This document shows, piece after piece, positions 1 through 64,000 of a stretch of DNA of 64,000 bases. Position 1 is the first letter of the stretch. The number at the start of each line of letters is the position of its first letter. Source of the stretch: Candidatus Aminicenantes bacterium (GTDB taxonomy: Bacteria; Acidobacteriota; Aminicenantia; Aminicenantales; Aminicenantaceae); assembly GCA_011772495.1 (NCBI GenBank), contig WVZL01000048.1, forward strand, positions 24,465 to 88,464, read 5' to 3'. Both the position numbers and the translations under genes were made by a program. Under the pieces are notes generated by a model. That model saw only the letters and a program-made list of their open reading frames with translations, did not search any database and had not been told where the DNA came from.

Positions 1-2
1 TA

Positions 3-1823
3 GAAGAGGGCGATGTTGAAAGGATCCTCCCTTCTCTGAATATCCCTTTTCCCCTTCATGGCCGCGCCTCAGGCAATTTTCAACTCCAGCTTAAGGGAGA
101 TAACTTGAGGCTAGACGGTGAATTCACCAGTCCTCTGATGAAAGTATCTACCCAGACCCTGGAAGGTGTAGAAGGCAGATTAGGGTGGGATGGAAATGTT
201 CTGACTTTTCAGGAGCTCCAATTTCGTGCTTATGGAGGATCTGTGAAAGGGTATTCTCAGATTGGATTTCGTGCTCAAGAATTTGATCTGGACGTCGTTG
301 GGGAAAGTCTTGATTTGACTTCCTTGAGTCCTGCCCTCGAAGGGAATTTATCCTTTAGGCTGAAAGGAGGAGGCTCTTTCGATCAGGATGTGGCATCAGG
401 AGACATCGGGATCATAGGATTCCATATTTCTCCCTTACAGAAATCAGATGTAAAGGGCAAGATGAAAGTGGGTTTTAAACGGGATAAGCTTCTTCTGGAT
501 ATCGAGGGGAATTTTTTTCCCGGTGAGAATGAGTTTTTCGTCTCGTTAGCCCTGCCTTTTGGTCAAGGGTTTACGGGAAATATAAGAGGTGGCTTTCAAA
601 ACCTGGACCTACTGCTTCCCTGGCATGGAGCCAAGGGACAGATAAATTATTTGGCGGAACTCAACGGAACCAAGACCGCACCGCAGCTTAAGGGAATCAT
701 CGACTTTAAAGGTTCAGTTCTTCCTTTTCCGAAGTTTGCTCATGCCTTCAGGGATTATTCTGGATTGATATTTGTCGAAAACAACAACCTTTCCCTCCGT
801 TCTTTCAAAGGCCTCCTGGGAGGAGGCGATATCTGGGGCACTGGTAGTATTAAAGTAGGAAAGCAGGGAATCGAATACGCTAATCTGGAAATGGACGGGA
901 AAGATCTTCTCCTATCTCCTTTGGAAAGGACGCGAGTTTTGGCTGATGGTTCCTTGAACCTGCTCAAAGACAGCCAACGCTTTATCTTGGAAGGAGATTT
1001 TGATGTCCACAGACTTTCCTGGAGACGTGAGCTAAATGAAAAATTCGTCTTTTCCTCCAGTCCTTATTATCAGAGCCAGACAGAAGCCGGAATCTTTGAT
1101 GACCTCACTCTGAATATCCGTCTCCAGGCTAAGGAAAATTCCCTGATGGAAAATTCCCTAGGCAGGATCGAAGGAAAGTTTGATCTGACAGTGACCGGAA
1201 ATGTTAAAGCACCCATCTTAACGGGCGCTATAGACGCTTTGGGGGGGAACGTTTATTTTCAAGATAGAAAATTCAGGATTTTAAGGGCTCGAGTGAGTTT
1301 CATCAATCCTTTGGTCATTGAACCTTATCTGGAATTCGAGGGAGAAACATACGTCAAGGATTACCATGTCACTTTTTCTCTCAATGGGTCTCTCGACAGC
1401 TTAAAGCCAGAATTCCGCTCTTCTCCGCCCCTTCCTCCTGAAGATGTCCTAGCTCTCCTAGCCATGGGAGAGGCCTTCAAGAGAACCTATTCTTATGAGA
1501 AGAGTACTCAGCTCAGCACAGCATCTCTTTTATCCTTCCAGCTGGCAGAGGAAGCCAAAAAGCGAGCGGAGAAGCTTTTCCGCATCGATCGCTTTCGAAT
1601 CGATCCTTTTGTGATGGAATCGTCAGCCGAGACAACTGCCCGCTTGACGGTGGGCAAGATGATTTCCAGAAACTTTACTCTTCTCTACTCAACCAACCTC
1701 TCGACCCAAAGAGAAGAGCTGGTACGTTTGGAATGGGAATTGACTGACGACCTTTCCGTGGTAGGCATTAGAGATGAACAAGGAAGGTTAAGCATTGATG
1801 TTAAAATTCATAAAAGATTTTAA
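3..1823 (+). CDS. tamB: Translocation/assembly module TamB family protein (C-terminal DUF490 region), 5'-truncated by window edge
   Basis: Frame is open from base 3 (EEGDVERILPSLN...), so the start lies upstream of the window. Beta-rich repeats and C-terminus ...RFRIDP...LTVGKMISRNFTLLYSTN...SIDVKIHKRF are typical of TamB; adjacent to an Omp85 gene. Confidence 0.8.
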   Translation, partial: EEGDVERILPSLNIPFPLHGRASGNFQLQLKGDNLRLDGEFTSPLMKVSTQTLEGVEGRLGWDGNVLTFQELQFRAYGGSVKGYSQIGFRAQEFDLDVVGESLDLTSLSPALEGNLSFRLKGGGSFDQDVASGDIGIIGFHISPLQKSDVKGKMKVGFKRDKLLLDIEGNFFPGENEFFVSLALPFGQGFTGNIRGGFQNLDLLLPWHGAKGQINYLAELNGTKTAPQLKGIIDFKGSVLPFPKFAHAFRDYSGLIFVENNNLSLRSFKGLLGGGDIWGTGSIKVGKQGIEYANLEMDGKDLLLSPLERTRVLADGSLNLLKDSQRFILEGDFDVHRLSWRRELNEKFVFSSSPYYQSQTEAGIFDDLTLNIRLQAKENSLMENSLGRIEGKFDLTVTGNVKAPILTGAIDALGGNVYFQDRKFRILRARVSFINPLVIEPYLEFEGETYVKDYHVTFSLNGSLDSLKPEFRSSPPLPPEDVLALLAMGEAFKRTYSYEKSTQLSTASLLSFQLAEEAKKRAEKLFRIDRFRIDPFVMESSAETTARLTVGKMISRNFTLLYSTNLSTQREELVRLEWELTDDLSVVGIRDEQGRLSIDVKIHKRF

Positions 1824-4557
1824 CTCAAGAGGGAATTTCCTCTTGGTTTTAATCACCTTAATTCTTTCTCTGAGGCCTGATTGCGCTTTTTCCTATGCTG
1901 AGCCCATTCCTGGCCCCATAGTCTCAAAAGTCATCATTAAAGTCGATGGCCAGGAAAACGGGAAAGAGGTTGCGGAAATGCTGGCTGTGAAAGAGGGAGA
2001 GGCCTTTTCGCTGAAGAAGATATCCGATAGCGTAAGAAATATGTTTAAAACCGGGCTTTTCTCGGATATTCAGGTCCTGAAAACAGGAGAACAGAATATT
2101 CAGCTGACTTTTTTATTAACTCGGAGGCTCTTCACGCGCAGTATTGATTTCTCAGGAGACCTGGTCATTCCCAAGAGAGAATTAAGGGAGTCTTTGAACT
2201 CTTTAAGCAGAGATGCTCCTTTCTCAGAACAAAGACTCCTCAAGGCTCAGGAGGAACTTAAAGAAGCTCTGAGAAGAGAGGGCTATTTCCAGGCTGTAGT
2301 CTCCTCTTCTGTGGAAACAGACTTGGAATCTTACTCCGTCGATGTTTTTTTTGAAGTTTCCCCGGAAGAAAGGTTCACCTTAAAAGAAATCGATTTTACA
2401 GGAAATATTCTTGTTTCCAAAGAACGTCTGAGAAAGCAAATGAAGAGTAGAGAAAAAGAAACCTATGTTCCGTCCAGGATTGAAGAAGATATCACCAGGC
2501 TCAGGGAACTTTATTATTCCCTGGGTTATCAGCAAGCAGAGGTTGAAATTAGCAGCGAGCGCTTTGATGAGGAAGACAGGAGTGTATTTCTCACTCTGAA
2601 GGTTAATCCCTACAGGAAGATTGAGATTTCAGTCACAGGAGCACAGATTCCCCTGAGCCTTTTGAGGCCAATATGGGAGGCAGAGATATTCGAAGAATGG
2701 GGTTTGGCTGAAGGAGAAGCCAAGATTATCGCCCACCTTAGACAGAAAGGATACCTGTTTCCTCATGTCAATTCTTCAATCCGAAGAGTCGGTAATGAGA
2801 TCCGGGTTGTTTATGAAGTGGTCCCCGGAGAAAGGTATAGAATCCAGGATATTATCTTCGAGGGAATAAAATATTTTACTCCTGCTCAGCTAAAAAAAGA
2901 GCTTGAGATCGCCAAGAAAATTCCTTTCTTAATTTGGTTAGATGGAGAAAGGCTCTTTGAGTTGCCCAGGGAGATAGAGATACTCTACCGGACTCACGGT
3001 TTCCCCCGAATAATGATTGATCTAAATTTCATAATGACAGGCAAAAAAGCCAAGGCTGTCTTCTTTATCGAAGAAGGACCACAGACAACAATAGAAAAGA
3101 TTTCTTTTGTGGGCAACTCTCTTTTCACGGCCGAGCAGCTCTTGGAACAGATTGGTAGTTTTGAAACAGGTCCCTTCTTCAGGCCGAGTATTCAGAAAGA
3201 TCTAGAGAAATTAGAAACATTTTATCTAAACCAAGGTATCAGAAGAACAAAGATTACAGTCAACATAGATGGAAAAGACGACAGGCTTGTTAATCTTGAT
3301 TTTGTCATCAGCGAAGGAAAAAAAGTCAAAGTTGAGAAGATTGTGATAACCGGAAATAGAACGACCCGAAGAAGGACGATTCTTAAGGAAATCAGGATAA
3401 AAGAAGGCGATTATGCCTACTATGAATCCATAGTAGATACCAAGAGAAGGCTCGAAAACCTTGGAGTTTTCTCTGAAATTAAGATTGAAGAAATCCCAGT
3501 CAGCCCAACCAAAGAGAACATAGTTATCAACCTCAGGGAGGGAGAAAGGAATTACGTCAGCTTGGGTATTGGATTGGAGACCAAAAGCGAGCCTTATATC
3601 TTTGCCATTTGGAATAATGTGATCAGACCGCGAGGGATCGCTGAATTCATAAGGGGAAATATTCTGGGCTCAGCCACCCAGCTCAGCCTAGTCGCTCAGG
3701 CAAGCCCTAAAGAAAAAAGAGGTGTTCTATCCTGGGAGCAGCCTTATCTTCTGGGATTGCCTTGGCAGTCCTCTTTAAATGCCTGGATAGAACAAGAAGA
3801 ACGAAGGAGTTATAGCTACGAACGGAGAGGGATCAGCCTGACAGCGATCAAGCCTGCTACTGAAGAGTTAACCTTGCTGACCACCCTGAGATGGGTGAGA
3901 ACAAACATTTTTGACCTGGAAATTGAAGAATCAGAAGTTGACCGTCAAAATCAGCCTTATTCTGCTTCTTCAATATCGGGCAGCTTGATCTGGGATCGAA
4001 GAGATGATCCCTTCAATCCTGAAAAAGGTGCTTTTTTAAGTTTCGCGGCTGAATGGGCTTATCCCATTTTCCAGGCCGAGTCGGATTACCTAAAGAACTT
4101 TATCAAGTATCAGCAGTTCTTTCCTCTTTTCTTAGGATTTTCCTTGAGTTCTACCGCTCGCTTAGGGCTTGGGACTGGGAACATACCCATTCACGAGCGG
4201 TTTTTCGGCGGGGGCAGCGGTTCTTTCCGGGGAGAACGTTTCGATGAGCTGGGACCGAAAGACCTTTCCACACTCAGACCCGTTGGAGGGAAGGCTTTGG
4301 TGCTGCTCAATCTTGAGTTTACCTTTCCTCTCTTGTCAGCCGTAAAAGATTTATCTGGAGCTGTTTTTTATGATTTGGGTAATATTTTCCCCGAAATAAG
4401 CGATGTCAAGCTGGCCTCTCTTCAGGATGCCCTGGGATTTGGGATTCGCTACCGGACTCCTTTAGGTCCTATACGTTTTGAACTGGGCTGGAATCTAGAC
4501 GCTCCTAAAGGGGAGAGAAAACCCTTGGTGTTCATAACTATCGGAAATGTCTTCTAA
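1795..4557 (+). CDS. Omp85-family outer membrane assembly protein (BamA/TamA-like) with multiple POTRA domains
   Basis: Signal peptide, repeated POTRA-like units, C-terminal barrel with ERFFGGGSGSFRG and GFGIRYRTPLGPIRFELGWNL, terminal Phe. Exact start uncertain. Confidence 0.85.
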   Translation: MMLKFIKDFNSRGNFLLVLITLILSLRPDCAFSYAEPIPGPIVSKVIIKVDGQENGKEVAEMLAVKEGEAFSLKKISDSVRNMFKTGLFSDIQVLKTGEQNIQLTFLLTRRLFTRSIDFSGDLVIPKRELRESLNSLSRDAPFSEQRLLKAQEELKEALRREGYFQAVVSSSVETDLESYSVDVFFEVSPEERFTLKEIDFTGNILVSKERLRKQMKSREKETYVPSRIEEDITRLRELYYSLGYQQAEVEISSERFDEEDRSVFLTLKVNPYRKIEISVTGAQIPLSLLRPIWEAEIFEEWGLAEGEAKIIAHLRQKGYLFPHVNSSIRRVGNEIRVVYEVVPGERYRIQDIIFEGIKYFTPAQLKKELEIAKKIPFLIWLDGERLFELPREIEILYRTHGFPRIMIDLNFIMTGKKAKAVFFIEEGPQTTIEKISFVGNSLFTAEQLLEQIGSFETGPFFRPSIQKDLEKLETFYLNQGIRRTKITVNIDGKDDRLVNLDFVISEGKKVKVEKIVITGNRTTRRRTILKEIRIKEGDYAYYESIVDTKRRLENLGVFSEIKIEEIPVSPTKENIVINLREGERNYVSLGIGLETKSEPYIFAIWNNVIRPRGIAEFIRGNILGSATQLSLVAQASPKEKRGVLSWEQPYLLGLPWQSSLNAWIEQEERRSYSYERRGISLTAIKPATEELTLLTTLRWVRTNIFDLEIEESEVDRQNQPYSASSISGSLIWDRRDDPFNPEKGAFLSFAAEWAYPIFQAESDYLKNFIKYQQFFPLFLGFSLSSTARLGLGTGNIPIHERFFGGGSGSFRGERFDELGPKDLSTLRPVGGKALVLLNLEFTFPLLSAVKDLSGAVFYDLGNIFPEISDVKLASLQDALGFGIRYRTPLGPIRFELGWNLDAPKGERKPLVFITIGNVF

Positions 4558-5248
4558 AAGAAAGCATGATTCATCCTCTTTTCGTTTTCTTTTTCTCTAT
4601 TTTTTTTCCATAGCTGCTCTTTTAACCATCGTCGTTATTTGTTCCTATCCTGTAAATTCATTTTCTCAGATAATAGAGCGTATCGTGGCTTTAGTAGATG
4701 GACAGGTTATCACTCTGACGGATTTAAAAATCGTTGAGGTTTTCAGTCTCTACGAGGATGAGCTGGAAGAAAAGGGCAATAGACGTCTTTTCTGGTTGCT
4801 GCAAAGAATGATCAATCAAAAAATTGTCGTCATGACCACCAGCAAAGATTTTTCCGTCGAAGAAGAAGAGATAGAAACTGAACTTCAGAAAGTGACAGAA
4901 AAGCTTGGTCCAAGAGAATTTCAAACAAGACTAGATGAGTTTGGATTGGGATTAGAGGATTTGAAGGACTATCTTAGGGAAAAACTCCTCTATCAGAATA
5001 TTCTCTCCCGAAGGTTTGGTCAGGGAGTGCTGGTGAGCTTACAGGAGATCGAGAATCATTATCAGCAAGTCTATATCCCTTCGCAGGAAAAGAAAGGATT
5101 GAGGCCCCGTCCTATGATGGAGATTCTAGGTGAGATAGAATCGGCTATCAAACAGGAAAAGATAAGGAAGCAGAAGACTGACTGGATTAACAGTTTGAGG
5201 AAACAGGCAGAAGTCGAGATCAGGCTGGATGAGTCGGATGAAATCTAA
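4547..5248 (+). CDS. SurA N-terminal-domain-like periplasmic chaperone (no recognisable PPIase domain)
   Basis: N-terminal TM/signal, IERIVALVDGQVITLTDL start and ...WINSLRKQAEVEI end match the SurA N/C core. Confidence 0.6.
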   Translation: MSSKRKHDSSSFRFLFLYFFSIAALLTIVVICSYPVNSFSQIIERIVALVDGQVITLTDLKIVEVFSLYEDELEEKGNRRLFWLLQRMINQKIVVMTTSKDFSVEEEEIETELQKVTEKLGPREFQTRLDEFGLGLEDLKDYLREKLLYQNILSRRFGQGVLVSLQEIENHYQQVYIPSQEKKGLRPRPMMEILGEIESAIKQEKIRKQKTDWINSLRKQAEVEIRLDESDEI

Positions 5249-5272
5249 AAAAGACCAGGAGAGGGAGCAAGA

Positions 5273-6229
5273 ATGAGCAAGATAGCTTTCTTATTTCCCG
5301 GCCAGGGTTCACAATCCGTAGGCATGGGCTTAGATTTCTACGGGCATTCATCTCAGGCCAGGGAAATTTTTGCCCAGGCTGATGAGATTCTTGGTTTCAA
5401 TCTTTCTCGGCTCTGTTTCGAGGGTCCTGAGGAGGAGTTGAAGCTGACCGAGATAACCCAACCAGCTCTCCTTACTGTAAGTTTTATCGCGCATACACTT
5501 CTCGGCATAGAGCCTCGGATTGCTGCGGGTCATAGTCTTGGCGAGTATTCAGCCCTGGTGGCCGCAGGTTCCTTGAGTTTTGAGGATGCGCTTCCTTTAG
5601 TCCATAAAAGAGGGAAGTATATGCAGGAGGCAGTGCCAGTGGGAGTCGGGGCCATGGCCGCAATTTTAGGTGCCAGCTATGAGGAGGTCAAAGAGGGAAT
5701 TTCTAAAGTCAAGGAAGGAATTGTAGACATCGCTAACTGGAATAGCCAGCAGCAGATTGTTATCTCTGGTCACAAAGAAGCTGTCCAGGAGGCTTTAAAA
5801 GTGATAGATCCGCCCCGTTCGGTTGTTCTACCTGTCAGCGCACCCTTTCATAGCCGATTGATGAAAACTGCCGAGGAGAAGCTTGTCCAGGATTTAGACC
5901 AGACTGAATTTCGAGCTCTAGAGTTTCCGATTGTCACCAACGTAAATGCAGAGATCATTCATCAGGGCTCCCAGGCAAGAGAGGCACTGAAAAGACAGGT
6001 TAGCCGACCCGTTCTTTGGTACGAATCCATGGAAAGGCTCAAGGCTGAAAATATCGACCTGTTCCTGGAACTCGGTTCAGGAAAAGTCTTATCCGGGTTG
6101 GTCAAAAGAATCGGCCGCCGCTGGTCCTTTCCTTTGACAACGCTGAACGTGGAAAATTCAGAGACCTTGAAGGAATCCAGGGAAATTCTCTCAGGAATCC
6201 TTGGAGGCAAAAAGGAATCGAAACTTTAG
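5273..6229 (+). CDS. fabD: Malonyl-CoA:ACP transacylase
   Basis: FPGQGSQ, TQPAL, GHSLGEY catalytic motif, VSAPFHS. Confidence 0.95.
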   Translation: MSKIAFLFPGQGSQSVGMGLDFYGHSSQAREIFAQADEILGFNLSRLCFEGPEEELKLTEITQPALLTVSFIAHTLLGIEPRIAAGHSLGEYSALVAAGSLSFEDALPLVHKRGKYMQEAVPVGVGAMAAILGASYEEVKEGISKVKEGIVDIANWNSQQQIVISGHKEAVQEALKVIDPPRSVVLPVSAPFHSRLMKTAEEKLVQDLDQTEFRALEFPIVTNVNAEIIHQGSQAREALKRQVSRPVLWYESMERLKAENIDLFLELGSGKVLSGLVKRIGRRWSFPLTTLNVENSETLKESREILSGILGGKKESKL

Positions 6230-6733
6230 GAAGTATTCTGCTCCTGAAATAAAGGATACAGCGATCGCAAGCCAAATTCCCAACAGGGCAAGCACGTAGA
6301 ATTGTCCCAAGATATTCCTTCCTAGGATCAGAAGGGATATCGCGATGGCTTCGACCCACATTTTAATTTTTCCCAACCTTGAAGCCTGTATGTGATGCCC
6401 CTGAGAAGAGGCGATGGCCCTGAGTCCGGTGACAGCGATTCCCCGGCCGATGAGGATGAGCGCTATCCAAGAGGATACTGTTCCCAGCTCAACCAGACAA
6501 ATGAGAGCTGCAGCCACTAACAATTTGTCTGCTATCGGGTCCAGAAGTTTACCGACGGTCGTAACTTGATTCTTTCGCCTAGCCCACATCCCGTCCAGCA
6601 TGTCGGTGAGAGCTGCCAGGAGAAAGATAGCAGCACCTATGAGCTCGTTGCCTTTAAACTGAGAGAGAAGAACGATTATCAAAACGGGTATGGCTAATAT
6701 TCTGGTGATGGTGAGGAGGTTGGGAACGTTCAT
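6191..6733 (-). CDS. pgsA: CDP-diacylglycerol--glycerol-3-phosphate 3-phosphatidyltransferase
   Basis: PNLLTITR, TDMLDGMWARRKNQVTTVGKLLDPIADK CDP-alcohol phosphotransferase motif. Confidence 0.9.
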   Translation of the reverse strand: MNVPNLLTITRILAIPVLIIVLLSQFKGNELIGAAIFLLAALTDMLDGMWARRKNQVTTVGKLLDPIADKLLVAAALICLVELGTVSSWIALILIGRGIAVTGLRAIASSQGHHIQASRLGKIKMWVEAIAISLLILGRNILGQFYVLALLGIWLAIAVSFISGAEYFLKFRFLFASKDS

Positions 6734-6913
6734 TTAGTGAGATATACAATAGCTCCTGATGAAAGTCAAATCCATCGGGTTCAGGCTTTTGTTGAAAGTT
6801 AAGACCCAAGGCCGATCTTACTCTATAAATTATAAAAGTCATAAAGACCTGATCCCATTTTCTTGAAAAGTTAGACCTGTAAGGGTATAGTAAATTGTAA
6901 TTTCCTAGCCAAA

Positions 6914-9544
6914 ATGACCAAGCACAAATCATCCACTCCCATGATGGAGCAGTATTTCCGGATTAAAAAGAATCATCAAGATGCGCTTTTATTATTCCGG
7001 TTGGGAGACTTCTATGAACTATTTTATGAAGATGCGAAAGTAGCTTCTCCTGTCTTAGAGATTGCGCTAACTTCCCGGCAAAAAGTGCCCATGTGTGGAG
7101 TCCCTCATCACTCTGTCATTCCCTATCTGACCAAGCTTTTAAAAAAGGGTTTTAGAGTGGCCATCTGCGAGCAGGTTGAAGACTCAAAGCTAGCCAAGGG
7201 TGTTGTCAAGCGGGACGTGGTCAAAGTTTTAACTCCTGGAACTGCTGTTGAAATAGAACTTGAAGAGGCGAAAGAAAGCGTCTATGCTGCCAGCTTGTAT
7301 CTCGAGGCAAAAGATTGGGGCCTGGCTCTCATAAACCTGGCCTCGGGTGAAATGAAGACCTTTCAAGATTCTAAGCGGAGAAGGATTCTATCAGATGAGC
7401 TTTTCAGGGTATCTCCCAAAGAAATTATTTTCCCTGAAGGAGAAGAGGAAAACGTCAGCGCCATTCTATCCAAGAACAACCTGAGCTTTGTCCTGAGAAG
7501 TCCGGTGGAGGAGTGGGCTTTTGATTTTTCCCAGGCAAAGAACTTGCTGCTCTCCCACTTTAAGGTGAAATCATTAGCCGGATTCGGGTTAGCTGATAAA
7601 AAGCTGGCTGTTTCTGCTGCCGGGGCTCTTCTTTATTATCTTAAAAAAGTCAGGAAAGATTCACTCGCCTTAATCCATAATATTTCCTACATCCACTCGA
7701 CACAGCAGATGGTTCTGGACGCTACAGCCATAAGGAACCTGGAGTTGGTAAGAAGCTTAAGGGACGGGCTTCTCAAAGGATCGCTCTTGGATATTATAGA
7801 TTTTACCATGACTTCTATGGGGGGAAGGCTTCTCAGAAACTGGCTTCTGCAGCCACTCTTGGATTGTGACCAGATAAACGAAAGGTTGGATGCCGTAACA
7901 GAAATACTCGAGCAGACTATCGAGCGTCAGGAATTGAGAGAAAAGTTGAAGGATATCTTGGATCTGGAACGGCTGACAGGAAAGGTCTCATTGGCAGTGG
8001 CCAATCCCAAGGACCTGGTGGCTCTTAAAAGATCTCTCTTTCCTCTGCCCCAAATTCAAACCTCCTTAAAAAAATTTTCAACGAAAAAGCTAAAGAAGAT
8101 TTTTCGGGAGTGGGATAATGCTGAGGATGTGGTGGATACGATCGATAAAGCCATCCTGGACGAACCGGCTTTTCTGCTCACCGAGGGAGGAATCATCAAG
8201 GATGGTTATAACCCTGAGCTGGACGAGCTGAGAAAAATCAGTCATTCTGGTAAGACTTTTATCTATCAACTCGAAGAGAAAGAGAGAAAGAAGACTGGGA
8301 TTTCATCCTTAAAAGTCCGCTATAACAAAGTTTTCGGGTATTACATCGAAGTCACCAAACCTAACTTGTCTTCAGTGCCAGCCGATTATGTCAGGAAACA
8401 GACGCTGGTGAATTCCGAACGGTTCATCACTCCGGAACTGAAAGAGTATGAGGAAAAGGTGCTCAACGCTGAACAAAGAATCGCAGATTTAGAATATAAT
8501 CTTTTCCTGAAAATGAGAGAGAGGATTGCCCGCGAAACGGTAAGACTTCAGAAAATCGCTTCTGATATTGCCATTTTGGATGTGCTTTTTTCTCTGGCAG
8601 AATTGGCTTCTCAGAGGAATTATTGCCGTCCCGAAGTGAACTCAGAGGACGTGATTAGAATCATAGAAGGACGCCACCCAGTCATAGAAATCATCAATGA
8701 AGAGCCTTTCATTCCCAATGATGCTTACCTGGACATAGAAGAGAATCAAATCCTGATCGTCACTGGTCCCAACATGGGAGGGAAATCCACTTATCTCAGA
8801 CAGGTCGCGCTTATCTGTATTTTGGCACAGATGGGCTCCTTTGTTCCAGCTAAAGAAGCTGTTATTGGAGTTGTGGACCGGATCTTTACCCGCATCGGAG
8901 CGATGGATTTTCTGATTGCGGGCCAGTCCACCTTCATGGTTGAGATGCTGGAAACCGCGAATATACTGAACAACGCGACGTCAAGAAGCTTGATTCTTCT
9001 GGACGAGATCGGCCGCGGTACCAGCACCTTTGACGGGCTCAGCATTGCCTGGGCAGTGGGCGAGTACATCCATGAGAAGGAAGATATCCGGGCCAAAACC
9101 TTGTTCGCAACTCATTACCATGAATTAACAGATTTATCATCGACCTTGCAGAGGATAAAAAACTATCATGTCACGGTCAAAGAGCAACGGGATGATATTG
9201 TTTTCCTGAGGAAAATCGTCCCCGGCCCTTCTGATCGCAGCTACGGACTTTATGTGGCTAAGTTGGCGGGGATACCCCGCTCAGTCGTTGACAGAGCCAA
9301 GGAAATTCTCTTCAATCTCGAAAAACAAGAGCTGGATGACGAAGGCCTGCCCAGAATTGCCTATCATTCTTCGAAAAAAAGAGACAAAGCACAGCTTCTC
9401 TTGTTCAAGAAGGATAGAGAACAAGAAATTTTACAAGAGCTTAAGGAAGAGGTGGAAAAGTACGATGTTTCTTCTCTTTCCCCCCTTGAAGCCCTGAATC
9501 TTCTCAGTGAACTTCAGGAAAAATTGAAAAAGACAAAGAGTTAG
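6914..9544 (+). CDS. mutS: DNA mismatch repair protein MutS
   Basis: TPMMEQY, FRLGDFYELF, TGPNMGGKST, GQSTFMVEM, LDEIGRGTST, FATHYHEL. Confidence 0.97.
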   Translation: MTKHKSSTPMMEQYFRIKKNHQDALLLFRLGDFYELFYEDAKVASPVLEIALTSRQKVPMCGVPHHSVIPYLTKLLKKGFRVAICEQVEDSKLAKGVVKRDVVKVLTPGTAVEIELEEAKESVYAASLYLEAKDWGLALINLASGEMKTFQDSKRRRILSDELFRVSPKEIIFPEGEEENVSAILSKNNLSFVLRSPVEEWAFDFSQAKNLLLSHFKVKSLAGFGLADKKLAVSAAGALLYYLKKVRKDSLALIHNISYIHSTQQMVLDATAIRNLELVRSLRDGLLKGSLLDIIDFTMTSMGGRLLRNWLLQPLLDCDQINERLDAVTEILEQTIERQELREKLKDILDLERLTGKVSLAVANPKDLVALKRSLFPLPQIQTSLKKFSTKKLKKIFREWDNAEDVVDTIDKAILDEPAFLLTEGGIIKDGYNPELDELRKISHSGKTFIYQLEEKERKKTGISSLKVRYNKVFGYYIEVTKPNLSSVPADYVRKQTLVNSERFITPELKEYEEKVLNAEQRIADLEYNLFLKMRERIARETVRLQKIASDIAILDVLFSLAELASQRNYCRPEVNSEDVIRIIEGRHPVIEIINEEPFIPNDAYLDIEENQILIVTGPNMGGKSTYLRQVALICILAQMGSFVPAKEAVIGVVDRIFTRIGAMDFLIAGQSTFMVEMLETANILNNATSRSLILLDEIGRGTSTFDGLSIAWAVGEYIHEKEDIRAKTLFATHYHELTDLSSTLQRIKNYHVTVKEQRDDIVFLRKIVPGPSDRSYGLYVAKLAGIPRSVVDRAKEILFNLEKQELDDEGLPRIAYHSSKKRDKAQLLLFKKDREQEILQELKEEVEKYDVSSLSPLEALNLLSELQEKLKKTKS

Positions 9545-9565
9545 TCAGGTCTTTAGGAATGGCTT

Positions 9566-9637
9566 AGACAAACCAGGCAAACAAGACAAACCAGGCAAAC
9601 AAGATAAACTAGATAAACAAGATAAACTAGACAAACT
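9566..9637. repeat. Tandem 9-bp repeat, 8 units, consensus AGAYAAACH
   Basis: agacaaacc aggcaaaca agacaaacc aggcaaaca agataaact agataaaca agataaact agacaaact, between convergent mutS and MBL genes. Confidence 0.9.
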
Positions 9638-9649
9638 AGAATAGCTTGC

Positions 9650-10630
9650 TTATTTTTTGATCATGTCGGCGCGGACAAGAATATCAAACCCGTCAAAATA
9701 GTAGCGACGGATTCCTTGGTCTTCGTTGTATTCGTCTCTTCCCGCCATTATCTCTCGAAAAGCCGCAGCCACGCGAGGGATAACTTCACTTTTCACCCAG
9801 GGATCGTTGTGTCCTGAGCAGAGATGGTCGTATTCATTGAGGCGTTCTTCGAGTTTATCAATGGAGGCCAGGTAGTCCTTTATATCCACATCCTCTGGAT
9901 AGGCGTACAGGGGGCCTGGGAAGAATGTATCCCCAGTGAAAAGTATCCGGTTTTTCTTATCCAACAAACACATCGAGCCAGGAGAATGACCGGGCGTATG
10001 AATAACCTCAAGAGAGCGTCTTCCCAGCTCAATCGTGTCACCTTCTTCTAAGAGAGCCGTCGGAGTGACAGGCGGGATTTCCCAGGTTGCAGGATCAAAG
10101 CCTTCGGGCAGAGGCTTCCAGAGGGAATCACCCGTGACGCTTCTTTGAAGGGAGTCGTTATTCATGCCGGAGCGCAGCCTATCGAGGCAAGCAGAGTCAT
10201 TGTAGCAGGCAATTTCTTTGAATTGGTGATTATTGCCGATGTGATCCCAATGTCCGTGGGTATTCACCACCGAAACAGGATGGGAATTCAGCTTGGAGAC
10301 GACCTGTTTGAGGTCTCCAATGCCTGTACCTGTGTCAATAACGACTGCCTTATCGTTCCCGATGACAAGGTAACTGATAGCCTCTTCGAACTGATAGGGT
10401 TCGTAAATAGCATAAGTCGCCTCGAAGAGTTTATAAACCTCAAACCATTCTTGGCCGATTTCCACTTTCTCTAAGGTTGTGTATACCGGGCGAGGAAGTT
10501 TTTCCCACCACTTTTGAGGCTGGATGAGCTCTGAAGTTTTTTCGGTATCGCTTTGTTTTTTTTCTGTAACACAGCTGATCAATACCAGTAAAGCCAATAT
10601 GAGTCCCCAGCTTTTCCTTACCTGTCTCAT
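9650..10630 (-). CDS. Metallo-beta-lactamase-fold hydrolase, probable lipoprotein
   Basis: Lipobox-like LVLISC; THGHWDH, HTPGHSPG, TGDT, SGHN metal-binding motifs. Confidence 0.85.
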   Translation of the reverse strand: MRQVRKSWGLILALLVLISCVTEKKQSDTEKTSELIQPQKWWEKLPRPVYTTLEKVEIGQEWFEVYKLFEATYAIYEPYQFEEAISYLVIGNDKAVVIDTGTGIGDLKQVVSKLNSHPVSVVNTHGHWDHIGNNHQFKEIACYNDSACLDRLRSGMNNDSLQRSVTGDSLWKPLPEGFDPATWEIPPVTPTALLEEGDTIELGRRSLEVIHTPGHSPGSMCLLDKKNRILFTGDTFFPGPLYAYPEDVDIKDYLASIDKLEERLNEYDHLCSGHNDPWVKSEVIPRVAAAFREIMAGRDEYNEDQGIRRYYFDGFDILVRADMIKK

Positions 10631-10652
10631 TTTTTTTTCTCCTTGTTGAAGA

Positions 10653-10681
10653 TTTATAAATCAGGAATGGGATGATGTCAA
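10653..10681 (-). promoter_or_regulatory. Sigma70-type promoter for the MBL hydrolase gene
   Basis: Minus strand TTGACA-N17-TATAAA just upstream of the ATG at 10630. Confidence 0.65.
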
Positions 10682-10820
10682 TTCTAGGAGAGGCCTGATG
10701 GATCGTTGATAGGCTTCAGCCTAGGCCTGATGATATAGAGATGGGGAGCTTAATACGGAGTTAAATGAATGATTTTCTTAGAGAGTTTTCCCCCAACTCT
10801 CCTCTGTAGGAGTCTTCTGG

Positions 10821-10994
10821 TCAGACTCGGTGCTCTTCGTAAGGGGCTTTAGAATTTGAAATGGGGCCGATAAATGTATTGATTCTGACCTCGTCCTTGC
10901 AGTGATCGCAGATAATCTTTCCGTTCTTCAGGATTGTGCAGGGAGTAATGCCTATACATTTATCACATTGGAAAAAACCACTCTTTTTTTTCAT
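10821..10994 (-). CDS. Small Cys-rich protein (57 aa), putative zinc-ribbon; absent from ORF track
   Basis: MKKKSGFFQCDKCIGITPCTILKNGKIICDHCKDEVRINTFIGPISNSKAPYEEHRV*, preceded by AGGAGGAGGGT ribosome-binding site. Confidence 0.6.
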   Translation of the reverse strand: MKKKSGFFQCDKCIGITPCTILKNGKIICDHCKDEVRINTFIGPISNSKAPYEEHRV

Positions 10995-11110
10995 ACCCTC
11001 CTCCTGGTTAGTGATTGGTGAAGCTTATGTCTGATTCTCCCCATAATAGCCTTTTTTTGTTTCCGTATACTATTTAAGTCATGGGTGAAACAGGGTCAAT
11101 AGCCTTTGCA

Positions 11111-11155
11111 GATGATTTTAGGGGTGAGATATTTTCAATTTTTCTAACCCCTAGA
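11111..11155. repeat. Imperfect palindrome, TTAGGGGTGA...ACCCCTA family
   Basis: gatgattttaggggtgagatattttcaatttttctaacccctaga; homologous to 37014-37058, with half-sites at 45318-45345. Confidence 0.55.
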
Positions 11156-11220
11156 GATGATGGCCGAGGTGCTGATTTTTATGCTTTTGGCTCACTCGAA
11201 GCTGATGCTTAGGGTTATAT

Positions 11221-11249
11221 TTGACATTCAAACTCACCAGTGTTATATG
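11221..11249 (+). promoter_or_regulatory. Sigma70-type promoter
   Basis: TTGACA-N17-TATATG with TG extension, about 170 nt upstream of the ATG at 11423. Confidence 0.55.
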
Positions 11250-11422
11250 CTATAAGCTCTTATCTGTTCACCTCCAGAGAGTTCAGGCTTACCGAGGGAG
11301 AAAGAAGCTCCCAGTGTCCAAGGAGATGAAAGGCCATAAGATTGGGAAGAAAGGAAAAACTTCCTGATTGGGAAAATCACCAAGCTCTGCCCTTGATTAG
11401 AGCCGGGCAAAAAGGAGGAAAA

Positions 11423-11803
11423 ATGGAGAAGAAAGAGGAGGTTAAGGAGAAAAATAATAAGGGTGACGTGAAAGGAAGCAAACGCGATCCTTATTCGGGA
11501 ATATTCGGAGGTTTAATACTCATTCTTTTAGGAGTCCTGTTCTTATTAGCCACCATGGATGTGCTTTCCTGGGCGGATTGGTGGGCTTATTTTCTCGTAG
11601 GGTTGGGTGGTATTTTTATCATAGAGTTCATTGTCAGGAGTGTCACGCCCGCCTATCGCCACCAGCACAGAGGAAAGCTGGTTGTGGGAACAGTGCTTCT
11701 CATCGTGGGTGGGGCTCATATCCTGGGAATGGTGAGCTGGTGGCCCCTGATACTCATCGCTGTTGGTGTTATCATCGTTTTCACTTCACTCAAGAAGACC
11801 TAG
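11423..11803 (+). CDS. Small multi-pass membrane protein (LiaF/LiaI-type transmembrane region)
   Basis: AGGAGG RBS before ATG 11423 (track start 11342 less likely); GGLILILLGVLFLL...WW and SWWPLILIAVG segments. Confidence 0.65.
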   Translation: MEKKEEVKEKNNKGDVKGSKRDPYSGIFGGLILILLGVLFLLATMDVLSWADWWAYFLVGLGGIFIIEFIVRSVTPAYRHQHRGKLVVGTVLLIVGGAHILGMVSWWPLILIAVGVIIVFTSLKKT

Positions 11804-11954
11804 GGCTGCAATCTTTACAGAGAATAGACTGGGGAGATAGTTTTATATTTTTCTTATTCCTCCAAAAAAAACTGAACCTTTCCCAACAATCTTCTTCCCT
11901 CTTTTGTTATTCTTGTTGTAGTCGGTTGGAGTTTGAGTTGAATGCAAATCAGTT

Positions 11955-12326
11955 TTATTCCTTAGCCGAAAGATTTTCTTCAATAATTCCGAAGGTGTTC
12001 CCTTCTGTATCCTGGCAATAGGCAGAATATCCGACTCCTGGGATAGTTTGTTTTGGTGTGATGACTTTGCCTCCGGCTTGGGTAATCTTGGTTAAAAACT
12101 CATCTGCTGAGGCAACACTGACAGTGTTGATTGTCGGCACAGCAGGATCCTGGCGTCTCATAAAAGCTCCATCGATACCTGGCTCATTCTCAGGACCCGT
12201 CGTTATCAACCAGTAGTCCACGGGTCCTTCCCATTTCTCGATTTTCCAGCCAAAGACATCCTCGTAAAAACTGATGGCTCTTTCTGGATCATCCACACTG
12301 ATCTCGAAATGAACGACTCTAGGCAT
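11955..12326 (-). CDS. VOC (glyoxalase/bleomycin-resistance) family protein
   Basis: VVHFEISVDDPERAISFY...FGW, AGGKV, DTEGNTFGI; start placed at MPRVV after AAGGAGAG. Confidence 0.85.
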   Translation of the reverse strand: MPRVVHFEISVDDPERAISFYEDVFGWKIEKWEGPVDYWLITTGPENEPGIDGAFMRRQDPAVPTINTVSVASADEFLTKITQAGGKVITPKQTIPGVGYSAYCQDTEGNTFGIIEENLSAKE

Positions 12327-12514
12327 TTCTCTCCTTCCTTTCTGCATAAATATGAAGGATAGTAGGCATTAAACGATAAAAAATCAAGAAATCAGGAAAG
12401 GTTTTTCCATTTTCAACCAGATTGAGTTAAGATATTTAACCACCCCGAGGGGTCAATTTATCTTGATAGACTTTTGGAAATAGAAAAAAAACCGTATTAG
12501 GACGGGGGATTAGA

Positions 12515-13189
12515 ATGAAATTAGAAACTCTTTTAGAAAAGCTGGAATCTCTCTCTAATCCCAAAGCTGTGGAAGGAATGGCTATCTACGGCATTAATCC
12601 GGAGAAAGCTTACGGTGTCTCCATCCCTAGCTTGAGGAGAATGGCCAAAGAAGCCGGCAGAGATCACAGGCTGGCTCAAAAACTGTGGTCCTCTGAGATC
12701 CACGAAGCCAGGATACTGGCGAGCATGATCGATGATCCGAAGCAAGTGACTCAGGAACAAATGGAGAATTGGGTAAAAGACTTTAATTCCTGGGATCTTT
12801 GTGACCAATGTTGCAGCAATCTCTTCGAGAAAACAGATTTTGCCCTCAGAAAAGCTATAGAGTGGAGTTCTAGGGAAGAGGAATTTGTGAAGAGGGCTGG
12901 CTTTGTTCTTATGGCTCGACTGTCTGTGTGCGATAAAAAAGCTGAGGATTCGCTTTTTGAAGGATTCTTCCCTCTTATAAAGAGAGAAGCTGTCGATACG
13001 AGAAATTTTGTAAAGAAAGCCGTCAATTGGGCCTTGCGGCAGGTTGGAAAGCGGAATCCCAACTTAAATGCCAAGGCGATAGAACTAGCCAGGAACATCC
13101 AAAAGATGGATTCCAAAAGCGCGAAGTGGATAGCCTCTGATGCTATTCGTGAGTTGACGAGTACAGCCGTTCAAAAGAGATTACGTTGA
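12515..13189 (+). CDS. DNA alkylation repair protein (AlkD-like HEAT-repeat family)
   Basis: YGVSIPSLR, LWSSEIHEARILA, FNSWDLCD, EEFVKRAGF, FVKKAVNWALR. Confidence 0.8.
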   Translation: MKLETLLEKLESLSNPKAVEGMAIYGINPEKAYGVSIPSLRRMAKEAGRDHRLAQKLWSSEIHEARILASMIDDPKQVTQEQMENWVKDFNSWDLCDQCCSNLFEKTDFALRKAIEWSSREEEFVKRAGFVLMARLSVCDKKAEDSLFEGFFPLIKREAVDTRNFVKKAVNWALRQVGKRNPNLNAKAIELARNIQKMDSKSAKWIASDAIRELTSTAVQKRLR

Positions 13190-13237
13190 CGCTGAATTGG
13201 AGGAAGTTCTAGACGGCTAAAAAAGAGAGTTTTAAAT

Positions 13238-13588
13238 TTACTCTTCGAAATCGAATTTATCTGACTTATCTTCCCCTTCTCCTTCAAAATTTTCTTCGAA
13301 GTTGCGTTCTTCTTCATAGGGGGATTCGCCTTCCTCTTCTTTCCGCTGTTCTATAGCCTGATCGAATTCGTCACTATCTTCGTAGCGCCTTAAATAATTA
13401 GCAGCTGTATCGCTGTAGCACAATTCCAAAAGATCGTCCTCGATTTTGCAAAAAATGGACATGTTGTGTCCGGTTTGAAGGTTACCCACTTTTTCAACCA
13501 CCTCTGCTTTCTTTTTTATGGAATCTAAAGTCAGCCAGCTCGTGATTTCGATTTCTTCCATTTCGGGCTCCCAAAAGAAAAATATCAA
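13238..13588 (-). CDS. Hypothetical acidic protein
   Basis: 116-aa ORF filling the gap between the AlkD-like gene and clpB, Glu/Asp-rich C-terminus; alternative start at 13561. Confidence 0.55.
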   Translation of the reverse strand: MIFFFWEPEMEEIEITSWLTLDSIKKKAEVVEKVGNLQTGHNMSIFCKIEDDLLELCYSDTAANYLRRYEDSDEFDQAIEQRKEEEGESPYEEERNFEENFEGEGEDKSDKFDFEE

Positions 13589-13690
13589 TTTTTATAGAAT
13601 TGTCAAGAGAAAATTTAAAAAAAAAGACTCTTCAATCATAGCCAAAGCAACTCCAATTCCCTAGATCTCTTTGAATTGCCTTTTGTTGGC

Positions 13691-13719
13691 TTGACATACG
13701 CAAGGTTGAATATTTTAAT
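13691..13719 (+). promoter_or_regulatory. Sigma70-type promoter of clpB
   Basis: TTGACA-N17-TTTAAT directly upstream of the RBS GAGGAG and ATG 13737. Confidence 0.6.
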
Positions 13720-13736
13720 AAGAGAGGAGAGATAAG

Positions 13737-16316
13737 ATGAGATGGGACAAGTTCACGGTCATGTCGCAGGAAGCTTTTCAGGCAGCTCAATCTAAGGCTG
13801 AAGAATTCAGTCATCAAGAGCTAGGGCCCGAGCATCTTCTCTGGAGTTTTTTAAATCAAGAGGAAAATATCGTTATCGGGGTCTTAACCAAGCTAGAGGT
13901 AAATATCACCAAGATTCGTGAGGAGCTTGAGGCCTACCTGAATAAGCTTCCCAAGGTGGAGGGAGTAGAAGTATACCTTTCTTCAGGTTTACGCCGGCTC
14001 ATGACCGGAGCTCAGAAGGAAGCTGACAAGTTAAAAGATGAATACATCTCTACTGAACATCTCTTTCTGGCGATCTTAAAAGACGGCTCGAGCGTGGCCA
14101 GCAAGATTTTGGAGAAGAATGGTGTATCCGAGAATGCTGTGCTTAAGGCTCTCATGTCTATTAGAGGTTCCCAGCGAATCACAGACCCTCAACCCGAAGG
14201 AAAATATCAGGTACTCAAGCGCTATGCCCGGGATATTACAGAACTAGCCAGACAAGGAAAACTGGATCCTGTTATAGGTAGAGAGGATGAGATCAGAAGA
14301 GTTATCCAGGTCCTCTCGCGAAGGACAAAGAATAATCCTGTCTTGATAGGGGAAGCAGGTGTGGGGAAGACAGCTATAGTCGAGGGGCTTGCTCAGCGCA
14401 TTGCCAATGGGGATGTCCCCCAATCCCTGAAAAATAAGAGACTTATTGCTCTGGACATAGGTGCTTTGATTGCCGGAACAAAATTCCGAGGAGAATTTGA
14501 GGATAGGTTGAAAGCGATCCTGAAGGAGATCAAAGAAGAAAAGGGAGAGATAGTTCTTTTCATTGACGAACTGCATACGATTATTGGAGCCGGAGCAGCC
14601 GAAGGCGCTGTTGATGCTTCCAATATGCTGAAGCCGCCTTTAGCCAGGGGGGAACTCCGCTGCGTGGGAGCCACAACCCTTAATGAGTACCAGAAGCATA
14701 TCGAGAAAGATGCTGCCTTGGAAAGGAGATTTCAGCAGGTTTATGTGGGAGAGCCCTCAACGGAAGAGACCATTTCCATCCTGAGAGGGTTGAAGGAAAA
14801 ATATGAGGTCCACCACGGAGTTGAAATCAAAGATTCAGCCTTAGTCGCAGCAGCGACTCTTTCCAGCCGCTATATAGCCGATCGTTATCTTCCTGACAAG
14901 GCAATAGATCTGATCGATGAAGCCGCCTCCCGCATTCGGATTGAGATAGACAGTATGCCGGAGGAGATAGACGAACTGGAGAGAAAAATTGTCCAGATTG
15001 AGATTGAGAAGCAGGCCCTTAAGAAAGAGAAAGACAAAGAATCAAAGGAAAAGTTGGAAAAATTGAACATAGATTTGGCTAACATTAAGGAGAAAAACAA
15101 AGCTCTTAAGGCTCACTGGGAGCGAGAGAAGGAACTGATTGAGGCCCTGCACAGGATGAAAGAGCAGGTGGATTCTCTTAGAGTTGAGGGACAGAGCGCA
15201 GAGAGAAGAGGTGACTTGGAGAAGGTCGCCGAGATTAGATACGGGAAGCTAGTCGAGACAGAAAAGCAGATAAAGGAAATAACCCAGAAATTATCACAGG
15301 TCCAGAAGAAAGGGAAAATGCTAAAAGAAGAGGTGGATGAGGAAGATGTGGCTGAAGTTGTCTCCAAGTGGACTGGAATTCCTGTTTCTAGGATGTTAGA
15401 AGGAGAGGTGGAGAAGCTCATCAAGATGGAGGCTAACCTGGGTAAGAGAGTCGTCGGTCAAAACCAGGCTCTTCAAGCTGTAGCAGATACCATAAGGCGC
15501 GCCAGGGCCGGCATCCAGGATGCCACGCGTCCTCTGGGTTCCTTCATTTTCATGGGACCTACTGGGGTTGGAAAGACAGAGCTTGCTCGAGCCCTGGCAG
15601 AATTTCTGTTTGATGATGAACGAGCACTCGTAAGGCTTGACATGTCAGAATACATGGAAAAACACACTGTCTCACGATTGATCGGGGCTCCCCCTGGATA
15701 TGTAGGCTATGAGGAAGGAGGCCAGCTCACCGAGGCCATAAAACGACGACCCTATTCCATAATTCTTCTTGATGAGATAGAAAAGGCTCATTCCGATGTT
15801 TTCAATATTCTCCTTCAAATATTAGATGATGGCCGGCTTACCGATGGCAAGGGAAGAACGGTCGACTTTAAGAACACCATCATTATCATGACCTCCAACT
15901 TGGGAAGCCAGGTGATAAAGGAGCTCAGAGGAGATCATGAAGCGATGGAGAAGAAAATCAGAGAAATCCTAGAAAGTCATTTCAGGCCTGAGTTTCTGAA
16001 TCGAGTGGACGAGACCATCATCTTTAAGGCGCTCTCTTCGGAGATAATTCTTAAGATTGTGGATCTGCAGATAGACGAGCTGAGGAGAAGACTCCAGGAG
16101 AAGAAGATTGACGTCGAGTTAAGCGAGGAAGCCAAGAAGTTACTGGCAGAAAGAGGCTATGATCCGGTTTACGGAGCTAGGCCTCTGAAGAGAACCATAC
16201 AGCAGGATATTCAGAATCCGCTGGCCTTAAAAATTTTGGAAAAAGAGTATAAGGAGGGAGATAAGGTCAAGATCGGAGTGAATAATAAAAAAGAGTTTGT
16301 CTTCTCAAAAAAGTAA
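13737..16316 (+). CDS. clpB: ATP-dependent chaperone ClpB
   Basis: Two AAA+ modules ([16 protein letters not shown]), long coiled-coil middle domain, [18 protein letters not shown]. Confidence 0.97.
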
Positions 16317-16343
16317 GATTAAAAGGCATTAAAGGAGAAATAA

Positions 16344-16565
16344 ATGGAAGAAAAAGTCAAAGAGGTTATCGAGGAGTTAAGGCCTCATCTCCAGGCTGAT
16401 GGGGGAGATGTGGAGCTGGTAGAAGTTACTGATGATGGAGTGGTCAAGGTTAGGTTGCTGGGTGCCTGTGAAGGATGCCCGATGCGGGAGATGACCTTGA
16501 CCCAGGGAATCACTCAGTTCATAAAAAAGAAGATTCCTGAGATTAAAGAAGTTCAAGCTGTCTAA
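16344..16565 (+). CDS. NifU/NfuA C-terminal domain protein
   Basis: LRPHLQADGGDVELV...RLLGACEGCP CxxC motif. Confidence 0.9.
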   Translation: MEEKVKEVIEELRPHLQADGGDVELVEVTDDGVVKVRLLGACEGCPMREMTLTQGITQFIKKKIPEIKEVQAV

Positions 16566-16648
16566 ATCAGGCCATATTTTATTTGACAAAAAATTGATAA
16601 ATGTAGTAAAGAGAGGAAATGCATAAAGCAGATTAAAAGGAGGCAAAA

Positions 16649-17989
16649 ATGAAAAAGGCAAAAATTTTCTTTTCAGTGCTCATCTTGACTGCCTTTCTCG
16701 CCACTCCGGGTCTGCCCAATGGCTTAAACCTGAACAGTATCGGTACTAAAGCCTTGGCCATGGGCGGTGCTTTTGTGGGCTTAGCAGATGATTTCAGTGC
16801 CATTTACTGGAATCCAGCCGGGATTGCTCATTTCGATCAAAAGTATTTTGGTTTCTACGGCGTCGATATCCTTCCTACTGGCAACTACAAGCTCTCTCCC
16901 AATATTCCGGGCGTGGGAGAATTCTCTCTCGTCAACGCTGAGACTGAACGAAAGCATTATCTGGCGGGAATGGTCGCCTATTATCATCCGGTAACTGAGA
17001 ATTTAGTGGCTGGCCTGAGCATCTATACTCCTTCAGGTCTTGGTGCGAAATGGAGTGGGGCTGATTTTGCTGTTCTTGCCAATAATAATCCTTCTATTAA
17101 GTGGACCAGTAAGATTGGAGTTGTTACCTTTGCTCCAGCTATTGCTTATAAGGTGAATGACCAGATTTCTGTCGGGCTGGCCCTGAACATAAACTACGGA
17201 ATCTTTGATATCGCCACGCATGCTGGTGCGGCCGAAGTTTCTGGGATCCCGGTGGACCTCGGTCAGTATGAAGAGACTATGAATGGATGGGGATACGGAG
17301 CAACATTCGGGCTCCTGTATAAGCTGAATGAAAAAGTCAGCCTGGGCGCGACCTTTCGAACCCCGAGTACTGTAAAATTCAGCGGAGAAGCCACTATCTC
17401 TGGTATGCCCCTACTGGGAGCAAATTCGACGTCAGACCTTGATAGAGAGGTCACCTGGCCGATGTGGATCGCTGCAGGAGTTGCTTTTCGGCCCCTGGAT
17501 AAACTTGTCTTGACTGGCGACCTGCAATGGACCCAGTGGTCAAAAATCGATAATATCGAGACGACTTTCAAGGATCCTTTTTGGGACGTTATGATGAGTG
17601 CCAGCGGTGATGATAAAAGGCCCATGAACTGGGATGATGCCCTCCAGATCCGGGTTGGAGGTGAATACTGGATTAACAATATCGCTTTCCGAGCCGGTTT
17701 TTATATTGATCCCTCTCCTGCTCCTGATAACACCATGAATGTTCTCGTTCCAAATTATGATTACAATGTCTTTACTGCTGGCGTAGGATATAGTCTTAAC
17801 GGTCTTCAGATAGATTTTTCAATCGAGTACCTAATAGGAAAAGAGAGAAGCATTCCTTTTTCAGTTATCCCTATAGCTGCCCCTCCCTATTTCGAGATTG
17901 TGTTGGCTGACAAATATGAAACAGCAATGCCTGGGACCTACAAGCAGAAAATTCTCGCTCCCAATATTTCCGTAAGCTATAAGTTCTGA
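16649..17989 (+). CDS. FadL/OmpP1-family outer membrane transporter
   Basis: Signal peptide, GTKALAMGGAFVGLADDFSAIYWNPAG, terminal SVSYKF. Confidence 0.85.
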   Translation: MKKAKIFFSVLILTAFLATPGLPNGLNLNSIGTKALAMGGAFVGLADDFSAIYWNPAGIAHFDQKYFGFYGVDILPTGNYKLSPNIPGVGEFSLVNAETERKHYLAGMVAYYHPVTENLVAGLSIYTPSGLGAKWSGADFAVLANNNPSIKWTSKIGVVTFAPAIAYKVNDQISVGLALNINYGIFDIATHAGAAEVSGIPVDLGQYEETMNGWGYGATFGLLYKLNEKVSLGATFRTPSTVKFSGEATISGMPLLGANSTSDLDREVTWPMWIAAGVAFRPLDKLVLTGDLQWTQWSKIDNIETTFKDPFWDVMMSASGDDKRPMNWDDALQIRVGGEYWINNIAFRAGFYIDPSPAPDNTMNVLVPNYDYNVFTAGVGYSLNGLQIDFSIEYLIGKERSIPFSVIPIAAPPYFEIVLADKYETAMPGTYKQKILAPNISVSYKF

Positions 17990-18015
17990 CAGCCAGAACG
18001 GGCTGTTTGTTTTTC
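17990..18015 (+). terminator. Putative intrinsic terminator after the FadL-like gene
   Basis: acagcc-agaacg-ggctgt hairpin followed by ttgttttt. Confidence 0.45.
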
Positions 18016-18103
18016 CTGTTACCTGTTTTCGCTCTGGTACAAGGAAAGGGGTGTTCTCCATCCAAGAGGAATCATGATCTCATGAGGCTTTAGAGGGGAT
18101 ACA

Positions 18104-18976
18104 ATGAAGATTCGAAAAGCCGTTATTCCTGCTGCTGGCTTTGGCACTCGCTTCCTGCCAGCCACAAAATCGCAACCCAAGGAAATGCTGCCGGTTATCG
18201 ATAAGCCTCTCATCCAGTACTGTGTGGAAGAAGCGGTTCAAGCAGGCATCGAAAGCATCGCTGTCATCACCAGTAGAGGGAAATCGTCTATGGAGGATTA
18301 TTTTGACCGTAGTCCCGAATTAGAGCAGTTCCTGAAAGAGAAGAAAAAACTCGATTTCCTACAAGAGGTTAGGGAAATATCGAAAATGGCGGAATTTGTT
18401 TTCATCCGTCAGAAACAGGCCTTAGGACTAGGGCATGCAATTCTAATGGCTGAAGGATATGTTGGTCAGGAGCCCTTTGCTGTGCTTCTCCCTGACGACA
18501 TATTCGACTGCCCCCGACCCTGTATCCAACAGCTCACTGATGCGTTTCTAGAGTTCAAGGCTTCGTTCCTGGTTCTCGGGCGTGTGGATGAGGAGGGGAC
18601 TAAAAAATACGGAATCGTCAAGCCTAAACAGGTCTCGGAGAGGGTTTTTCAAGTGGAAGATATGATCGAAAAACCCGGACCAGAGAAAGCTTTTTCCGAC
18701 TTGGGCATTCTCGGTCGGTATGTGTTTACTCCTGAAATATTCGAGGCCATAAAAAAAACTGCTCCTGATAAAAAAGGAGAAATTCAGATCACTGACGCCA
18801 TAAAACTCATCCTGGAAATACAGCCTGTTTACGGTTATCTTTTTGAGGGAATACGCTATGATGCAGGAGATAAGTTTGGATTCCTGCAGGCGACGATTGA
18901 GCTGGCTTTAAAGCGGCCTGAGTTCAGCCAGAAACTCAGGAAACACCTTGAATCTTTATTGTCTCTAACCGAATAG
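18104..18976 (+). CDS. galU: UTP--glucose-1-phosphate uridylyltransferase
   Basis: KAVIPAAGFGTRFLPATKSQPKEMLP, LGLGHA, GEIQITDA, YDAGDKFG. Confidence 0.95.
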   Translation: MKIRKAVIPAAGFGTRFLPATKSQPKEMLPVIDKPLIQYCVEEAVQAGIESIAVITSRGKSSMEDYFDRSPELEQFLKEKKKLDFLQEVREISKMAEFVFIRQKQALGLGHAILMAEGYVGQEPFAVLLPDDIFDCPRPCIQQLTDAFLEFKASFLVLGRVDEEGTKKYGIVKPKQVSERVFQVEDMIEKPGPEKAFSDLGILGRYVFTPEIFEAIKKTAPDKKGEIQITDAIKLILEIQPVYGYLFEGIRYDAGDKFGFLQATIELALKRPEFSQKLRKHLESLLSLTE

Positions 18977-19025
18977 AGCAGAAACTAGAGATACCGGATA
19001 AGTTAAATAATCAGGCTTGGTGGAA

Positions 19026-19946
19026 TCAATTGGTTACTGCTTGGCCTTGAAAGCAGACCTTGTTCCTCGTCAGCTTTTTCGCTTTAAACATCATCCGGTC
19101 AGCAAGGGTGAGGAGAGCTTCGGTGGAGAATCCATCTTCTGGGAAGCTCGCCAGGCCTATACTTATGGTGAAGCGGCTTCTCGAGATTTTTTCTAGGCCT
19201 TCAAATTTTTCTTCCTTGACAACCGACTGAATTCTCTTGGCAAGATAAATAGCGTCTTTCTTTGAGGTTTCGGGCAAAAGGACCAAAAATTCATCGCCTC
19301 CGTAGCGGTACACTGAATCCAGGATTCTCGAAGATTTCATCAACAGATGGGCAAATTTTTTAAGAAAAGAGTCTCCGGCCGGGTGGCCAATCTTGTCGTT
19401 GTATTCTTTGAAATTGTCTATGTCTATCATCATCAGGGAAAAAGGACGGGAGACTCGCTTGGAGCGTTCTATTTCCCGGGCCAGCATCAAATCGAGGTAT
19501 CTTCTGTTGTAGACTCTGGTCAAGTGGTCCAGGATAGACAATTCTTTATAAATTTCTTTTTTCTTGAGTAACTGCTGATGACCGACTGCCCTTTTGAGGA
19601 CTAAGTTGAGCTGCTTTTCGTCAACGGGCTTGGTGATGAAGTCATAGGCGATGTCTTTTAGCTGTTCCATTTTTTTTGATAGGTCGGCTGAGCTGGCAAT
19701 GATAATGACGTATATCTTAGGGAAAATCTTATTGGCTTTCTTGATGAAATTTAATCCCTCCATATCCTTAAGCTTCAGAGCCGAGATCAGGATATCGGCC
19801 TGGACTTGTTTTAATTTTGCCAGGGCTTCCTTACCAGAGTTGAAAGTCCAAACCCAGTATTTCTTGCTCAGGTAGACACCGATCCTGTGGCAGGTAGGTT
19901 CATCTTTATCGACGATGAGTATTCCTAAATTGCTGTATAAATTCAT
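19026..19946 (-). CDS. Diguanylate cyclase with N-terminal (atypical) receiver domain
   Basis: REC-like N-terminus; DHLTRVYNRRY, DIDNFKEYND, RILD I-site and YGGDEF. Confidence 0.9.
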   Translation of the reverse strand: MNLYSNLGILIVDKDEPTCHRIGVYLSKKYWVWTFNSGKEALAKLKQVQADILISALKLKDMEGLNFIKKANKIFPKIYVIIIASSADLSKKMEQLKDIAYDFITKPVDEKQLNLVLKRAVGHQQLLKKKEIYKELSILDHLTRVYNRRYLDLMLAREIERSKRVSRPFSLMMIDIDNFKEYNDKIGHPAGDSFLKKFAHLLMKSSRILDSVYRYGGDEFLVLLPETSKKDAIYLAKRIQSVVKEEKFEGLEKISRSRFTISIGLASFPEDGFSTEALLTLADRMMFKAKKLTRNKVCFQGQAVTN

Positions 19947-20079
19947 TTCTTTTTAAAGAAAGCCCTCTCCTGTGTTTTGCGATTTTCTTAATTTCTTTAA
20001 TCTACATAAATAACCTTAACAGAATTTATTTGGCTAGTCAATCAGAGGAAAAGAGTAGGGAATTGAGTGAAGAGGGAAG

Positions 20080-20152
20080 TGGCGAGGGACGGAATCGAAC
20101 CGCCGACGCAGAGATTTTCAGTCTCTCGCTCTACCGACTGAGCTACCTCGCC
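20080..20152 (-). tRNA. tRNA-Phe(GAA), CCA not encoded
   Basis: Minus strand GGCGAGGTAGCTCAGTCGGTAGAGCGAGAGACTGAAAATCTCTGCGTCGGCGGTTCGATTCCGTCCCTCGCCA folds as a cloverleaf with GAA anticodon and TTCGA T-loop. Confidence 0.97.
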
Positions 20153-20215
20153 GTGGGATTTCTAATTATCAAAATAAAGAATTCATGTCAAGAAAATAGT
20201 CTTTTAAAAAGAGAT

Positions 20216-20292
20216 GGGGACGGTTCTATTTTTTAGAATAGAAAGCCAAACACCTTGAGACATAAGTAAGAAAAAAAAATAGAACCGTCCCC
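20216..20292. repeat. REP/MITE-like element: 19-bp perfect inverted repeats GGGGACGGTTCTATTTTTT, 39-nt spacer
   Basis: Arms at 20216-20234 and 20274-20292; the same arms recur at 37127-37206 and 58815-58892. Confidence 0.9.
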
Positions 20293-20387
20293 TATCTATC
20301 CTCTATCTACTATAGAACGATACCTGATTCTTCTTGAGTTCAGGTATCCAGGCTTGACCTCTATCCATAGATGAATAGGCTTCTCCT

Positions 20388-20432
20388 AGACAAACCAGAT
20401 AACCTAGAAAAACTAGACAAACTAGACAAACT
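20388..20432. repeat. Tandem 9-bp repeat, 5 units, same family as 9566-9637
   Basis: agacaaacc agataacct agaaaaact agacaaact agacaaact. Confidence 0.85.
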
Positions 20433-20478
20433 AGCCTGTCTTGACTAATCTCAAGACTCATGCTACCGTCATTCCTAG

Positions 20479-21465
20479 ATGAAGATTGCTGCCCTGCTTC
20501 CTCATCTTGAAGTTTTTGGAGGGGTGAGGCGGTACCTCGAAATCGGGAACGAACTCCAAAGAAGAGGACATCATTTTACCCTTTTCCATCCCGATGGAGG
20601 CAGGCCGGATTGGTTTGACTATATGGGAGCAACAAAACCTCTTCTTTCCTTAGCAGAAGCGAGTTTTGACGTCGGACTCTGCAGTGAGTATTCTCTTCTT
20701 CCTCATTTCGAGAAATTAAGAAGTAAGCTGAAATTCTTTTATTTCATCTTGGAAGGGCATAGGAAAGAAAAGGAGGTCATCAAGAAAGACTATATATTCC
20801 TCGGGAATTCCGGAGAGATATGTCGTCTCTTAGAGAGAAAGTATCATGTCCCCTGTTTGAGAGTTGTAGGCGGGGTGAATCCTGAGATTTTTTATCCTTC
20901 GGGGGAGGAAAAAAAGAGCGATGAATTCAGAATACTCTGCTATGGCCGACTCTACAGGAAGAGAAAGGGAATACAAAAGGTTATTAAGGCTGTCGAAGGA
21001 CTCTACAAAAAACATCCGCAGCTCAGGTTGATTTTTTTCGACACCCTGGTAGGGAAAGACAAACGAGACCCACGACCATTGGTCAAAACCCGGGTGCCCC
21101 ATGACTTTTATCTGAACCTGCCTCAGGATAGAATGGCCTGGCTTTATTCCCAAGCAGATATTTTTGTGAGTGCTGAGCGAAGGGCTGGCTGGTCGAACAC
21201 GACAGCTGAAGCCATGGCCTGTAAGCTGCCTGTTGTCTGTTCCAAGAGCGGAACCCAAGATTTTGCTCTCCACAATGAAACTGCCCTGGTGATTCCTTTT
21301 GCGCATCCCTGGGTGTTGCGAGGGCAAATCAGAAGGCTGATCGATGACGAAAAGCTGCGCCATTACCTGAGCCAGGCAGGTTACGAGAAGATACAGGAGT
21401 TTACCTGGGCTTCTCTGGTAGATAAGCTGGAGACTGTTTTTAAGGAAAGGCTGAAATTGAAATAG
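20479..21465 (+). CDS. Glycosyltransferase family 4 (GT-B)
   Basis: FGGVRRY N-terminus; ADIFVSAE...WSNTTAEAMACKLPVV signature. Confidence 0.85.
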   Translation: MKIAALLPHLEVFGGVRRYLEIGNELQRRGHHFTLFHPDGGRPDWFDYMGATKPLLSLAEASFDVGLCSEYSLLPHFEKLRSKLKFFYFILEGHRKEKEVIKKDYIFLGNSGEICRLLERKYHVPCLRVVGGVNPEIFYPSGEEKKSDEFRILCYGRLYRKRKGIQKVIKAVEGLYKKHPQLRLIFFDTLVGKDKRDPRPLVKTRVPHDFYLNLPQDRMAWLYSQADIFVSAERRAGWSNTTAEAMACKLPVVCSKSGTQDFALHNETALVIPFAHPWVLRGQIRRLIDDEKLRHYLSQAGYEKIQEFTWASLVDKLETVFKERLKLK

Positions 21466-21506
21466 GAAATTCAATGTGATATTCTAAAGCCCGAACGGAG
21501 GAAAGT

Positions 21507-21731
21507 TTGACCCAAGAGAAAGAATTAAGAGAAATCATGCTGAAAGAGAGCCAAGAGTTCAAGAAACTTCATCTCCAGCACCAAAAATTAGAGAAGGAGC
21601 TTGAGAAATACAAAGAAAAGAGTTTCTTGACTGAGGGCGAAAAGCTCAAGGAGAGAGAGTTGAAGAAGAGGAAACTGGCTTTAAAAGACAGGATGTACTT
21701 TTTAATGAGAGAATACAGGAAATCACATTAA
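21507..21731 (+). CDS. DUF465/YdcH-family small coiled-coil protein
   Basis: EFKKLHLQHQKLE...ELKKRKLALKDRM; TTG start with GGAGG RBS. Confidence 0.8.
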   Translation: MTQEKELREIMLKESQEFKKLHLQHQKLEKELEKYKEKSFLTEGEKLKERELKKRKLALKDRMYFLMREYRKSH

Positions 21732-21759
21732 TGGCTTAACAACAGGAGAGAGATGAACA

Positions 21760-22773
21760 ATGAAGAAATTCAAGCTGGCTATCATTGGAACTGATTCCCT
21801 CCGTAGCAAAGAGATTCAATCTATCCTAGGCCAGGAAAGAATCCCTGTAGAGGAAGTTGATTTTTTTGATCCAGACGTTAAAGAGGAATACAGCAAATTG
21901 ACCCAATTTCAGGGTAAAGCTAAGGTCGTCCATCATTTAGAAAGTGATTCCCTCCATGAGGCAGATTTAGTTTTTTTAGCGGCTGATAAGGAAGTGAATC
22001 GAGAGGTTGGAACTCTGGCGAAAAAAAAGAAATTCCAGGCCATCGATTTGAGCGAAACTTTCAATGCCGAAGAGGAGATTCCTGTGGTTGTAGCCGGAGT
22101 TAACGATGGAATTATCCTAAAGAAGAGGCCTCCCCTCATTGCGAATCCTCACCCGGTTACGGTTATCCTTTCTCCCCTTTTCCATTCGGTTATCCAGAAA
22201 TTCGGACTTTTAAAAGCTGTGGCTTTCATCCTTCAGCCGGCCTCTGCTTTTGAGAATGCAGGCATCGGTGAGCTCATAGATCAGAGTTTGGCCTTGTTGA
22301 ACAGTTCCACCATGTCCAAGAAAGTCTTCAGGGAACAGGTTGCTTTTAATCTTCTCTCCCACACAGAAAAGCCAGAAAAAGATGGGTTCTCTCCGGCTGA
22401 AAAGCAAATCGTCAAGGAAATAAAGCGAGTTCTCGGAGACGATGAGTTTCCGCTCAGTTTGTCGCTGATCCAAGCTCCAGTGTTCCATACCTATTCCATA
22501 ATGACTTTTTTAGAGACAAAGAAAAAGACCAGCCTTCAGGGCTTAAAGGACTTATTCAAAGAGAGCGCGTTTTTTAAGCTTTATCCCCCGAGTATTTCCT
22601 GTCCTGTTTCCTCTGTCTCTGTGGCGGGCAAGAAGAAAATATGTATCGGGCAGATTAAGAAAGAAGAGTCTTTCCCTTCCAGCTTCTGGATCTGGACCGT
22701 GGCCGATAATTTGACTCGAGGTTCAGCTTTGAATGCTTTTGAGATCGCGAAAAAAATCATTTCTGCAGCATAG
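21760..22773 (+). CDS. Aspartate-semialdehyde dehydrogenase-like protein (Usg-like), catalytic residues absent
   Basis: Overall Asd layout (IPVVVAGVN, VAFNL, WTVADNLTRGSALNA) but ANPHPVT replaces ANPNCST. Confidence 0.75.
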   Translation: MKKFKLAIIGTDSLRSKEIQSILGQERIPVEEVDFFDPDVKEEYSKLTQFQGKAKVVHHLESDSLHEADLVFLAADKEVNREVGTLAKKKKFQAIDLSETFNAEEEIPVVVAGVNDGIILKKRPPLIANPHPVTVILSPLFHSVIQKFGLLKAVAFILQPASAFENAGIGELIDQSLALLNSSTMSKKVFREQVAFNLLSHTEKPEKDGFSPAEKQIVKEIKRVLGDDEFPLSLSLIQAPVFHTYSIMTFLETKKKTSLQGLKDLFKESAFFKLYPPSISCPVSSVSVAGKKKICIGQIKKEESFPSSFWIWTVADNLTRGSALNAFEIAKKIISAA

Positions 22774-22776
22774 AGA

Positions 22777-24579
22777 ATGAAAGAGATCTTCCAGCTTTTT
22801 AAACTCACTCTTAGAGAAAAAAGGAGGCTTTTTCTCACCTTTTTCTGCACCACCTTTGTAGCCTTTTTTACCTATGTTTTCGTAAACTTGATTCAGCCCA
22901 TCATGGATGATATGTTCCAGTTGGCTCCTCAAGACATGCCCCAAAAGACTCGTTTAATGGATTTTGTGTTTCAAAACCTCAACATTACTAAAGAACAACT
23001 GGCCGTTGCTCTTCCCCTTATCTTGTTGGTCGTTATTTTCGGGAAGGGATTTTTTACCTTCCTCTCTTCGTTTTTCATGAGGTCTATCGGCCACAAGATC
23101 GTGAAGAAAATAAGAGACGATCTCTACGAACGCCTCATCTATCAGTCTGCTGATTTTTATGACTCTATTCCCACTGGAGAACTCATGTCTCGTCTTACGA
23201 GCGATGTGGATAAGATACAGGAGGCGGTCTCGGGGAGCATGGGAGATTTTATTCGAGAGCTGTTCACTCTATTTGCCCTGTTCATCGCCATATTCTTTAT
23301 TGACTGGCGCTTGGCTCTGGCCTCTTTTATCATTGCTCCCTTGGCTCTTGTTCCCTTGATGGCCTTCAGTCGCCAGCTCAAGAAGAAGGGCCTGCTGAAT
23401 CAGATCAAGATGGCGAAAATCTTCAACCTCCTCCATGAGACAATCACCGGGAATAAAATTGTCAAAGCCTTCACCATGGAGAAGTTCGAGATAAAGAAAT
23501 TTTTCAAAGCAACTCTCAGCTACTTCAAGACCTCCTTGAAATTAGCCTGGATAGGAAGCTTATCCTCTCCATTCATGGAATTCATGGGAGGGATCTTGGG
23601 TGCCTTCATCCTGGTGGTCGGGACAAAAAGGATAGCGCAGGGGCATATCAGTGCTGGTGATTTCGGTTCCTTCTTGATGGCCATTTTCTTGATGTACAAT
23701 CCGATCAAAAGGTTAAGCCGGGCCAATAACCGCATCCAACAGGGGGTGGCGTGTTACGAAAGAATCCAGGAGCTGATGGGAAGGGAATCCCAAATAAAAG
23801 ACCATCCTAAATCCTATCCTCTTCCTGCCATCAAGGGGGCCGTTAAATTCGAGAATGTTTATTTCAGCTACAACGAGTCACGGCCAGTGCTTTATGATGT
23901 GAACTTTGAAGTCAAGCCGGGCGAGACCATTGCCCTGGTTGGTCTGAGTGGAGCCGGGAAGACCACGATCATCAATCTTCTATCCCGATTCTACGAATCG
24001 ACTTCGGGAAGGATCACTATCGACGGAATCGATATTCGTGAGGTCACCCTTGTTTCTCTGCGCTCCAGGATTGGTCTTGTCACTCAAGACCTGATACTTT
24101 TCAATGACTCAGTTAAGAATAACATCTCTTATGGTCATGAGGATTTATCCCTAGATAAGGTCATCGAAGCCGCCAAGGCGGCTAAAGCAGATGATTTCAT
24201 TATGGGATTCCCCAAAGGATATGAAACTCAGATCGGGGAAAAGGGAAAGTTGCTTTCCAGTGGCCAGAGGCAAAGGCTGGCCATTGCCAGAGCTATCCTC
24301 AAAGACCCTCCCATTCTTATTCTTGACGAGGCCACTTCTGCGCTAGATTCTGAATCAGAAAGACTGATTCAGTTGGCTCTAAAGAACCTGATGAAGGACC
24401 GGACCACTTTCGTCATCGCTCACCGTTTATCAACTATAATGAAAGCGGATCGGATACTCGTGATTGATAGAGGGCGAGTTGTTGAAAGTGGAAATCATAA
24501 GGAACTCTGCAAGAAAGATGGTATTTATAAGAAATTGTATGAACTGCAATTTCCAGAAGAAAAGGAAATCGAACCTTGA
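22777..24579 (+). CDS. MsbA-like ABC exporter (fused TMD and NBD)
   Basis: GLSGAGKT, LSSGQRQRLAIARA, LILDEATSALDSESE, IAHRLST. Confidence 0.9.
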   Translation: MKEIFQLFKLTLREKRRLFLTFFCTTFVAFFTYVFVNLIQPIMDDMFQLAPQDMPQKTRLMDFVFQNLNITKEQLAVALPLILLVVIFGKGFFTFLSSFFMRSIGHKIVKKIRDDLYERLIYQSADFYDSIPTGELMSRLTSDVDKIQEAVSGSMGDFIRELFTLFALFIAIFFIDWRLALASFIIAPLALVPLMAFSRQLKKKGLLNQIKMAKIFNLLHETITGNKIVKAFTMEKFEIKKFFKATLSYFKTSLKLAWIGSLSSPFMEFMGGILGAFILVVGTKRIAQGHISAGDFGSFLMAIFLMYNPIKRLSRANNRIQQGVACYERIQELMGRESQIKDHPKSYPLPAIKGAVKFENVYFSYNESRPVLYDVNFEVKPGETIALVGLSGAGKTTIINLLSRFYESTSGRITIDGIDIREVTLVSLRSRIGLVTQDLILFNDSVKNNISYGHEDLSLDKVIEAAKAAKADDFIMGFPKGYETQIGEKGKLLSSGQRQRLAIARAILKDPPILILDEATSALDSESERLIQLALKNLMKDRTTFVIAHRLSTIMKADRILVIDRGRVVESGNHKELCKKDGIYKKLYELQFPEEKEIEP

Positions 24580-25454
24580 TGCAAAGTATGACTGGCTTCA
24601 GCGAAAAGAGGTTTAGTTCCAAGGCTTTCTCGGCTAAAGTGAGCATCAGGAGTTTGAACCATCGTTATTTAGACTGGAATTACAATGGTTCCAGGATTGG
24701 AGAAGTGGAAAATCGGCTAAGGAGCATTTGTCAAGAGAAGGTTCACCGAGGAAGGATTGATGTCTATCTCGAACTGAAATTTTTAGATCAATCGAGCTGG
24801 AATATCGACATCAACGAGAATTTACTCGAAAAGCTCTTCTTTTCTCTGGAAAGATCTTTATCGAAATTGAGCAAGCCGCTGAATTTTTCGGTGGAAAATC
24901 TTTTTAAAATTCCCCAGGTCATAGAGATCAGGAGGAAAGATTTTACTAAAGAGGAGATAGCCTTCCTGGAAAAGAGCTTTGTGAGGACACTAGAGGAGGT
25001 GCTTCAACAGCGGAAAAGAGAAGGGCAAGAGGTAGGGAAAATCATCAAAGACAATGTCTTAAAAATAAAACAGGCTGTGAAGAGAATCGAAAAACTGGCC
25101 CAGAAACAGCCTCTTCTCATCAAGAACAAATTGAGGCAGCGCTTGAAAGAGTTGACGAAAGATGCTCCTCTTTTGGAAGAAAAACTGGCTGAAGAGGCTG
25201 CCTATTATGCTCAAAAGTACGATATAACGGAAGAGATATCTAGACTTAAAAGTCATTTGAACTATACTGAGCAGCTTCTCTCGTCTCCAAAGCCAGAACC
25301 GAAAGGAAGGAAGTTGGAGTTCATCGCCCAGGAGATTTACAGAGAAACCAATACCATAGGCTCAAAATCTCAGGATACAGGAATAACTCAAGAGGCGCTG
25401 ACGATTAAGGGAGAACTGGAGAGTATTCGGCAACAGATTCAGAACATAGAATAG
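24576..25454 (+). CDS. yicC: YicC/YloC family protein (endoribonuclease family)
   Basis: SMTGF, SLNHRYLD, RGRID, DITEEISRL, GRKLEFIAQE..RETNTIGSK; upstream of gmk. Confidence 0.88.
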   Translation: MMQSMTGFSEKRFSSKAFSAKVSIRSLNHRYLDWNYNGSRIGEVENRLRSICQEKVHRGRIDVYLELKFLDQSSWNIDINENLLEKLFFSLERSLSKLSKPLNFSVENLFKIPQVIEIRRKDFTKEEIAFLEKSFVRTLEEVLQQRKREGQEVGKIIKDNVLKIKQAVKRIEKLAQKQPLLIKNKLRQRLKELTKDAPLLEEKLAEEAAYYAQKYDITEEISRLKSHLNYTEQLLSSPKPEPKGRKLEFIAQEIYRETNTIGSKSQDTGITQEALTIKGELESIRQQIQNIE

Positions 25455-25500
25455 AAAACAAAGGAATATTGAGAAAAAGTTTCTTAAAAAGAGGAAAGAA

Positions 25501-26103
25501 ATGCTCTTTGTGATCAGCGGACCGTCTGGGGCAGGCAAATCGACTCTTTGTCGCCGTGTCTTGGATAATCTGGAAGGCCTGGAGTTTTCTGTCTCCCATA
25601 CCACTCGAAAAAAAAGAAGAGGAGAAGTCGAGGGCAAGGACTACTATTTTGTTTCCCAGGAGGAATTCAAGAGTTTGATTAAAGCGAACCGATTGGCTGA
25701 GTGGGCGGTTGTACACGAGCACTATTACGGTACCTCAAAGAGAGAGATTGAAAAGAAGGGGGCTGAAGGAGATCTTCTTCTAGACATCGATATCCAAGGA
25801 GCCCAACAGATAAAGGAAAAGTACAAAAAAGCTGTTTTTATCTTTATTATGCCTCCTCAGTTTCGAGACTTGAAAAGGAGACTTAAAACTCGAGGTCAAG
25901 AGAGTTCGGTTTCGGTCCAGAAGAGGCTCGAGATGGCCCGCAAAGAAATCAGGCATTATCACCAGTTTGACTATGTGGTTATAAATGATGAGTTGAAAAA
26001 GGCAGCCCAGGAACTGGAATCGATCCTAAGAGCGACCAGATGCAGCCTCGATTCTCGCAAGATGGAAATAGTGTCTATCCTGCGAAGTTTCAGCGGGAGT
26101 TAG
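25501..26103 (+). CDS. gmk: Guanylate kinase
   Basis: GPSGAGKST, SHTTRKKRRGEVEGKDYYF, YYGT, LDIDIQG. Confidence 0.95.
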   Translation: MLFVISGPSGAGKSTLCRRVLDNLEGLEFSVSHTTRKKRRGEVEGKDYYFVSQEEFKSLIKANRLAEWAVVHEHYYGTSKREIEKKGAEGDLLLDIDIQGAQQIKEKYKKAVFIFIMPPQFRDLKRRLKTRGQESSVSVQKRLEMARKEIRHYHQFDYVVINDELKKAAQELESILRATRCSLDSRKMEIVSILRSFSGS

Positions 26104-26114
26104 GGGAGGCTAGA

Positions 26115-27302
26115 GTGACCAAGATTGCTCTGGGAGTATCTTCTTCCATAAGCATTTATAAAGCCTGCGAGATCGTTCGCCGTTTTCAAGAAAAAAAGTT
26201 CAAGGTCCAGGTGATCATGACCAAAAATGCAACTCAATTCATTTCTCCACTTCTTTTTAGCGCTCTCTCAGGACAGGAAGTTGTCGTCGACCCCTTTGAG
26301 AAAGCACTCTCCAAAACCATAGCTCATGTTTCTCTAGCCCAAGAAATATCCCTGCTGTGTGTTGCCCCAGCCACAGCTAACATCATAGGCAAGTTTAGCT
26401 CTGGAGTCGCGGATGATTTTCTTTCAACTTTTTTCCAGACGGTGAAATGCCCGGTACTCATCGCCCCAGCCATGAATGAAGCCATGTATTTTCATCATCC
26501 TACCCAGACAAATATCCAGAGACTCAAAGCTATGGGGGTGAAGTTTGTTGAACCTGAAGAAGGGTACCTTGCCTGCCAAGAAGAGGGTTGGGGGAGATTG
26601 GCCGCTCCCGAGAAGATCGTTGAAGAAGGATTGAAATTAATCAAGATAAGCAAGAGTCTAAAAGGAAAGTCTGTCCTGATCACTGCTGGACCTACTCGAG
26701 AGTATCTGGATCCAGTCCGCTTTGTCAGCAATAGGTCTTCAGGGAAGATGGGCTATGAGCTGGCTGCAGAAGGCCTCAGCCGAGGGGCCGAGGTCATTCT
26801 TGTTTCCGGACCCACCCAAATCATGCCTCCAGTGGACGCGGAGTTGAGGAAAGTTCAGACCGCTGAGGAAATGGAGAAGGAAGTCCAAGCCTGCTTTCCT
26901 AGAGTGGATGTGGTCATCATGGCTGCAGCTGTCTCAGATTTTAGGTTCCCGAACGTATCTTCCCAAAAAATCAAGAAGAGAGAATTAAAAAGCGTGATAG
27001 AATTTGTGTCGACGCCTGATATTTTAGGAAAATTGAGCCAGAAGAAAGCTGGCCAAGTTCTGGTCGGGTTTGCTGCCGAGACAGACAACATCCTCAAGAA
27101 TGCTAAAGAAAAAATGAGGGAGAAGCATCTTGATTTGATGGTGGCCAATGATGTGAAGCAGAGAGATATAGGTTTTGATTCTGATTATAACCGAGTGAGC
27201 ATCATTGATTCCCACGGAAAAGTCTTAAAAACTGAAAAGATGAGCAAAAGGGAGATCAGCCAAATTATTTTTGATAAGATTGAGGGCCTCGTTGGGAAAT
27301 AA
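26115..27302 (+). CDS. coaBC: Bifunctional phosphopantothenoylcysteine decarboxylase/synthetase
   Basis: GTG start at 26115 after GGGAGG; APATANIIGK, PAMN, TAGPTRE..DPVRFVSNRSSGKMG, GFAAET. Confidence 0.95.
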   Translation: MTKIALGVSSSISIYKACEIVRRFQEKKFKVQVIMTKNATQFISPLLFSALSGQEVVVDPFEKALSKTIAHVSLAQEISLLCVAPATANIIGKFSSGVADDFLSTFFQTVKCPVLIAPAMNEAMYFHHPTQTNIQRLKAMGVKFVEPEEGYLACQEEGWGRLAAPEKIVEEGLKLIKISKSLKGKSVLITAGPTREYLDPVRFVSNRSSGKMGYELAAEGLSRGAEVILVSGPTQIMPPVDAELRKVQTAEEMEKEVQACFPRVDVVIMAAAVSDFRFPNVSSQKIKKRELKSVIEFVSTPDILGKLSQKKAGQVLVGFAAETDNILKNAKEKMREKHLDLMVANDVKQRDIGFDSDYNRVSIIDSHGKVLKTEKMSKREISQIIFDKIEGLVGK

Positions 27303-27975
27303 AATCGATAAAATCTTCTCCGATCTTGAAGAGAGGATGAAGTATTTTTCTCAATTGGGGGTAGAGTATCTCTCCTCGCCGGTGTCATCATCTGCATCTT
27401 CGACTATCCCGAAAAGCCCTTCTTTTCTTTCGCTGAGAAAGGATATCCTGTATTGTCAGAGATGTTCCCTGTCTCAAGAGAGAAAGAATGCTGTTCCTGG
27501 AGAAGGAAACCAGGAAGCCGAACTCATGTTTGTCGGTGAGGCACCAGGCCATGATGAGGATGTTCAAGGCCAGCCTTTTGTGGGAAGAGCAGGACAGCTG
27601 CTTACAAAAATCATCAACGCTATGGACTATCAGAGACAGGATGTTTTCATCACCAATGTTATCAAATGCAGACCCCCGCAGAACAGGACTCCTTACAAGA
27701 AGGAGATTGAGCAGTGCGCGCCTTACTTGTTGAAGCAGATCCAGATGATTGATCCCCGGGTCATCGTGGCCTTAGGAAAAGTCGCGGCTGATTTCTTTAT
27801 CGATAGCGATTTGAGCATGAGTCTTTTAAGAGGAAATTTTTACGAATTCCAAAAAGTTCGCATCATGCCGACCTTTCACCCCTCCTACCTTATCAGGAAT
27901 GAAGGAAACAGGGAAATCAAAAAGATGGTCTGGGAGGACATGAAAAAAGTGTTGGCCGTCCTGGGCAAAAAATGA
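27271..27975 (+). CDS. Uracil-DNA glycosylase family 4
   Basis: CQRC, GEAPG..EDVQGQPFVGRAG, KCRPPQNRTP, TFHPSY; start uncertain. Confidence 0.92.
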   Translation: MIRLRASLGNKIDKIFSDLEERMKYFSQLGVEYLSSPVSSSASSTIPKSPSFLSLRKDILYCQRCSLSQERKNAVPGEGNQEAELMFVGEAPGHDEDVQGQPFVGRAGQLLTKIINAMDYQRQDVFITNVIKCRPPQNRTPYKKEIEQCAPYLLKQIQMIDPRVIVALGKVAADFFIDSDLSMSLLRGNFYEFQKVRIMPTFHPSYLIRNEGNREIKKMVWEDMKKVLAVLGKK

Positions 27976-30122
27976 CCTTATACGCTGAGGTTGCCCTGCC
28001 TCTGCCTCTCAGCCAGACTTTTTTCTACCTCATTCCTGAACGCTGGCAGTCACGAGTTCAAATTGGGGCCAGGGTCCTGGTTCCTTTTAGGGGAAGAGCT
28101 CTTACAGGATTTATTGTCAGTCTGAAGAAGAGAAGAGCTAATAAAGAAATAAGGTTAAAAGAGATTGAAGAGGTGTTGGACGAAAAGCCTCTTTTTGCTC
28201 CGAATTTCCTCTCTTTCACCCGCAGGCTAAGCGATTATTATTATACGTCATGGGGTGAATTTCTTCAGGCATCCCTTCCTCCGACTTATGTCCTTAAAAG
28301 CAAGAGGATGATTCATCTCTCCGCCGAAGGGGGATCAGCCTTGAAGAAGGAAAAGCTCTCCAAGGAGGAAAAGGCGATCCTGTCTCTTCTTCAGAAAAAA
28401 CCCTACACAGCTACTTTCCTTCAGAGGAGGTTTGGGAAGAAGAGCGTATCTTCCCTTCTTTCCCGGATGTCGAGAAAGGGGTATGTTCATTTCCAGAAGG
28501 AAATACAGAAGCGAGGAAGAAGAAGGTTGAGGCCAGTTTCGTCTCTACAAAAGCAACTCGAAATAGATTTTGGCTTGAGCAGGAAATTGAGAAATTTTAC
28601 CGAAGCCATCTTCCAGAAAGCATCCCCAAAAGCCTTTTCGCCTTGGCTGGTGTTTGGCTCTGAAGACGAGAGAAAAGCTCTTTACTTTAACTTGATCAAG
28701 AAAGTCTTGGAAAGAGAAGAGAAAACCCTTTACTTGGTGCCCGAGATTTCCCTGACCCAACACCTGATAGAAAGATTCGAGAAGAGGTTGGGGAAAGAGG
28801 CGGCCATTCTGCACAGTCAGATGCCAGAGAGGAAAAGAGAGGCTGAGTGGCTTAAAGTCAGAAGCGGGGAGGCAAAGGTCGTGGTTGGCCCCCGTTCGGC
28901 ACTCTTTTCTCTTCTGGATAAGGTGGGTTTGATTATTGTCGACGAAGAGCAGGATGATTCTTATTTTCAGCGGGAAAATCCATCTTATGATGCGCGAAGG
29001 GGAGCCTGGATAAGAGCCAAGCAGGAGAAGGCCATTCTCATCTATGGTTCAGCTAGGCCCACTGTAGAGGGTTTTTACCAGGCAAAGAAAAGGGGATATT
29101 TGTTAAATCTCGAGCAAAAGGAACAGAAGAGGAAAGTCAATATAGTAAGAGAGAGAAGTAGAAGAGACATCACGAGCCAGCAATTTAGAGAGAGCCTAAG
29201 GGAAAAATTAAATGAAGGAGAGCAAGCTTTGGTCTTCATCAATCGGAGGGGATACGCACCTCTGCTCGTTTGTTCGAACTGCCGCCATATTCCCAAATGC
29301 GTTAATTGTGATATTGCCCTGAATTATCACAAGAAAAAAGAGAAAATTGTCTGCCACTACTGCAATTATTCCCTTCCCAAACCAGAGGTTTGCCCTGAGT
29401 GTAGAAGCAGGATCATCAGGTTGATGGGGTATGGGATAGAGGCCGTGGAGGAAGAATTGAAAAAATATTTTCCTCAAGCGAGAATTACTTCTTTTGCTTC
29501 TGACGAGGTCAAAGGCAGAAAAGAGCAGGAGTGGATCGTCCACAGGTTTTCGGAAGGGAAGATTGATATTCTGATCGGGACTCAGCTTTTAGCGCATCGG
29601 GCTGATCTGCCTCCGGTTTCTTTGGTGGGCATTCTCTACCCAGAGACTCTGCTCGGTCTGGCGGATTATAGAGCCAGTCAAAAGACCTTCCAGACCATAG
29701 GGCTGATGATGGATCATCTTCAAGATAATGGCCATGGGGAAGTCCTGATACAGACAGAACTGCCTTCACATTTCAGTATCCAGGCAGCGGCTTCGAAGGA
29801 CTACGATTCTTTCTTCAAACAGGAGATGAAATTGCGACGCCTCATGAATTATCCTCCCTTCTCCCACATGATCGGAGTATTATTCCAGGGAGAAAATTTA
29901 AGAATCCTGGCTCAGAAATCAAGAGAATTCTCCGCTCTCCTGAAAAGCGAGGCAGGGGAGATTGAAGTGTTGGGCCCTTCACTGGCTGGAGTGAAGAGGC
30001 TGAAGGGAATAAGCAGAGTGCAGATGATTCTGAAAGCCAGAAGAAAGAAATATCTGGATGATGCTCTTCAAGTATCCTTGAAAAAAGTCAGGCTGCGGGG
30101 GACGATTTCTGTTTTCAATTAA
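27972..30122 (+). CDS. priA: Primosomal protein N' (PriA) with degenerate ATPase motifs
   Basis: N-terminal 3'-binding domain (GARVLVPFRGR), LVPEISL, NRRGYA, four CxxC zinc motifs; Walker A and motif VI not conserved. Confidence 0.88.
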   Translation: MTLYAEVALPLPLSQTFFYLIPERWQSRVQIGARVLVPFRGRALTGFIVSLKKRRANKEIRLKEIEEVLDEKPLFAPNFLSFTRRLSDYYYTSWGEFLQASLPPTYVLKSKRMIHLSAEGGSALKKEKLSKEEKAILSLLQKKPYTATFLQRRFGKKSVSSLLSRMSRKGYVHFQKEIQKRGRRRLRPVSSLQKQLEIDFGLSRKLRNFTEAIFQKASPKAFSPWLVFGSEDERKALYFNLIKKVLEREEKTLYLVPEISLTQHLIERFEKRLGKEAAILHSQMPERKREAEWLKVRSGEAKVVVGPRSALFSLLDKVGLIIVDEEQDDSYFQRENPSYDARRGAWIRAKQEKAILIYGSARPTVEGFYQAKKRGYLLNLEQKEQKRKVNIVRERSRRDITSQQFRESLREKLNEGEQALVFINRRGYAPLLVCSNCRHIPKCVNCDIALNYHKKKEKIVCHYCNYSLPKPEVCPECRSRIIRLMGYGIEAVEEELKKYFPQARITSFASDEVKGRKEQEWIVHRFSEGKIDILIGTQLLAHRADLPPVSLVGILYPETLLGLADYRASQKTFQTIGLMMDHLQDNGHGEVLIQTELPSHFSIQAAASKDYDSFFKQEMKLRRLMNYPPFSHMIGVLFQGENLRILAQKSREFSALLKSEAGEIEVLGPSLAGVKRLKGISRVQMILKARRKKYLDDALQVSLKKVRLRGTISVFN

Positions 30123-30248
30123 GAAAAGGGTAAAGTATGAAGATGAATAGATTTGTTTTCTTTGGGGAGGAATAGGATTGTGAAAAGGAATGATGTGGTC
30201 CTGTTTTAAGAGTTGAAACAGGGAAAGGTCTGTATGTTTGTTAGGTTC

Positions 30249-30761
30249 TTATCCGCCTTGTATGAGTGTTATCGGAATAACTTCTTTGATAACTTCCCTG
30301 CCGTGATGCACAAGAGTGGCCCAAATATAGACATGCTTGTAGTAGTCGGCTGATGAGGGAAGGTCTGCACTCAGAGGACCATAGAATAGAAGCGAGATGA
30401 CACCATTTCCGTTCGTGATTGCAGTTTTAATATCCGTAAATCCTTCTAAGTAACCAAGATCTGTCGTGCGTCTCCCGTGCCAATCCTTTACTTCAAAGAC
30501 AATGGTTCTGTTGGCTAAAGGCTCCCCATCAAAGGCTGTGACAGTGGTGGTGATGATGCTTTTTTGACGCGTGTTTCCTCCCACTAGAACGTTAGGATTG
30601 GCAGTCATTTCTACCAGAATCGCGAACCCGAAAGGTCCGAAGGGAGCGGGCGCTTCTAGCTGATCTCTCGTGCAGGACGAAAAATAGATCAAGAGAAAAC
30701 CCAGGGGTATGATGACTAAATATCTTAGTTTTGTCTTCATTTTCTCATCCTTATTGGTCAA
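30249..30761 (-). CDS. Putative lipoprotein with Ig-like (Big_1-type) domain, downstream of pilQ
   Basis: LIYFSSC lipobox-like; VTAFDGEPLANRTIVF...TAITNGNG pattern. Confidence 0.55.
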   Translation of the reverse strand: MTNKDEKMKTKLRYLVIIPLGFLLIYFSSCTRDQLEAPAPFGPFGFAILVEMTANPNVLVGGNTRQKSIITTTVTAFDGEPLANRTIVFEVKDWHGRRTTDLGYLEGFTDIKTAITNGNGVISLLFYGPLSADLPSSADYYKHVYIWATLVHHGREVIKEVIPITLIQGG

Positions 30762-31350
30762 TATAGTTGGCGAAAAAAATTGCTAAGTAGCCAGTGGCTT
30801 TGACCTGTCTGTTAACAGTGTCATAACCATAGAAATCGACTTGGGCTGTGACCTGAAGAACACCCTCTTCTCGCGCATCATGAAGATCCAATAGGGGCGG
30901 CTCCGCCTTAGCGACTTCTCTGACAATGATAAAACCTACTTCTTCTTCCTCCCCTATTTGAACCCAGGACTGCATGGCTCCTTCGAAGGAGTGAGGGACA
31001 TCGACTCCAGGATTGTTCCTTCCATCTGAGCGAGTGTAGGTGACGACATAGCGGGTAACGAATATTCCATTATAAAGTGACGAATCAGCGTCTGGGTTCG
31101 GGTTCAGGAGTTCTGCTCTTAGAGTAGCAGTGGCTGTATCGGCCACGACATAGGCTGCTCCCCCGCCTTCCTCAAGGACATCTGACTGGAGGTAGTCTGC
31201 TGCAGATCCTTCAAAATTATAGCCTGTAATTTTTACGACGATAAGGAGACTGTTGGAACGGGTCGTGTTCTCTATGGGATTACAGGAAAAAAGGAAGATA
31301 GCAACAATAGACAAGACCGCGATTTGTAAGGCAAATTTTGTTTTTTTCAT
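30751..31350 (-). CDS. Putative lipoprotein of unknown function, downstream of pilQ
   Basis: FLFSC lipobox; beta-rich mature region; tightly coupled to pilQ. Confidence 0.6.
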   Translation of the reverse strand: MKKTKFALQIAVLSIVAIFLFSCNPIENTTRSNSLLIVVKITGYNFEGSAADYLQSDVLEEGGGAAYVVADTATATLRAELLNPNPDADSSLYNGIFVTRYVVTYTRSDGRNNPGVDVPHSFEGAMQSWVQIGEEEEVGFIIVREVAKAEPPLLDLHDAREEGVLQVTAQVDFYGYDTVNRQVKATGYLAIFFANYIDQ

Positions 31351-31361
31351 TTTTTATCCTC

Positions 31362-33620
31362 TTATTTTAGAATTCTTGGGGTCATAAAAATAAGGAGCTC
31401 TCGATTTACTTTGGTTTTGGAACTATTGCGGAACAGGGCTCCTAAGATTGGTATTTTGTGGAGAAAGGGAACCCTTTCTCGCGTCACAGTGTCCTCAGTC
31501 CGGTAGATGCCGCCGATAACGGTTGTTCCTCCATCTTGGATCATGACTGTTGTACTGGCACTCTGGGTAGTGATAGGAGGAATACCGTTGACGAGATTGG
31601 CGAAGTCAGGGGCGTTATTCCTGATATCGATATCCATGATGATGGTGCCCTCGGCAGTGATTTGAGGAGTGACCCTCAGCTCTAAGGCCGCGTTCCTGTA
31701 CTGGGTGGTCACTGTAAAATTAGATACAGTCTGAACAGGAATCTGCCTTCCCTGGATGATTTCAGCCTGTCTATTGTTCTGGGTAGTCACTCTTGGACAG
31801 GATATGATTTCGCCCTCACCCGAAGTCTCTAAAGCTGAGAGAGCCACGTCTAACCGGAATGTATCCAAGACATTACCCATGGTAATGCCGATCGCCGAAT
31901 TAAAAGCAGGGGCTGGCAGGTTAACCGCGTATCCTCCAAGGGGGCCACCCAGTCCTTTGGTCACCGGGCCCTGAGGAATGACGGCGCCGTCGACTATACC
32001 ACTATTGGGAAATCTAAAGGAAGTCTGGTTTCCGTAGAAGGGATCGACTATACCTCGGAATCCCCACTGAATACCAAGATTGCGGATGAAGTTGGCCGTG
32101 GCTTCTAAGATTCTGGCCTCGATGGAGACCTGAGGAGTAGGGAGGTCAACGACTGTGATCAGATCATTGATAAGTTCAAGTTTTTCTTCCACATCGGTAA
32201 TGATTAAAGTGTTTGTCCGTTCGTCAATGATGATTGCTCCTCTGGGTGACAGTTTGTTCCGGAGCAGCCCTTGGACGTCTCTGGCCTTGGAGTAGGAAAG
32301 GGTTTTAGTGTACGTTTCAAGCACGCCAGCCTCCTCTTTTGTTCTCGCCAGTTGCTTTTTCTGTTCCTGTTCTCGTGTCAATACCGATATTGGAGCCACC
32401 CGTAGAACGTTTCCTTCCAGGACTTTTCCCATTTTGTTGAGCTTCAAGACAAGATCGAGAATTTGATCCCAGGGAACAGCCTCCAAATCGGCAGTGACTT
32501 TTCCTGCGACTTCAGGGTCGAAAGCCACATTCAATCCTGCAAACTCGCCCAAGTAGATCACGACGTCTCTCAGGTCAGCATCCTTAACTTTCAGGTCAAG
32601 AACTTCGCCAGTGTATTGTTCTTCAGGCGCTCTGATGGCCCTGGGTTCGAAAGTTGGCATTTGCACTTGAGCCGTGGGTTCCTCCTCTGGAGGCGGCTCC
32701 TGTTGAGGCGGGGGAGTAGGTTTCTCTTCCTCCTGAATTTCCGGCTCTGCTACTTCTGGCTGAGGGGTTTCTTTTTCTAGTTCCGCTACAGCTTCCTTCA
32801 GGGTGCTGACTGCGGGGGGAGCTTGATAAGCGGTCTCTTTAAAAAAGGAAATAATCATGTTGCTGTTATCAAATTTAACATCATAAAGAGTTGGCTGGCT
32901 GAGGTCGAAGACTATCCGGCTAATAACAGGATTGGCTGTTTGGAATTGACCGGTTCGAATTGCCCTGACTCCCATTTTATTCACCGTATGGGTAGCTGAA
33001 GGAGCAGCATACAAAGTCTCCAGTAGATCCACGATTAAACGCAGTGGATTTCCGAGCGCGAAGATATTAGGAAAAGCCTTGCCATCCATTTTGGCGATGA
33101 CATCGACTCTATCCTCTTTTTCAACAATCTCGACTTTTTCTAAATTGACTTTTGATTCAAATTTTGCAGCAAGGGTTTTTTCTGTTTCCAGGTCGATGAC
33201 GTATTTGCCCAAAGCTCTTTGAATCTTGACCAGTTCGACGGTTGTGCGTTCCTGGGTGGAGTAAACTCTGTAGGGAACCTGCTCTTTCAATTGAACAAGA
33301 AAGCGAAAATGATTCTCAGCAGCTTTCTCGACTTTCAAGCTTTGAATCAAGGGAGATTCTTCAGGGCTGAAACGGGGCTCTTTGATTGACTTGACGTTGT
33401 TCCATTCGATGACGATGGTCTGTGGCGATTCTGGGGCGTAGTAGGAATTCAAGAGAGGGAGATAGGAGTCTGTATCTAGGACGATTCTCGTTTTTAATTC
33501 TCCGGGCTCAACTGAGATTTGATTTATGTTGACCAGTGATTCCTTCTCTTGTGCGTATGCAGTCGAGACGATGAAGATGCATAAGACAAGAATTAGTTTG
33601 AAATAATTTTTCCTTTTCAT
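31362..33620 (-). CDS. pilQ: Type IV pilus secretin with AMIN domains
   Basis: AMIN-like N-terminus, YTGEVLDLKVKDADLR, DERTNTLII, QVSIEARI, RELLIFMTPRIL. Confidence 0.92.
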   Translation of the reverse strand: MKRKNYFKLILVLCIFIVSTAYAQEKESLVNINQISVEPGELKTRIVLDTDSYLPLLNSYYAPESPQTIVIEWNNVKSIKEPRFSPEESPLIQSLKVEKAAENHFRFLVQLKEQVPYRVYSTQERTTVELVKIQRALGKYVIDLETEKTLAAKFESKVNLEKVEIVEKEDRVDVIAKMDGKAFPNIFALGNPLRLIVDLLETLYAAPSATHTVNKMGVRAIRTGQFQTANPVISRIVFDLSQPTLYDVKFDNSNMIISFFKETAYQAPPAVSTLKEAVAELEKETPQPEVAEPEIQEEEKPTPPPQQEPPPEEEPTAQVQMPTFEPRAIRAPEEQYTGEVLDLKVKDADLRDVVIYLGEFAGLNVAFDPEVAGKVTADLEAVPWDQILDLVLKLNKMGKVLEGNVLRVAPISVLTREQEQKKQLARTKEEAGVLETYTKTLSYSKARDVQGLLRNKLSPRGAIIIDERTNTLIITDVEEKLELINDLITVVDLPTPQVSIEARILEATANFIRNLGIQWGFRGIVDPFYGNQTSFRFPNSGIVDGAVIPQGPVTKGLGGPLGGYAVNLPAPAFNSAIGITMGNVLDTFRLDVALSALETSGEGEIISCPRVTTQNNRQAEIIQGRQIPVQTVSNFTVTTQYRNAALELRVTPQITAEGTIIMDIDIRNNAPDFANLVNGIPPITTQSASTTVMIQDGGTTVIGGIYRTEDTVTRERVPFLHKIPILGALFRNSSKTKVNRELLIFMTPRILK

Positions 33621-33621
33621 A

Positions 33622-34083
33622 TTAACGCTCCTCTGGAAATAATACTTTAACGATATCTCTAGGCTTTCTTAAGGGAACACCTCTTCCCCTCGTTTTACGG
33701 AAGACCACGGTGGCTTCATCTATTTTTAAGACGAAACCATCGGTCAGCTGATGCCCCACTTGGATGAAGTGTGGAAATCCCTGGGGGTCGTTGATTATGG
33801 CCGTGAATTTTCCTCTAGCCTTGGTAATCCCGACCAGGACAACGTCATCAATAGAAAGCTGTCCCATTTCTCCCGCGGGTGTTGTTTCTTTGACCTCTTT
33901 TCCTCCGAGCAGGTCTCTGAAAGGATCTCTTCTATCGTTCGGAACATAGGATGGGAGTTGCCTTTCTGGAGGGCGCTGCACGGCTTTTTCCTCAGGTTCC
34001 TTTTGCTCCTCCTGAGAAAAAAGGAGTGAGGTGCAGAGAAAAATAAAACAGAATAAAATAATGAGAGTCAGTGATTTCTTCAT
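33622..34083 (-). CDS. pilP: PilP-like pilus assembly protein
   Basis: YVPNDRRDPF motif; position between pilO and pilQ. Confidence 0.7.
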   Translation of the reverse strand: MKKSLTLIILFCFIFLCTSLLFSQEEQKEPEEKAVQRPPERQLPSYVPNDRRDPFRDLLGGKEVKETTPAGEMGQLSIDDVVLVGITKARGKFTAIINDPQGFPHFIQVGHQLTDGFVLKIDEATVVFRKTRGRGVPLRKPRDIVKVLFPEER

Positions 34084-34664
34084 GTTTTCTTTCCTCTGTT
34101 TGGTGTGCTCGCCGGTGCTTCTAATGCTTTTTCTTCGTGGAAGATATAGGTTTTTGTGGTGCAGCTCACACTGACGGTGGAGGCATCGGTTTGCCTGGCG
34201 AGGGATTTTATAGAAAAGTTCTCCACGATAAAGAGTCGGGAGAAACGACTTAGCTGGTCGAAGAACCTTCCTAGATTATGATAGTTCCCAGTCATTTCTA
34301 TAGAGATGGGCTGTTCCGAGAAAAATTCTTTGTCGTCTAATTTCTGAGGAGCAAACCTTCTGATGTTAAGCCTGGAATCATAGGCAAGTTGCTGAATTCT
34401 TCTCAGGATATCACTCATTTCTTTCCTCTGCGGAATGATAGCTTCGAGATTAGCTAGGGTCGCAGTTAGGGTTTTGAGTTCTGCTTCAATCTTATCCAAG
34501 TCTCGTTTCTTCTGTTGGGCTTTCCTAACATCATTCTCGATCTTTTCCCTTTCTGTTTGAAGACTTGCCAGTTCCTTTCCCTTAGGTTTGTAGTAAATGA
34601 AATAAAAGAAACCGACAATAAGAACCGCTATGATGACATAGGTATACCAAGGTCTGCCTTTCAT
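34080..34664 (-). CDS. pilO: Type IV pilus assembly protein PilO
   Basis: N-terminal TM, coiled coil, IPQRKEMSDIL, GNYHNLGRFFDQL. Confidence 0.85.
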   Translation of the reverse strand: MKGRPWYTYVIIAVLIVGFFYFIYYKPKGKELASLQTEREKIENDVRKAQQKKRDLDKIEAELKTLTATLANLEAIIPQRKEMSDILRRIQQLAYDSRLNIRRFAPQKLDDKEFFSEQPISIEMTGNYHNLGRFFDQLSRFSRLFIVENFSIKSLARQTDASTVSVSCTTKTYIFHEEKALEAPASTPNRGKKT

Positions 34665-35308
34665 TTTTTCCCTCCTTTGGGAGGAGTTTTTGCCGCTGGC
34701 CGCGCAACGTTCGGCCCCATCAAGGGAGCATGCCTGGCGTTCATTGAAAACTCCAGGATATTGTCGCTTTTTATTCTTTTTTGAGTAGAAGAGAGCAAGT
34801 TGACTTCGGTGAAGAGGTCGCTTTCTTCAAGGTTTGAAATGTAATCAGCGATAAGGTTGTTAGAGAGAGCTTTTCCCTTTATTCGTACGACTCTTTTGTC
34901 ATAAGTTGCCTCAGTCAACCAGACCCACTCGGGAAGGCCTTTGCTCAACTCATCCATTATTTGCACCGGAATTCCCTGGCGTAGTTTTTGCCGTTCGATA
35001 AGGTTTATTTTCTTCTCGTAAATGGCTTTTTGCTGCTGGAGTTGTTTGAGTTTGACAGAGACGTAAGCGAGCCTCTTTTTCTCTGCTCTGGCTTCCTCAA
35101 GCCGGCTTTTCTCTCTATTGAAAGCCGTTCTCTGAGAAAGAAAGAGGAAGGCGACAAGGAGGACAGCAAGAGGAATCACTAATTTCGTTAAATCTAATCC
35201 TTTTCGCTCTCTTACCTTTTTCTCTTTGAACTTAACTTCTTCCTCTTCCGGAGGTAAGGTTTCTTTTACTTCTTTGCCTTCTGGCCTTAATAAATTGATT
35301 TTAATCAT
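34661..35308 (-). CDS. pilN: Type IV pilus assembly protein PilN
   Basis: MIKINLL start (PilM-binding motif), LPEWVWLT, IKGKA.SN..IAD. Confidence 0.88.
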   Translation of the reverse strand: MIKINLLRPEGKEVKETLPPEEEEVKFKEKKVRERKGLDLTKLVIPLAVLLVAFLFLSQRTAFNREKSRLEEARAEKKRLAYVSVKLKQLQQQKAIYEKKINLIERQKLRQGIPVQIMDELSKGLPEWVWLTEATYDKRVVRIKGKALSNNLIADYISNLEESDLFTEVNLLSSTQKRIKSDNILEFSMNARHAPLMGPNVARPAAKTPPKGGKK

Positions 35309-35312
35309 GGTT

Positions 35313-36377
35313 CTATTTCCCCGTTCTTGTGGCTAGGCCCACTGCTACTCCGAAGAGCGAGGCCATTTCCTGCATATACGCAGGGTCGAATTTTTTTTCG
35401 CTGTAGCTAATCTTATGGAAAGGATTTAGAACAGCTGTTTTCATGTTTAATTTTTGTTCAAACTGACTGCTTATGTCTTTCAATTTAGCTACTCCGCCGC
35501 TGAGAAATATCTGGTCGATTTTCGTTTCTTTCTTTTCGCCAACTTCGTAGAAGGAAAAAGTTTTTTCGACTTCTCCTATGAGTTGGTCTATGTTTGCGGC
35601 TAAGGCTGAATTGACATTGTCCGGATTGACATTTTCCATCGGAGTGCCTTTGAGCAATTTTTCAGCTTCGTCAAAGCTGATGTTCAATTCTTTGCTCAAG
35701 TTCTCGATGAAAACGAAACCACCCACGGCAATATCCCGGAACAACTGGGGAATTCCTTTTTCAGTGACCAGGATGTTGGTCAGGTGAGCTCCTAAATTGA
35801 CAATAGCGACAGTACTTTGATAATAAGGGTCTGGATAGTTTGCTTCCAAAGAATTTTGAAGAGCAAAGACATCGACTTCAATTCCCTCGAGATTTTTTCG
35901 GGCTTGATGGATGACATTACTGTAGTTTTCGATCTTATCTTTTTTGGCAGCCACCAGAAGAATATCTAAATCTTTTTTCTCTGCGTCCTCAGGTGTCTCT
36001 AAGATTGCATAATCGACATTGATCTCCTCGTAAGCATAGGGAATGTTGTGCTTGGCTTCCCAGATGATGGATTCAGCCAGTTCTTCTTGTTCCATTTTGG
36101 GAAGAGATATTTTTTTGATGATGACTGCATTTCCTGAAATCGAGATGACGACGTTCTTATTTTCGATCTTGTTTTCATCAAAAATCGTCTTTATGACTTC
36201 AGCGACCGCTGTAGTGTCAATGATGGTTCCTTCCACGATAGCATCGTGAGGAAGGGCTTCGTATCCGAGCTTAAACAATTCGTAAGCGTCCCCTCCCTTT
36301 TTTTTCGCTTTAAGCTCGACTGCTTTTATTGAATTAGATCCGATATCTAATCCAACAATTGGCTTTGCTTTTGCCAT
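35313..36377 (-). CDS. pilM: Type IV pilus assembly protein PilM
   Basis: VGLDIGSNSIK, actin-like fold, VNLGAH, IFLSGG, GVAVGLA. Confidence 0.92.
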   Translation of the reverse strand: MAKAKPIVGLDIGSNSIKAVELKAKKKGGDAYELFKLGYEALPHDAIVEGTIIDTTAVAEVIKTIFDENKIENKNVVISISGNAVIIKKISLPKMEQEELAESIIWEAKHNIPYAYEEINVDYAILETPEDAEKKDLDILLVAAKKDKIENYSNVIHQARKNLEGIEVDVFALQNSLEANYPDPYYQSTVAIVNLGAHLTNILVTEKGIPQLFRDIAVGGFVFIENLSKELNISFDEAEKLLKGTPMENVNPDNVNSALAANIDQLIGEVEKTFSFYEVGEKKETKIDQIFLSGGVAKLKDISSQFEQKLNMKTAVLNPFHKISYSEKKFDPAYMQEMASLFGVAVGLATRTGK

Positions 36378-36392
36378 TTTTCCTTCCTTTAA

Positions 36393-36896
36393 TTATATGT
36401 CGAAGTTTGGTTTGCTTTTTTTGAATTTTTCTTGCAGTTGGCTTTCCACCAGATCTGGAACCAGGCCCTTGACCTCGCCGCCCAGCATAAAGATTTCTTT
36501 CACTAATTTAGAGCTAAGGTAAGTGTACTTGACGTTGGGAACCATGAAGAAAGTCTCGATATCAGGCTTAAGCTTTTGATTCATTTGAGCCATTTGAAAT
36601 TCGTATTCAAAATCCGAGATAGCTCTCAAGCCTCGAATGACAACCTTGATATCATTTTTTTCTGCAAATTCAACGAGAAGGCCGTCAAAAGCTTTCACTT
36701 CTATGTTTTCCCTCCCTGCGAAGATTTCTTTAATCATATTCACCCTTTCTTCGGTTGGGAAAAGAGGTTTCTTTTTGGGATTTTCCAGGACAGCGACGAG
36801 TATCTTGTCGAAAATATCGAGACATCTTTCGATGATATCCACGTGACCGTTGGTGATAGGGTCAAAGGACCCCGGGTAGATAGCCTTGTGCTCCAT
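36393..36896 (-). CDS. coaD: Phosphopantetheine adenylyltransferase
   Basis: YPGSFDPITNGH, IRGLRAISDFEYE, LSSKLVKE. Confidence 0.96.
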   Translation of the reverse strand: MEHKAIYPGSFDPITNGHVDIIERCLDIFDKILVAVLENPKKKPLFPTEERVNMIKEIFAGRENIEVKAFDGLLVEFAEKNDIKVVIRGLRAISDFEYEFQMAQMNQKLKPDIETFFMVPNVKYTYLSSKLVKEIFMLGGEVKGLVPDLVESQLQEKFKKSKPNFDI

Positions 36897-37013
36897 AGGG
36901 CAAGCTTTTCTTTTAGGTTGAAAAAGTTGTTAACCATGCTAACAAAAAATTCATATTTTTTCAATTTTGTATTATCCTCGCAAAACTTCCTTTCTCAGTC
37001 AATCGCCTATAAA

Positions 37014-37058
37014 GATGATTTAGGGGGTGATTTTTATATTCATTTTTTCACCCTTAAA
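37014..37058. repeat. Imperfect palindrome, TTAGGGGTGA family (second copy)
   Basis: gatgatttagggggtgatttttatattcattttttcacccttaaa; homologous to 11111-11155. Confidence 0.55.
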
Positions 37059-37080
37059 GGTCAGCGTATTTCAACGGCTC

Positions 37081-37132
37081 AAATTGCCCAAAATTGGCAA
37101 AATTGGGGACAAAATTGGGGAAAATTGGGGAC
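37081..37132. repeat. Degenerate ~10-bp tandem repeat AAAATTGGGG abutting the REP-like element
   Basis: aaattgccca aaattggcaa aattggggac aaaattgggg aaaattgggg ac. Confidence 0.75.
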
Positions 37133-37206
37133 GGTTCTATTTTTTCTCATTAGTTCTCGTTGTTAGGTTGTTATACTCTCTACTGAGAAAAAATAGAACC
37201 GTCCCC
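37127..37206. repeat. REP/MITE-like element: 23-bp perfect inverted repeats GGGGACGGTTCTATTTTTTCTCA, 34-nt spacer
   Basis: Arms at 37127-37149 and 37184-37206. Confidence 0.9.
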
Positions 37207-37354
37207 TACTTTCAAAAATTTTTGTTTTCTCTCAGCTTTTAGCGGTCGAGGGAGGAGAGTTGATTTCTCATTGGTTTTAAAAGAAAATATAATTAAAGTT
37301 ATAATTATGACCTTTTAGCCGAGAGGAAAATACTTCGCAGGGGAGGAGAGAGAA

Positions 37355-38083
37355 ATGAGGCTATGTGGATGGTTAATGCTTTTTCTAGGGATCATATTTT
37401 CGTTTCTTGATCCTCTTTTAAGCCAAGAAGATGAGATTTATGCTCGGCGAAGAGAGAACATGGTTCGACGGCAGCTGGCAGCTAGAGACATTACTGATAA
37501 GAAGGTCCTGGAGGTCATGGGCAAAGTTCCCCGCCATCTTTTTGTCGGCCCTCGATACCAGAGGAGAGCCTATGAGGATTATCCTTTACCCATAGACGAA
37601 GGACAGACAATTTCCCAGCCTTACATAGTGGCTTTGATGACGCAGCACCTCAAGCTCAAGGAAGGAGAGAAAGTTCTAGAGATCGGGACCGGATCTGGCT
37701 ACCAAGCTGCTGTTCTGGCTCATCTCACGGATAAGGTGTATTCAGTCGAGATCAGGGAGGGATTGGCCAAGAAAGCCGCTCAGACTTTAAAAAAATTAAA
37801 ATACTCTCAGGTTCAGGTGAAATGGGGAGATGGCTATTTTGGCTGGGAGGAGCATGCTCCTTTTGGGGCCATTATCGTGACTTGTGCCGCTAACCATATT
37901 CCTCCTCCGCTGATCGATCAACTGAAAGATGGAGGGAGGCTCATCATTCCTGTAGGCAGCACTCTTTATTATCAGACTCTTACTGTCTTAACCAAAGTCG
38001 GGGAGGAACTGAGAGTGGAACATATTCTAGGTGTTCGCTTTGTCCCGATGGTTGGAGAAGCTCAGAAGAGGGAGGGCAAGTAA
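37355..38083 (+). CDS. pcm: Protein-L-isoaspartate O-methyltransferase
   Basis: [52 protein letters not shown]. Confidence 0.93.
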
Positions 38084-40456
38084 ATATCCTGCAGCCGCCC
38101 AGATAAGGACAAGATTATAACCACCCCAGAAAGCAATCAACAGGGCCAATACTGAGCTGATAACAGAAGAGAAGGCATTGGTCGCCCATCCCCAGGGAAT
38201 GAGTGTTATTCCTTCGGACTCCAAGATTCGAATTCCGGTGGGAAAGGGGAATCCCATGAAAAAACCAAGGGGGAATATGATCAGAAAGGTCAGGATGATT
38301 TTCAGCATAAATTTGAGACCAAGAAAATTATCGAAGAAAAGAGGGAGGAGAAGCATATAAATAAGGATAAGGCCGCTGCAGAGAATGAGGCCTGTCCTGA
38401 GTTTCTTTTTTAAGTCCTGACTGAAGAGACGTTTAGAGAAATAGCTTCCCAATCCTGAAGAGACAAGAAGAGAGAAAATAATGGCCGAGACAGAATAGAG
38501 AGGGTGTCCTAGGAAAAGGATAAATTTTTGTATCCAGGTTATTTCCACGAACATGTAGGCGGCGCCGATCAAACTGAAATAAGAAAACACCTGGAAAAAT
38601 ATACCCCTTCTCCTTCTGGTATTTGTTTTGAGCACGAGAACAGGTAAAAGTATCAGCAGAAAGGCCACGAACACGGATTGTAAGAGGAGGAGTGGCACCA
38701 GGAAGCTTCCCTGGAGGAGAGGCAGCCACTTTTGACCCAGGGCTTTAAAGGTGGCTTTCAATCTGTCCAGTTTATAAAAATTGAAAAAGAAAGGCCGGTT
38801 GTCTGTGGCTGGCCTGAGTTGGAAGAGGTAATTTGCGTAGAGCTCCTTCCTAGCCGCTGAGTCGAGCAGTTGAACAGTGAGGTCATAATAAATGGGTTTA
38901 TTGAATTTATTATAAATATTGGTTTCCTCTGCTTTTATACCCGGATAATAGACAAGATCAAAAAGGCGTTCCTTGGCGAAGGCCTTTAGCTTGATTATGT
39001 CTTGAGAAGAGAACGGCGCCTTCTTGATGAAATAGCTTATGGTGCCCCAGCTTCTGATAGCTACCAGGTGAGAGGCAGGATCTTTCTGAGCCTTTTCCAG
39101 GGTTTCTATCCAGGTAGCCAACAACCTGATTTCTTTCCGCGGAGGGGGGAGAAGAAAAAGTGTGAGGCTAATTATTCCCTGGGGCGACAGCCTCTCCCAA
39201 AGATGGGAAAAAGATTCAAGAGTATAGAGATAATTTTCTCTGAACCCGTAGACTCCTGTCGATGAAGAACCGAACACATCGACTAAGGAAAAGACGATTA
39301 AATCGTACCTTTCTTTTTCTTGCTTGAGAGCCGCTCTAGTGTTGGCTGAAACAAGATGAATATTCTTCTGCTGGTAGAGCGAGCCGCTGAAGGTAGCGAG
39401 CTCATGGTTAAGAAGCTTGACAATGAGAGGATTGCTCTCGATAACTTTAATTTGGCTGGATTTGAAATGCAGGGCCGCGAGGACATCCAAGCCTCCTTTC
39501 GGCTCGATGATGAGTGCAGAAGGTCTTGGACTCAACACGTAGGCAAGAGAAGAGGGAAGGAAGGATAAAAATTCCAGGGCTGGTTCTTCTTCCTGAAAAC
39601 GGGTGACAGCCGTCAGCTCACCTCCATCCACAGATAGACCCAGCTGGGGCGGAAGCTCATTCCGGTAGAGGAGGCTCAGTCCAGGTGCATACCTCACAGC
39701 AGGGCTTTCGAGAATGTCGACTCGGGATGTAGCATTCCATCTGGTAAAAAGATGTTTGGCCTGGGGATATTCTAGAGACAATGGAAGAGCTTTGAAGGGA
39801 GAGATCCTGAAGTTCAAGCATGAAGGAGAAAAGTAGAAAAGTGCAGCTTCAACCATCAAGAAAATGATGAGACAGAGTCTCAGGAGTGTTGAGGCTCTAA
39901 GGCTCAGAAGGAAGGAAGCGAGCAGAGCCAGTAAGGCGATAAATACAATGACTCCTTTTTCTCCTTTGGGCAAGAAAATGAAAACAGCCAAGATAGAACC
40001 AGTTCCTGCTCCCATCAAATCTGCAAAGTAAATCTTATTAACTTCCTGGGCCAGCTTGGTGATGGCGAAGGATATGGTCAGTCCTGCAAAAAAGAAGGGA
40101 AGGCTGAGGATGAAATAATAAATAAGGATTAAGAATATCTGGTTTTTATCCCAGGAGAGTCTGATGAGGTCGAAGGGGAGGGAATTGCAGAGTAAGAAGC
40201 TGGCAAGAATGAAAAGGGAATAAAGGAAAGAGCTCAAGCAAAGAAAATTTTCCAAGTTTGCTGATTGGAATTTCTTGAAGACGGCTAAGAGCGAACCGCT
40301 GGCGCCGTAACCTAAGAAAGCAATGCTGATGACCAGGAAAGCAAAATGGTAATCTTGGGATATGGAGAAATAGCGGGTAAGGGTGATTTCCAGGCAGAGA
40401 GTAGCAGAGGAGATGAGAAAAATCGCTATCAGAAGACGGATTCTGATTGGTGCCAC
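38027..40456 (-). CDS. Membrane-anchored spermidine-synthase-like SAM-dependent transferase (TM-MTase-TM)
   Basis: N- and C-terminal TM bundles around a Rossmann-like core ([35 protein letters not shown]). Confidence 0.65.
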
Positions 40457-40555
40457 TCTCCATAAACTAAAGAAGATTCAGAATCCTGTCAATACATCAA
40501 TATCAATGGAGTTGCTTTTCCTTTATTCTTATGATAATTTCTGGAAAAAGAAGAC

Positions 40556-41956
40556 ATGATTAAATTCGGCACTTCGGGGTGGCGGGCGGTAATGGGTGAG
40601 GAGTTTACTTTTCAGAATGTCCGTATCGTCGTTCAAGCCGTTGCCAATCATCTTAAAAGGAAATTCCCCGGTCAGCACATATCCGTCATAATCAATTATG
40701 ACACTCGCTTTTTATCCGAGAGGTTTGCTCTGGAAGCAGCCAAGATCCTCTCCCACAACCAAATTCATGTCTTCATGACCGATAGAGACGCCCCTTCTCA
40801 GGCACAGGCTTACCAATTGATAAAAAGGAAAGCCCAAGGGGGGATTAATTTTACCGGCTCTTTCAATCCCCCCGAATATAACGGCCTTAAGTTCAATACC
40901 GAAACAGGTGCACCCGCTTTACCCACAGTAACGGATGAGATAGAAAAGGAAATTGCTTTTTTGCAAAAAGACTTTGCCTTTTGTCCCTTCTATCCAAAAA
41001 CTGAATTCATAGAAGAGATTGACCTTCAGAAGGCCTATCTTTCTTTTATCCAGAGGAAGATTGATTTTGAGGCTATTCAGAAGTCAAAAATGAAGATAGC
41101 CGTCGACCTGCTTTATGGGACCAGCCGAGAATATCTGGATGAGATTCTCGAAGAGAATCAGATTCCTGTGGAGGAAATTCATGGCTATATCGATCCCTAT
41201 TTTGGCGGCGTTCTGCCCTCCTGCACTGAGGAAAACCTTGGAGAACTCAAGGCCTTGGTCAAGGATAAAAAATGTCACTTGGGCATTGCCACTGACGCTG
41301 ATGGAGATCGTTTCGGAGTCGTGGACGAAGAGGGAAAGTTCATTGTTCAGAACCTGATTCTGGCCTTGCTCCTTGATTATCTGGTATCCAAGAAAAAATG
41401 GAAAGGAGGGGTGGCTCGCTCTGTTGCCACTACCCACTTGATCGACCGAATTGCCAGGAAACATGGGCTTCCTCTTTATAAAACTCCAGTCGGATTCAAG
41501 TATATGGCTGACCTCTTTTTGCGGGGAAAAATCATTTTCGGAGGCGAAGAGAGTGCCTGTTTGGCTGTAAAAAATCATCTTCCAGAAAAGGATGGCATAT
41601 TTGCTGGCCTTTTAGTCGCGGAGATGATAGCCGCTTCCGAGAAAAGCCTTTCCTCTCTGGTCAGGGATCTATTCCAGGAATACGGAAAGAGAGTAGGAGC
41701 ACAGAAAAATATCCCGATTCATGAAAAGAGAGAAAAAAAGTTGAGGAGTTTACTCAAAAATCCTCCCGCACGTTTCGGAGGAAGAGAAGTCAAGAATATC
41801 GAGACTATTGATGGGATTAAGTTCGATTTAGAAGATGACGATTGGATCCTCCTCAGATTCTCAGGGACCGAGCCGATCATTCGCTGTTATGCTGAAGCCG
41901 AGACAAGGAAGGAATTGACGAGCATGATGAAGGTCTGTATGGAAATGCTATGCTGA
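40556..41956 (+). CDS. Phosphoglucomutase/phosphomannomutase family protein
   Basis: IKFGTSGWRA, TGSFNPPEYNGLK, ATDADGDRFG, GGEES, LRFSGTEPIIRCYAEA. Confidence 0.9.
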   Translation: MIKFGTSGWRAVMGEEFTFQNVRIVVQAVANHLKRKFPGQHISVIINYDTRFLSERFALEAAKILSHNQIHVFMTDRDAPSQAQAYQLIKRKAQGGINFTGSFNPPEYNGLKFNTETGAPALPTVTDEIEKEIAFLQKDFAFCPFYPKTEFIEEIDLQKAYLSFIQRKIDFEAIQKSKMKIAVDLLYGTSREYLDEILEENQIPVEEIHGYIDPYFGGVLPSCTEENLGELKALVKDKKCHLGIATDADGDRFGVVDEEGKFIVQNLILALLLDYLVSKKKWKGGVARSVATTHLIDRIARKHGLPLYKTPVGFKYMADLFLRGKIIFGGEESACLAVKNHLPEKDGIFAGLLVAEMIAASEKSLSSLVRDLFQEYGKRVGAQKNIPIHEKREKKLRSLLKNPPARFGGREVKNIETIDGIKFDLEDDDWILLRFSGTEPIIRCYAEAETRKELTSMMKVCMEMLC

Positions 41957-42264
41957 TGAGGAAAAAGGAAGAAAGAAATAAGTCGCTCCGAAAAAAGCTT
42001 TTAGTCGCAGGTTTGGCTTTCATCTTTTTTGTTCTACTCTTAACCTCGTTTTTTGGTCAAAAAGGCCTTCTAGAGATAAGCCGGGTTAAGAAGAGGCAAG
42101 AAGCCTTAATCCAGGAAATAAGGGAGCTGGAGAAAGAGAAGTCCAGGCTGGAAAAGGAAATAGAGGAGCTGAAGAGAAAACCTGAGGCTGTCGATAAAGA
42201 AGCTAGAGAAAAGCTTTGGCTCATAAAGCCAGATGAAATCGTTATCATAAAAGAAAAAAAATAA
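41950..42264 (+). CDS. ftsB: Septum formation initiator (FtsB/DivIC family)
   Basis: TM followed by coiled coil; AREKLWLIKPDEIV matches the ARxxLGxxKPxE pattern. Confidence 0.8.
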   Translation: MLMRKKEERNKSLRKKLLVAGLAFIFFVLLLTSFFGQKGLLEISRVKKRQEALIQEIRELEKEKSRLEKEIEELKRKPEAVDKEAREKLWLIKPDEIVIIKEKK

Positions 42265-42288
42265 AGCGATCCTCACATCAATCTTGTT

Positions 42289-45237
42289 ATGTCTCGTTCG
42301 TTTCCCGTCGAAAAAATCGATGACCTGCTGGAAGGTCTGAATCCTGAGCAGATCGAGGCTGTGACCCATCAAAAAGGCCCTCTTCTCATAATAGCTGGAG
42401 CCGGGACCGGAAAGACAAAAGTCATCACCCACCGCATTGCCTATCTTATTGCTTCTAAATCAGCCAAGCCTGAAGAAATTCTGGCCGTCACTTTTACCGA
42501 AAAAGCGGCCAATGAGATGGAAGAAAGGGTTGATCTTTTAATTCCTTACAGCTATTCCTTTGTCGAGATCAGCACCTTCAATTCCTTCGGAGAGAGAGTG
42601 CTCAGGAACTATGGACTGGAGCTTGGATTTCCACCAGACTTCAAGCTGTTGGATGAGGTCGAGCAAGCGATCTTCTTCAGAGAGCACCTATTTCGTTTTC
42701 CCCTTAAGCACTTCCGCCCCTTGAGTTCTCCCACCAAGCACATCCAGGAGCTTTTGAGCACCATCAAAAGGTTAAAACAAGAAGACATCAAACCTGACGA
42801 GTACTTGAAGTATGCCAAGGAACTCGATCGCAAGGCTTCCGGTAAAGCAGAAAAGGAAAATGCCCGAAAACACTCAGAAGTGGCTCAAGTTTACCAGAAA
42901 TATCAAGATCTGCTCCAAGACCAGGGAATGATTGATTTTGAGGACCAGATATTGCTAGTGGTCGAGCTTTTCAGGAAGAGGCCGTCTGTACTCCACGAGT
43001 TTCAAAACAGATACAAGTATATCCTGGTCGACGAATTCCAGGATACAAACTATATCCAATTCGAGCTGCTTAAGCTCTTAGCTGCTCAGAGCAAAAACTT
43101 GACCGTAGTCGGAGATGATGACCAGAGCATTTTTCGCTTCCGGGGAGCCTCTTTAAGCAACATCCTCAACTTCAAGGAATTCTACCCTCGGGCCAAAAAA
43201 ATTGTATTGACCAGAAATTACCGCTCCACGCAATCCATCCTTGATTCTGCCTACCAGTTGATCAAGCAGAACAACCCCAATCGTCTGGAGTTCAAAGAAG
43301 AAGTGGACAAGACTCTGGAAGCGACGGTCAAGAGTGAGGGAAAAAGTATCCATCTGCTCCAGTTTGATTCCCATTCCCACGAAGCTGATAAGGTGGCTGA
43401 GATTATCCTGGAGAAAATAAAGGAAGGATATAAGTACAGGGACATAGCCATTCTCGTCCGGAGGAACGCAGATGCCGACCCCTTCCTGCGGACACTGAAT
43501 ATGAAGGAGATACCTTTCCGGTTCTCGGGAAGCCGGGGCCTGTATTCTCAAGAAGAGGTGAAGATCCTCATTTCTTTTATAAAGGCGTTGACTGACTTTG
43601 AAGACAGCAAGAGCCTCTTTTATCTGGCCATTTCCGAGATATACAGAGTCGATCCTTATGACTTGGCTGTTGTTTCCAACCAGGCCCATAAAAAGAACCT
43701 TCCTTTGCACAGAGTTTTCAAACTCATCGCTGAAGGAAAGAGCGCTTTAGGCATTTCTGCTGAAACAGAGGTCAAGATCAAAAAGATCTTCCAGGATTTG
43801 CTCAACTTTGTTCAGCTCGCAAGTTCCCAGGATGCGGGCCGTCTGCTCTATGCTTTTCTGGAGAAAACAGGTTATTTAAAATCCCTGGTGGAAGCAGCCA
43901 ATCTTCAAGCCGAATTGAAGATCAAGAATATTCGCCTCTTCTTCGAGAAAGTCAAGAATTTTTCCGATTTGACCGAGGACGACTCTGTGTTTTCCTTTGT
44001 TCGACATCTGGACCTCCTTCAGCAGGTAGGAGATAATCCCTCCACTGCAGAGGCCGAACTGGAGGAGGATGCGGTCAGCGTACTGACAGTCCACAAGGCC
44101 AAGGGGCTTGAGTTTCCGGTGGTCTTTTTGGTCAGTCTGATCGCTGACCGTTTTCCCGGACGAGAGCGAAGAGAGAAAATTCCTATTCCTGACAAGATTC
44201 TAAAAGACAAAATCCCCAAGGGAAAAGATTATGGTTATGAGAAGCAAGAGAATATTTACCTTCAAGAAGAAAGAAGGCTTTTCTACGTGGGGATGACGAG
44301 GGCCAAGAAGTTTCTCTATTTATCTTGGGCCAGGGATTATGGACTCAAGAGGCTAAAAAAAGTCAGCCCTTTTGTCCTGGAAGCCTTGGACCTGGCCAAA
44401 GTTCCTGAGGATGTTCTCAGCTCTACGGCTTTGGAAGATATTAAAAGATATGCGCCCCGGGAATCTCAGCCCAGAGTTTTATCTAAAGTCGAAGAGAAGG
44501 CCTATTTGACTTTGAGTTTTTTCCAAGTGGATGATTATCTCACCTGTCCCCTCAAGTACAAGTACAGGCATATCCTCAGGATTCCTGTTCTTCCCCATCA
44601 CAATCTTGTCTTTGGCCGCGTCATGCACAATGCTGTTTATTATTATTTAAAGAAAAAGGTAGCCGGAGATAAGATGACCGAAGAAGAGCTCCTCCGGGAG
44701 TACGAAAATCTCTGGGTGAACGAAGGCTTTCTCAGCCGAGAGCACGAGGAGATGAGGAAGAAAGCCGGGGAGAAAGCACTTCGTCTCTTTTTTCGCCGGG
44801 AAGAAGAATCGAAACATTTTCCGCAGTTTCTGGAGAAAAGTTTTAAATGGCAGTCAGATTCGATAAAATTCATCGGCCGCTGGGACAGGATTGATCTCCG
44901 CAAAGAGGGAGCCGTGCTCATTGATTTTAAGGCCACTGAAGTCAAGGACAAAAAAGAGGCTGACCGGAAAGCCAAGAATAGTCTGCAGATGGATTTGTAT
45001 GCCCTTTCTTTCACCAAAACCCAGAAAGAGGTGCTGGCTGAGACCCAGCTTCATTTTTTGGAATCGGATATCATCGGCCGAGCCCAGAAGGGAGAAAAGG
45101 AGCTCCAGAGGGCCATGGATAAGATTAAGGAAGCTGAACAAGGAATACGCTCCCGCGATTTTAAAGCCAAACCAGATTGGCACAACTGCAGCCATTGTGA
45201 GTTCAAGACCATCTGCCCCTCTTCCTATGCTTATTAA
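42289..45237 (+). CDS. UvrD/PcrA-type SF1 helicase fused to C-terminal PD-(D/E)XK nuclease
   Basis: AGAGTGKT, VDEFQD, VGDDDQSIFRFRGA, EERRLFYVGMTRAK; C-terminal GRWDRID..LIDFK, QMDLY, CSHCEFKTIC. Confidence 0.9.
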   Translation: MSRSFPVEKIDDLLEGLNPEQIEAVTHQKGPLLIIAGAGTGKTKVITHRIAYLIASKSAKPEEILAVTFTEKAANEMEERVDLLIPYSYSFVEISTFNSFGERVLRNYGLELGFPPDFKLLDEVEQAIFFREHLFRFPLKHFRPLSSPTKHIQELLSTIKRLKQEDIKPDEYLKYAKELDRKASGKAEKENARKHSEVAQVYQKYQDLLQDQGMIDFEDQILLVVELFRKRPSVLHEFQNRYKYILVDEFQDTNYIQFELLKLLAAQSKNLTVVGDDDQSIFRFRGASLSNILNFKEFYPRAKKIVLTRNYRSTQSILDSAYQLIKQNNPNRLEFKEEVDKTLEATVKSEGKSIHLLQFDSHSHEADKVAEIILEKIKEGYKYRDIAILVRRNADADPFLRTLNMKEIPFRFSGSRGLYSQEEVKILISFIKALTDFEDSKSLFYLAISEIYRVDPYDLAVVSNQAHKKNLPLHRVFKLIAEGKSALGISAETEVKIKKIFQDLLNFVQLASSQDAGRLLYAFLEKTGYLKSLVEAANLQAELKIKNIRLFFEKVKNFSDLTEDDSVFSFVRHLDLLQQVGDNPSTAEAELEEDAVSVLTVHKAKGLEFPVVFLVSLIADRFPGRERREKIPIPDKILKDKIPKGKDYGYEKQENIYLQEERRLFYVGMTRAKKFLYLSWARDYGLKRLKKVSPFVLEALDLAKVPEDVLSSTALEDIKRYAPRESQPRVLSKVEEKAYLTLSFFQVDDYLTCPLKYKYRHILRIPVLPHHNLVFGRVMHNAVYYYLKKKVAGDKMTEEELLREYENLWVNEGFLSREHEEMRKKAGEKALRLFFRREEESKHFPQFLEKSFKWQSDSIKFIGRWDRIDLRKEGAVLIDFKATEVKDKKEADRKAKNSLQMDLYALSFTKTQKEVLAETQLHFLESDIIGRAQKGEKELQRAMDKIKEAEQGIRSRDFKAKPDWHNCSHCEFKTICPSSYAY

Positions 45238-45317
45238 AAGCTAAACCTTTTATTCAAGCTTAAATTGTCTACTAGAACCTTGAATTCCTTTCCCCGCTCA
45301 GAAATCCTGAATAGTCC

Positions 45318-45345
45318 AAAAATCACCCTAAAAATCACCCCTAAA
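45318..45345. repeat. Two tandem half-sites AAAATCACCC(C)TAAA of the TTAGGGGTGA family
   Basis: aaaaatcaccctaaaaatcacccctaaa. Confidence 0.5.
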
Positions 45346-45559
45346 GAGTATTGTGTGGATTTAAGAGAGCTCATATTATAATTGAGGCCTGTTGAACTTG
45401 GCGCGCTGATCAGTTATTGACCTCGCAGACAAAGACTTGATTGCTCTAGCTAGGTTTTTTATCGATAAAATCGAGTAAATATATAAGATTAGTAAACTCA
45501 TTAGAAACAACGCAGTAACCTTTTAAAAGTGAAATAAGGCCACGAAAATTAGAAATAAA

Positions 45560-47440
45560 ATGAGATCATTCGCTGTCATTTTAGGGCTGATTCTCCTGGC
45601 TTCGTTTATCTGGACATCGTCCCTCTTTGCTACCGTCCAGGTTGACGCTTGGGATAGTGATTCAACGAGTGGTGGTTCCAGCATCACCATACCACTCACA
45701 GTATCCGGCTATAATCGCCTGATGCTGGTGGGCGTCTCAATCAACAATGACAACGACGAGTACGTCCAGTCAGTAACATGGAAAGGCACCGAAACCCTGA
45801 CCTTAGATAGCAGGTGGGTGAAAAACGTGGATGATGCTAGGGTAGAGATTTGGAAGCTTGTCGGTCCTTCTACTGGGTCGGGTAATGTCGTTGTAGCCTT
45901 TAACACAACATTACTACAAGAAGCAGTTGCTGGCGTCATGACGTTTAAAGGAGTAGACCAGTCCTCACCGCTGGGGAATTTTGCTTCGGCTATCGGTAAC
46001 GATTCAACTCCGGCCACCGTCGATGTTGAGTCGGCAGCTGGTGAACTCGTTTTCGGGGTTGTCAGTAGCGAGTACGAAGACGTTACCCCGGATCCCAGTC
46101 AAACCGAATACTGGAATCTAACCAATGGCGGGACGAGGGGCGCAGGAAGCACCGAGACAAGCACAGGTACTACGGTCACCATGTCGTGGTCGCTTCTGGG
46201 AACCAGCAACCATTGGGCGATTGGTGGTGTTTCGATCAGACCATCCGGGGGAGAATTAGATGTTTGGGTGACCCAGGGCGATGATGACTTGGAAGAGTGG
46301 AAGAGTAATAATAATGTGGATTGGGGTAGCTCCGATTTGGAACTCCCGAATGAAGCTGGAACGAATGCCCAATGGATAGGAATGCGTTTCCAGAATATTA
46401 CTGTTCCTCAGGGCTCTAACATCGCCAATGCCTACATTCAGTTTACGGCGGATGTGTCCAATTCGGAGGCTACAAGTATTACGATTTATGGTCAAGACAT
46501 AGATACTGCGCCTGCCTTTCAAAATGCTCAATATAGCGTATCTGGCCGGGACAGAACATCTACGACGGTGAGCTGGTCGCCCAATGCATGGACTGGGGGC
46601 GACCGGGGTGTGGACCAGAGAACCTCGGATATTTCTTCGATTATTGAAGCGGTCGTGGGAAGAGTAGATTGGGTAAGCGGTAATGATCTGGTCATTATTA
46701 TGGATGGTACGACGGGCGAGAGAGAAGCGGAATCGTATGAAGGCGCTAATGCCCATGGGCAACTGACATGGGCTCCTATGCTTCACCTGGAATATGACCC
46801 AACCCTGATCGAGCTTTCCTCATTTACAGCCACGCCCCTAAACTCTGCTGTTCTCTTAGAGTGGGAGACAGAGACTGAGCTTGATAATGAAGGATTTAAC
46901 CTCTTAAGGAGCGAGGAGGAGTACGGGCAATATGTTAAGATAAATCGCAACTATATGCCCTCAAAAGGGGAGGCTGGCTTTGGAGCAGAATACAGCTACA
47001 CTGACTATGACGTGGAGAATGGAGTGACCTATTTTTATCTCCTTGAAGATATAGACATCTACGGAAAGAGCACCCTGCACGGTCCGGTCTCTGCCACCCC
47101 CAATGATATCGTGCTTATCTGGCCCATAGAGTGGGAGCCTGTGCCTGCAGGATCTTCACTCTTCATGTGGTCCAGCTCTGGCAATTTCTCCTTCAAGGTC
47201 GAGGTATCTACGAGTGCTTCTTTTCCCGCTTCAGGGACTTTAACTTTTCCAGTGCACGGATGGACATCTGACCTCTCTTTTTGGCTCCGGCCTGAGGAGT
47301 GGGAGCTGATTCTCAGGAAAGCCCAGGAATCAGGAGGTCACTTTTTCTGGAGAGTCTTGGCTAAGGGAGAAAACGAGGAAGTGGTTTTCAGCGATTGGGG
47401 AAAATTTTTTATTGATAAGCCTCTGTTCCCTGAAGAATGA
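45560..47440 (+). CDS. Secreted modular beta-rich surface protein of unknown function
   Basis: Signal peptide; Ser/Thr/Gly-rich beta domains; IELSSFTA..VLLEWETETELDNEGFNLLRS Fn3/Ig-like module; C-terminal Trp-rich domain. Confidence 0.65.
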   Translation: MRSFAVILGLILLASFIWTSSLFATVQVDAWDSDSTSGGSSITIPLTVSGYNRLMLVGVSINNDNDEYVQSVTWKGTETLTLDSRWVKNVDDARVEIWKLVGPSTGSGNVVVAFNTTLLQEAVAGVMTFKGVDQSSPLGNFASAIGNDSTPATVDVESAAGELVFGVVSSEYEDVTPDPSQTEYWNLTNGGTRGAGSTETSTGTTVTMSWSLLGTSNHWAIGGVSIRPSGGELDVWVTQGDDDLEEWKSNNNVDWGSSDLELPNEAGTNAQWIGMRFQNITVPQGSNIANAYIQFTADVSNSEATSITIYGQDIDTAPAFQNAQYSVSGRDRTSTTVSWSPNAWTGGDRGVDQRTSDISSIIEAVVGRVDWVSGNDLVIIMDGTTGEREAESYEGANAHGQLTWAPMLHLEYDPTLIELSSFTATPLNSAVLLEWETETELDNEGFNLLRSEEEYGQYVKINRNYMPSKGEAGFGAEYSYTDYDVENGVTYFYLLEDIDIYGKSTLHGPVSATPNDIVLIWPIEWEPVPAGSSLFMWSSSGNFSFKVEVSTSASFPASGTLTFPVHGWTSDLSFWLRPEEWELILRKAQESGGHFFWRVLAKGENEEVVFSDWGKFFIDKPLFPEE

Positions 47441-47461
47441 AAAAAATAATTTCTTAGGCGG

Positions 47462-48391
47462 TTATTTCTGAATCTTCAGGTGCTCCAGGGAACCGTACAG
47501 TTTCTTGAGCAGCCTGAATTCTTCTTCATCGTAGAAAGAACATTTTCCTTTGCCGAAGGCCTTGGCCACTTCAAGGCAGAACCTGACCGCCATCTCGATA
47601 TCCAAGCAATGGTTGGCGCCGGTGGCACAGCCTGGAACAGCTGTTTCAGTGGTGATCGCCACTCCCACGACCGGAGAATGAGTTGCTGTGGCCGGCTGCA
47701 TGATGCTGTTCAAGTGGTAGATCTTCTTTCCGTAAGGGATGATATCCTGGGTCGTTACAGCAAAGACTGCCGGAAGCCGTCCGGTCACGATTTGCATGAT
47801 ATCCAACAGGTCTTCGCTGACGCGGAGGATATAGCCGTCTTTGACGGTAGGCGAGATGGCAAAACCTTTGTGATTGATGATCCTGTTTCCTTTGGTGGTG
47901 TCAACCGAGAGAATCGCATCCATGGCTGGATCCACTTCTTCCTGATTCATGATTTCCATCGAAACCGGTGAGCCCATGAAGGAAACAGGCTCATGGGGAA
48001 TGATCGGAGAGGCAGGAGAGATGTGGGTAGAAATGATGATATCCCCTGGCAGGATATCTCCGTTGCGTCTCATATCGGCCAGCTTGGAGGCCCCAGCCAG
48101 GGCAGTGAGAGCTCCGTCGGCATCCGAAACCAAGCCTGTAGTATGAGGGTGGGCGCCGATCCCGCCCAGTCGTCCGATAATCCCCAGAGTGGGAGTTTTG
48201 CCAGCTCTTCTTCCTTGGCCCTTTAACTTGATTTTAATGAATTCAGTGAACCCTTTCTCTTCTTCAACTCTTTTGGTTTTCACCTCCTGATCTTTCAGAC
48301 CGCAGCTCAAGAGAAAGTCCTTGACCGAGGAGGCGGTGACTTTGGAGTTGTCGAGAAGGTCGTAGATTTCCGTAACTTGTTTCCAAGGCAT
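47462..48391 (-). CDS. DUF1177-family protein
   Basis: LGIIGRLGGIGAHP, VSDADGA, ILSVDTTKGNRIINHKGFAISPTVKDGYIL, HLNSIMQP. Confidence 0.8.
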   Translation of the reverse strand: MPWKQVTEIYDLLDNSKVTASSVKDFLLSCGLKDQEVKTKRVEEEKGFTEFIKIKLKGQGRRAGKTPTLGIIGRLGGIGAHPHTTGLVSDADGALTALAGASKLADMRRNGDILPGDIIISTHISPASPIIPHEPVSFMGSPVSMEIMNQEEVDPAMDAILSVDTTKGNRIINHKGFAISPTVKDGYILRVSEDLLDIMQIVTGRLPAVFAVTTQDIIPYGKKIYHLNSIMQPATATHSPVVGVAITTETAVPGCATGANHCLDIEMAVRFCLEVAKAFGKGKCSFYDEEEFRLLKKLYGSLEHLKIQK

Positions 48392-48392
48392 T

Positions 48393-49712
48393 TTATCCCC
48401 CTTTTTCTGGAGTAAACCTCATGATTAAATAATATAGGACCACAGAACATATGATTCCGTTGAAAGCAAAGATGGAAAAAGGAAACACCGGTATCCGAAA
48501 AGGATGGCCTGAAGTGAGCCAGCCGACAGCGACGGAAATAAAATAAGAAATCAAGGCTTTGGAGTTGAGCTGTTTTTGGACTTTGAGTCTTTCCCTTTTA
48601 AAGCTTCCCAGAAGATAGTAATCTGTCAAGAGTATTCCTCCGATCGGTCCAATGCTCACCGTGAGGAGAGTAAGAAAGAGTTCGAGCCGCTCGAGAATGC
48701 CAAGAGCGGCTAGCAGAGATGCGAAAAGGCCGGCTATGATTGTCAATTTCCATCTTTTCCAGCGGAAGATATTGTTTAAAGCCAGCGCAGCTGAATAGAT
48801 GTTGCTATCATTGGTGGTCCACTGGGCAAAAAGAAGAGCGAGAAAACCTATCAATCCAAAGCCGAGGAATTCTTTGGAGATGATGAGTTCGGGAAGTCTT
48901 TCATAGTAGACACCCGTTGACATCGACAACACAGATCCTACCACATGAAGAAAGGCCGAGACGCTCATCGCTATTGTGGCGGCCAGGATGATATCTCTGA
49001 ACCTGGGCTTAGCATAGCGAAAAATATCAGAGCTAGTGATGGCTCCAACAATGAAGCCGCCAGCCACAATGGAGGCTGAGGCCCCGATAGTCAGGGGATA
49101 GGGGTCCGGTGAGTGAGCCAGAGCCAATCCTCTGAGAATCTCAGGGGGGAGAAATTGAAACCCGATTTTCACGACGCCGATGATGAAGATTATCATCAGG
49201 AAGGGAGAGGCTATCCAGCTCAAGGTGCTCAAGCCTCTGATGCCAAAGATGGCTGGGATGGTCATCACCAGTCCGCAAAGAAGTGAAAGGTAGGGAAGAT
49301 AGAGGTTGAGGTCGAAAAAATATTGAATGGTTCGGGCAAACAGGGCGGCCTGCACCCCAAACCATCCCATAAGGGAGAGGGCGATAGAGATAGAAATAAT
49401 AAGGGAACCTGAACGACCAAAAGAGTGATTGGCGATGAGAGGAGTGGAGAACCCTGTTCTTGCTCCTATGAAGCCGGTCAAGACCATCATGGCGATAAGG
49501 AGAATTTCTCCCAACAGATAAGAGAGCAGGACGCTCGGGATCTTTCCCAGGCCCATGCCCACCATCATTCCTCGAAAAATGGCTGACATCACAACCGCAA
49601 TGCCAACCCAAACAACGGCCAGATTCACCCAGGAACGTCTTTTTTCGAGAGGGACAGCCTGGAGGGAAAAATCTTCGAGGATTTCGATGGATTTTTCTCT
49701 GGAGTTGGCCAT
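48393..49712 (-). CDS. NCS1/cytosine-permease-family transporter
   Basis: VPLEKRRSW, multiple TM segments, GWFGVQ, QWTTNDSNIYS. Confidence 0.85.
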   Translation of the reverse strand: MANSREKSIEILEDFSLQAVPLEKRRSWVNLAVVWVGIAVVMSAIFRGMMVGMGLGKIPSVLLSYLLGEILLIAMMVLTGFIGARTGFSTPLIANHSFGRSGSLIISISIALSLMGWFGVQAALFARTIQYFFDLNLYLPYLSLLCGLVMTIPAIFGIRGLSTLSWIASPFLMIIFIIGVVKIGFQFLPPEILRGLALAHSPDPYPLTIGASASIVAGGFIVGAITSSDIFRYAKPRFRDIILAATIAMSVSAFLHVVGSVLSMSTGVYYERLPELIISKEFLGFGLIGFLALLFAQWTTNDSNIYSAALALNNIFRWKRWKLTIIAGLFASLLAALGILERLELFLTLLTVSIGPIGGILLTDYYLLGSFKRERLKVQKQLNSKALISYFISVAVGWLTSGHPFRIPVFPFSIFAFNGIICSVVLYYLIMRFTPEKGG

Positions 49713-49794
49713 AATCCCTTATTGAATAGGTTTAGGCCTTTATAACATTAATAAATTATAGAACTTATAAAGACCTAGCCCTGCTGTGAATTGT

Positions 49795-51507
49795 TTATTC
49801 TGGTTCGATGGCGAGCGGCATTAAGGCCCAGACATTATTTCTTTCCAAGAGCTTGAGGAGAGAGATGGTTTTTTCGAGGTTTCGATGGGCGATGAGTTCG
49901 GTCTTGGCTCCCATTTTTCCGAAGAGGGACTGCCAGAAAGATACTCTCTTAGGCCAGATGACGAGTTTCACTTCTTCATCTACTGGAATGCCGGCCAATT
50001 CTTTAGCCAGGTCAATGGCCTTGGAGAGGCCTCCGATTTCATCCACCAGCCCTAAGTCTTTAGCTTGATTTCCGGTCCAGACTCTTCCCTTGCCGATTTT
50101 GTCGACCTCTTCCTTGGTCATATCCCGACCGCTAGCGACTTTAGCCAGGAATTGATCGTAGATCCACAGAATCTCTTTTTTAATGAGTTTTCTTTCTTCA
50201 GGAGTGAGGCTACGGAAAGAGGAATAAATATCAGCTTTTTCTCCATAGGTGAGCTTTTCATAGGTTATACCCAATTTTTTGTAGAAAGCGGCCATGTTGA
50301 ATTTTCCGAATATCACTCCTATCGACCCTGTTAGCGTCTGGGATTGGGCTACGATTTTGTTGGCGGCCATTGATATCCAGTATCCTCCTGAACCAGCCAC
50401 ATCGGACATGGAAACTACGAAAGGTTTTTCTTTCTTAGTCATGACCACCTCTTTCCAGATGACATCAGAGCCCACGGCTGAACCCCCGGGGCTGTCCACT
50501 CGGAAGACTACAGCATCGATGGATTTATTCTCCCTCGCCTTTTTGATCCAACGGGCTACGGTTTCAGAGCCTATGGTCTGGTAATAGCTGCTCCCGGTAT
50601 GGATAGGCCCCATCCCATAGATGAGGGCAATCCTCTTTCCTCGGTCGAGACCAAGAGAAGAGGGTTTAATCTTTGAGTACAGCGGAAGGGCGATTTTGTT
50701 TATTTTTTTCTTTTCTCCTTTAAGGAGCTCCTCCACCTCGTCCAGGTAAAGGAGGTCGTCAACCAATCCTGCCTTTAATGCTTCTTCTCCGTGAAAAAAG
50801 CCATGGTCCAGCAGCTTCTTGACGTCTTCTTCGCTTTTCCCTCTTGTCTGAGCCACTGTTTTTACATAATGGGAGAAGAAATCTCCGTATATGGATTCCA
50901 TCATCTCTTTTTCGGCTTTGGTAAAGCCTTCTTCGGTGAACATGTTGAAGGCGGTCTTGTATTCCTCGACGTGCTCAGATTCGGCCTCAATACCGAGCTT
51001 GGCCAGAGCTTTCTTCAAATAGGGATGGTATCCTCCGATCCCGTTTATGTTCAGGTTGCCAACAGGGTGGAGGATGATTTGGTCGCAGGCTGTAGCTAGA
51101 TAGTATTCTTTATCCGGTTCGGGTATCTCTTCGATGTAAGCATAGGCTTTCTTCCCTGATTTGCGAAAATCGAGGATGGCTTCCCTGAGTTCGCTTATCT
51201 TGCCCCAGCCGCATTCAAGATAGGCGAGGCGGATGAGAAGACTGTCTATGCGCCGGTCGACTTTGGCTTTCCGGATATTCATCAGGAGATTATGGACTCC
51301 TAACGGTTGCCTTCCCAGGAAGAGACTCATGAAGAAATCTGGAACAGACCGATCCAGGATTTCTCCTGAAAGATTGATTTCCAGGTATGAATCTGTCTTC
51401 ACTGAGGGGGGTCTTCTGAACTCATAGTAAACAAAGGAGAATATAGCCGCGAGAAACAGAACGACAAAAATCAAAATTATGATCAATATATATTTTCCTC
51501 TTTTCAT
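49795..51507 (-). CDS. sppA: Signal peptide peptidase SppA (long, two-domain type)
   Basis: YYLATACD, EEYKTA, RVDSPGGSA, AGSGGYWI, TLTGSIGV, GKGRVWTG. Confidence 0.92.
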   Translation of the reverse strand: MKRGKYILIIILIFVVLFLAAIFSFVYYEFRRPPSVKTDSYLEINLSGEILDRSVPDFFMSLFLGRQPLGVHNLLMNIRKAKVDRRIDSLLIRLAYLECGWGKISELREAILDFRKSGKKAYAYIEEIPEPDKEYYLATACDQIILHPVGNLNINGIGGYHPYLKKALAKLGIEAESEHVEEYKTAFNMFTEEGFTKAEKEMMESIYGDFFSHYVKTVAQTRGKSEEDVKKLLDHGFFHGEEALKAGLVDDLLYLDEVEELLKGEKKKINKIALPLYSKIKPSSLGLDRGKRIALIYGMGPIHTGSSYYQTIGSETVARWIKKARENKSIDAVVFRVDSPGGSAVGSDVIWKEVVMTKKEKPFVVSMSDVAGSGGYWISMAANKIVAQSQTLTGSIGVIFGKFNMAAFYKKLGITYEKLTYGEKADIYSSFRSLTPEERKLIKKEILWIYDQFLAKVASGRDMTKEEVDKIGKGRVWTGNQAKDLGLVDEIGGLSKAIDLAKELAGIPVDEEVKLVIWPKRVSFWQSLFGKMGAKTELIAHRNLEKTISLLKLLERNNVWALMPLAIEPE

Positions 51508-51621
51508 TTCTCCTCCTCAAAAAATTTGAATGATTGCCTTTCTTATCATCATGGAGTGCCGAGGTTTATTCTGTCGAAAATAGTACGAGTTTTGATTCAT
51601 GGGCTAGCAATACTTTATATT

Positions 51622-51647
51622 TACGATTTTCTCCAGAGAAAGTTTAT
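51622..51647 (-). promoter_or_regulatory. Putative ECF-sigma promoter upstream of sppA
   Basis: Minus strand ATAAAC-N16-CGTA, about 115 nt upstream of the sppA start. Confidence 0.45.
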
Positions 51648-51708
51648 TTAGGTAATATAGCAAATTGGCCAAAAAAATCATAGAGCGCCGTGAACATCCA
51701 AAAGAAAA

Positions 51709-51780
51709 GGGGTCAGGTCTTAACTTTCAATATTTAATAAATGCACCCCGTTAGAATGCCGAAAGTTAAGACCTGACCCC
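51709..51780. repeat. REP/MITE-like element: 20-bp perfect inverted repeats GGGGTCAGGTCTTAACTTTC, 32-nt spacer
   Basis: Arms at 51709-51728 and 51761-51780. Confidence 0.9.
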
Positions 51781-51891
51781 AAAAATGATCCCAAAAAAAA
51801 GGACCATTCCCTAAAAAAAAAGCCCGAGATTAGGTATAATTGAAACCCACTTGGATAATTTGAAGAAAGAGATTGCTCTAGAGGGAGACCT

Positions 51892-51917
51892 AATAACCAA
51901 GGGGCAAGAATTACGTA
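51892..51917 (+). promoter_or_regulatory. Putative ECF-sigma promoter upstream of the ABC-2 transporter
   Basis: AATAAC-N16-CGTA, about 95 nt upstream of ATG 52013. Confidence 0.45.
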
Positions 51918-52012
51918 ATATATAATAAATAAATGTATACATTATGAGACTGACAATCTCACCAGAGGTTAGTTCGTGAGATAAATCGAAGCCACTGAAT
52001 AAAGGATTAAAG

Positions 52013-52933
52013 ATGAACGCTCTCGAAATAGAAAGCATCTCCAAGAGGTTCGACAGCTTTTATGCTGTTAAAAGTCTCTCTTTCCTGATCCCACAGGGAA
52101 CAGTCTACGGCCTGCTGGGGCCTAATGGAGCAGGCAAGACAACCACCATCCGGATGATCATGAACATCATTATCCCTGATGAAGGGAACATCAAGGTCCT
52201 CGACCAAAGTATGGATGAAGAGATGAAGAGCAGGATCGGCTACCTTCCCGAGGACCGGGGACTTTATCCTAAGATGAAAGTGGGCGAACTACTCCTTTTT
52301 CTGGCTGGAATAAAAGGACTAAAGGGTGAAAAGGCCAAACAGGAAATCGAATTCTGGCTGGAAAGGTTTGACCTTATTGATTGGAAAGAAAAAAAGGTGG
52401 AAGAACTCTCCAGGGGAATGCAGCAGAAAATTCAGTTTATCGTGACTGTTGTCCATCAGCCTGAACTTTTTATCCTCGATGAGCCTTTTGCAGGCCTCGA
52501 TCCTGTTAACACCAAATTGTTGAAAGACATCATGCTGGAAATGAAAGAAAAAGGCCGGACCATCATCTTTTCTACCCACCGCATGGAACAGGTCGAAATG
52601 ATCTGTGACAATATCTGTCTGATTAACAAAGCAGAAAAAGTTTTAGAAGGAAATTTGAGCCAGATCAAAAAGCAGCATGGAAAGAACACTGTGCTCTTGG
52701 AGTATGAAGGACAGGCCAGCTTTATCAAAAGTATTCCTGGCATTGAAAAAATTGATGATTACGGGAAATTCATGGAAATCAAGCTTAAAGAGAAAGCAGA
52801 TCCCCAGCATTTGCTCTCAGAGCTAGTAGGAAGAATTAAGATCAATAAATATGAAATCAGAGAACCGACCTTGAATGCCATTTTTATCGAAAAAGTTGGA
52901 GAGAACGATGGGAAAGATCTTAGCAGTCATTAA
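52013..52933 (+). CDS. ABC-2 type transporter ATP-binding subunit (NatA/YhaQ-like)
   Basis: GPNGAGKTT, GYLPEDRGLYP, LSRGMQQK, LDEPF, FSTH; DUF4162-like C-terminus. Confidence 0.92.
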   Translation: MNALEIESISKRFDSFYAVKSLSFLIPQGTVYGLLGPNGAGKTTTIRMIMNIIIPDEGNIKVLDQSMDEEMKSRIGYLPEDRGLYPKMKVGELLLFLAGIKGLKGEKAKQEIEFWLERFDLIDWKEKKVEELSRGMQQKIQFIVTVVHQPELFILDEPFAGLDPVNTKLLKDIMLEMKEKGRTIIFSTHRMEQVEMICDNICLINKAEKVLEGNLSQIKKQHGKNTVLLEYEGQASFIKSIPGIEKIDDYGKFMEIKLKEKADPQHLLSELVGRIKINKYEIREPTLNAIFIEKVGENDGKDLSSH

Positions 52934-54182
52934 AAGAGAATACCTGCAAGTCGTAAGAACCAAAGGATTTATTATCGGCACTCTTCTTGGCCCCATACTC
53001 ATGGCCTTGATAATCATGATTCCTATTCTCTCCTCTCTGATTGCCGTGCCCGAACAAGAAACAATAGGCGTGGTTGATTCTACACAAGACATCTACCAGG
53101 AGTTGGATAAGAAGCTGGATTTTAAAATGAAAGACGGGAGACGCCGCTATCTCTTAAAAGAATTCGAAGCTCAAGCGAGGGTCGATGACCTCCGGAATGC
53201 TTTGCGTCAAAAAGTACTGGACAAGGAGCTTTCCGCTTTTCTTTTTATTCCAGAAAATGTTGGCAGCGGCGGGAAAGCCGAATATGTTTCCGAGCATGTT
53301 TCTGATTTCAGTGAAATAAGAAGTATCCAGGAAGCCTTGAGCGGTGTTGTCATCGGCAAAAGGTTAAAGAAAGAAGGCCTGGAGCCGCAAAAAATTGCTC
53401 AGTATATCGAGCGCGTTGACTTGAAGACGATAAAGTTGACCAAAAAGGGCGAAGAAGAGGAGGATACGGGCGGAACATTCCTGATTTCCTATCTTCTGGT
53501 GTTAATCCTCTACATGACTCTGTTTTTCTACGGCGCCATCATCATGAGGAGTGTTATAGAAGAGAAGAATTCAAGAGTCGTAGAAGTCATTCTTTCCTCC
53601 CTGAGGCCTTTTCAGCTCATGATAGGAAAGATTTTTGGTGTGGCGGCAGTGGGCTTTACGCAGTATTCTATCTGGGCCCTTTTTGGGCTGGCTGCTTCTC
53701 GATACAGCAAGCCCTTAATTTCTTCTTTTGTTCCGGCCGCAGAGTTCACTCTGCCCAGTATTCCGGCCTATATCTTTGTCTATTTTGTCGTTTTTTTCAT
53801 TCTCGGCTATTTCCTCTACGGAACCATTTATGCAGCGGTTGGCTCCCTGGTGAATTCTGAAAAAGAAGCCCAACAGCTTCTCATGCCTGTTTCCTTGTCT
53901 TTGGTTGTGCCGATGCTCATGATGGCTTTTATCCTCCGCAGTCCGAGCAGTTCCTTTTCAGTCATTCTGTCTTTGATTCCCTTTTTTGCTCCGGTTTTAA
54001 TGCTCATGCGCATTTGTATACTCCTCCCTCCTTTCCTCCAGATAGCAGGCTCTGTAGTCTTGCTGAGCTTGACCATCTTGTTTATGATTTGGCTGACCAG
54101 TAAGATTTATCGGGTAGGAATTTTGATGTACGGAAAGCGGCCCAATATCAAAGAAGTCGTGAGATGGATGAGATATAAATAA
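52908..54182 (+). CDS. ABC-2 type transporter permease (NatB/YhaP-like)
   Basis: Start at ATG 52908 (MGKILAVIKREY); VIEEKNSRVVEVILSS, GKIFG, YRVGILMYGK. Confidence 0.9.
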   Translation: MGKILAVIKREYLQVVRTKGFIIGTLLGPILMALIIMIPILSSLIAVPEQETIGVVDSTQDIYQELDKKLDFKMKDGRRRYLLKEFEAQARVDDLRNALRQKVLDKELSAFLFIPENVGSGGKAEYVSEHVSDFSEIRSIQEALSGVVIGKRLKKEGLEPQKIAQYIERVDLKTIKLTKKGEEEEDTGGTFLISYLLVLILYMTLFFYGAIIMRSVIEEKNSRVVEVILSSLRPFQLMIGKIFGVAAVGFTQYSIWALFGLAASRYSKPLISSFVPAAEFTLPSIPAYIFVYFVVFFILGYFLYGTIYAAVGSLVNSEKEAQQLLMPVSLSLVVPMLMMAFILRSPSSSFSVILSLIPFFAPVLMLMRICILLPPFLQIAGSVVLLSLTILFMIWLTSKIYRVGILMYGKRPNIKEVVRWMRYK

Positions 54183-54288
54183 TCTCAGAGCCTTTGAAAC
54201 TACGCTTCAACTCTTTCCTTATCCATTAGCTATCACGGAAAAACAGGTGCTTATATTGATTATTATTATATATTTATTATGATAAGGG

Positions 54289-54314
54289 TGAACCTTTTTA
54301 AGAATTCCTTCGTA
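54289..54314 (+). promoter_or_regulatory. Putative ECF-sigma (sigmaW-like) autoregulatory promoter
   Basis: TGAACC-N16-CGTA, 32 nt before the first gene of the ECF cluster. Confidence 0.55.
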
Positions 54315-54346
54315 GGAATCTTTGAAGATGGGTTTTAGAGGTCAAA

Positions 54347-54766
54347 ATGATGAAGTTCAAGACCAAGATTAAAATCTTGGGAATCGCATTATTGCCTTTG
54401 TTATTGAGCTCCTGCTTTCTGGTTAAGATAAAGAGAGGTGTGGATGACCCGAGTCGGTATTTCCGAAGCGCCTATCGCCAGATTGATAGGATCCATCATG
54501 TTGATCCTGACAGGGAGGGACGTCCGAGGCGGTTGCATGTCTTGGTTTACGATGATTCTTCGCGGGAATTGATCAGGATCACAACCGCTCTTTGGTTTGT
54601 GGAATGGTGCCTCGATATAGGAGCGAAACATGCCGAATGGAATGGCGAATTTGAGGAAGAGTTTGAGTTCGATTGGCGGGCCATCAAGGACTTTCGCCAG
54701 CTGGGTCCTGGACTTTTGGTCGAAGTTGAGGCCGAGGAAGAGAAAGTGCTGATTTGGCTTCAGTAA
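54347..54766 (+). CDS. Putative lipoprotein, first gene of the ECF cluster
   Basis: LLLSSC lipobox; C-terminal ...LGPGLLVEVEAEEEKVLIWLQ domain shared with two downstream genes. Confidence 0.65.
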   Translation: MMKFKTKIKILGIALLPLLLSSCFLVKIKRGVDDPSRYFRSAYRQIDRIHHVDPDREGRPRRLHVLVYDDSSRELIRITTALWFVEWCLDIGAKHAEWNGEFEEEFEFDWRAIKDFRQLGPGLLVEVEAEEEKVLIWLQ

Positions 54767-54808
54767 GATAATACAATGAGTTAACCTTTCAGATTAGGTC
54801 ATAAGAGA

Positions 54809-55390
54809 ATGCAAGGGAGGACAAGCGAGGAGAAGGGAGATGTCTTTACTCTGCTGGAAAGGATCAAGAACGATGACCGAGAAGCTTTCAGGGAACTGGT
54901 CAGTTTATACCAGAAAAGAATTTTCCTGCTGGCCTTTTCCTTCTTCCATAACCGGGAAGACGCAATGGATATTGTCCAGGAGACCTTTATGAGGCTTCAC
55001 CAGAAGATTCATACCTTCCGTGAAGGAGAGAATTTTAAGAGCTGGATCTTCCAGGTGGCTAAAAATTTATGCATAGACCATTACCGAAAGAATCACAGCA
55101 AAAGGAAGGAGTGGGGAGGCGAGCAGAACCTAGAAGAAATGAATTTGCCTTCTGAGAACAGTGATAATTCGCATCAGTCGTTGGATTTGAAGATGATCTT
55201 TTCACGTTGCCTGGAAAAATTGGCTGAGAGGCAGAGGATGGTGTTCGTTTTGAAACATTATAACCAGCTCAAATACAGGGAGATTGCAGAAGTCTTGAAT
55301 ATCTCGCCTGGAACCGTGAAATCCCTGCATTTTAAAGCCGTCCAAAATTTAAGGGGTTTCATCAGTCCTTATTTAGGGAGAGTCCAATGA
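54809..55390 (+). CDS. ECF RNA polymerase sigma factor
   Basis: Region 2 (AMDIVQETFMRLH, FKSWIFQVAKNLCIDHYRK) and region 4 (LKYREIAEVLNISPGTVKS). Confidence 0.93.
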   Translation: MQGRTSEEKGDVFTLLERIKNDDREAFRELVSLYQKRIFLLAFSFFHNREDAMDIVQETFMRLHQKIHTFREGENFKSWIFQVAKNLCIDHYRKNHSKRKEWGGEQNLEEMNLPSENSDNSHQSLDLKMIFSRCLEKLAERQRMVFVLKHYNQLKYREIAEVLNISPGTVKSLHFKAVQNLRGFISPYLGRVQ

Positions 55391-56202
55391 AAGAATGCAA
55401 GAAAATAAACAAGGATCTGGTAGCTTTCCTCTACGGGGAGCTTCTGGGTGAAAGACAGCAATTCGTCTCCTCGCACCTCGAAGAGTGTTCATCTTGCCAG
55501 CGAGAGATAGACAAACTAAAAGAAGTACATGCTGGAGCAGACTCTCTGAATGAGGATATAAAGGCAGTCATGGCCTCGGTGGATTGGGAGACTCTTCCAG
55601 CTCAGATCACAGATACTGTCTTCGGAAAGGAAGTTCAAGAGACGAAGGAATCATGGGTGCTTGGTATTTCGAGGATTCTCTTCCAGCCAAAGCTAAGGCC
55701 TGTTTACGCGGCTTTGCTGGTGGGAGTTTTCCTGGGCGCTCTGTTTACCTACATCCTTATTCGTCCTCCTCTCCAGAGACAGGATAGGGAGAGTCTCATT
55801 TCTTATCCTCCGGGTTTCATAGAGAAAGTAGAGTTGGAAATGGCCAGGCGTGAAACCCTGGATTATCTCAAGAAGAGCCAGTACTTGATCCTGGATTTTG
55901 TCCAGACTTCCACGGAAGCAGAGACAAGCACCTGGCAGCGGGATTTTGCTTCCCAGAAAGTCAAAGAGCTGCTGTCCAAGAAAAAATACATCAATCAACA
56001 ATTGGACAAATTCAAGATGGCCAAGGCCAAAGAAATCTGCAACCAGATCGAATTCCTTATCTACGAACTGGCTCAGTTGAGTGACGAGATTCCTGCTTGG
56101 CGTCTCCAAGAAATCCATGATTTTATCGAAGAAAAACAACTTTTATTGAAGATAAAACTATTAGAGAAAGAATTGAAACAAAGCGAAAAAAGCGAGGTTT
56201 AA
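55387..56202 (+). CDS. Zinc-binding anti-sigma factor (zf-HC2, TM)
   Basis: HLEECSSC HxxxCxxC motif, central TM helix, ATGA overlap with the sigma gene. Confidence 0.85.
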   Translation: MKECKKINKDLVAFLYGELLGERQQFVSSHLEECSSCQREIDKLKEVHAGADSLNEDIKAVMASVDWETLPAQITDTVFGKEVQETKESWVLGISRILFQPKLRPVYAALLVGVFLGALFTYILIRPPLQRQDRESLISYPPGFIEKVELEMARRETLDYLKKSQYLILDFVQTSTEAETSTWQRDFASQKVKELLSKKKYINQQLDKFKMAKAKEICNQIEFLIYELAQLSDEIPAWRLQEIHDFIEEKQLLLKIKLLEKELKQSEKSEV

Positions 56203-56203
56203 A

Positions 56204-57046
56204 GTGAGAAAGAAGGCTATTTATCTAATATTTTTTCTGTTCTCATCCTCTTTCCTTATCTCTTCCAGCCAGACCCATCCAGATGAAATATTGTTCCAAT
56301 CGGCCAAGGTTCTCATTTTTGATGAAAAGTGGGAAGAAGCTCAGGAGAAATTAGAAGAACTCATCGAGAACTATCCTGACAGTCAATTTTATTCACAGGC
56401 TCATTTCTACAGAGCTAAATGTTTATCAGAGCAGAAAGGACGAGAGGCTGCAGCTTTAAAGGCGTACAAGAGCTTTCTGAAGCAGAAGGACAAGAACAAA
56501 AGCTTGATCGAAGAATCTGAGATTTCTATCATGCAGTTGGCGTATGGGCTCTACGAGAGAGGGAGAAAGTCCTACTTGCTGGAAATAGAAGAAAGAATCG
56601 ATAGTCCGAGCAAAGTCATTAGATATTTTGCCGCCATAAAATTGAGCTTTGTCAATAACAAGAGAATAGCTTCCAAAGGAATCCCTGTCCTGAAGCAGAT
56701 CATAAGAAAAGAAAAGGATGCTGAGCTCAAAGATAGAGCAAAGATTGCTTTGCTCCGAATTGATCCAGACGCCCTGAAAGACCTCGAAGATGAAGACTAC
56801 GAAGAAAGAATGCTGATACTTAAATTGAGAGTTTATTCAAAGGGCGAAAAGGAACCGGAATTTTCGCTGAATATTCCCTGGGCCTTGGCGGATTTGGCTC
56901 TCTTAGCCCTATCCGAGGAAGATAAGGAAAATTTGATAGAAGAGGGATATGATTTGGATGAAATTATAGATAGGTTGCTAAAGGAGCGGGGGGAAATCAT
57001 TCGAGTTGTCACTAAAACAAAAATTTTTAAAATTTGGATAGATTAA
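56204..57046 (+). CDS. Exported TPR/HEAT-like repeat protein
   Basis: Signal peptide; LIENYPDSQFYSQAHFYRA TPR-like segment; C-terminal ...IFKIWID domain. Confidence 0.65.
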   Translation: MRKKAIYLIFFLFSSSFLISSSQTHPDEILFQSAKVLIFDEKWEEAQEKLEELIENYPDSQFYSQAHFYRAKCLSEQKGREAAALKAYKSFLKQKDKNKSLIEESEISIMQLAYGLYERGRKSYLLEIEERIDSPSKVIRYFAAIKLSFVNNKRIASKGIPVLKQIIRKEKDAELKDRAKIALLRIDPDALKDLEDEDYEERMLILKLRVYSKGEKEPEFSLNIPWALADLALLALSEEDKENLIEEGYDLDEIIDRLLKERGEIIRVVTKTKIFKIWID

Positions 57047-57058
57047 GGAGGTAGATCC

Positions 57059-57445
57059 ATGAAAAAAGCTGCCATACTGGTTTTAATCTTGTTTGCCTTG
57101 AGTATGATTCTCATAAGTTTTCTCCTGGCTGGAGACAGTGATGATTACCAAGTCGTCAAGAAAGCAGTCAAAGAGAATCCTAACTACAAACCTGGAAAAG
57201 AAGCGAAGTGGTTTAAGGTGCTGGTAGCTGATAGCAAGACCAATAAAGTGCGAGTGAAAGTCACTTTGCCGATTTCAGTTATCGAGATCTTTCTTGAATG
57301 CGCCGGTGACAAGCATCTGAAGATCGATCATGACGATTGTGAAATCGACCTTAAGGAGGTTTTCAAGGAACTGAAGGAACTCGGCCCCATGGCTTTGATC
57401 GAAGTCCAAGAGGATGATGAGATAGTAAAGATTTGGCTCGAGTAA
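57059..57445 (+). CDS. Exported hypothetical protein, paralogous domain to 54347-54766
   Basis: Signal peptide; VKVTLPISVI...LKELGPMALIEVQEDDEIVKIWLE. Confidence 0.65.
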   Translation: MKKAAILVLILFALSMILISFLLAGDSDDYQVVKKAVKENPNYKPGKEAKWFKVLVADSKTNKVRVKVTLPISVIEIFLECAGDKHLKIDHDDCEIDLKEVFKELKELGPMALIEVQEDDEIVKIWLE

Positions 57446-57480
57446 GATAAGATTCAGCCAGGTATTCGGACTCTATTTCA

Positions 57481-57521
57481 AAAGGGAAACGGAGAGAGAA
57501 ACTCCATTTCCCTTTCTTTTT
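57481..57521 (+). terminator. Intrinsic terminator of the ECF cluster
   Basis: aaagggaaacggag-agagaaa-ctccatttcccttt hairpin followed by ctttttatt. Confidence 0.7.
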
Positions 57522-57605
57522 ATTCAATCGTTTCTCTTAGGGGAGTCTGCAGAAAAGATTTTTTTTAAAAAATTCTTACAAATCCTATTTATTTTATATA
57601 AAATG

Positions 57606-57614
57606 TGGTACAAT
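57606..57614 (+). promoter_or_regulatory. Extended -10 element of RNA unit 1
   Basis: TGgTACAAT after an AT-rich tract homologous to that of unit 2. Confidence 0.55.
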
Positions 57615-57630
57615 AATGATAACGCCTGCT

Positions 57631-57708
57631 GTGCTGGCTGGGCAGGGTTTGACCCTACAATGAACATTCCATAACCCCTTTTGCTTATTTTCCCAAAACA
57701 GCCAGCGC
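57631..57708 (+). ncRNA. Candidate sibling small RNA, unit 1
   Basis: GTGCTGGCTG pairs with CAGCCAGCGC; invariant GCTGGCTGGGCA and CCCTTTTGCTTATTTTCCC blocks. Confidence 0.55.
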
Positions 57709-57775
57709 TTTCCTTCCTTCACTTTTTTCTAGGAATGACGTCTCTTTTAGGGAGTTTTTTTATGAAAGGGAGGGA

Positions 57776-58600
57776 TTATAATTCCAGGGATAAGGCTAGT
57801 TTCTTATCCGATAACAGCAAGCCTATATTTTTTTTTCTTTTATTCGCCAGATATTTTTTCACGGCCAGAAAGCCGAGGTATTTTCCGGCTCGAGGGGGGA
57901 TGCTCAATTCTGAGCTTCCCTTGTGATAGAAATCCATCAATTCCTGTTTGGTGAATGTTCCTGAACCATGGACTTCTTTCAAGTAACGTTCATTTTCCTG
58001 GCACCAGTTTAGTCTGTCTCTGCTGAAGAGAAGATGGTCGTATAATTTAAAGTTGGGGAAGGTTAAGTAGGAGAAACAGGTTGCAATTCCCTCTGAAATC
58101 AAGAGCCACTCTAAATTTTTTCTTTCAGGAACTTCGCCTTTGCTCGAATGCAGAAGAAAATGAGCATACTCATGAGTAAACAGGATTCTCAAGAGCCTGA
58201 AATCATTAAATCTCTCCAGGCCAAAACAAATAACTGGTTTTCTCTTGAATTTAAGAATAAAGCCTTCGGGGCTGAAAAAGCCTATGAGAAGATAGACGTT
58301 TGGCTCTTGCTTAGGAGGAGCAAGCCTTCTACACTTCTGGTAGGCTTCTTTGATTATCTGCTCTGGGGAACAGCCTGAGATGAGATCTCTCAAGAGGGAG
58401 TAATCTGAGGTTTTGATCGATTCCACTCTTTGTTTAAGGCTGGAGAAGTTTATGAACGGGAAGTGAGAAAAGTAATTCTCCAAGAATTCTTTGTGAGGCT
58501 CATAGTAATGAGTTGAATAGATTTTCCACTGTTTTAGATGAGGCATGGTCTTATCCAGGAATATGAAAAAATCCTTGTACAGAGAATAGATTTTCATCAA
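57776..58600 (-). CDS. Predicted Zn-metalloprotease (DUF2268-like, HExxH)
   Basis: LFTHEYAH plus downstream ISEGIA and RAGKYLGF segments. Confidence 0.7.
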   Translation of the reverse strand: MMKIYSLYKDFFIFLDKTMPHLKQWKIYSTHYYEPHKEFLENYFSHFPFINFSSLKQRVESIKTSDYSLLRDLISGCSPEQIIKEAYQKCRRLAPPKQEPNVYLLIGFFSPEGFILKFKRKPVICFGLERFNDFRLLRILFTHEYAHFLLHSSKGEVPERKNLEWLLISEGIATCFSYLTFPNFKLYDHLLFSRDRLNWCQENERYLKEVHGSGTFTKQELMDFYHKGSSELSIPPRAGKYLGFLAVKKYLANKRKKNIGLLLSDKKLALSLEL

Positions 58601-58697
58601 CTCTTTTTTATCATCATTCCTTAGAATGAATCAATCGGACTGGCCATTTTTTTTTAAAAATTATCACTTTAATCCTATTAATTTTATATTTAAAATG

Positions 58698-58706
58698 TGC
58701 TAGAAT
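58698..58706 (+). promoter_or_regulatory. Extended -10 element of RNA unit 2
   Basis: TGcTAGAAT. Confidence 0.55.
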
Positions 58707-58722
58707 ATATGTATATCCTGCT

Positions 58723-58793
58723 GTGCTGGCTGGGCAGGGCTCACACCCTCCTTTAGCACCCTTTTGCTTATTTTCCCTTAAAACAGCCAGCAC
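58723..58793 (+). ncRNA. Candidate sibling small RNA, unit 2
   Basis: Perfect 10-bp terminal stem GTGCTGGCTG/CAGCCAGCAC; same invariant blocks; interior CCCTCCTTT. Confidence 0.55.
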
Positions 58794-58814
58794 TCTCTTA
58801 TAATTATTCAGATA

Positions 58815-58892
58815 GGGGACGGTTCTATTTTTTTATTTTTACCTATATCTCATAGTACAAGGCTCTCTGTTTTAAAAAATAGAACCGTCCCC
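58815..58892. repeat. REP/MITE-like element: 19-bp inverted repeats GGGGACGGTTCTATTTTTT, 40-nt spacer
   Basis: Arms at 58815-58833 and 58874-58892; sits between RNA units 2 and 3. Confidence 0.9.
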
Positions 58893-58961
58893 ATTTTACA
58901 TTTTACACTCTCTTATAATTTGGGCATTATTTAAGCTTGATTTTTTATTTTATTAAAAGTG

Positions 58962-58970
58962 TGCTATAAT
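58962..58970 (+). promoter_or_regulatory. Extended -10 element of RNA unit 3
   Basis: TGcTATAAT (consensus). Confidence 0.6.
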
Positions 58971-58986
58971 ATAAAAAACCATGTTT

Positions 58987-59063
58987 TGCTGGCTGGGCAT
59001 GGTCCCCTTCTTTTAAAACATTTCATAGCCCCCTTTTGCTGATTTTCCCCCGGACAGCCAGCG
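58987..59063 (+). ncRNA. Candidate sibling small RNA, unit 3
   Basis: TGCTGGCTG/CAGCCAGCG stem; GCTGGCTGGGCA and CCCTTTTGCTGATTTTCCC blocks. Confidence 0.55.
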
Positions 59064-59131
59064 CTTTTCTTCTCTGAGGGCGAAATTCCATTTTCTCTGT
59101 TTCTGAGGCTGGTCTTGCGCCCCTTTTCTGA

Positions 59132-59160
59132 TTGACAAACTTTTGTCCTATCTCAATAAT
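59132..59160 (+). promoter_or_regulatory. Sigma70-type promoter of the CoA-ligase cluster, overlapped by a palindrome
   Basis: TTGACA-N17-AATAAT; GACAAA-N2-TTTGTC at 59134-59147. Confidence 0.6.
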
Positions 59161-59183
59161 AAGAGACTGAAAGGAAACTCGGA

Positions 59184-60743
59184 GTGTCAAGACTCTACGA
59201 ATACCAGAGCAAGAAGCTATTGAAAAAGGCCGGGATCCGCATTCCTGAGGGAGGAGTGGCTTCTACCCCAAAGGAGGCTTTGACGATCGCTCAGGAAATC
59301 GGCCGACCAGTGGTGTTAAAGATTCAGGTTTGGGTAACAGGGAGGGCAGGTATCGGAGGCATTCAATTTGCGGACACCCCTCAGGAGGCTGAGAAAGCAG
59401 CGAACCAGATGCTGGGGATGAAGGTGAAAAATTTCACAGTGGATAAGGTCTTAGTCGAGGAAAAACTCCAGATCAAGACCGAGTATTTTACGGGTCTGGT
59501 CATCGACGATTCAAAGAAGTCTCCCCTGCTCGTGTTCAGCTCAGTGGGGGGGACAGGTATCGAGGATATAGCCAAGAATCATCCTAAAAAAATTTCTCAA
59601 ATCTCGGTTGATGTTTCAACCGGTCTCAGGGATTACCAAGCCCGAAACCTCATCCGGAAAGCAGGCTTTTCCGGGAAACTCCTTGTTCAACTGGCAGGGA
59701 TTCTAACCAGACTTTATCGAGTAGCACAAGCCTACGATGCTCGCTCAGCGGAGATAAATCCTCTTGTTCTTACAGAAGATAATCTCGTCTATGCCGCTGA
59801 TTGCCATCTCGTCATCGACGACTACGCTGTTTTTCGACATCCGGAGCTGGGAATAGAGGTAGCCCGGGAGTTTGACCGGCCCCCAACCCCTCTTGAGAAG
59901 ATAGCTTATCAGGCAGAGGAGGGGGATTACCGAGGGACTTTTTATTTTTTCCAGATGGCTGAAAAGATTCCTGAGCAGGAGGATTATATCGGATTTCATG
60001 GAGCTGGAGGAGGCGGTTCTATGATGTCTATGGATGCAGTCCTAGATAAAGGATTCAAACTGGCTAACTACTGCGACACGAGCGGCAATCCTTCAGCCAG
60101 CAAAGTTTACCGGGCAGCCAAGATCATTCTCTCCCAGCCCCATCTTCGAGGCTATTTTGCCTCTGGTTCAGGGGTGGCCAGCCAGGAACAGTACCATTCT
60201 GCCCGGGGAATGGTGAAAGCTTTTCAGGAGGAAAAACTGGAGATTCCTGGCATTATCCGTTTGGGAGGCAATTACGAGGAGAAAGCTATCGAGATCCTCA
60301 AGGCCTACTTGAAGGATATCCCGGCCAAGGTTGAGGGGTACGGGCGGGACGATTCGCCCGAGTTTTGTGCCCAAAGGCTGGAAGAGCTAATAAGGGAAAA
60401 CAAATCTCTCGCCTACAAGGTCAAGCCTTTAACTGAGCCTTCTTTTGGCCCCAAGAGGTACAATTTTGAAACCGTGACCGGTAGGATTTTCTTTGATCAT
60501 CAGAAGTGCCCGAACTGTAAGACCAAAGGATGCATCGAGGCCTGCACAGCTGAGATACTAGAACTAGAAGAGGAAAAACCGGTTCTGGCCGTTTCTGAGG
60601 AAGAGGCAAAAAAAGGGAAATGCACCGAGTGTCTAGCCTGCGAGATCTTCTGCACTTTCCACGAGCAGAAGGCCATTTATATCCAACTTCCCATTCTTGG
60701 ATTAAAGGAATACCGGGAAAAGGTGATCAAAGAAAATAAATAA
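59184..60743 (+). CDS. ATP-grasp acyl-CoA synthetase large subunit (SucC/citryl-CoA synthetase-like) with C-terminal ferredoxin-like domain
   Basis: RLYEYQSK, VLKIQVWVTGRAGIGGI, AEINPLV, GAGGGGS, ANYCDTSGNP; C-terminal CPNCKTKGCIEAC and CTECLACEIFC. Confidence 0.8.
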   Translation: MSRLYEYQSKKLLKKAGIRIPEGGVASTPKEALTIAQEIGRPVVLKIQVWVTGRAGIGGIQFADTPQEAEKAANQMLGMKVKNFTVDKVLVEEKLQIKTEYFTGLVIDDSKKSPLLVFSSVGGTGIEDIAKNHPKKISQISVDVSTGLRDYQARNLIRKAGFSGKLLVQLAGILTRLYRVAQAYDARSAEINPLVLTEDNLVYAADCHLVIDDYAVFRHPELGIEVAREFDRPPTPLEKIAYQAEEGDYRGTFYFFQMAEKIPEQEDYIGFHGAGGGGSMMSMDAVLDKGFKLANYCDTSGNPSASKVYRAAKIILSQPHLRGYFASGSGVASQEQYHSARGMVKAFQEEKLEIPGIIRLGGNYEEKAIEILKAYLKDIPAKVEGYGRDDSPEFCAQRLEELIRENKSLAYKVKPLTEPSFGPKRYNFETVTGRIFFDHQKCPNCKTKGCIEACTAEILELEEEKPVLAVSEEEAKKGKCTECLACEIFCTFHEQKAIYIQLPILGLKEYREKVIKENK

Positions 60744-60767
60744 TACTGAAGGAATGAAGAATTTAGA

Positions 60768-61682
60768 GTGGCTATCTTAGTCAACCAGGAATCAAGAGTC
60801 CTGATCCAGGGTATCACCGGAAGAGAGGGAATGGTTCGAACCCTTCTGATGAAGGATTATGGAACTCTGGTCGTGGCTGGTGTGACCCCAGGCAGAGGAG
60901 GGCAGGACGTTTATGGTGTTCCTGTATTTGACTCGGTGGAGGAAGCTTGGGAAAAAGCAGGGCCTTTGGATATTAGCGTGATTTTTGTCCCTGCTACGCT
61001 GGCGAAAAATGCCGCCTTGGAAGCTCTGGATGCTGGAGTCAAACTCCTGGTTATCATTCCGGACCGGGTTCCCATCTTTGATGTCCTGGAAATCAATCAT
61101 TTTGCCCGCCAGAGAGGAGCTTCTTTTGTCGGACCGAACACCTTAGGCCTGGTAAGCCCAGGAAAGGCTGTGCTGGGCATGATCGGAGGTCGGGCTGAAA
61201 GGGCAAGAGAGTGGTTTCGCCCCGGGGAAGTGGGAGTCAGTTCTCGTAGTGGAGGCATGACTTCTTCCATCTCCTATTATTTGACTGAAGCCGGGCTTGG
61301 ACAGAGCACTATTATCCATGTCGGTGGAGATGCTGTGGTCGGCCTTTCTCATCCCGAAGTGATGGAACTTTTCGAGAAGGATGAACAGACTAAAATGGCG
61401 GTCATGTTCGGTGAAATCGGCACGACCCAGGAGGAGAGGGTAGCTGATTTGATTGAAGACGGGAAATTCACTAAACCCCTGGTAGCCTATATCGGGGGCA
61501 AGGCCGCCAAGTCAGGAACAAGATTTTCCCATGCTGGGGCTATCGTGGAAGGAACTCGTGGCTCCTATGAGAGCAAGGTCAAGAGGCTGAAAGAAGTCGG
61601 AGTCCAGGTGGTTCCCACCATTTCCGATATACCAAAAAAAGCCCTGGAGATGTTGGGAAAATCAAAGGAGAAAGTCAAATGA
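60768..61682 (+). CDS. Acyl-CoA synthetase small (alpha) subunit (SucD/citryl-CoA synthetase-like)
   Basis: VLIQGITGREG, AGVTPGRGG, GPNTLG, SRSGGMT, FGEIG, phospho-His motif FSHAGAI. Confidence 0.88.
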   Translation: MAILVNQESRVLIQGITGREGMVRTLLMKDYGTLVVAGVTPGRGGQDVYGVPVFDSVEEAWEKAGPLDISVIFVPATLAKNAALEALDAGVKLLVIIPDRVPIFDVLEINHFARQRGASFVGPNTLGLVSPGKAVLGMIGGRAERAREWFRPGEVGVSSRSGGMTSSISYYLTEAGLGQSTIIHVGGDAVVGLSHPEVMELFEKDEQTKMAVMFGEIGTTQEERVADLIEDGKFTKPLVAYIGGKAAKSGTRFSHAGAIVEGTRGSYESKVKRLKEVGVQVVPTISDIPKKALEMLGKSKEKVK

Positions 61683-62458
61683 GTGAGCTTCACTGGAAAA
61701 CCGCTGTGACCGAGGTTAAACCCAATAAAATATCTTTAAGAGGATACCCGGTGGATAAGCTCTTGGGGAAAGTCTCTTTTGCTCAGGCGATTTACCTGGT
61801 GCTCAAAGGGGAACTTCCTTCTCCTGAGGTGGGAAAGCTCATCGATGCCATTTTTGTCTCTTCGGTTGACCACGGGGCAAGTCCTCCATCGGTGCTGGCA
61901 GCCAGGACCGTTGCTTCCACCGGGGCGGAATTAAACTCGGCCGTAGCTGCCGGAGTTCAGGCTATCTCCAGGTATCACGGAGGAGCCATCGAAGAGGGAA
62001 TGAAGCTTTTCTTAAAGATAGCTCAAAGAGTCGAAGAGACAAAAAAGAGAGAAGAGGAAGTCATTGATGAGATTTTGAGGGAAATGAAGGAGAGGAAGCA
62101 GCGGGCCTCAGGATTTGGCCATCGCCTTCATACCCAGGATCCAAGAACTAAAAAACTTTTTGCTTTAGCAGAAGAATTAGGGCTGGCCGGGAAATACGTG
62201 CATACAGCTCGAGGAGTGGAGAAAGCCATGGAAAAGCAGCTAGGGAAAGCGCTGCCCATTAATGTTGATGGCGCTATAGCTGCTCTTCTCTGTGAATTGG
62301 AGATTCCTCCGGAGATCGGGAATGCTTTTTTCATCATTGCTCGAGTTCCGGGCCTTGTAGCTCATGTTCATGAAGAGCGCAGCCGGATGAAACCCATGCG
62401 CAAGATTCATCCTCAAGATTATGAATACGATGGTCCTCAGGAAAGGGAGATAAAATGA
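61679..62458 (+). CDS. Citryl-CoA lyase-like protein (short citrate-synthase fold)
   Basis: WKTAVT...LRGYPV, VDHGASPPSVLAARTVAS, GFGHRLH..DPR, INVDGAIA. Confidence 0.8.
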   Translation: MSELHWKTAVTEVKPNKISLRGYPVDKLLGKVSFAQAIYLVLKGELPSPEVGKLIDAIFVSSVDHGASPPSVLAARTVASTGAELNSAVAAGVQAISRYHGGAIEEGMKLFLKIAQRVEETKKREEEVIDEILREMKERKQRASGFGHRLHTQDPRTKKLFALAEELGLAGKYVHTARGVEKAMEKQLGKALPINVDGAIAALLCELEIPPEIGNAFFIIARVPGLVAHVHEERSRMKPMRKIHPQDYEYDGPQEREIK

Positions 62459-62988
62459 AACAAGAATTATTCGATCTTCTGCCTGAATTGAGAGAGATTT
62501 CCGACTCCGACCTGCAAGAAAAGACCATAAAAGTGTGGCAGGAAGCCATAAAGGGAGGAGGCTGGAAAATCGAAGACCTTACCCTGATACCCTTTACCTT
62601 ATTGATCGAGAATATTTCTGTAAACCTCATCGAGCATACGCGGGCTGTTGCCATGTGTTGTGCAGAAATCGCGGCCGCTCTGGAAAAGATGTACGAGGGA
62701 AGAGTGACCATCAAAAAGGATTATCTGCTGGCCGGAGCTCTTCTTCACGATGTGGGGAAGCTGCTCGAGTTTAAGAAAGAGAAAGAAAGGGTTGTGAAGA
62801 GCAGAGAAGGGAAACTCCTTCGCCATCCTATCTCTGGCGCGGCCCTAGCCTATAGCCTGGGGCTTCCCCAGGAGGTCATTCACGTCATTGCTGCTCATTC
62901 CAAAGAGGGCGACGGGGCCAGGCGCTCTGTGGAAGCGGTGATCGTGAATCACGCTGATTTTCTCAATTTTGATATTTTTAAGCTTTAG
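62455..62988 (+). CDS. HD-domain phosphohydrolase
   Basis: EHTRAV, ALLHDVGKL, RHPISGA, IAAHS, HAD. Confidence 0.85.
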   Translation: MKQELFDLLPELREISDSDLQEKTIKVWQEAIKGGGWKIEDLTLIPFTLLIENISVNLIEHTRAVAMCCAEIAAALEKMYEGRVTIKKDYLLAGALLHDVGKLLEFKKEKERVVKSREGKLLRHPISGAALAYSLGLPQEVIHVIAAHSKEGDGARRSVEAVIVNHADFLNFDIFKL

Positions 62989-63002
62989 CAAGGAAGGTAA
63001 AT

Positions 63003-64000
63003 TTGGCTCAGACTTTTTCTGAAAAGATATTCAGCCTGAAAGCAAGGCGTGATGTCAAAGCTGGGGAAGTGGTGATTGTTTCCCCTGATTATCTTCTTTC
63101 CCATGACAATGCTGCCGCTATCATTCAGGAATTCAATAAGCTGGGGATCAAACAGGTGAAAAATCCTCAGAAAATCGTGATTATCTTAGACCATGTGGTG
63201 CCTGCCTCGACCGAGAAATATGCGCAAAACCACCAGCTCATCAGAAAATTCGTGGCTTCCCAGAAGCTCCAGAACTTCTTTGATATCAACTGCGGTATCT
63301 GTCATCAAGTTTTTTCTGAAAAAGGCTTTGCCCTCCCTGGGAAGCTTATCCTAGGCAGTGATTCTCATACCACTAGCTACGGCGCCTTTGGAGCCTTTGC
63401 TGCTGGCATCGGCCGCTCTGAAGTGGCTTCCTTATGGGCGATGGATGAAATCTGGCTCAAGGTGCCGGAGACTATAAAGATTGAGCTAGCAGGAAAGCTT
63501 CCTCCGGGAGTCTATACCAAAGATGTCATCCTGAAGATCATCGGAGAACAAGGAGCTGATAAGGCAAACTATAAAGCGGTGGAGTTTTCAGGAGAGGCAG
63601 CCAAGAATTTCAGCCTGGCTTCCCGCCTGACGATGACCAACATGGCTGCTGAGTTGGGAGCCAAGAACGGATATTTCATACCCAACGAAGAAACCATTCA
63701 TTTTCTCGAAGAAAGAAAAAAAGAAGACTATCAGATCATCAGCTCCGATGATGAGGCGGAGTTTGAAGAGATTATTCAGGTCGATGTCTCTTCTATTGAA
63801 CCGCAGGTGGCCTGTCCTCATACGGTGGACAAAGTAAAGCCTGTATCTGAAGTCGTGGGAACGAAATTCCATCAAGCCTTAATCGGAACCTGCACCAATG
63901 GCCGCCTGGAAGATTTGAGGATCGCCGCTAAGGTTTTAAAAGGGAAAAAGGTGCATCCGGCAGTAAGGGTGCTGGTCATTCCAGCCTCTCAGGAAACCTA
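63003..64000 (+). CDS. Aconitase-family hydratase large subunit (LeuC/HacA type), 3'-truncated by window edge
   Basis: TTG start after AAGGAAGG; MAQTFSEKI, SHDNA, LDHVVP, GICHQV, GSDSHTTSYGAFG, IGTCTNGRLEDL. Confidence 0.9.
   Translation, partial: MAQTFSEKIFSLKARRDVKAGEVVIVSPDYLLSHDNAAAIIQEFNKLGIKQVKNPQKIVIILDHVVPASTEKYAQNHQLIRKFVASQKLQNFFDINCGICHQVFSEKGFALPGKLILGSDSHTTSYGAFGAFAAGIGRSEVASLWAMDEIWLKVPETIKIELAGKLPPGVYTKDVILKIIGEQGADKANYKAVEFSGEAAKNFSLASRLTMTNMAAELGAKNGYFIPNEETIHFLEERKKEDYQIISSDDEAEFEEIIQVDVSSIEPQVACPHTVDKVKPVSEVVGTKFHQALIGTCTNGRLEDLRIAAKVLKGKKVHPAVRVLVIPASQET

Follow-up and report, generated by a model that had tools for sequence, protein, structure and literature searches.

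A family of predicted pseudoknotted small RNAs in Candidatus Aminicenantales

The window analysed here, a 64,000-nucleotide stretch of a Candidatus Aminicenantes contig, contains three repeat units on the plus strand, each consisting of GCTGGCTGGGCA, CCCTTTTGCTKATTTTCCC and CAGCCAGC downstream of an extended -10 promoter. Re-checking the sequence showed that the repeats are real and that every feature named in the original prediction lies where it had been placed. Exact matches to GCTGGCTGGGCA occur at 57633, 58725 and 58988, and those to CCCTTTTGCTKATTTTCCC at 57676, 58759 and 59031, all on the plus strand; the three matches to CCCTTTTGCTKATTTTCCC compare with 0.12 expected, and none of 100 shuffles reached three. 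CAGCCAGC occupies 57699-57706, 58784-58791 and 59055-59062. The extended -10 boxes are TGgTACAAT (57606), TGcTAGAAT (58698) and TGcTATAAT (58962), and the distance from box to conserved block is 17-18 nt in each of the three units. Units 1 and 3 have AACATT(C/T)CATA in common, and unit 2 carries CCCTCCTTT, both as first described. A citryl-CoA-synthetase-like gene at 59184 begins about 110 nt downstream of unit 3. The features of the three units are listed below, where S1 and S2 are helices, each with helix support on 106 sequences, and L3 is the third loop.

57582..57599, plus strand: unit 1 promoter box ATCCTATTTATTTTATAT, covering the -35 region, a degenerate copy of the family box ATCCTATTGACTTTATAA
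57606..57614, plus strand: unit 1 extended -10 box TGgTACAAT, predicted transcription start near 57621
57621..57718, plus strand: unit 1 RNA, predicted at about 98 nt, covariance-model match 87.8 bits
57625-57629 / 57642-57646, plus strand: unit 1 S1
57633-57640 / 57699-57706, plus strand: unit 1 S2
57647-57698, plus strand: unit 1 L3, with the pyrimidine tail from 57707
58672..58689, plus strand: unit 2 conserved promoter box ATCCTATTAATTTTATAT
58698..58706, plus strand: unit 2 extended -10 box TGcTAGAAT, predicted start near 58713
58713..58803, plus strand: unit 2 RNA, predicted at about 90 nt, covariance-model match 103.6 bits
58716-58721 / 58734-58739, plus strand: unit 2 S1
58725-58732 / 58784-58791, plus strand: unit 2 S2
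58740-58783, plus strand: unit 2 L3, which holds CCCUCCUUU, with the tail from 58792
58806..58905, no strand assigned: inserted copy of a high-copy palindromic repeat, outside the RNA family, separating unit 2 from the unit 3 promoter
58962..58970, plus strand: unit 3 extended -10 box TGcTATAAT, predicted start near 58976
58976..59074, plus strand: unit 3 RNA, predicted at about 98 nt, covariance-model match 83.7 bits
58978-58984 / 58997-59003, plus strand: unit 3 S1
58988-58995 / 59055-59062, plus strand: unit 3 S2
59004-59054, plus strand: unit 3 L3, with the tail from 59063

The palindromic repeat between units 2 and 3 has its arms at 58815-58833 and 58874-58892 and is flanked by a 15-nt direct repeat, CACTCTCTTATAATT, at 58791-58805 and 58906-58920. 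Its arm has 128 matches in the genome, while the flanking 15-mer occurs at these two places only. We considered the hairpin at 58815-58892 as a dedicated terminator of unit 2 and rejected it, as it is an inserted copy of this genome-wide repeat. The inverted arms and flanking 15-nt duplication typical of MITE and REP repeats are features of this neighbouring element at 58806-58905, not of the RNA units.

A covariance-model search for further copies uncovered a large RNA family. The window's own genome holds 10 intact copies and two truncated ones. Among 61 sampled genomes of Candidatus Aminicenantales (Acidobacteriota), all 61 carry the family, with 1-9 copies above threshold each, and sibling pairs stand in tandem in many genomes. 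A class-wide sample yielded the family in 68 of 151 genomes, all in Aminicenantales or one further family, and a phylum-wide sample in 10 of 301; outside Aminicenantales almost no genome has copies, and the named records with matches are nearly all Candidatus Aminicenantes. The prediction of individually promoted, non-coding structured RNAs with several siblings per genome is borne out by these data, and homologous copies each with its own promoter are what characterizes multicopy small RNAs of the LhrC, Qrr and csRNA kind.

As had been suspected, the units correspond to no Rfam family, whether at the gathering threshold over the whole window, where a tRNA was the sole match, or in a cmscan of 57400-59300 at E up to 10. 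Models of 6S, SRP, tmRNA, Y RNA and RNase P gave no match in the region, and the copy number and subtype diversity of the family are unlike those of such housekeeping RNAs. A literature search returned no paper linking Aminicenantes with small RNAs or RNA covariation. The RNA family is uncatalogued, being absent from Rfam 15 and from any description found in the searched literature.

The original prediction closed each RNA with a stem of 9-10 bp on a constant scaffold. The stem, S2, exists, but at 8 bp: a helix support test on the family alignment rejected the ninth and tenth pairs, and the ninth, put forward on the strength of a U-G/U-A change, fails to pair in 54 of 105 family members. The scaffold is conserved, as an H-type pseudoknot rather than a simple closing stem. 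A second helix, S1, which had been missed, starts near the predicted transcription start and shows strong covariation. Its arms are the first 6-9 nt and a segment 17 nt downstream, and its loop holds GCUGGCUG, which pairs with the 3'-end CAGCCAGC to form S2. Read from the aligned sequences, S1 encloses the 5' strand of S2, and the predicted fold is an H-type pseudoknot.

Covariation among homologs supports both helices. Across 106 sequences S1 is 94.8% paired, with changes on both sides at 7 of 9 pairs, and the model used to make the alignment did not contain S1. All 8 bp of S2 are 100% paired, with swaps from UA to CG or GC and from GC to AU. None of 500 shuffles reached the observed percentage paired, number of both-side-change cells, further pair types or covariation score, and one of 500 reached the observed number of pairs with both-side changes; helices slid out of register served as controls and were 33-42% paired. 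The connecting loops are fixed in length (L1 of 3 nt and L2 of 1 nt in 105 of 106 sequences). Directly 3' of S2 lies a pyrimidine/U-rich tail of about 10-12 nt. No separate terminator hairpin was found 3' of the RNA, and most copies lack a canonical one. Taken together, the units are genes for a family of structured small RNAs with a predicted length of about 85-105 nt.

Promoters are a regular feature of the family. At least five of six matches to TATAAT were present upstream of 61 of 74 copies, versus 3 of 74 control flanks, and an extended TG accompanied 44 of the 65 copies having a TAnnnT hexamer. In 51 of the 65 sequences with this hexamer, 5-7 nt separate its end from the first nucleotide of S1 (model position 1). 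The promoters fall into two classes. The box seen in units 1 and 2 (ATCCTATTGACTTTATAA type) also precedes about 20 copies of the short type in other genomes. The long type begins S1 at the predicted start itself, and the window's units begin it about 3-5 nt later.

Orthologous copies of the RNA genes are syntenic across genera, and this bears on whether the units are simply a selfish or non-functional repeat of the MITE or REP type that carries promoter-like sequence by chance. In favour of such a repeat, the element is multi-copy, a true palindromic repeat adjoins unit 2, and the genome also has the two truncated copies. Yet the units lack both terminal inverted repeats and target-site duplications, they are strand specific with a precisely placed promoter, and the RNA is retained in all the genomes sampled from the order. 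Because compensatory changes maintain two helices and the copies keep their syntenic sites, we regard a selfish repeat as scarcely credible.

The segment displayed between S1 and the 3' strand of S2, L3, is 33-63 nt long and variable, with a composition of C 35.5%, U 35.4%, A 23.9% and G 5.1%. CCUCC, the anti-Shine-Dalgarno (anti-SD) core, occurs in 56 of 101 distinct L3 loops (shuffles: mean 19.7, maximum 35), and CCCC and UCCC are each present in 95 of the 101. The C/U-rich blocks comprise CCUCC(UU), CCCCUUUU and UUUUCCCC. The RNAalifold consensus predicts no pairs inside L3, which cannot self-fold because it has almost no G. A GAUAA/UUAUC hairpin that would present CCCUCCUUC was tentatively discerned by eye and set aside, being weak, A-U-rich, inconsistent and absent from the RNAalifold result. 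Loop composition and consensus folding both support the proposal of a C/U-rich, anti-SD-like single-stranded segment on a conserved scaffold.

What did not hold is the idea that this core is freely variable and swappable: the cores group into a few subtypes, each of which changes very little from genus to genus, and the analysis distinguishes three of them in the family. Many genomes share ACCCUCCUUCAUUAUCCCCUUUUUGCUUAUUUUCCCCAUACCCAAGA, the unit 3 subtype recurs in L099, and in the commonest subtype almost the whole 50-nt L3 is invariant across genera. That constraint exceeds what a short seed would need and may point to tertiary contacts or to a protein that binds the RNA. The subtype structure also weakens an alternative raised at the outset, a guide-like RNA whose constant scaffold loads an effector and whose swappable segment directs it to nucleic-acid targets. 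A constant scaffold with differing middles in the three window copies is what such a guide would look like. Against it, the middle segment is not unique per copy, as a spacer would be; its complexity is low and it contains little G, the examined loci show no linked effector gene, and no complementary targets were found in the genome. Since the core falls into few subtypes conserved across genomes, a guide function is very improbable.

The genes next to the RNA vary. Copies adjoin unrelated genes encoding MFS, rpoD, ccsA, M16 peptidase and PilZ-ATPase products, and across the examined loci no protein gene accompanies the RNA consistently. Of the copies examined, about three quarters precede a gene on the same strand at a distance of 40-150 nt, among them 16 orthologous MFS loci, three loci where the gene is rpoD by Pfam, and unit 3, which precedes ccsA; some role in cis is possible given these arrangements. 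A cis-acting leader, that is, a riboswitch or attenuator in which the pseudoknot is an aptamer for a ligand or factor and S2 with its U-rich tail a conditional terminator of the downstream gene, would account for the same-strand genes (MFS, rpoD and the ccsA/citryl-CoA synthetase operon), for the U-rich tract after S2, and for an H-type pseudoknot whose loop lengths are as fixed as those of small aptamers. It fits poorly with at least seven loci where the next gene is convergent (unit 1 and six loci between glnA-like and NIF3-like genes), with unit 2, which is followed by another RNA gene, and with downstream genes that share no common function. In addition, the RNA and the MFS gene are separated by a further conserved promoter-like box, CTTTACC-N17-TACACT, the length and subtype-variable sequence of L3 are unlike a ligand pocket, and no Rfam riboswitch matched. 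On balance, the cis-acting leader is improbable.

Among known riboswitches, the small fluoride (RF01734), SAM-II (RF00521) and preQ1-II (RF01054) aptamers resemble the family in their compact H-type pseudoknot, in connecting loops that are short and do not vary in length, and in a run rich in A that leads into the second stem. None of the three models matched 57400-59300 at E up to 10. The family differs from them in a third loop that is long, variable and unstructured, in copies that are not tied to one gene class, several of them facing convergent genes, and in having many copies per genome, each with its own strong promoter.

Our best reading, which we judge about evenly balanced between right and wrong, is that the units encode sibling trans-acting small RNAs that mask purine-rich ribosome-binding sites from a new pseudoknot scaffold. 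Each unit would be an independent small RNA gene transcribed from a strong sigma-70-type promoter, and the S1 and S2 pseudoknot would lock both RNA ends and display L3. Transcription most likely ends in the pyrimidine/U-rich tail after S2. By analogy with known small RNAs, L3 probably pairs with ribosome-binding sites: its C/U blocks would pair in trans with the purine-rich Shine-Dalgarno (SD) regions of mRNAs and block translation initiation, and, through the parts of L3 that differ between subtypes, the siblings would reach target sets that overlap without being identical. An Hfq-like protein may assist.

The analogy draws on two systems. In RsaE/RoxS, C-rich motifs bind G-rich SD regions, translation is repressed, and the regulon is centred on TCA-cycle genes (PMC6158497). 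RsaE/RoxS (RF01820, Bacillales) is likewise a clade-wide small RNA with repeated unpaired C-rich motifs, and its TCA-cycle regulon finds a counterpart here in the position of unit 3 before a citrate-cleavage-type operon. RF01820 gave no model match in 57400-59300 at E up to 10; RsaE consists of two hairpins plus a normal terminator hairpin and is usually single-copy in a different phylum, whereas this family has an end-joining H-type pseudoknot without a separate terminator hairpin and 1-10 copies per genome. LhrC1-5 of Listeria and the csRNAs of Streptococcus share with the family sibling copies, some in tandem, with their own promoters and a shared regulatory box. The multicopy LhrC RNAs bind SD regions through UCCC motifs, several redundant CU-rich examples of which lie in loops and linkers (PMC4132741). 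They differ in having no homology to the family and in being built of stem-loops and a terminator hairpin; the pseudoknot scaffold and the longer, almost G-free loop of 33-63 nt are this family's own.

In support of this reading, four complete relatives have GGAUCACCUCCU as their 16S 3' end, and 37% of first-start ORFs are preceded by GGAG or GAGG, versus a 12% background. Potential targets were sought directly. RNAduplex, run with seven loops on 800 crude start regions, gave L3 duplexes only about 0-1.3 kcal/mol better than with gene interiors or reversed loops. A k-mer search for complementarity of at least 12 nt mainly returned the antisense strands of the RNA genes themselves. Apart from these, a 3' fragment of another copy and one or two matches of 15-16 nt at a distance from called starts, the genome has no complementary stretch of at least 15 nt, and there was no convincing site near a start codon. 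No target emerged, which counts against this reading. As for helpers, tblastn found no Hfq, CsrA or ProQ; a Pfam model recovered a divergent Hfq-like gene from 40 of 41 Aminicenantales genomes, and a KhpA-like gene is present. There is no phyletic link between Hfq and the RNA, because the Hfq-like gene also occurs in sister orders that lack the RNA.

The same data allow a possible, if tentative, alternative in which the RNA binds or sequesters protein, with the pseudoknot as a handle and L3 as a platform that titrates or delivers a pyrimidine-binding protein. Candidates would be Rho, which loads at C-rich, G-poor sites, a KH-domain protein, ribosomal protein S1 or the Hfq-like protein. The near-invariant 50-nt L3 of the common subtype, together with an invariant S2 sequence, suits a protein site, as do a G content in L3 of only 5%, the presence of Hfq-like and KhpA-like genes, the absence of any long RNA target from our searches, and a universality within the clade that would be expected of a core ribonucleoprotein. 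The lack of a consistently linked protein gene and the RNA-free sister orders with Hfq speak against it, L3 offers no GGA motifs for CsrA, and diversification of L3 subtypes within a genome fits diversification of targets better than a single protein site.

A broader, rather unlikely reading goes further. The family would then represent a new architectural class of ribonucleoprotein or global regulator that defines the clade. Its pseudoknot clasp would protect the ends and terminate transcription, its 16S-tail-like, almost G-free CCUCC platform would either vie with ribosomes for SD sequences across the genome or trap a pyrimidine-binding factor such as Rho, S1 or Hfq, and the siblings, under promoters of two classes, would adjust global translation or termination to different signals.

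Aminicenantes are abundant uncultured bacteria of sediments and the subsurface, and their regulation is little understood. The predicted design departs from the usual small RNA of seed plus terminator hairpin, in that the two ends of the RNA are held together by a pseudoknot, with a long, almost G-free loop between them. If the 8-bp long-range S2 and the tail truly terminate transcription, they would constitute an unusual terminator. The covariance model is ready for annotating Aminicenantales genomes and for reading metatranscriptomes. Because every sampled genome of the order has several strongly promoted copies, the family is probably among the most abundant transcripts of Aminicenantales and a central regulator.

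Three plus-strand units of the window, with predicted RNAs at 57621–57718 (unit 1), 58713–58803 (unit 2) and 58976–59074 (unit 3), carry the features that the original prediction had listed for three units of promoter and structured RNA:

57633, 58725 and 58988, plus strand: GCTGGCTGGGCA, exact matches
57676, 58759 and 59031, plus strand: CCCTTTTGCTKATTTTCCC, 3 matches against 0.12 expected (0/100 shuffles reached three)
57699, 58784 and 59055, plus strand: CAGCCAGC, one per unit
57606, 58698 and 58962, plus strand: extended −10 boxes, the conserved block following 17–18 nt further on

At gathering thresholds, Rfam 15 returned nothing but a tRNA (20080–20152) over the entire window, and at E up to 10 it gave no match to the RNA units in 57400–59300, as had been anticipated for a novel RNA. 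We are highly confident that the RNA exists with the strand, promoter and fold described here.

The window (C36:24465–88464) belongs to an assembly of 3.28 Mb in 49 contigs. The covariance-model search proposed with the prediction was run with a model from five copies; it found ten intact copies in this genome, plus matches throughout the order Candidatus Aminicenantales. Five of the ten, namely the window units, C48:157993 and C49:1596, share a helix, S2, that reads GCUGGCUG/CAGCCAGC. The others form a second subtype with a compensated S2, either GCCGGCUG/CAGCCGGC or GCGGGCUG/CAGCCCGC:

C5:10699–10787, minus strand: second-subtype copy
C21:140870–140960, plus strand: second-subtype copy
C46:111738–111822, plus strand: second-subtype copy
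C37:119929–120018, minus strand: second-subtype copy
C45:852–942, minus strand: second-subtype copy

This second subtype is the one that reaches a family outside the order. Two 3′ fragments of the GCCGGCUG subtype, near C6:9936–9950 and C15:10091–10114, lack the 5′ half and are probably decayed copies.

All 61/61 genomes sampled from the order held 1–9 matches each. Across a phylum-wide sample 10/301 genomes matched, all within the order bar one genome of the same class, and a class-wide search with an improved model matched 68/151, comprising every listed member of the order and 3/3 genomes of one further family; in five other families, 0 listed genomes matched. A pattern scan of named genomes gave at least 119 stretches, nearly all in MAGs labelled Candidatus Aminicenantes, Aminicenantales or Aminicenantaceae or bearing placeholder names, with Ca. 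Aminicenans sakinawicola among those matched. Four stretches (Lutimaribacter, Pseudomonas, Lawsonibacter and a Ruminococcaceae MAG) are probably chance matches.

Two helices define the predicted fold of the RNA, an H-type pseudoknot, since the 5′ strand of S2 lies inside the loop of S1:

57625–57629/57642–57646 (unit 1), 58716–58721/58734–58739 (unit 2), 58978–58984/58997–59003 (unit 3): helix S1
57633–57640/57699–57706 (unit 1), 58725–58732/58784–58791 (unit 2), 58988–58995/59055–59062 (unit 3): helix S2

S2 is 100% paired over 106 aligned sequences, a count biased towards the alignment model. Two of its positions nevertheless show compensatory swaps in actual letters, one from U-A to C-G (six times) or G-C (once), the other from G-C to A-U (once). 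The closing stem of the original prediction is real, with a length of 8 bp: the ninth pair is unpaired in 54/105 distinct sequences. S1, which had been missed, joins the 5′ end (consensus AAACCUUG) to CAAGGUUU directly after GCUGGCUGG. It is 94.8% paired and changes on both sides in 7/9 pairs (for example, C-G ×54, U-A ×26 and U-G ×11 at one of them); since S1 formed no part of the model behind the alignment, this evidence does not depend on the fit. For the whole structure, 0/500 shuffles reached the observed percentage paired, both-side-change cells, further pair types or covariation score, and 1/500 reached the number of pairs with both-side change; with slid partners, pairing falls to 33–42%. 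The connecting loops L1 and L2 are exactly 3 nt and exactly 1 nt in 105/106 sequences, and the stretch that enters S2 is A-rich, which would resemble classical pseudoknots.

The view that each RNA is individually promoted is supported by a near-consensus −10 (at least 5/6 positions) in 61/74 copies with flanks, against 3/74 control flanks. A TAnnnT hexamer is present in 65/74 copies (perfect TATAAT in 43 of these), preceded by an extended TG in 44/65, and ends 5–7 nt upstream of model position 1 in 51/65; the RNA should therefore start at, or within a few nt of, the first helix. The promoters fall into two classes. The generic one, an A/T-rich upstream tract with TTGATT or TTGCAT, serves the long subtype as well as unit 3. 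The second has a conserved ATCCTATTGACTTTATAA box that overlaps the −35 region and drives the short subtype in several families of the order; the box also lies upstream of the RNA at loci L041, L045, L048, L053, L054 and others, and is degenerate in the window:

57582–57599, plus strand: degenerate ATCCTATTGACTTTATAA box over the −35 region of unit 1
58672–58689, plus strand: degenerate ATCCTATTGACTTTATAA box over the −35 region of unit 2

This box may be where a regulator binds. At some loci it is palindromic (CCTATTGATTCTATAGG), and a similar CCTATATAAATAGTAGG precedes the downstream rpoD-like gene.

Directly after S2 come A and C, then ~10 nt of 48% U, 33% C and 5% G, with composition back at background beyond +12; at least 5 U fall within an 8-nt window of the tail in 47/74 copies. 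A separate terminator hairpin is absent from most copies examined. We infer that S2 and the pyrimidine tail end transcription; alternatively, Rho-dependent termination would be followed by trimming back to the pseudoknot.

The genes adjoining the RNA vary between loci, and a cis-acting pseudoknot switch is improbable: neighbours are convergent at some loci, the downstream genes are unrelated to each other, and promoters intervene before them. Sixteen long-subtype loci lie 40–120 nt upstream of an MFS-like transporter gene (a name read from sequence, not Pfam-based), separated from it by a promoter-like element much more conserved than the spacer around it:

L005:1766–1800, and the corresponding site in L010, L014, L020, L021, L031 and others: CTTTACC-N17-TACACT element

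Six loci have a glnA-like gene on one side and, on the other, a NIF3-like gene convergent with the RNA (both names read from the sequences). Short-type copies precede a same-strand 470–500-aa gene by 60–150 nt in 9/10 loci; a Pfam scan of six such genes gave three rpoD-like sigma-70 factors, one M16 peptidase, one PilZ-ATPase and one without a match. At L195, L196 and L199 (genomes G042, G056 and G041) the copy is 60–90 nt upstream of a same-strand primary-like sigma-70 (rpoD) gene, and the rpoD-adjacent loci belong to two other families within the order. Of the window's units, unit 1 faces a convergent DUF2268-like gene (57776–58600, minus strand), and unit 3 comes next after unit 2 and lies upstream of a citryl-CoA-synthetase-like gene at 59184. 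A 128-aa gene (57059–57445) is kept beside the RNA in another genome (L007); just after it, at 57481–57515, a 14-bp hairpin (AAAGGGAAACGGAG/CTCCATTTCCCTTT) followed by CTTTTTATT is probably its intrinsic terminator.

Many genomes have tandem RNA pairs at a spacing of 120–350 nt. In the window, a repeat separates unit 2 from unit 3:

58806–58905: palindromic repeat GGGGACGGTTCTATTTTTT...AAAAAATAGAACCGTCCCC, arms 58815–58833 and 58874–58892, 128 arm matches in the genome
58791–58805 and 58906–58920: flanking 15-nt direct repeat

Because the direct repeat occurs nowhere else in the genome, the hairpin is an insertion, and it looks like a REP/MITE-type element with a long target duplication; minus the insertion, the spacing would be ~148 nt, as in other tandem pairs. 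That the RNA units are themselves a selfish repeat is barely credible.

The third loop, L3, is 33–63 nt long (median 47) and nearly free of G (C 35.5%, U 35.4%, A 23.9%, G 5.1%), and RNAalifold predicted no pairs within it. CCCC occurs in 95/101 distinct loops and CCCUU in 87/101. The proposed anti-Shine–Dalgarno (anti-SD) character of this segment is upheld, with the core CCUCC in 56/101 loops against 19.7 on average and at most 35 in composition-preserving shuffles. The 16S 3′ end is GGAUCACCUCCU in four complete relatives, and 37% of crude first-start ORFs in the window's genome have GGAG or GAGG upstream, against 12% background; SD-led initiation is therefore common there. The loop is not the freely variable core once supposed: it falls into subtypes kept across genomes, namely ...AACCCUCCUUCAUUAUCCCCUUUUUGCUUAUUUUCCCCAUACCCAAGA (the commonest, across many genera), AAAACAUUUCAUA (that of unit 3, found again in another genome, L099) and the second subtype's own CCUACCUUUUUGGUUCC...CCCCCCUUUUGCUGACAA. 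Guide RNAs are a very doubtful reading of these units. A protein-binding platform, which the near-invariance of the entire loop favours, is a possibility we rate as unlikely.

The best-supported reading, to which we give an even chance, sees the family as sibling small RNAs that act in trans by pairing with purine-rich ribosome-binding regions. The pseudoknot would clasp both RNA ends, probably protecting them from exonucleases, and the C/U-rich L3 would do the pairing. This proposed mode is modelled on RsaE/RoxS, whose C-rich motifs act by pairing with ribosome-binding regions (PMC6158497), and on LhrC, in which UCCC motifs in five copies do so (PMC4132741). Of 41 genomes from the order, 40 carry an Hfq-like gene, which is equally present in sister orders that do not have the RNA. 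Rfam 15 has no entry for the family, and our literature search found no paper on it. Multicopy C-rich SD-masking sRNAs are a kind already known; new are the pseudoknot-clasp architecture, the nearly G-free loop and the universality of the RNA in the sampled order.

Follow-up and report, generated by a model that had tools for sequence, protein, structure and literature searches.

Among described systems, the citryl-CoA synthetase and citryl-CoA lyase of H. thermophilus (CcsAB, 6HXQ; Ccl, 6HXP) resemble the locus analyzed here in that a two-subunit ADP-forming ligase adjoins a short citrate-synthase-fold lyase. The two lyases align at 203 bits, and the ligase beta subunits have GGGGS, GNP and KIILS-P--RG in common, but the beta subunit described here scores 132 bits against CcsA (6hxq_B) and 249 bits against its best PDB match, the Thermus SucC (T. 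aquaticus succinyl-CoA synthetase, SCS, beta subunit), falls in a DTSGNP clade, carries a ferredoxin-like domain and is accompanied by homoaconitase- and homoisocitrate dehydrogenase (HICDH)-like partners, with no context of autotrophy. ATP-citrate lyase (AclAB, ACLY) would share the overall chemistry proposed below, and we take the ANY-x-(D/E)-x-SG-x-P type acid-site motif of our beta subunit to resemble that of ACLY; here, however, lyase and alpha subunit are separate proteins, and the resemblance is far weaker (30–35 bits against ACLY PDB entries). SucCD shares the fold and the phospho-His, and it is to SCS that the alpha subunit and the ATP-grasp half come closest, but the acid-binding motifs are replaced, family scores stay below cut-off and the beta subunit lies outside the SCS clade. 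In the front end of the alpha-aminoadipate pathway (fungi, Thermus, methanogen Aks), fungi are reported to carry out the isomerization with two enzymes of the aconitase family. Our locus likewise encodes two such enzymes, one with a large subunit that passes the hacA_fam model, and a dehydrogenase with the SPIV loop of 3TY3, but the genome has neither an HMGL-type homocitrate synthase nor the downstream lysine enzymes, the methanogen YLRT loop is absent, and a ligase and a lyase replace the synthase.

The window, a 64,000-nucleotide stretch of a contig from an uncultured Aminicenantes bacterium, ends partway through a conserved operon of nine genes (A to I), of which it contains the first (5') half, with the following features:

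59132..59160, + strand: sigma70-like promoter, TTGACA-17-AATAAT, 11/12 consensus positions (consensus match only)
59184-60743, + strand: gene A, 519 aa, GTG start, predicted ATP-grasp (beta) subunit of an acid-CoA ligase (ADP-forming) in the DTSGNP clade
60456..60740, + strand: putative ferredoxin-like domain at the C terminus of gene A, 2x[4Fe-4S] type, motifs C-x2-C-x4-C-x3-C ... C-x2-C-x2-C-x3-C
60768-61682, + strand: gene B, CoA-binding alpha subunit, SucD-like, phospho-His in SHAGA
61679-62458, + strand: gene C, citryl-CoA-lyase-family enzyme with a short citrate-synthase fold, 259 aa
62455-62988, + strand: gene D, HD-domain protein, 177 aa, phyletic and positional partner of the second LeuCD pair
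63003-64000, + strand: gene E, first LeuC/HacA-type large subunit, 417 aa, ending at window-equivalent 64256
6718-7221 of L001 (contig C36:82000-100000), beyond the window: gene F, small subunit
7218-8336 of L001, beyond the window: gene G, Iso_dh dehydrogenase
8348-9598 of L001, beyond the window: gene H, second LeuCD pair with I
9600-10151 of L001, beyond the window: gene I, second LeuCD pair with H

The promoter match ends 24 nt upstream of the gene A start codon. Junctions are short or overlapping (A/B +24, B/C -4, C/D -4, D/E +14 nt), and the 4-nt overlaps from B to D, and again from E to G, are of the kind associated with translational coupling. A preliminary description of this DNA had proposed a single tight operon at these positions; its open reading frames match exactly those found here, both beta-subunit motifs it cited (GAGGGGS and ANYCDTSGNP) and the phospho-His of the alpha subunit (SHAGA, His at about residue 255) are present in the translations, and Pfam and NCBIfam concur with its families for A, B, C, D and E. 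Inspection of the downstream genes, which it had recommended, yielded the small subunit, the Iso_dh dehydrogenase and the second LeuCD pair. The ferredoxin-like domain and the four operon genes beyond the window had escaped it.

Pfam resolves gene A into ATP-grasp_2 and Citrate_bind (the latter at 35 bits, cut-off 26.8) and gene B into CoA_binding and Ligase_CoA, and both remain below the NCBIfam SCS equivalog cut-offs (SucC on gene A, 259.4 bits for a cut-off of 370; SCS alpha on gene B, 299.6 for 336). At the acid site, gene A reads HGAGGGGS and ANYCDTSGNP in place of the SCS motifs NGAGLA and ANFLD-x-GGG, which occur, as NGAGLA and ANFLDVGGG, in a canonical SucC on contig C49 of the same genome (577 bits); the SCS paralogues of that contig score 577 and 457 bits with NCBIfam. 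In a quick IQ-TREE phylogeny of 120 beta subunits, run without named reference sequences, the subunits with SCS motifs, this genome's SucC among them, are united in a single clade (100% support), and gene A belongs to a different group, DTSGNP (98% support); a CcsA-like EIGGNP group stands apart from that of gene A, CcsA itself lying outside the sampled rows. The best PDB match of gene B is an archaeal SCS alpha subunit (2yv2, 296 bits), versus 169 bits for the small subunit of H. thermophilus citryl-CoA synthetase (6hxq_A). The preliminary description had likened the ligase to citryl-CoA synthetase and ATP-citrate lyase, and this holds for the acid-binding motifs, but overall the beta subunit is nearer SucC, and its clade is a distinct one. 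Its companion claim, that the ligase is distinct from the cell's SCS, is borne out by the placement of gene A outside the fully supported SCS clade and by a true SucCD elsewhere in the genome. Judged by these motifs, scores and tree, A and B are predicted to form an ADP-forming acid-CoA ligase whose clade stands apart within the SucCD/CcsAB/ACL superfamily, and would represent a previously undescribed iron-sulfur-bearing relative of citryl-CoA synthetase.

The C-terminal domain of gene A contains eight Cys in two Cys4 motifs (positions 442/445/450/454 and 480/483/486/490 of the beta subunit), six to eight of which are kept across phyla, and is putatively a dicluster ferredoxin-like domain of the 2x[4Fe-4S] type. 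Pfam Fer4_9 matches it at 19.8 bits, under the cut-off of 27; its AF2 model has a pLDDT of 85.8, and the weak Foldseek matches shown were mostly Fe-S ferredoxin-like domains, none of them at E<=0.001. The domain is homologous to separate ORFs of ~95 aa that lie between the beta and alpha genes in other phyla. An uncharacterized cassette of a ligase, a small Cys-rich protein and a CitE/HpcH lyase (+PrpD), hosted by Archaeoglobi, Bathyarchaeia, Dehalococcoidia, Syntrophales and others, shares with our locus the DTSGNP clade and the Fe-S module, which is 35–51% identical to the gene A tail; it differs in giving the module its own gene and in having a lyase of CitE-like fold (244 bits against TIGR01588, below its cut-off). 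The domain may have a role in redox sensing or a structural one.

The short citrate-synthase-fold protein had been assigned to the citryl-CoA lyases from the outset, and gene C, in which the large N-terminal portion seen in citrate synthase is missing, indeed exceeds the cut-off of NCBIfam NF004869 (277.7 bits, cut-off 212) and is ~50% identical to H. thermophilus CCL (6hxp, 203 bits, versus at most 84 bits to citrate synthases). It keeps HGGA, GHR..DPR and NVD, with the catalytic His/His/Asp, as well as every citrate-synthase-type residue of the H. thermophilus enzyme, and a true citrate synthase (433 aa, 668 bits) is encoded elsewhere in the genome. The sequence of gene C does not discriminate between oxaloacetate and 2-oxoglutarate as the substrate; no citrate-synthase-fold enzyme is known to take 2-oxoglutarate.

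Gene D belongs to the Pfam HD family and has the invariant residues H61, H98-D99, H124, H148 and D168. Gene E reaches 554.6 bits with hacA_fam (cut-off 385.7) and 478 with HacA_Meth, below the required 550, and E/F are the top scorers among the paralogues on the fungal homoaconitase model TIGR00139; the closest PDB entry to gene F is the isopropylmalate/citramalate isomerase of M. jannaschii (167 bits, versus 147 for homoaconitase). The small-subunit loops read GKYTY in F and HNAFLHIT in I, neither of which has the Arg found in the YLRT loop of methanogen homoaconitase or the one expected of an aconitase small subunit (domain 4). The best NCBIfam match of gene G is AksF2 homoisocitrate dehydrogenase (352 bits, below the 540 cut-off). 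Its SPIVRLR loop contains the SPIV of S. pombe HICDH (3ty3), with FSPIVRLRQ aligning to SSPIVALRK; the longer string is identical in most of the G orthologues examined and the SPIV core is present in all of them, whereas the true isocitrate dehydrogenase (ICDH) of this genome (SCNVSMR) and those of its relatives have an S-x-N loop. An ordinary aconitase/ICDH pair made of F/I and G was rejected because G has no S-x-N and the F and I loops have no Arg. By sequence, E to G are homoaconitase- and homoisocitrate-dehydrogenase-like.

Of 151 genomes of the class Aminicenantia, 47 carry gene A and the identical set carries gene C, and the order A to I is conserved in at least six families, which argues for functional coupling; in one genome (G043), A, C and D are all damaged. 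Searches of this genome (G000, 88% complete) gave no KARI, LeuA (HMGL-like) or LysX, nor did a single-contig genome (G089) and a 100%-complete one (G018) give KARI or HMGL-like genes; 20 of 21 relatives lack LysX, and genomes with ilvC and leuA have an additional leuC of their own. Leucine or lysine synthesis as the role of the downstream genes here was rejected on these grounds.

The operon suggests that a citrate-like acid is made or split by a hitherto unstudied ATP-coupled route, rather than that CO2 is fixed. The reading preferred here, to which we give somewhat less than an even chance, is that the operon encodes an ATP-coupled system that either makes a citrate homologue, as a "split synthase", or cleaves it, homocitrate being favored over citrate, and what follows on substrates, direction and coupling is what we infer from the gene families. 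Gene C would interconvert acetyl-CoA plus a 2-oxo-dicarboxylate and a tricarboxylyl-CoA, which A+B, with ADP and Pi, would convert reversibly into the free hydroxy-tricarboxylate, CoA and ATP, the two steps amounting to a reversible ATP-coupled equivalent of the (homo)citrate-synthase reaction. E/F, and H/I with D as its HD partner, would isomerize the hydroxy-tricarboxylate through an ene-intermediate, and G would interconvert the isomerized product and the next 2-oxoacid plus CO2. The acid would be homocitrate (2-oxoglutarate to 2-oxoadipate and back) rather than citrate, and the direction either cleavage, as in ATP-citrate lyase, or ATP-conserving condensation. The SPIV loop and the hacA_fam, AksF2 and TIGR00139 scores form a homocitrate-type signature. 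Against homocitrate stand the complete citrate-synthase-type site of gene C, given the lack of known relatives acting on 2-oxoglutarate, the F and I loops without the YLRT Arg, the lack of a recognized 2-oxoadipate sink or source in this genome and most relatives, family f2, which has E/F and G but in which no lyase, ligase or synthase was found, and the far wider distribution of G, D and H/I than of A–C, by which co-regulation instead of a shared substrate could account for the link. The suggestion in the preliminary description of a citrate analogue such as homocitrate, instead of an Aquificae-type reductive TCA cycle, is favored by the evidence, the citrate fermentation that it also named being conjectural.

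A branch between citrate and 2-oxoglutarate is possible though on the unlikely side. A/B and C would then be a true citryl-CoA synthetase and a true citryl-CoA lyase, G would be an isocitrate dehydrogenase, and at least one of the two LeuCD pairs would serve as a split aconitase. The branch would work reductively, from 2-oxoglutarate through citrate to acetyl-CoA and oxaloacetate, in a reductive TCA cycle or in the fermentation of glutamate, or else in the oxidative direction, where it would yield ATP. The above-cut-off family score of gene C and its identity to CCL, the Citrate_bind match and the motifs shared with CcsA all fit, as do the use of LeuCD-type enzymes as aconitase in the CS-LeuCD-ICDH cluster of small Aminicenantia genomes and the 4–7 2-oxoacid:ferredoxin oxidoreductase genes per genome (seven POR_N genes here). 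This genome, however, already encodes a complete set of oxidative-type TCA enzymes elsewhere, among them SucC, SucD, AcnB (1336 bits), S-x-N ICDH and citrate synthase; the citrate-synthase-linked paralogues of family f11 carry YFHLRT in the small-subunit loop and RSLNVTLR in the dehydrogenase loop, that is, the LRT and SLN determinants that F, I and G do not have, and G has the HICDH loop instead. Decidedly unlikely is the combination of two unrelated functions, with A–C acting as a self-contained, ATP-dependent system for the cleavage of citrate (or another acid) and D–I forming an older, class-wide isomerase/dehydrogenase module that would have a different substrate. Its appeal lies in the nested distribution (47 of the 151 genomes for A–C, about 80 for HD plus the second LeuCD pair, 139 for G); in the dispersal of A+B, C, D+E, G and H to separate loci in f11; in unrelated genes between F and G in two genomes; and in the E/F and G of f2. 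Yet A–C are accompanied by D–I in all 47 genomes, and the 4-nt overlaps and conserved order speak for one unit. Moreover, in families without A–C (f8/f9), the neighbors of the G orthologue are a LeuCD pair and two further proteins, one HMG-CoA-lyase-like and one a family III CoA-transferase, which may constitute a parallel "lyase plus CoA-activating enzyme" set that also speaks for the preferred reading.

The same f8/f9 neighbors could also be accommodated by an alkylmalate pathway via CoA esters, using citramalate (pyruvate to 2-oxobutyrate and back) or isopropylmalate (2-oxoisovalerate to 2-oxoisocaproate and back), as could the PDB preference of F and the hydrophobic I-V of the G loop, which is like VVVKLR of S. 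tokodaii IPMDH. This pathway is nevertheless very improbable: pyruvate or 2-oxoisovalerate would fit poorly into the intact oxaloacetate-type site of gene C, the SPIV match to HICDH is closer, and genomes with ilv-leu clusters have a separate leuC. An ordinary SCS with a true citrate synthase, the case that the preliminary description set against its own reading, is barely conceivable. The best PDB matches of both ligase subunits are SCS proteins, but both NCBIfam cut-offs are missed, the acid-site motifs are replaced, gene A lies outside the SCS clade, and real SucCD and a full-length citrate synthase are found elsewhere, the lyase measuring only 259 aa. For the homocitrate reading, independent support is provided by a relative assembled as one contig (G143), in which a LysX/LysZ/LysY/LysJ/HCS lysine cluster is present and the operon genes E and H are the only LeuC-type genes.

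The genes at the end of the window (C36:24465-88464) belong to a nine-gene operon (A to I) of a host genome, G000, that measures 3.28 Mb and is 88% complete and that the names of close homologues assign to the Aminicenantes. Five of the nine begin inside the window.

Operon genes within the window (coordinates, strand, product)
A: 59184-60743, +, 519-aa SucC-like protein with a GTG start
B: 60768-61682, +, 304-aa SucD-like protein with the phospho-His motif SHAGA
C: 61679-62458, +, 259-aa citrate-synthase-fold protein
D: 62455-62988, +, 177-aa HD protein
E: 63003 onwards, +, LeuC/HacA-type large subunit, continuing past the window end

Pfam and NCBIfam are concordant on the families of these genes, the A/B, B/C, C/D and D/E junctions measure +24, -4, -4 and +14 nt, and a candidate promoter of near-consensus sigma70 type (TTGACA-17-AATAAT) ends 24 nt 5' of the GTG start of A. 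ORF calling placed every frame exactly where the preliminary description had located its alpha and beta subunits of citryl-CoA synthetase (CCS), citryl-CoA lyase (CCL), HD protein and aconitase-family subunit. That description had recognized the parts and the 5' genes, but it overlooked the Cys-rich C-terminal ~95 residues of A and the continuation of the operon past the window, where inspection of the downstream genes revealed, in order, a LeuD-type small subunit (F), an Iso_dh dehydrogenase (G) and a second LeuC/LeuD pair (H and I, or LeuCD-2), followed by tsaB and rimI, with junctions that mostly overlap or span 1-14 nt. The order A to I is conserved in families f1, f3, f4 and f5 of the class Aminicenantia, and the order A to F in f6 and f10; in two relatives, unrelated genes interrupt the stretch from F to G.

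Several lines of evidence separate the ligase encoded by A and B from succinyl-CoA synthetase (SCS). Both subunits score below the cut-offs of the NCBIfam SCS models (beta, 259 vs. 370 bits; alpha, 300 vs. 336 bits), and the translation of A displays HGAGGGGS and ANYCDTSGNP. The genome also encodes, on contig C49, a canonical TCA cluster with SucD, a SucC bearing NGAGLA and ANFLDVGGG (577 bits), class-I fumarase, malate dehydrogenase, an Iso_dh protein with S-x-N and AcnB (1336 bits). Over its whole length, A is most similar to Thermus SucC (249 bits), with Hydrogenobacter thermophilus CcsA lower (132 bits), and its acid-binding half has GGGGS, GNP and KIILS-P--RG in common with CcsA. In a beta-subunit tree of 120 representatives free of named reference sequences (such as H. 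thermophilus CcsA, AclB or MtkA), the proteins with SCS motifs, including the SucC of G000, form one clade with 100% support, and A falls in a separate group marked by (D/E)TSGNP (98% support) that is also apart from the EYSGNP (ACL-like) and EIGGNP (CcsA-like) groups. The sub-cut-off scores, the replaced acid motifs, the tree position and the true SucCD on C49 hence exclude an SCS, and the claimed resemblance of the acid-binding motifs to ATP-citrate lyase (ACL) or CCS rather than SCS is borne out by GAGGGGS and ANYCDTSGNP and by the placement of A outside the SCS clade.

The product of C exceeds the cut-off of NF004869, a model for citryl-CoA lyase, reaches 203 bits against the H. thermophilus CCL (6HXP) and at most 84 bits against any citrate synthase (CS), and keeps the HGGA, GHR..DPR, NVD and R-x-PG motifs. 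The short citrate-synthase-fold lyase of the preliminary description thus holds up, and by these sequence criteria C is a member of the CCL family, with a keto-acid specificity that is not readable from sequence. The CS of G000 lies on contig C48 (668 bits), and the contrary case that had been raised earlier, in which the ligase groups as SCS and the lyase is a true CS, is contradicted by the tree, by the scores and by the separate SucCD and CS in the genome. For the HD protein (62455-62988), a sequence search of the PDB gave no match and the protein atlas gave just 'HD domain', and its structural model (pLDDT 92) matches only generic HD phosphohydrolases (best YhaM, E 1.4e-4). In f2 and f8, its gene stands directly 5' of a fused H-type LeuCD (e.g., loci L137:9594-11990 and G127:C4:18305-20087), and this adjacency, together with a near-identical distribution, makes it look like a dedicated partner of the LeuCD-2 hydro-lyase.

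All distribution searches used one fixed sample of 151 class genomes.

Distribution of operon genes among the 151 class genomes
Fused ligase A and lyase C: the same 47/151 genomes; all or nearly all of f1, f3, f4, f5, f6, f10 and f11, none of f2, f7, f8, f9 and f12
Dehydrogenase G: 139/151 genomes; nearly all families
HD protein: 83/151 genomes; families as for H, even the same six f2 genomes
LeuC-2 (H): 80/151 genomes; families as for the HD protein

All nine genes are present in the f11 genomes (1.9 Mb), dispersed so that A+B, C, D+E, G and H occupy separate loci. Genome G043 (C10:377361-381134) has a ligase broken across two frames, a partial lyase and an HD gene interrupted by an in-frame TGA, and a search for dehydrogenase G in it found nothing; the entire module there appears to be in decay. 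Among the families without A to C, f8 (genus g34) and f9 feature a parallel arrangement in which the G orthologue is followed by a 306-aa HMG-CoA-lyase-like protein (NF004283, 265 bits; cut-off 246), a family III CoA-transferase and LeuC/LeuD (loci L133-L135, e.g., L134:6083-11226; an acyl-CoA dehydrogenase lies upstream in L135). A CoA-ester lyase and a CoA-activating enzyme are again found beside an isomerase and a dehydrogenase, which supports a pathway-level link of this kind. The exception is f2, where E-F-G-tsaB is present in addition to AcnB and an ordinary isocitrate dehydrogenase (ICDH), and where a lyase, ligase and synthase are all lacking.

Leucine and isoleucine synthesis is excluded as a role for the downstream genes by missing KARI and LeuA. 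Searches of G000, the single-contig genome G089 and the 100%-complete G018 yielded neither an HMGL-like synthase nor KARI; KARI is present in just 18 of the 151 genomes, and the five KARI genomes examined each have, besides E and H, an extra LeuC-type gene in the leu cluster, next to LeuA-like genes, so that genomes with ilvC and leuA own a separate leuC. LysW-type lysine synthesis in G000 is likewise rejected, LysX being missing in 20 of 21 relatives; LysA is found in most of them. The LysA-like frame of G000 is sub-threshold (C7:4388-5704) and that of the same-genus G151 contains two TAG stops (C116:6102-7334); lysine auxotrophy is possible. An internal control for aconitase and ICDH is provided by the f11 genomes, which lack AcnB and carry a CS-LeuCD-ICDH cluster (e.g., L121, G023:C26:281373-285508). 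The LeuD loop of this cluster, YFHLRT, includes the Arg recognizing the distal carboxylate, as in YLRT of Methanocaldococcus jannaschii homoaconitase, and the dehydrogenase loop is RSLNVTLR; judging from these residues, a LeuCD-type enzyme is probably the aconitase of these small 1.9-Mb genomes. In the operon, the loops G(K/R)YTY of F and HNAFLHIT of I are constant in every orthologue with a readable loop, and the loop of G reads FSPIVRLRQ in most of its examined orthologues, with the SPIV core retained in every one. These loops differ from the CS-linked YFHLRT and RSLNVTLR and from SCNVSMR in the C49 ICDH of G000, which speaks against an ordinary aconitase and ICDH.

The downstream genes also present several likenesses to homocitrate-type enzymes. 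E passes the hacA_fam model (554.6 bits; cut-off 385.7), E and F are the top scorers among paralogues with the fungal homoaconitase model TIGR00139, and the best NCBIfam match of G is the methanogen homoisocitrate dehydrogenase (HICDH) AksF2, at a sub-cut-off 352 bits. The G loop aligns with SSPIVALRK of Schizosaccharomyces pombe HICDH (3TY3), the top PDB match for the segment, and also loosely resembles VVVKLR of Sulfurisphaera tokodaii IPMDH. When long fused relatives of F were sought, the matches were LeuCD fusions of Anaerolineae, with fungal homoaconitase not among them. The one-contig genome G143 harbors a LysW-type lysine cluster (L142, C1:619600-624600) in which LysX (311 bits) and LysZ (292 bits) exceed their cut-offs and which also includes LysY/ArgC, a LysJ-like transaminase and an HCS-like synthase, but lacks a homoaconitase or HICDH gene; since the only LeuC-type genes of G143 are operon E and H, plus AcnB, the pairs E/F and H/I and the dehydrogenase G are its sole candidates for these functions. 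Its sister genome, G034, is without LysA. Fungi and Thermus reportedly need two aconitase-family enzymes to convert homocitrate to homoisocitrate, and a two-enzyme isomerization would explain the two LeuCD pairs of the operon.

The last ~95 residues of A contain C-x2-C-x4-C-x3-C and C-x2-C-x2-C-x3-C. This tailed ~520-aa form, at 62-93% identity, comprises >120 sequence clusters, nearly all from Aminicenantes. Other members of the ligase clade are ~420 aa long, and between their gene and that of the alpha subunit stands a separate ~95-aa ORF with 35-51% identity to the tail in Aminicenantes; the groups concerned include the Archaeoglobi, Bathyarchaeia, Dehalococcoidia, Anaerolineae, Syntrophales, Desulfobacterales, Nitrososphaeria and Heimdallarchaeota. 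Cys conservation in the module extends to 6-8 residues. Modelled with AlphaFold, the tail reaches a mean pLDDT of 85.8, and its Foldseek matches, weak and none with E<=0.001, are among those shown mostly ferredoxin-like Fe-S domains (oxalate oxidoreductase, ABCE1, HgcB, HydB, HdrA, PsaC and ferredoxin I). Conservation across phyla, fused or as a separate ORF, together with these weak fold matches, points to an Fe-S-type module as a conserved third component of the ligase clade, which accounts for at least 573 loci in species-representative genomes. In other phyla, 59 of 73 loci have a CitE/HpcH-type lyase gene directly after the ligase, in many cases with MmgE/PrpD next, so the clade pairs with CoA-ester lyases of differing folds. 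The cassettes at L037-L116 (e.g., L037:1968-6684) consist of a DTSGNP-type beta subunit, the ~95-aa Cys-rich ORF, the alpha subunit, the CitE/HpcH-type lyase and MmgE/PrpD, and some feature class-I fumarase subunits and an FRD/SDH flavoprotein. In f11 (L029:9890-12995), A+B precede a class II aldolase and an NfnAB-like pair (a DHODB Fe-S/NAD-binding subunit and a Fer4_20/Pyr_redox_2 subunit), a possible redox partner of the predicted Fe-S domain.

With these parts, families and co-occurrences established, and the leucine and lysine pathways and SCS/CS excluded, a reaction sequence can be proposed. C would interconvert acetyl-CoA plus a 2-oxo-dicarboxylate with a tricarboxylyl-CoA, either condensing or cleaving; A/B would interconvert this thioester with the free acid, coupled to ADP/ATP via the phospho-His; H/I, with the HD protein, and E/F would isomerize the acid; and G would link it to the next 2-oxoacid and CO2. 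The replacement of a hydrolyzing synthase by a ligase and a lyase is the arrangement by which ATP-citrate lyase reverses the CS reaction. CS coexists with A to C in all 47 genomes, as does the HCS-like synthase in G143, which makes the cleavage direction plausible; ATP-conserving condensation is equally allowed.

Given the homocitrate-type likeness of the downstream genes, the acid may be homocitrate (2-oxoglutarate <-> 2-oxoadipate), at a little under an even chance; against this stand the unaltered citryl-CoA-lyase active-site motifs of C, the small-subunit loops of F and I, which lack Arg, and the absence from G000 of a known 2-oxoadipate source or sink. Citrate (oxaloacetate <-> 2-oxoglutarate) would accommodate those motifs but not the departure of the F, I and G loops from their CS-linked counterparts, and is somewhat unlikely. 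Merely co-located modules would fit the wider distribution of G and LeuCD-2, but the parallel cluster of f8 and f9 argues for a pathway, making this reading improbable. Alkylmalates, to which the loose IPMDH resemblance of the G loop might point, are very improbable, and the chance of an SCS and a CS, despite the overall similarity of A to SucC, is negligible. On the homocitrate reading, the operon can be pictured, rather tentatively, as a 'split homocitrate synthase', a reversible ATP-coupled 2-oxoglutarate <-> 2-oxoadipate step with a built-in ferredoxin-like redox module. If so, its lyase would be the first of citrate-synthase fold, and its ligase the first of SucCD type, to act on homocitryl-CoA/homocitrate, the step could be a reverse aminoadipate front end (catabolism) or an energy-conserving 2-oxoacid elongation in anaerobes, and a single Fe-S ligase clade would work with different lyases in many phyla of archaea and bacteria.

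The closest characterized system is CcsAB/Ccl of H. thermophilus, from which the operon differs in ligase clade, Fe-S module, partner genes and the lack of an autotrophy signal; the finding is best filed under the two-step citrate-cleavage type and gives no support for CO2 fixation. Literature searches turned up no paper that treats the operon, homocitryl-CoA or a SucCD-type ligase with an Fe-S domain, and one preprint reports CCS homologues in Acidobacteria, with no detail given. In public records, the genes go by the names of succinyl-CoA synthetase, acetate-CoA ligase, citrate synthase or isopropylmalate dehydratase, and automated surveys with CCS+CCL as their reductive TCA cycle marker would therefore mistake these fermentative Aminicenantes for autotrophs. 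The Fe-S ligase clade is very common in uncultured anaerobes and unstudied; identifying its substrate would close a gap in the understanding of carbon metabolism in bacteria and archaea that abound in the subsurface, and would bring to the SucCD/ACL family both a new activity and a new redox-linked domain.

One neighborhood is conserved between f11 and f7: metK and ahcY lie directly 5' of the lyase gene in f11 and of the HD-LeuCD-1 genes in f7 (L118:6962-17215; L138:3367-8095), and the f11 lyase gene is followed by yceD, plsX, fabH, fabG and fabF.
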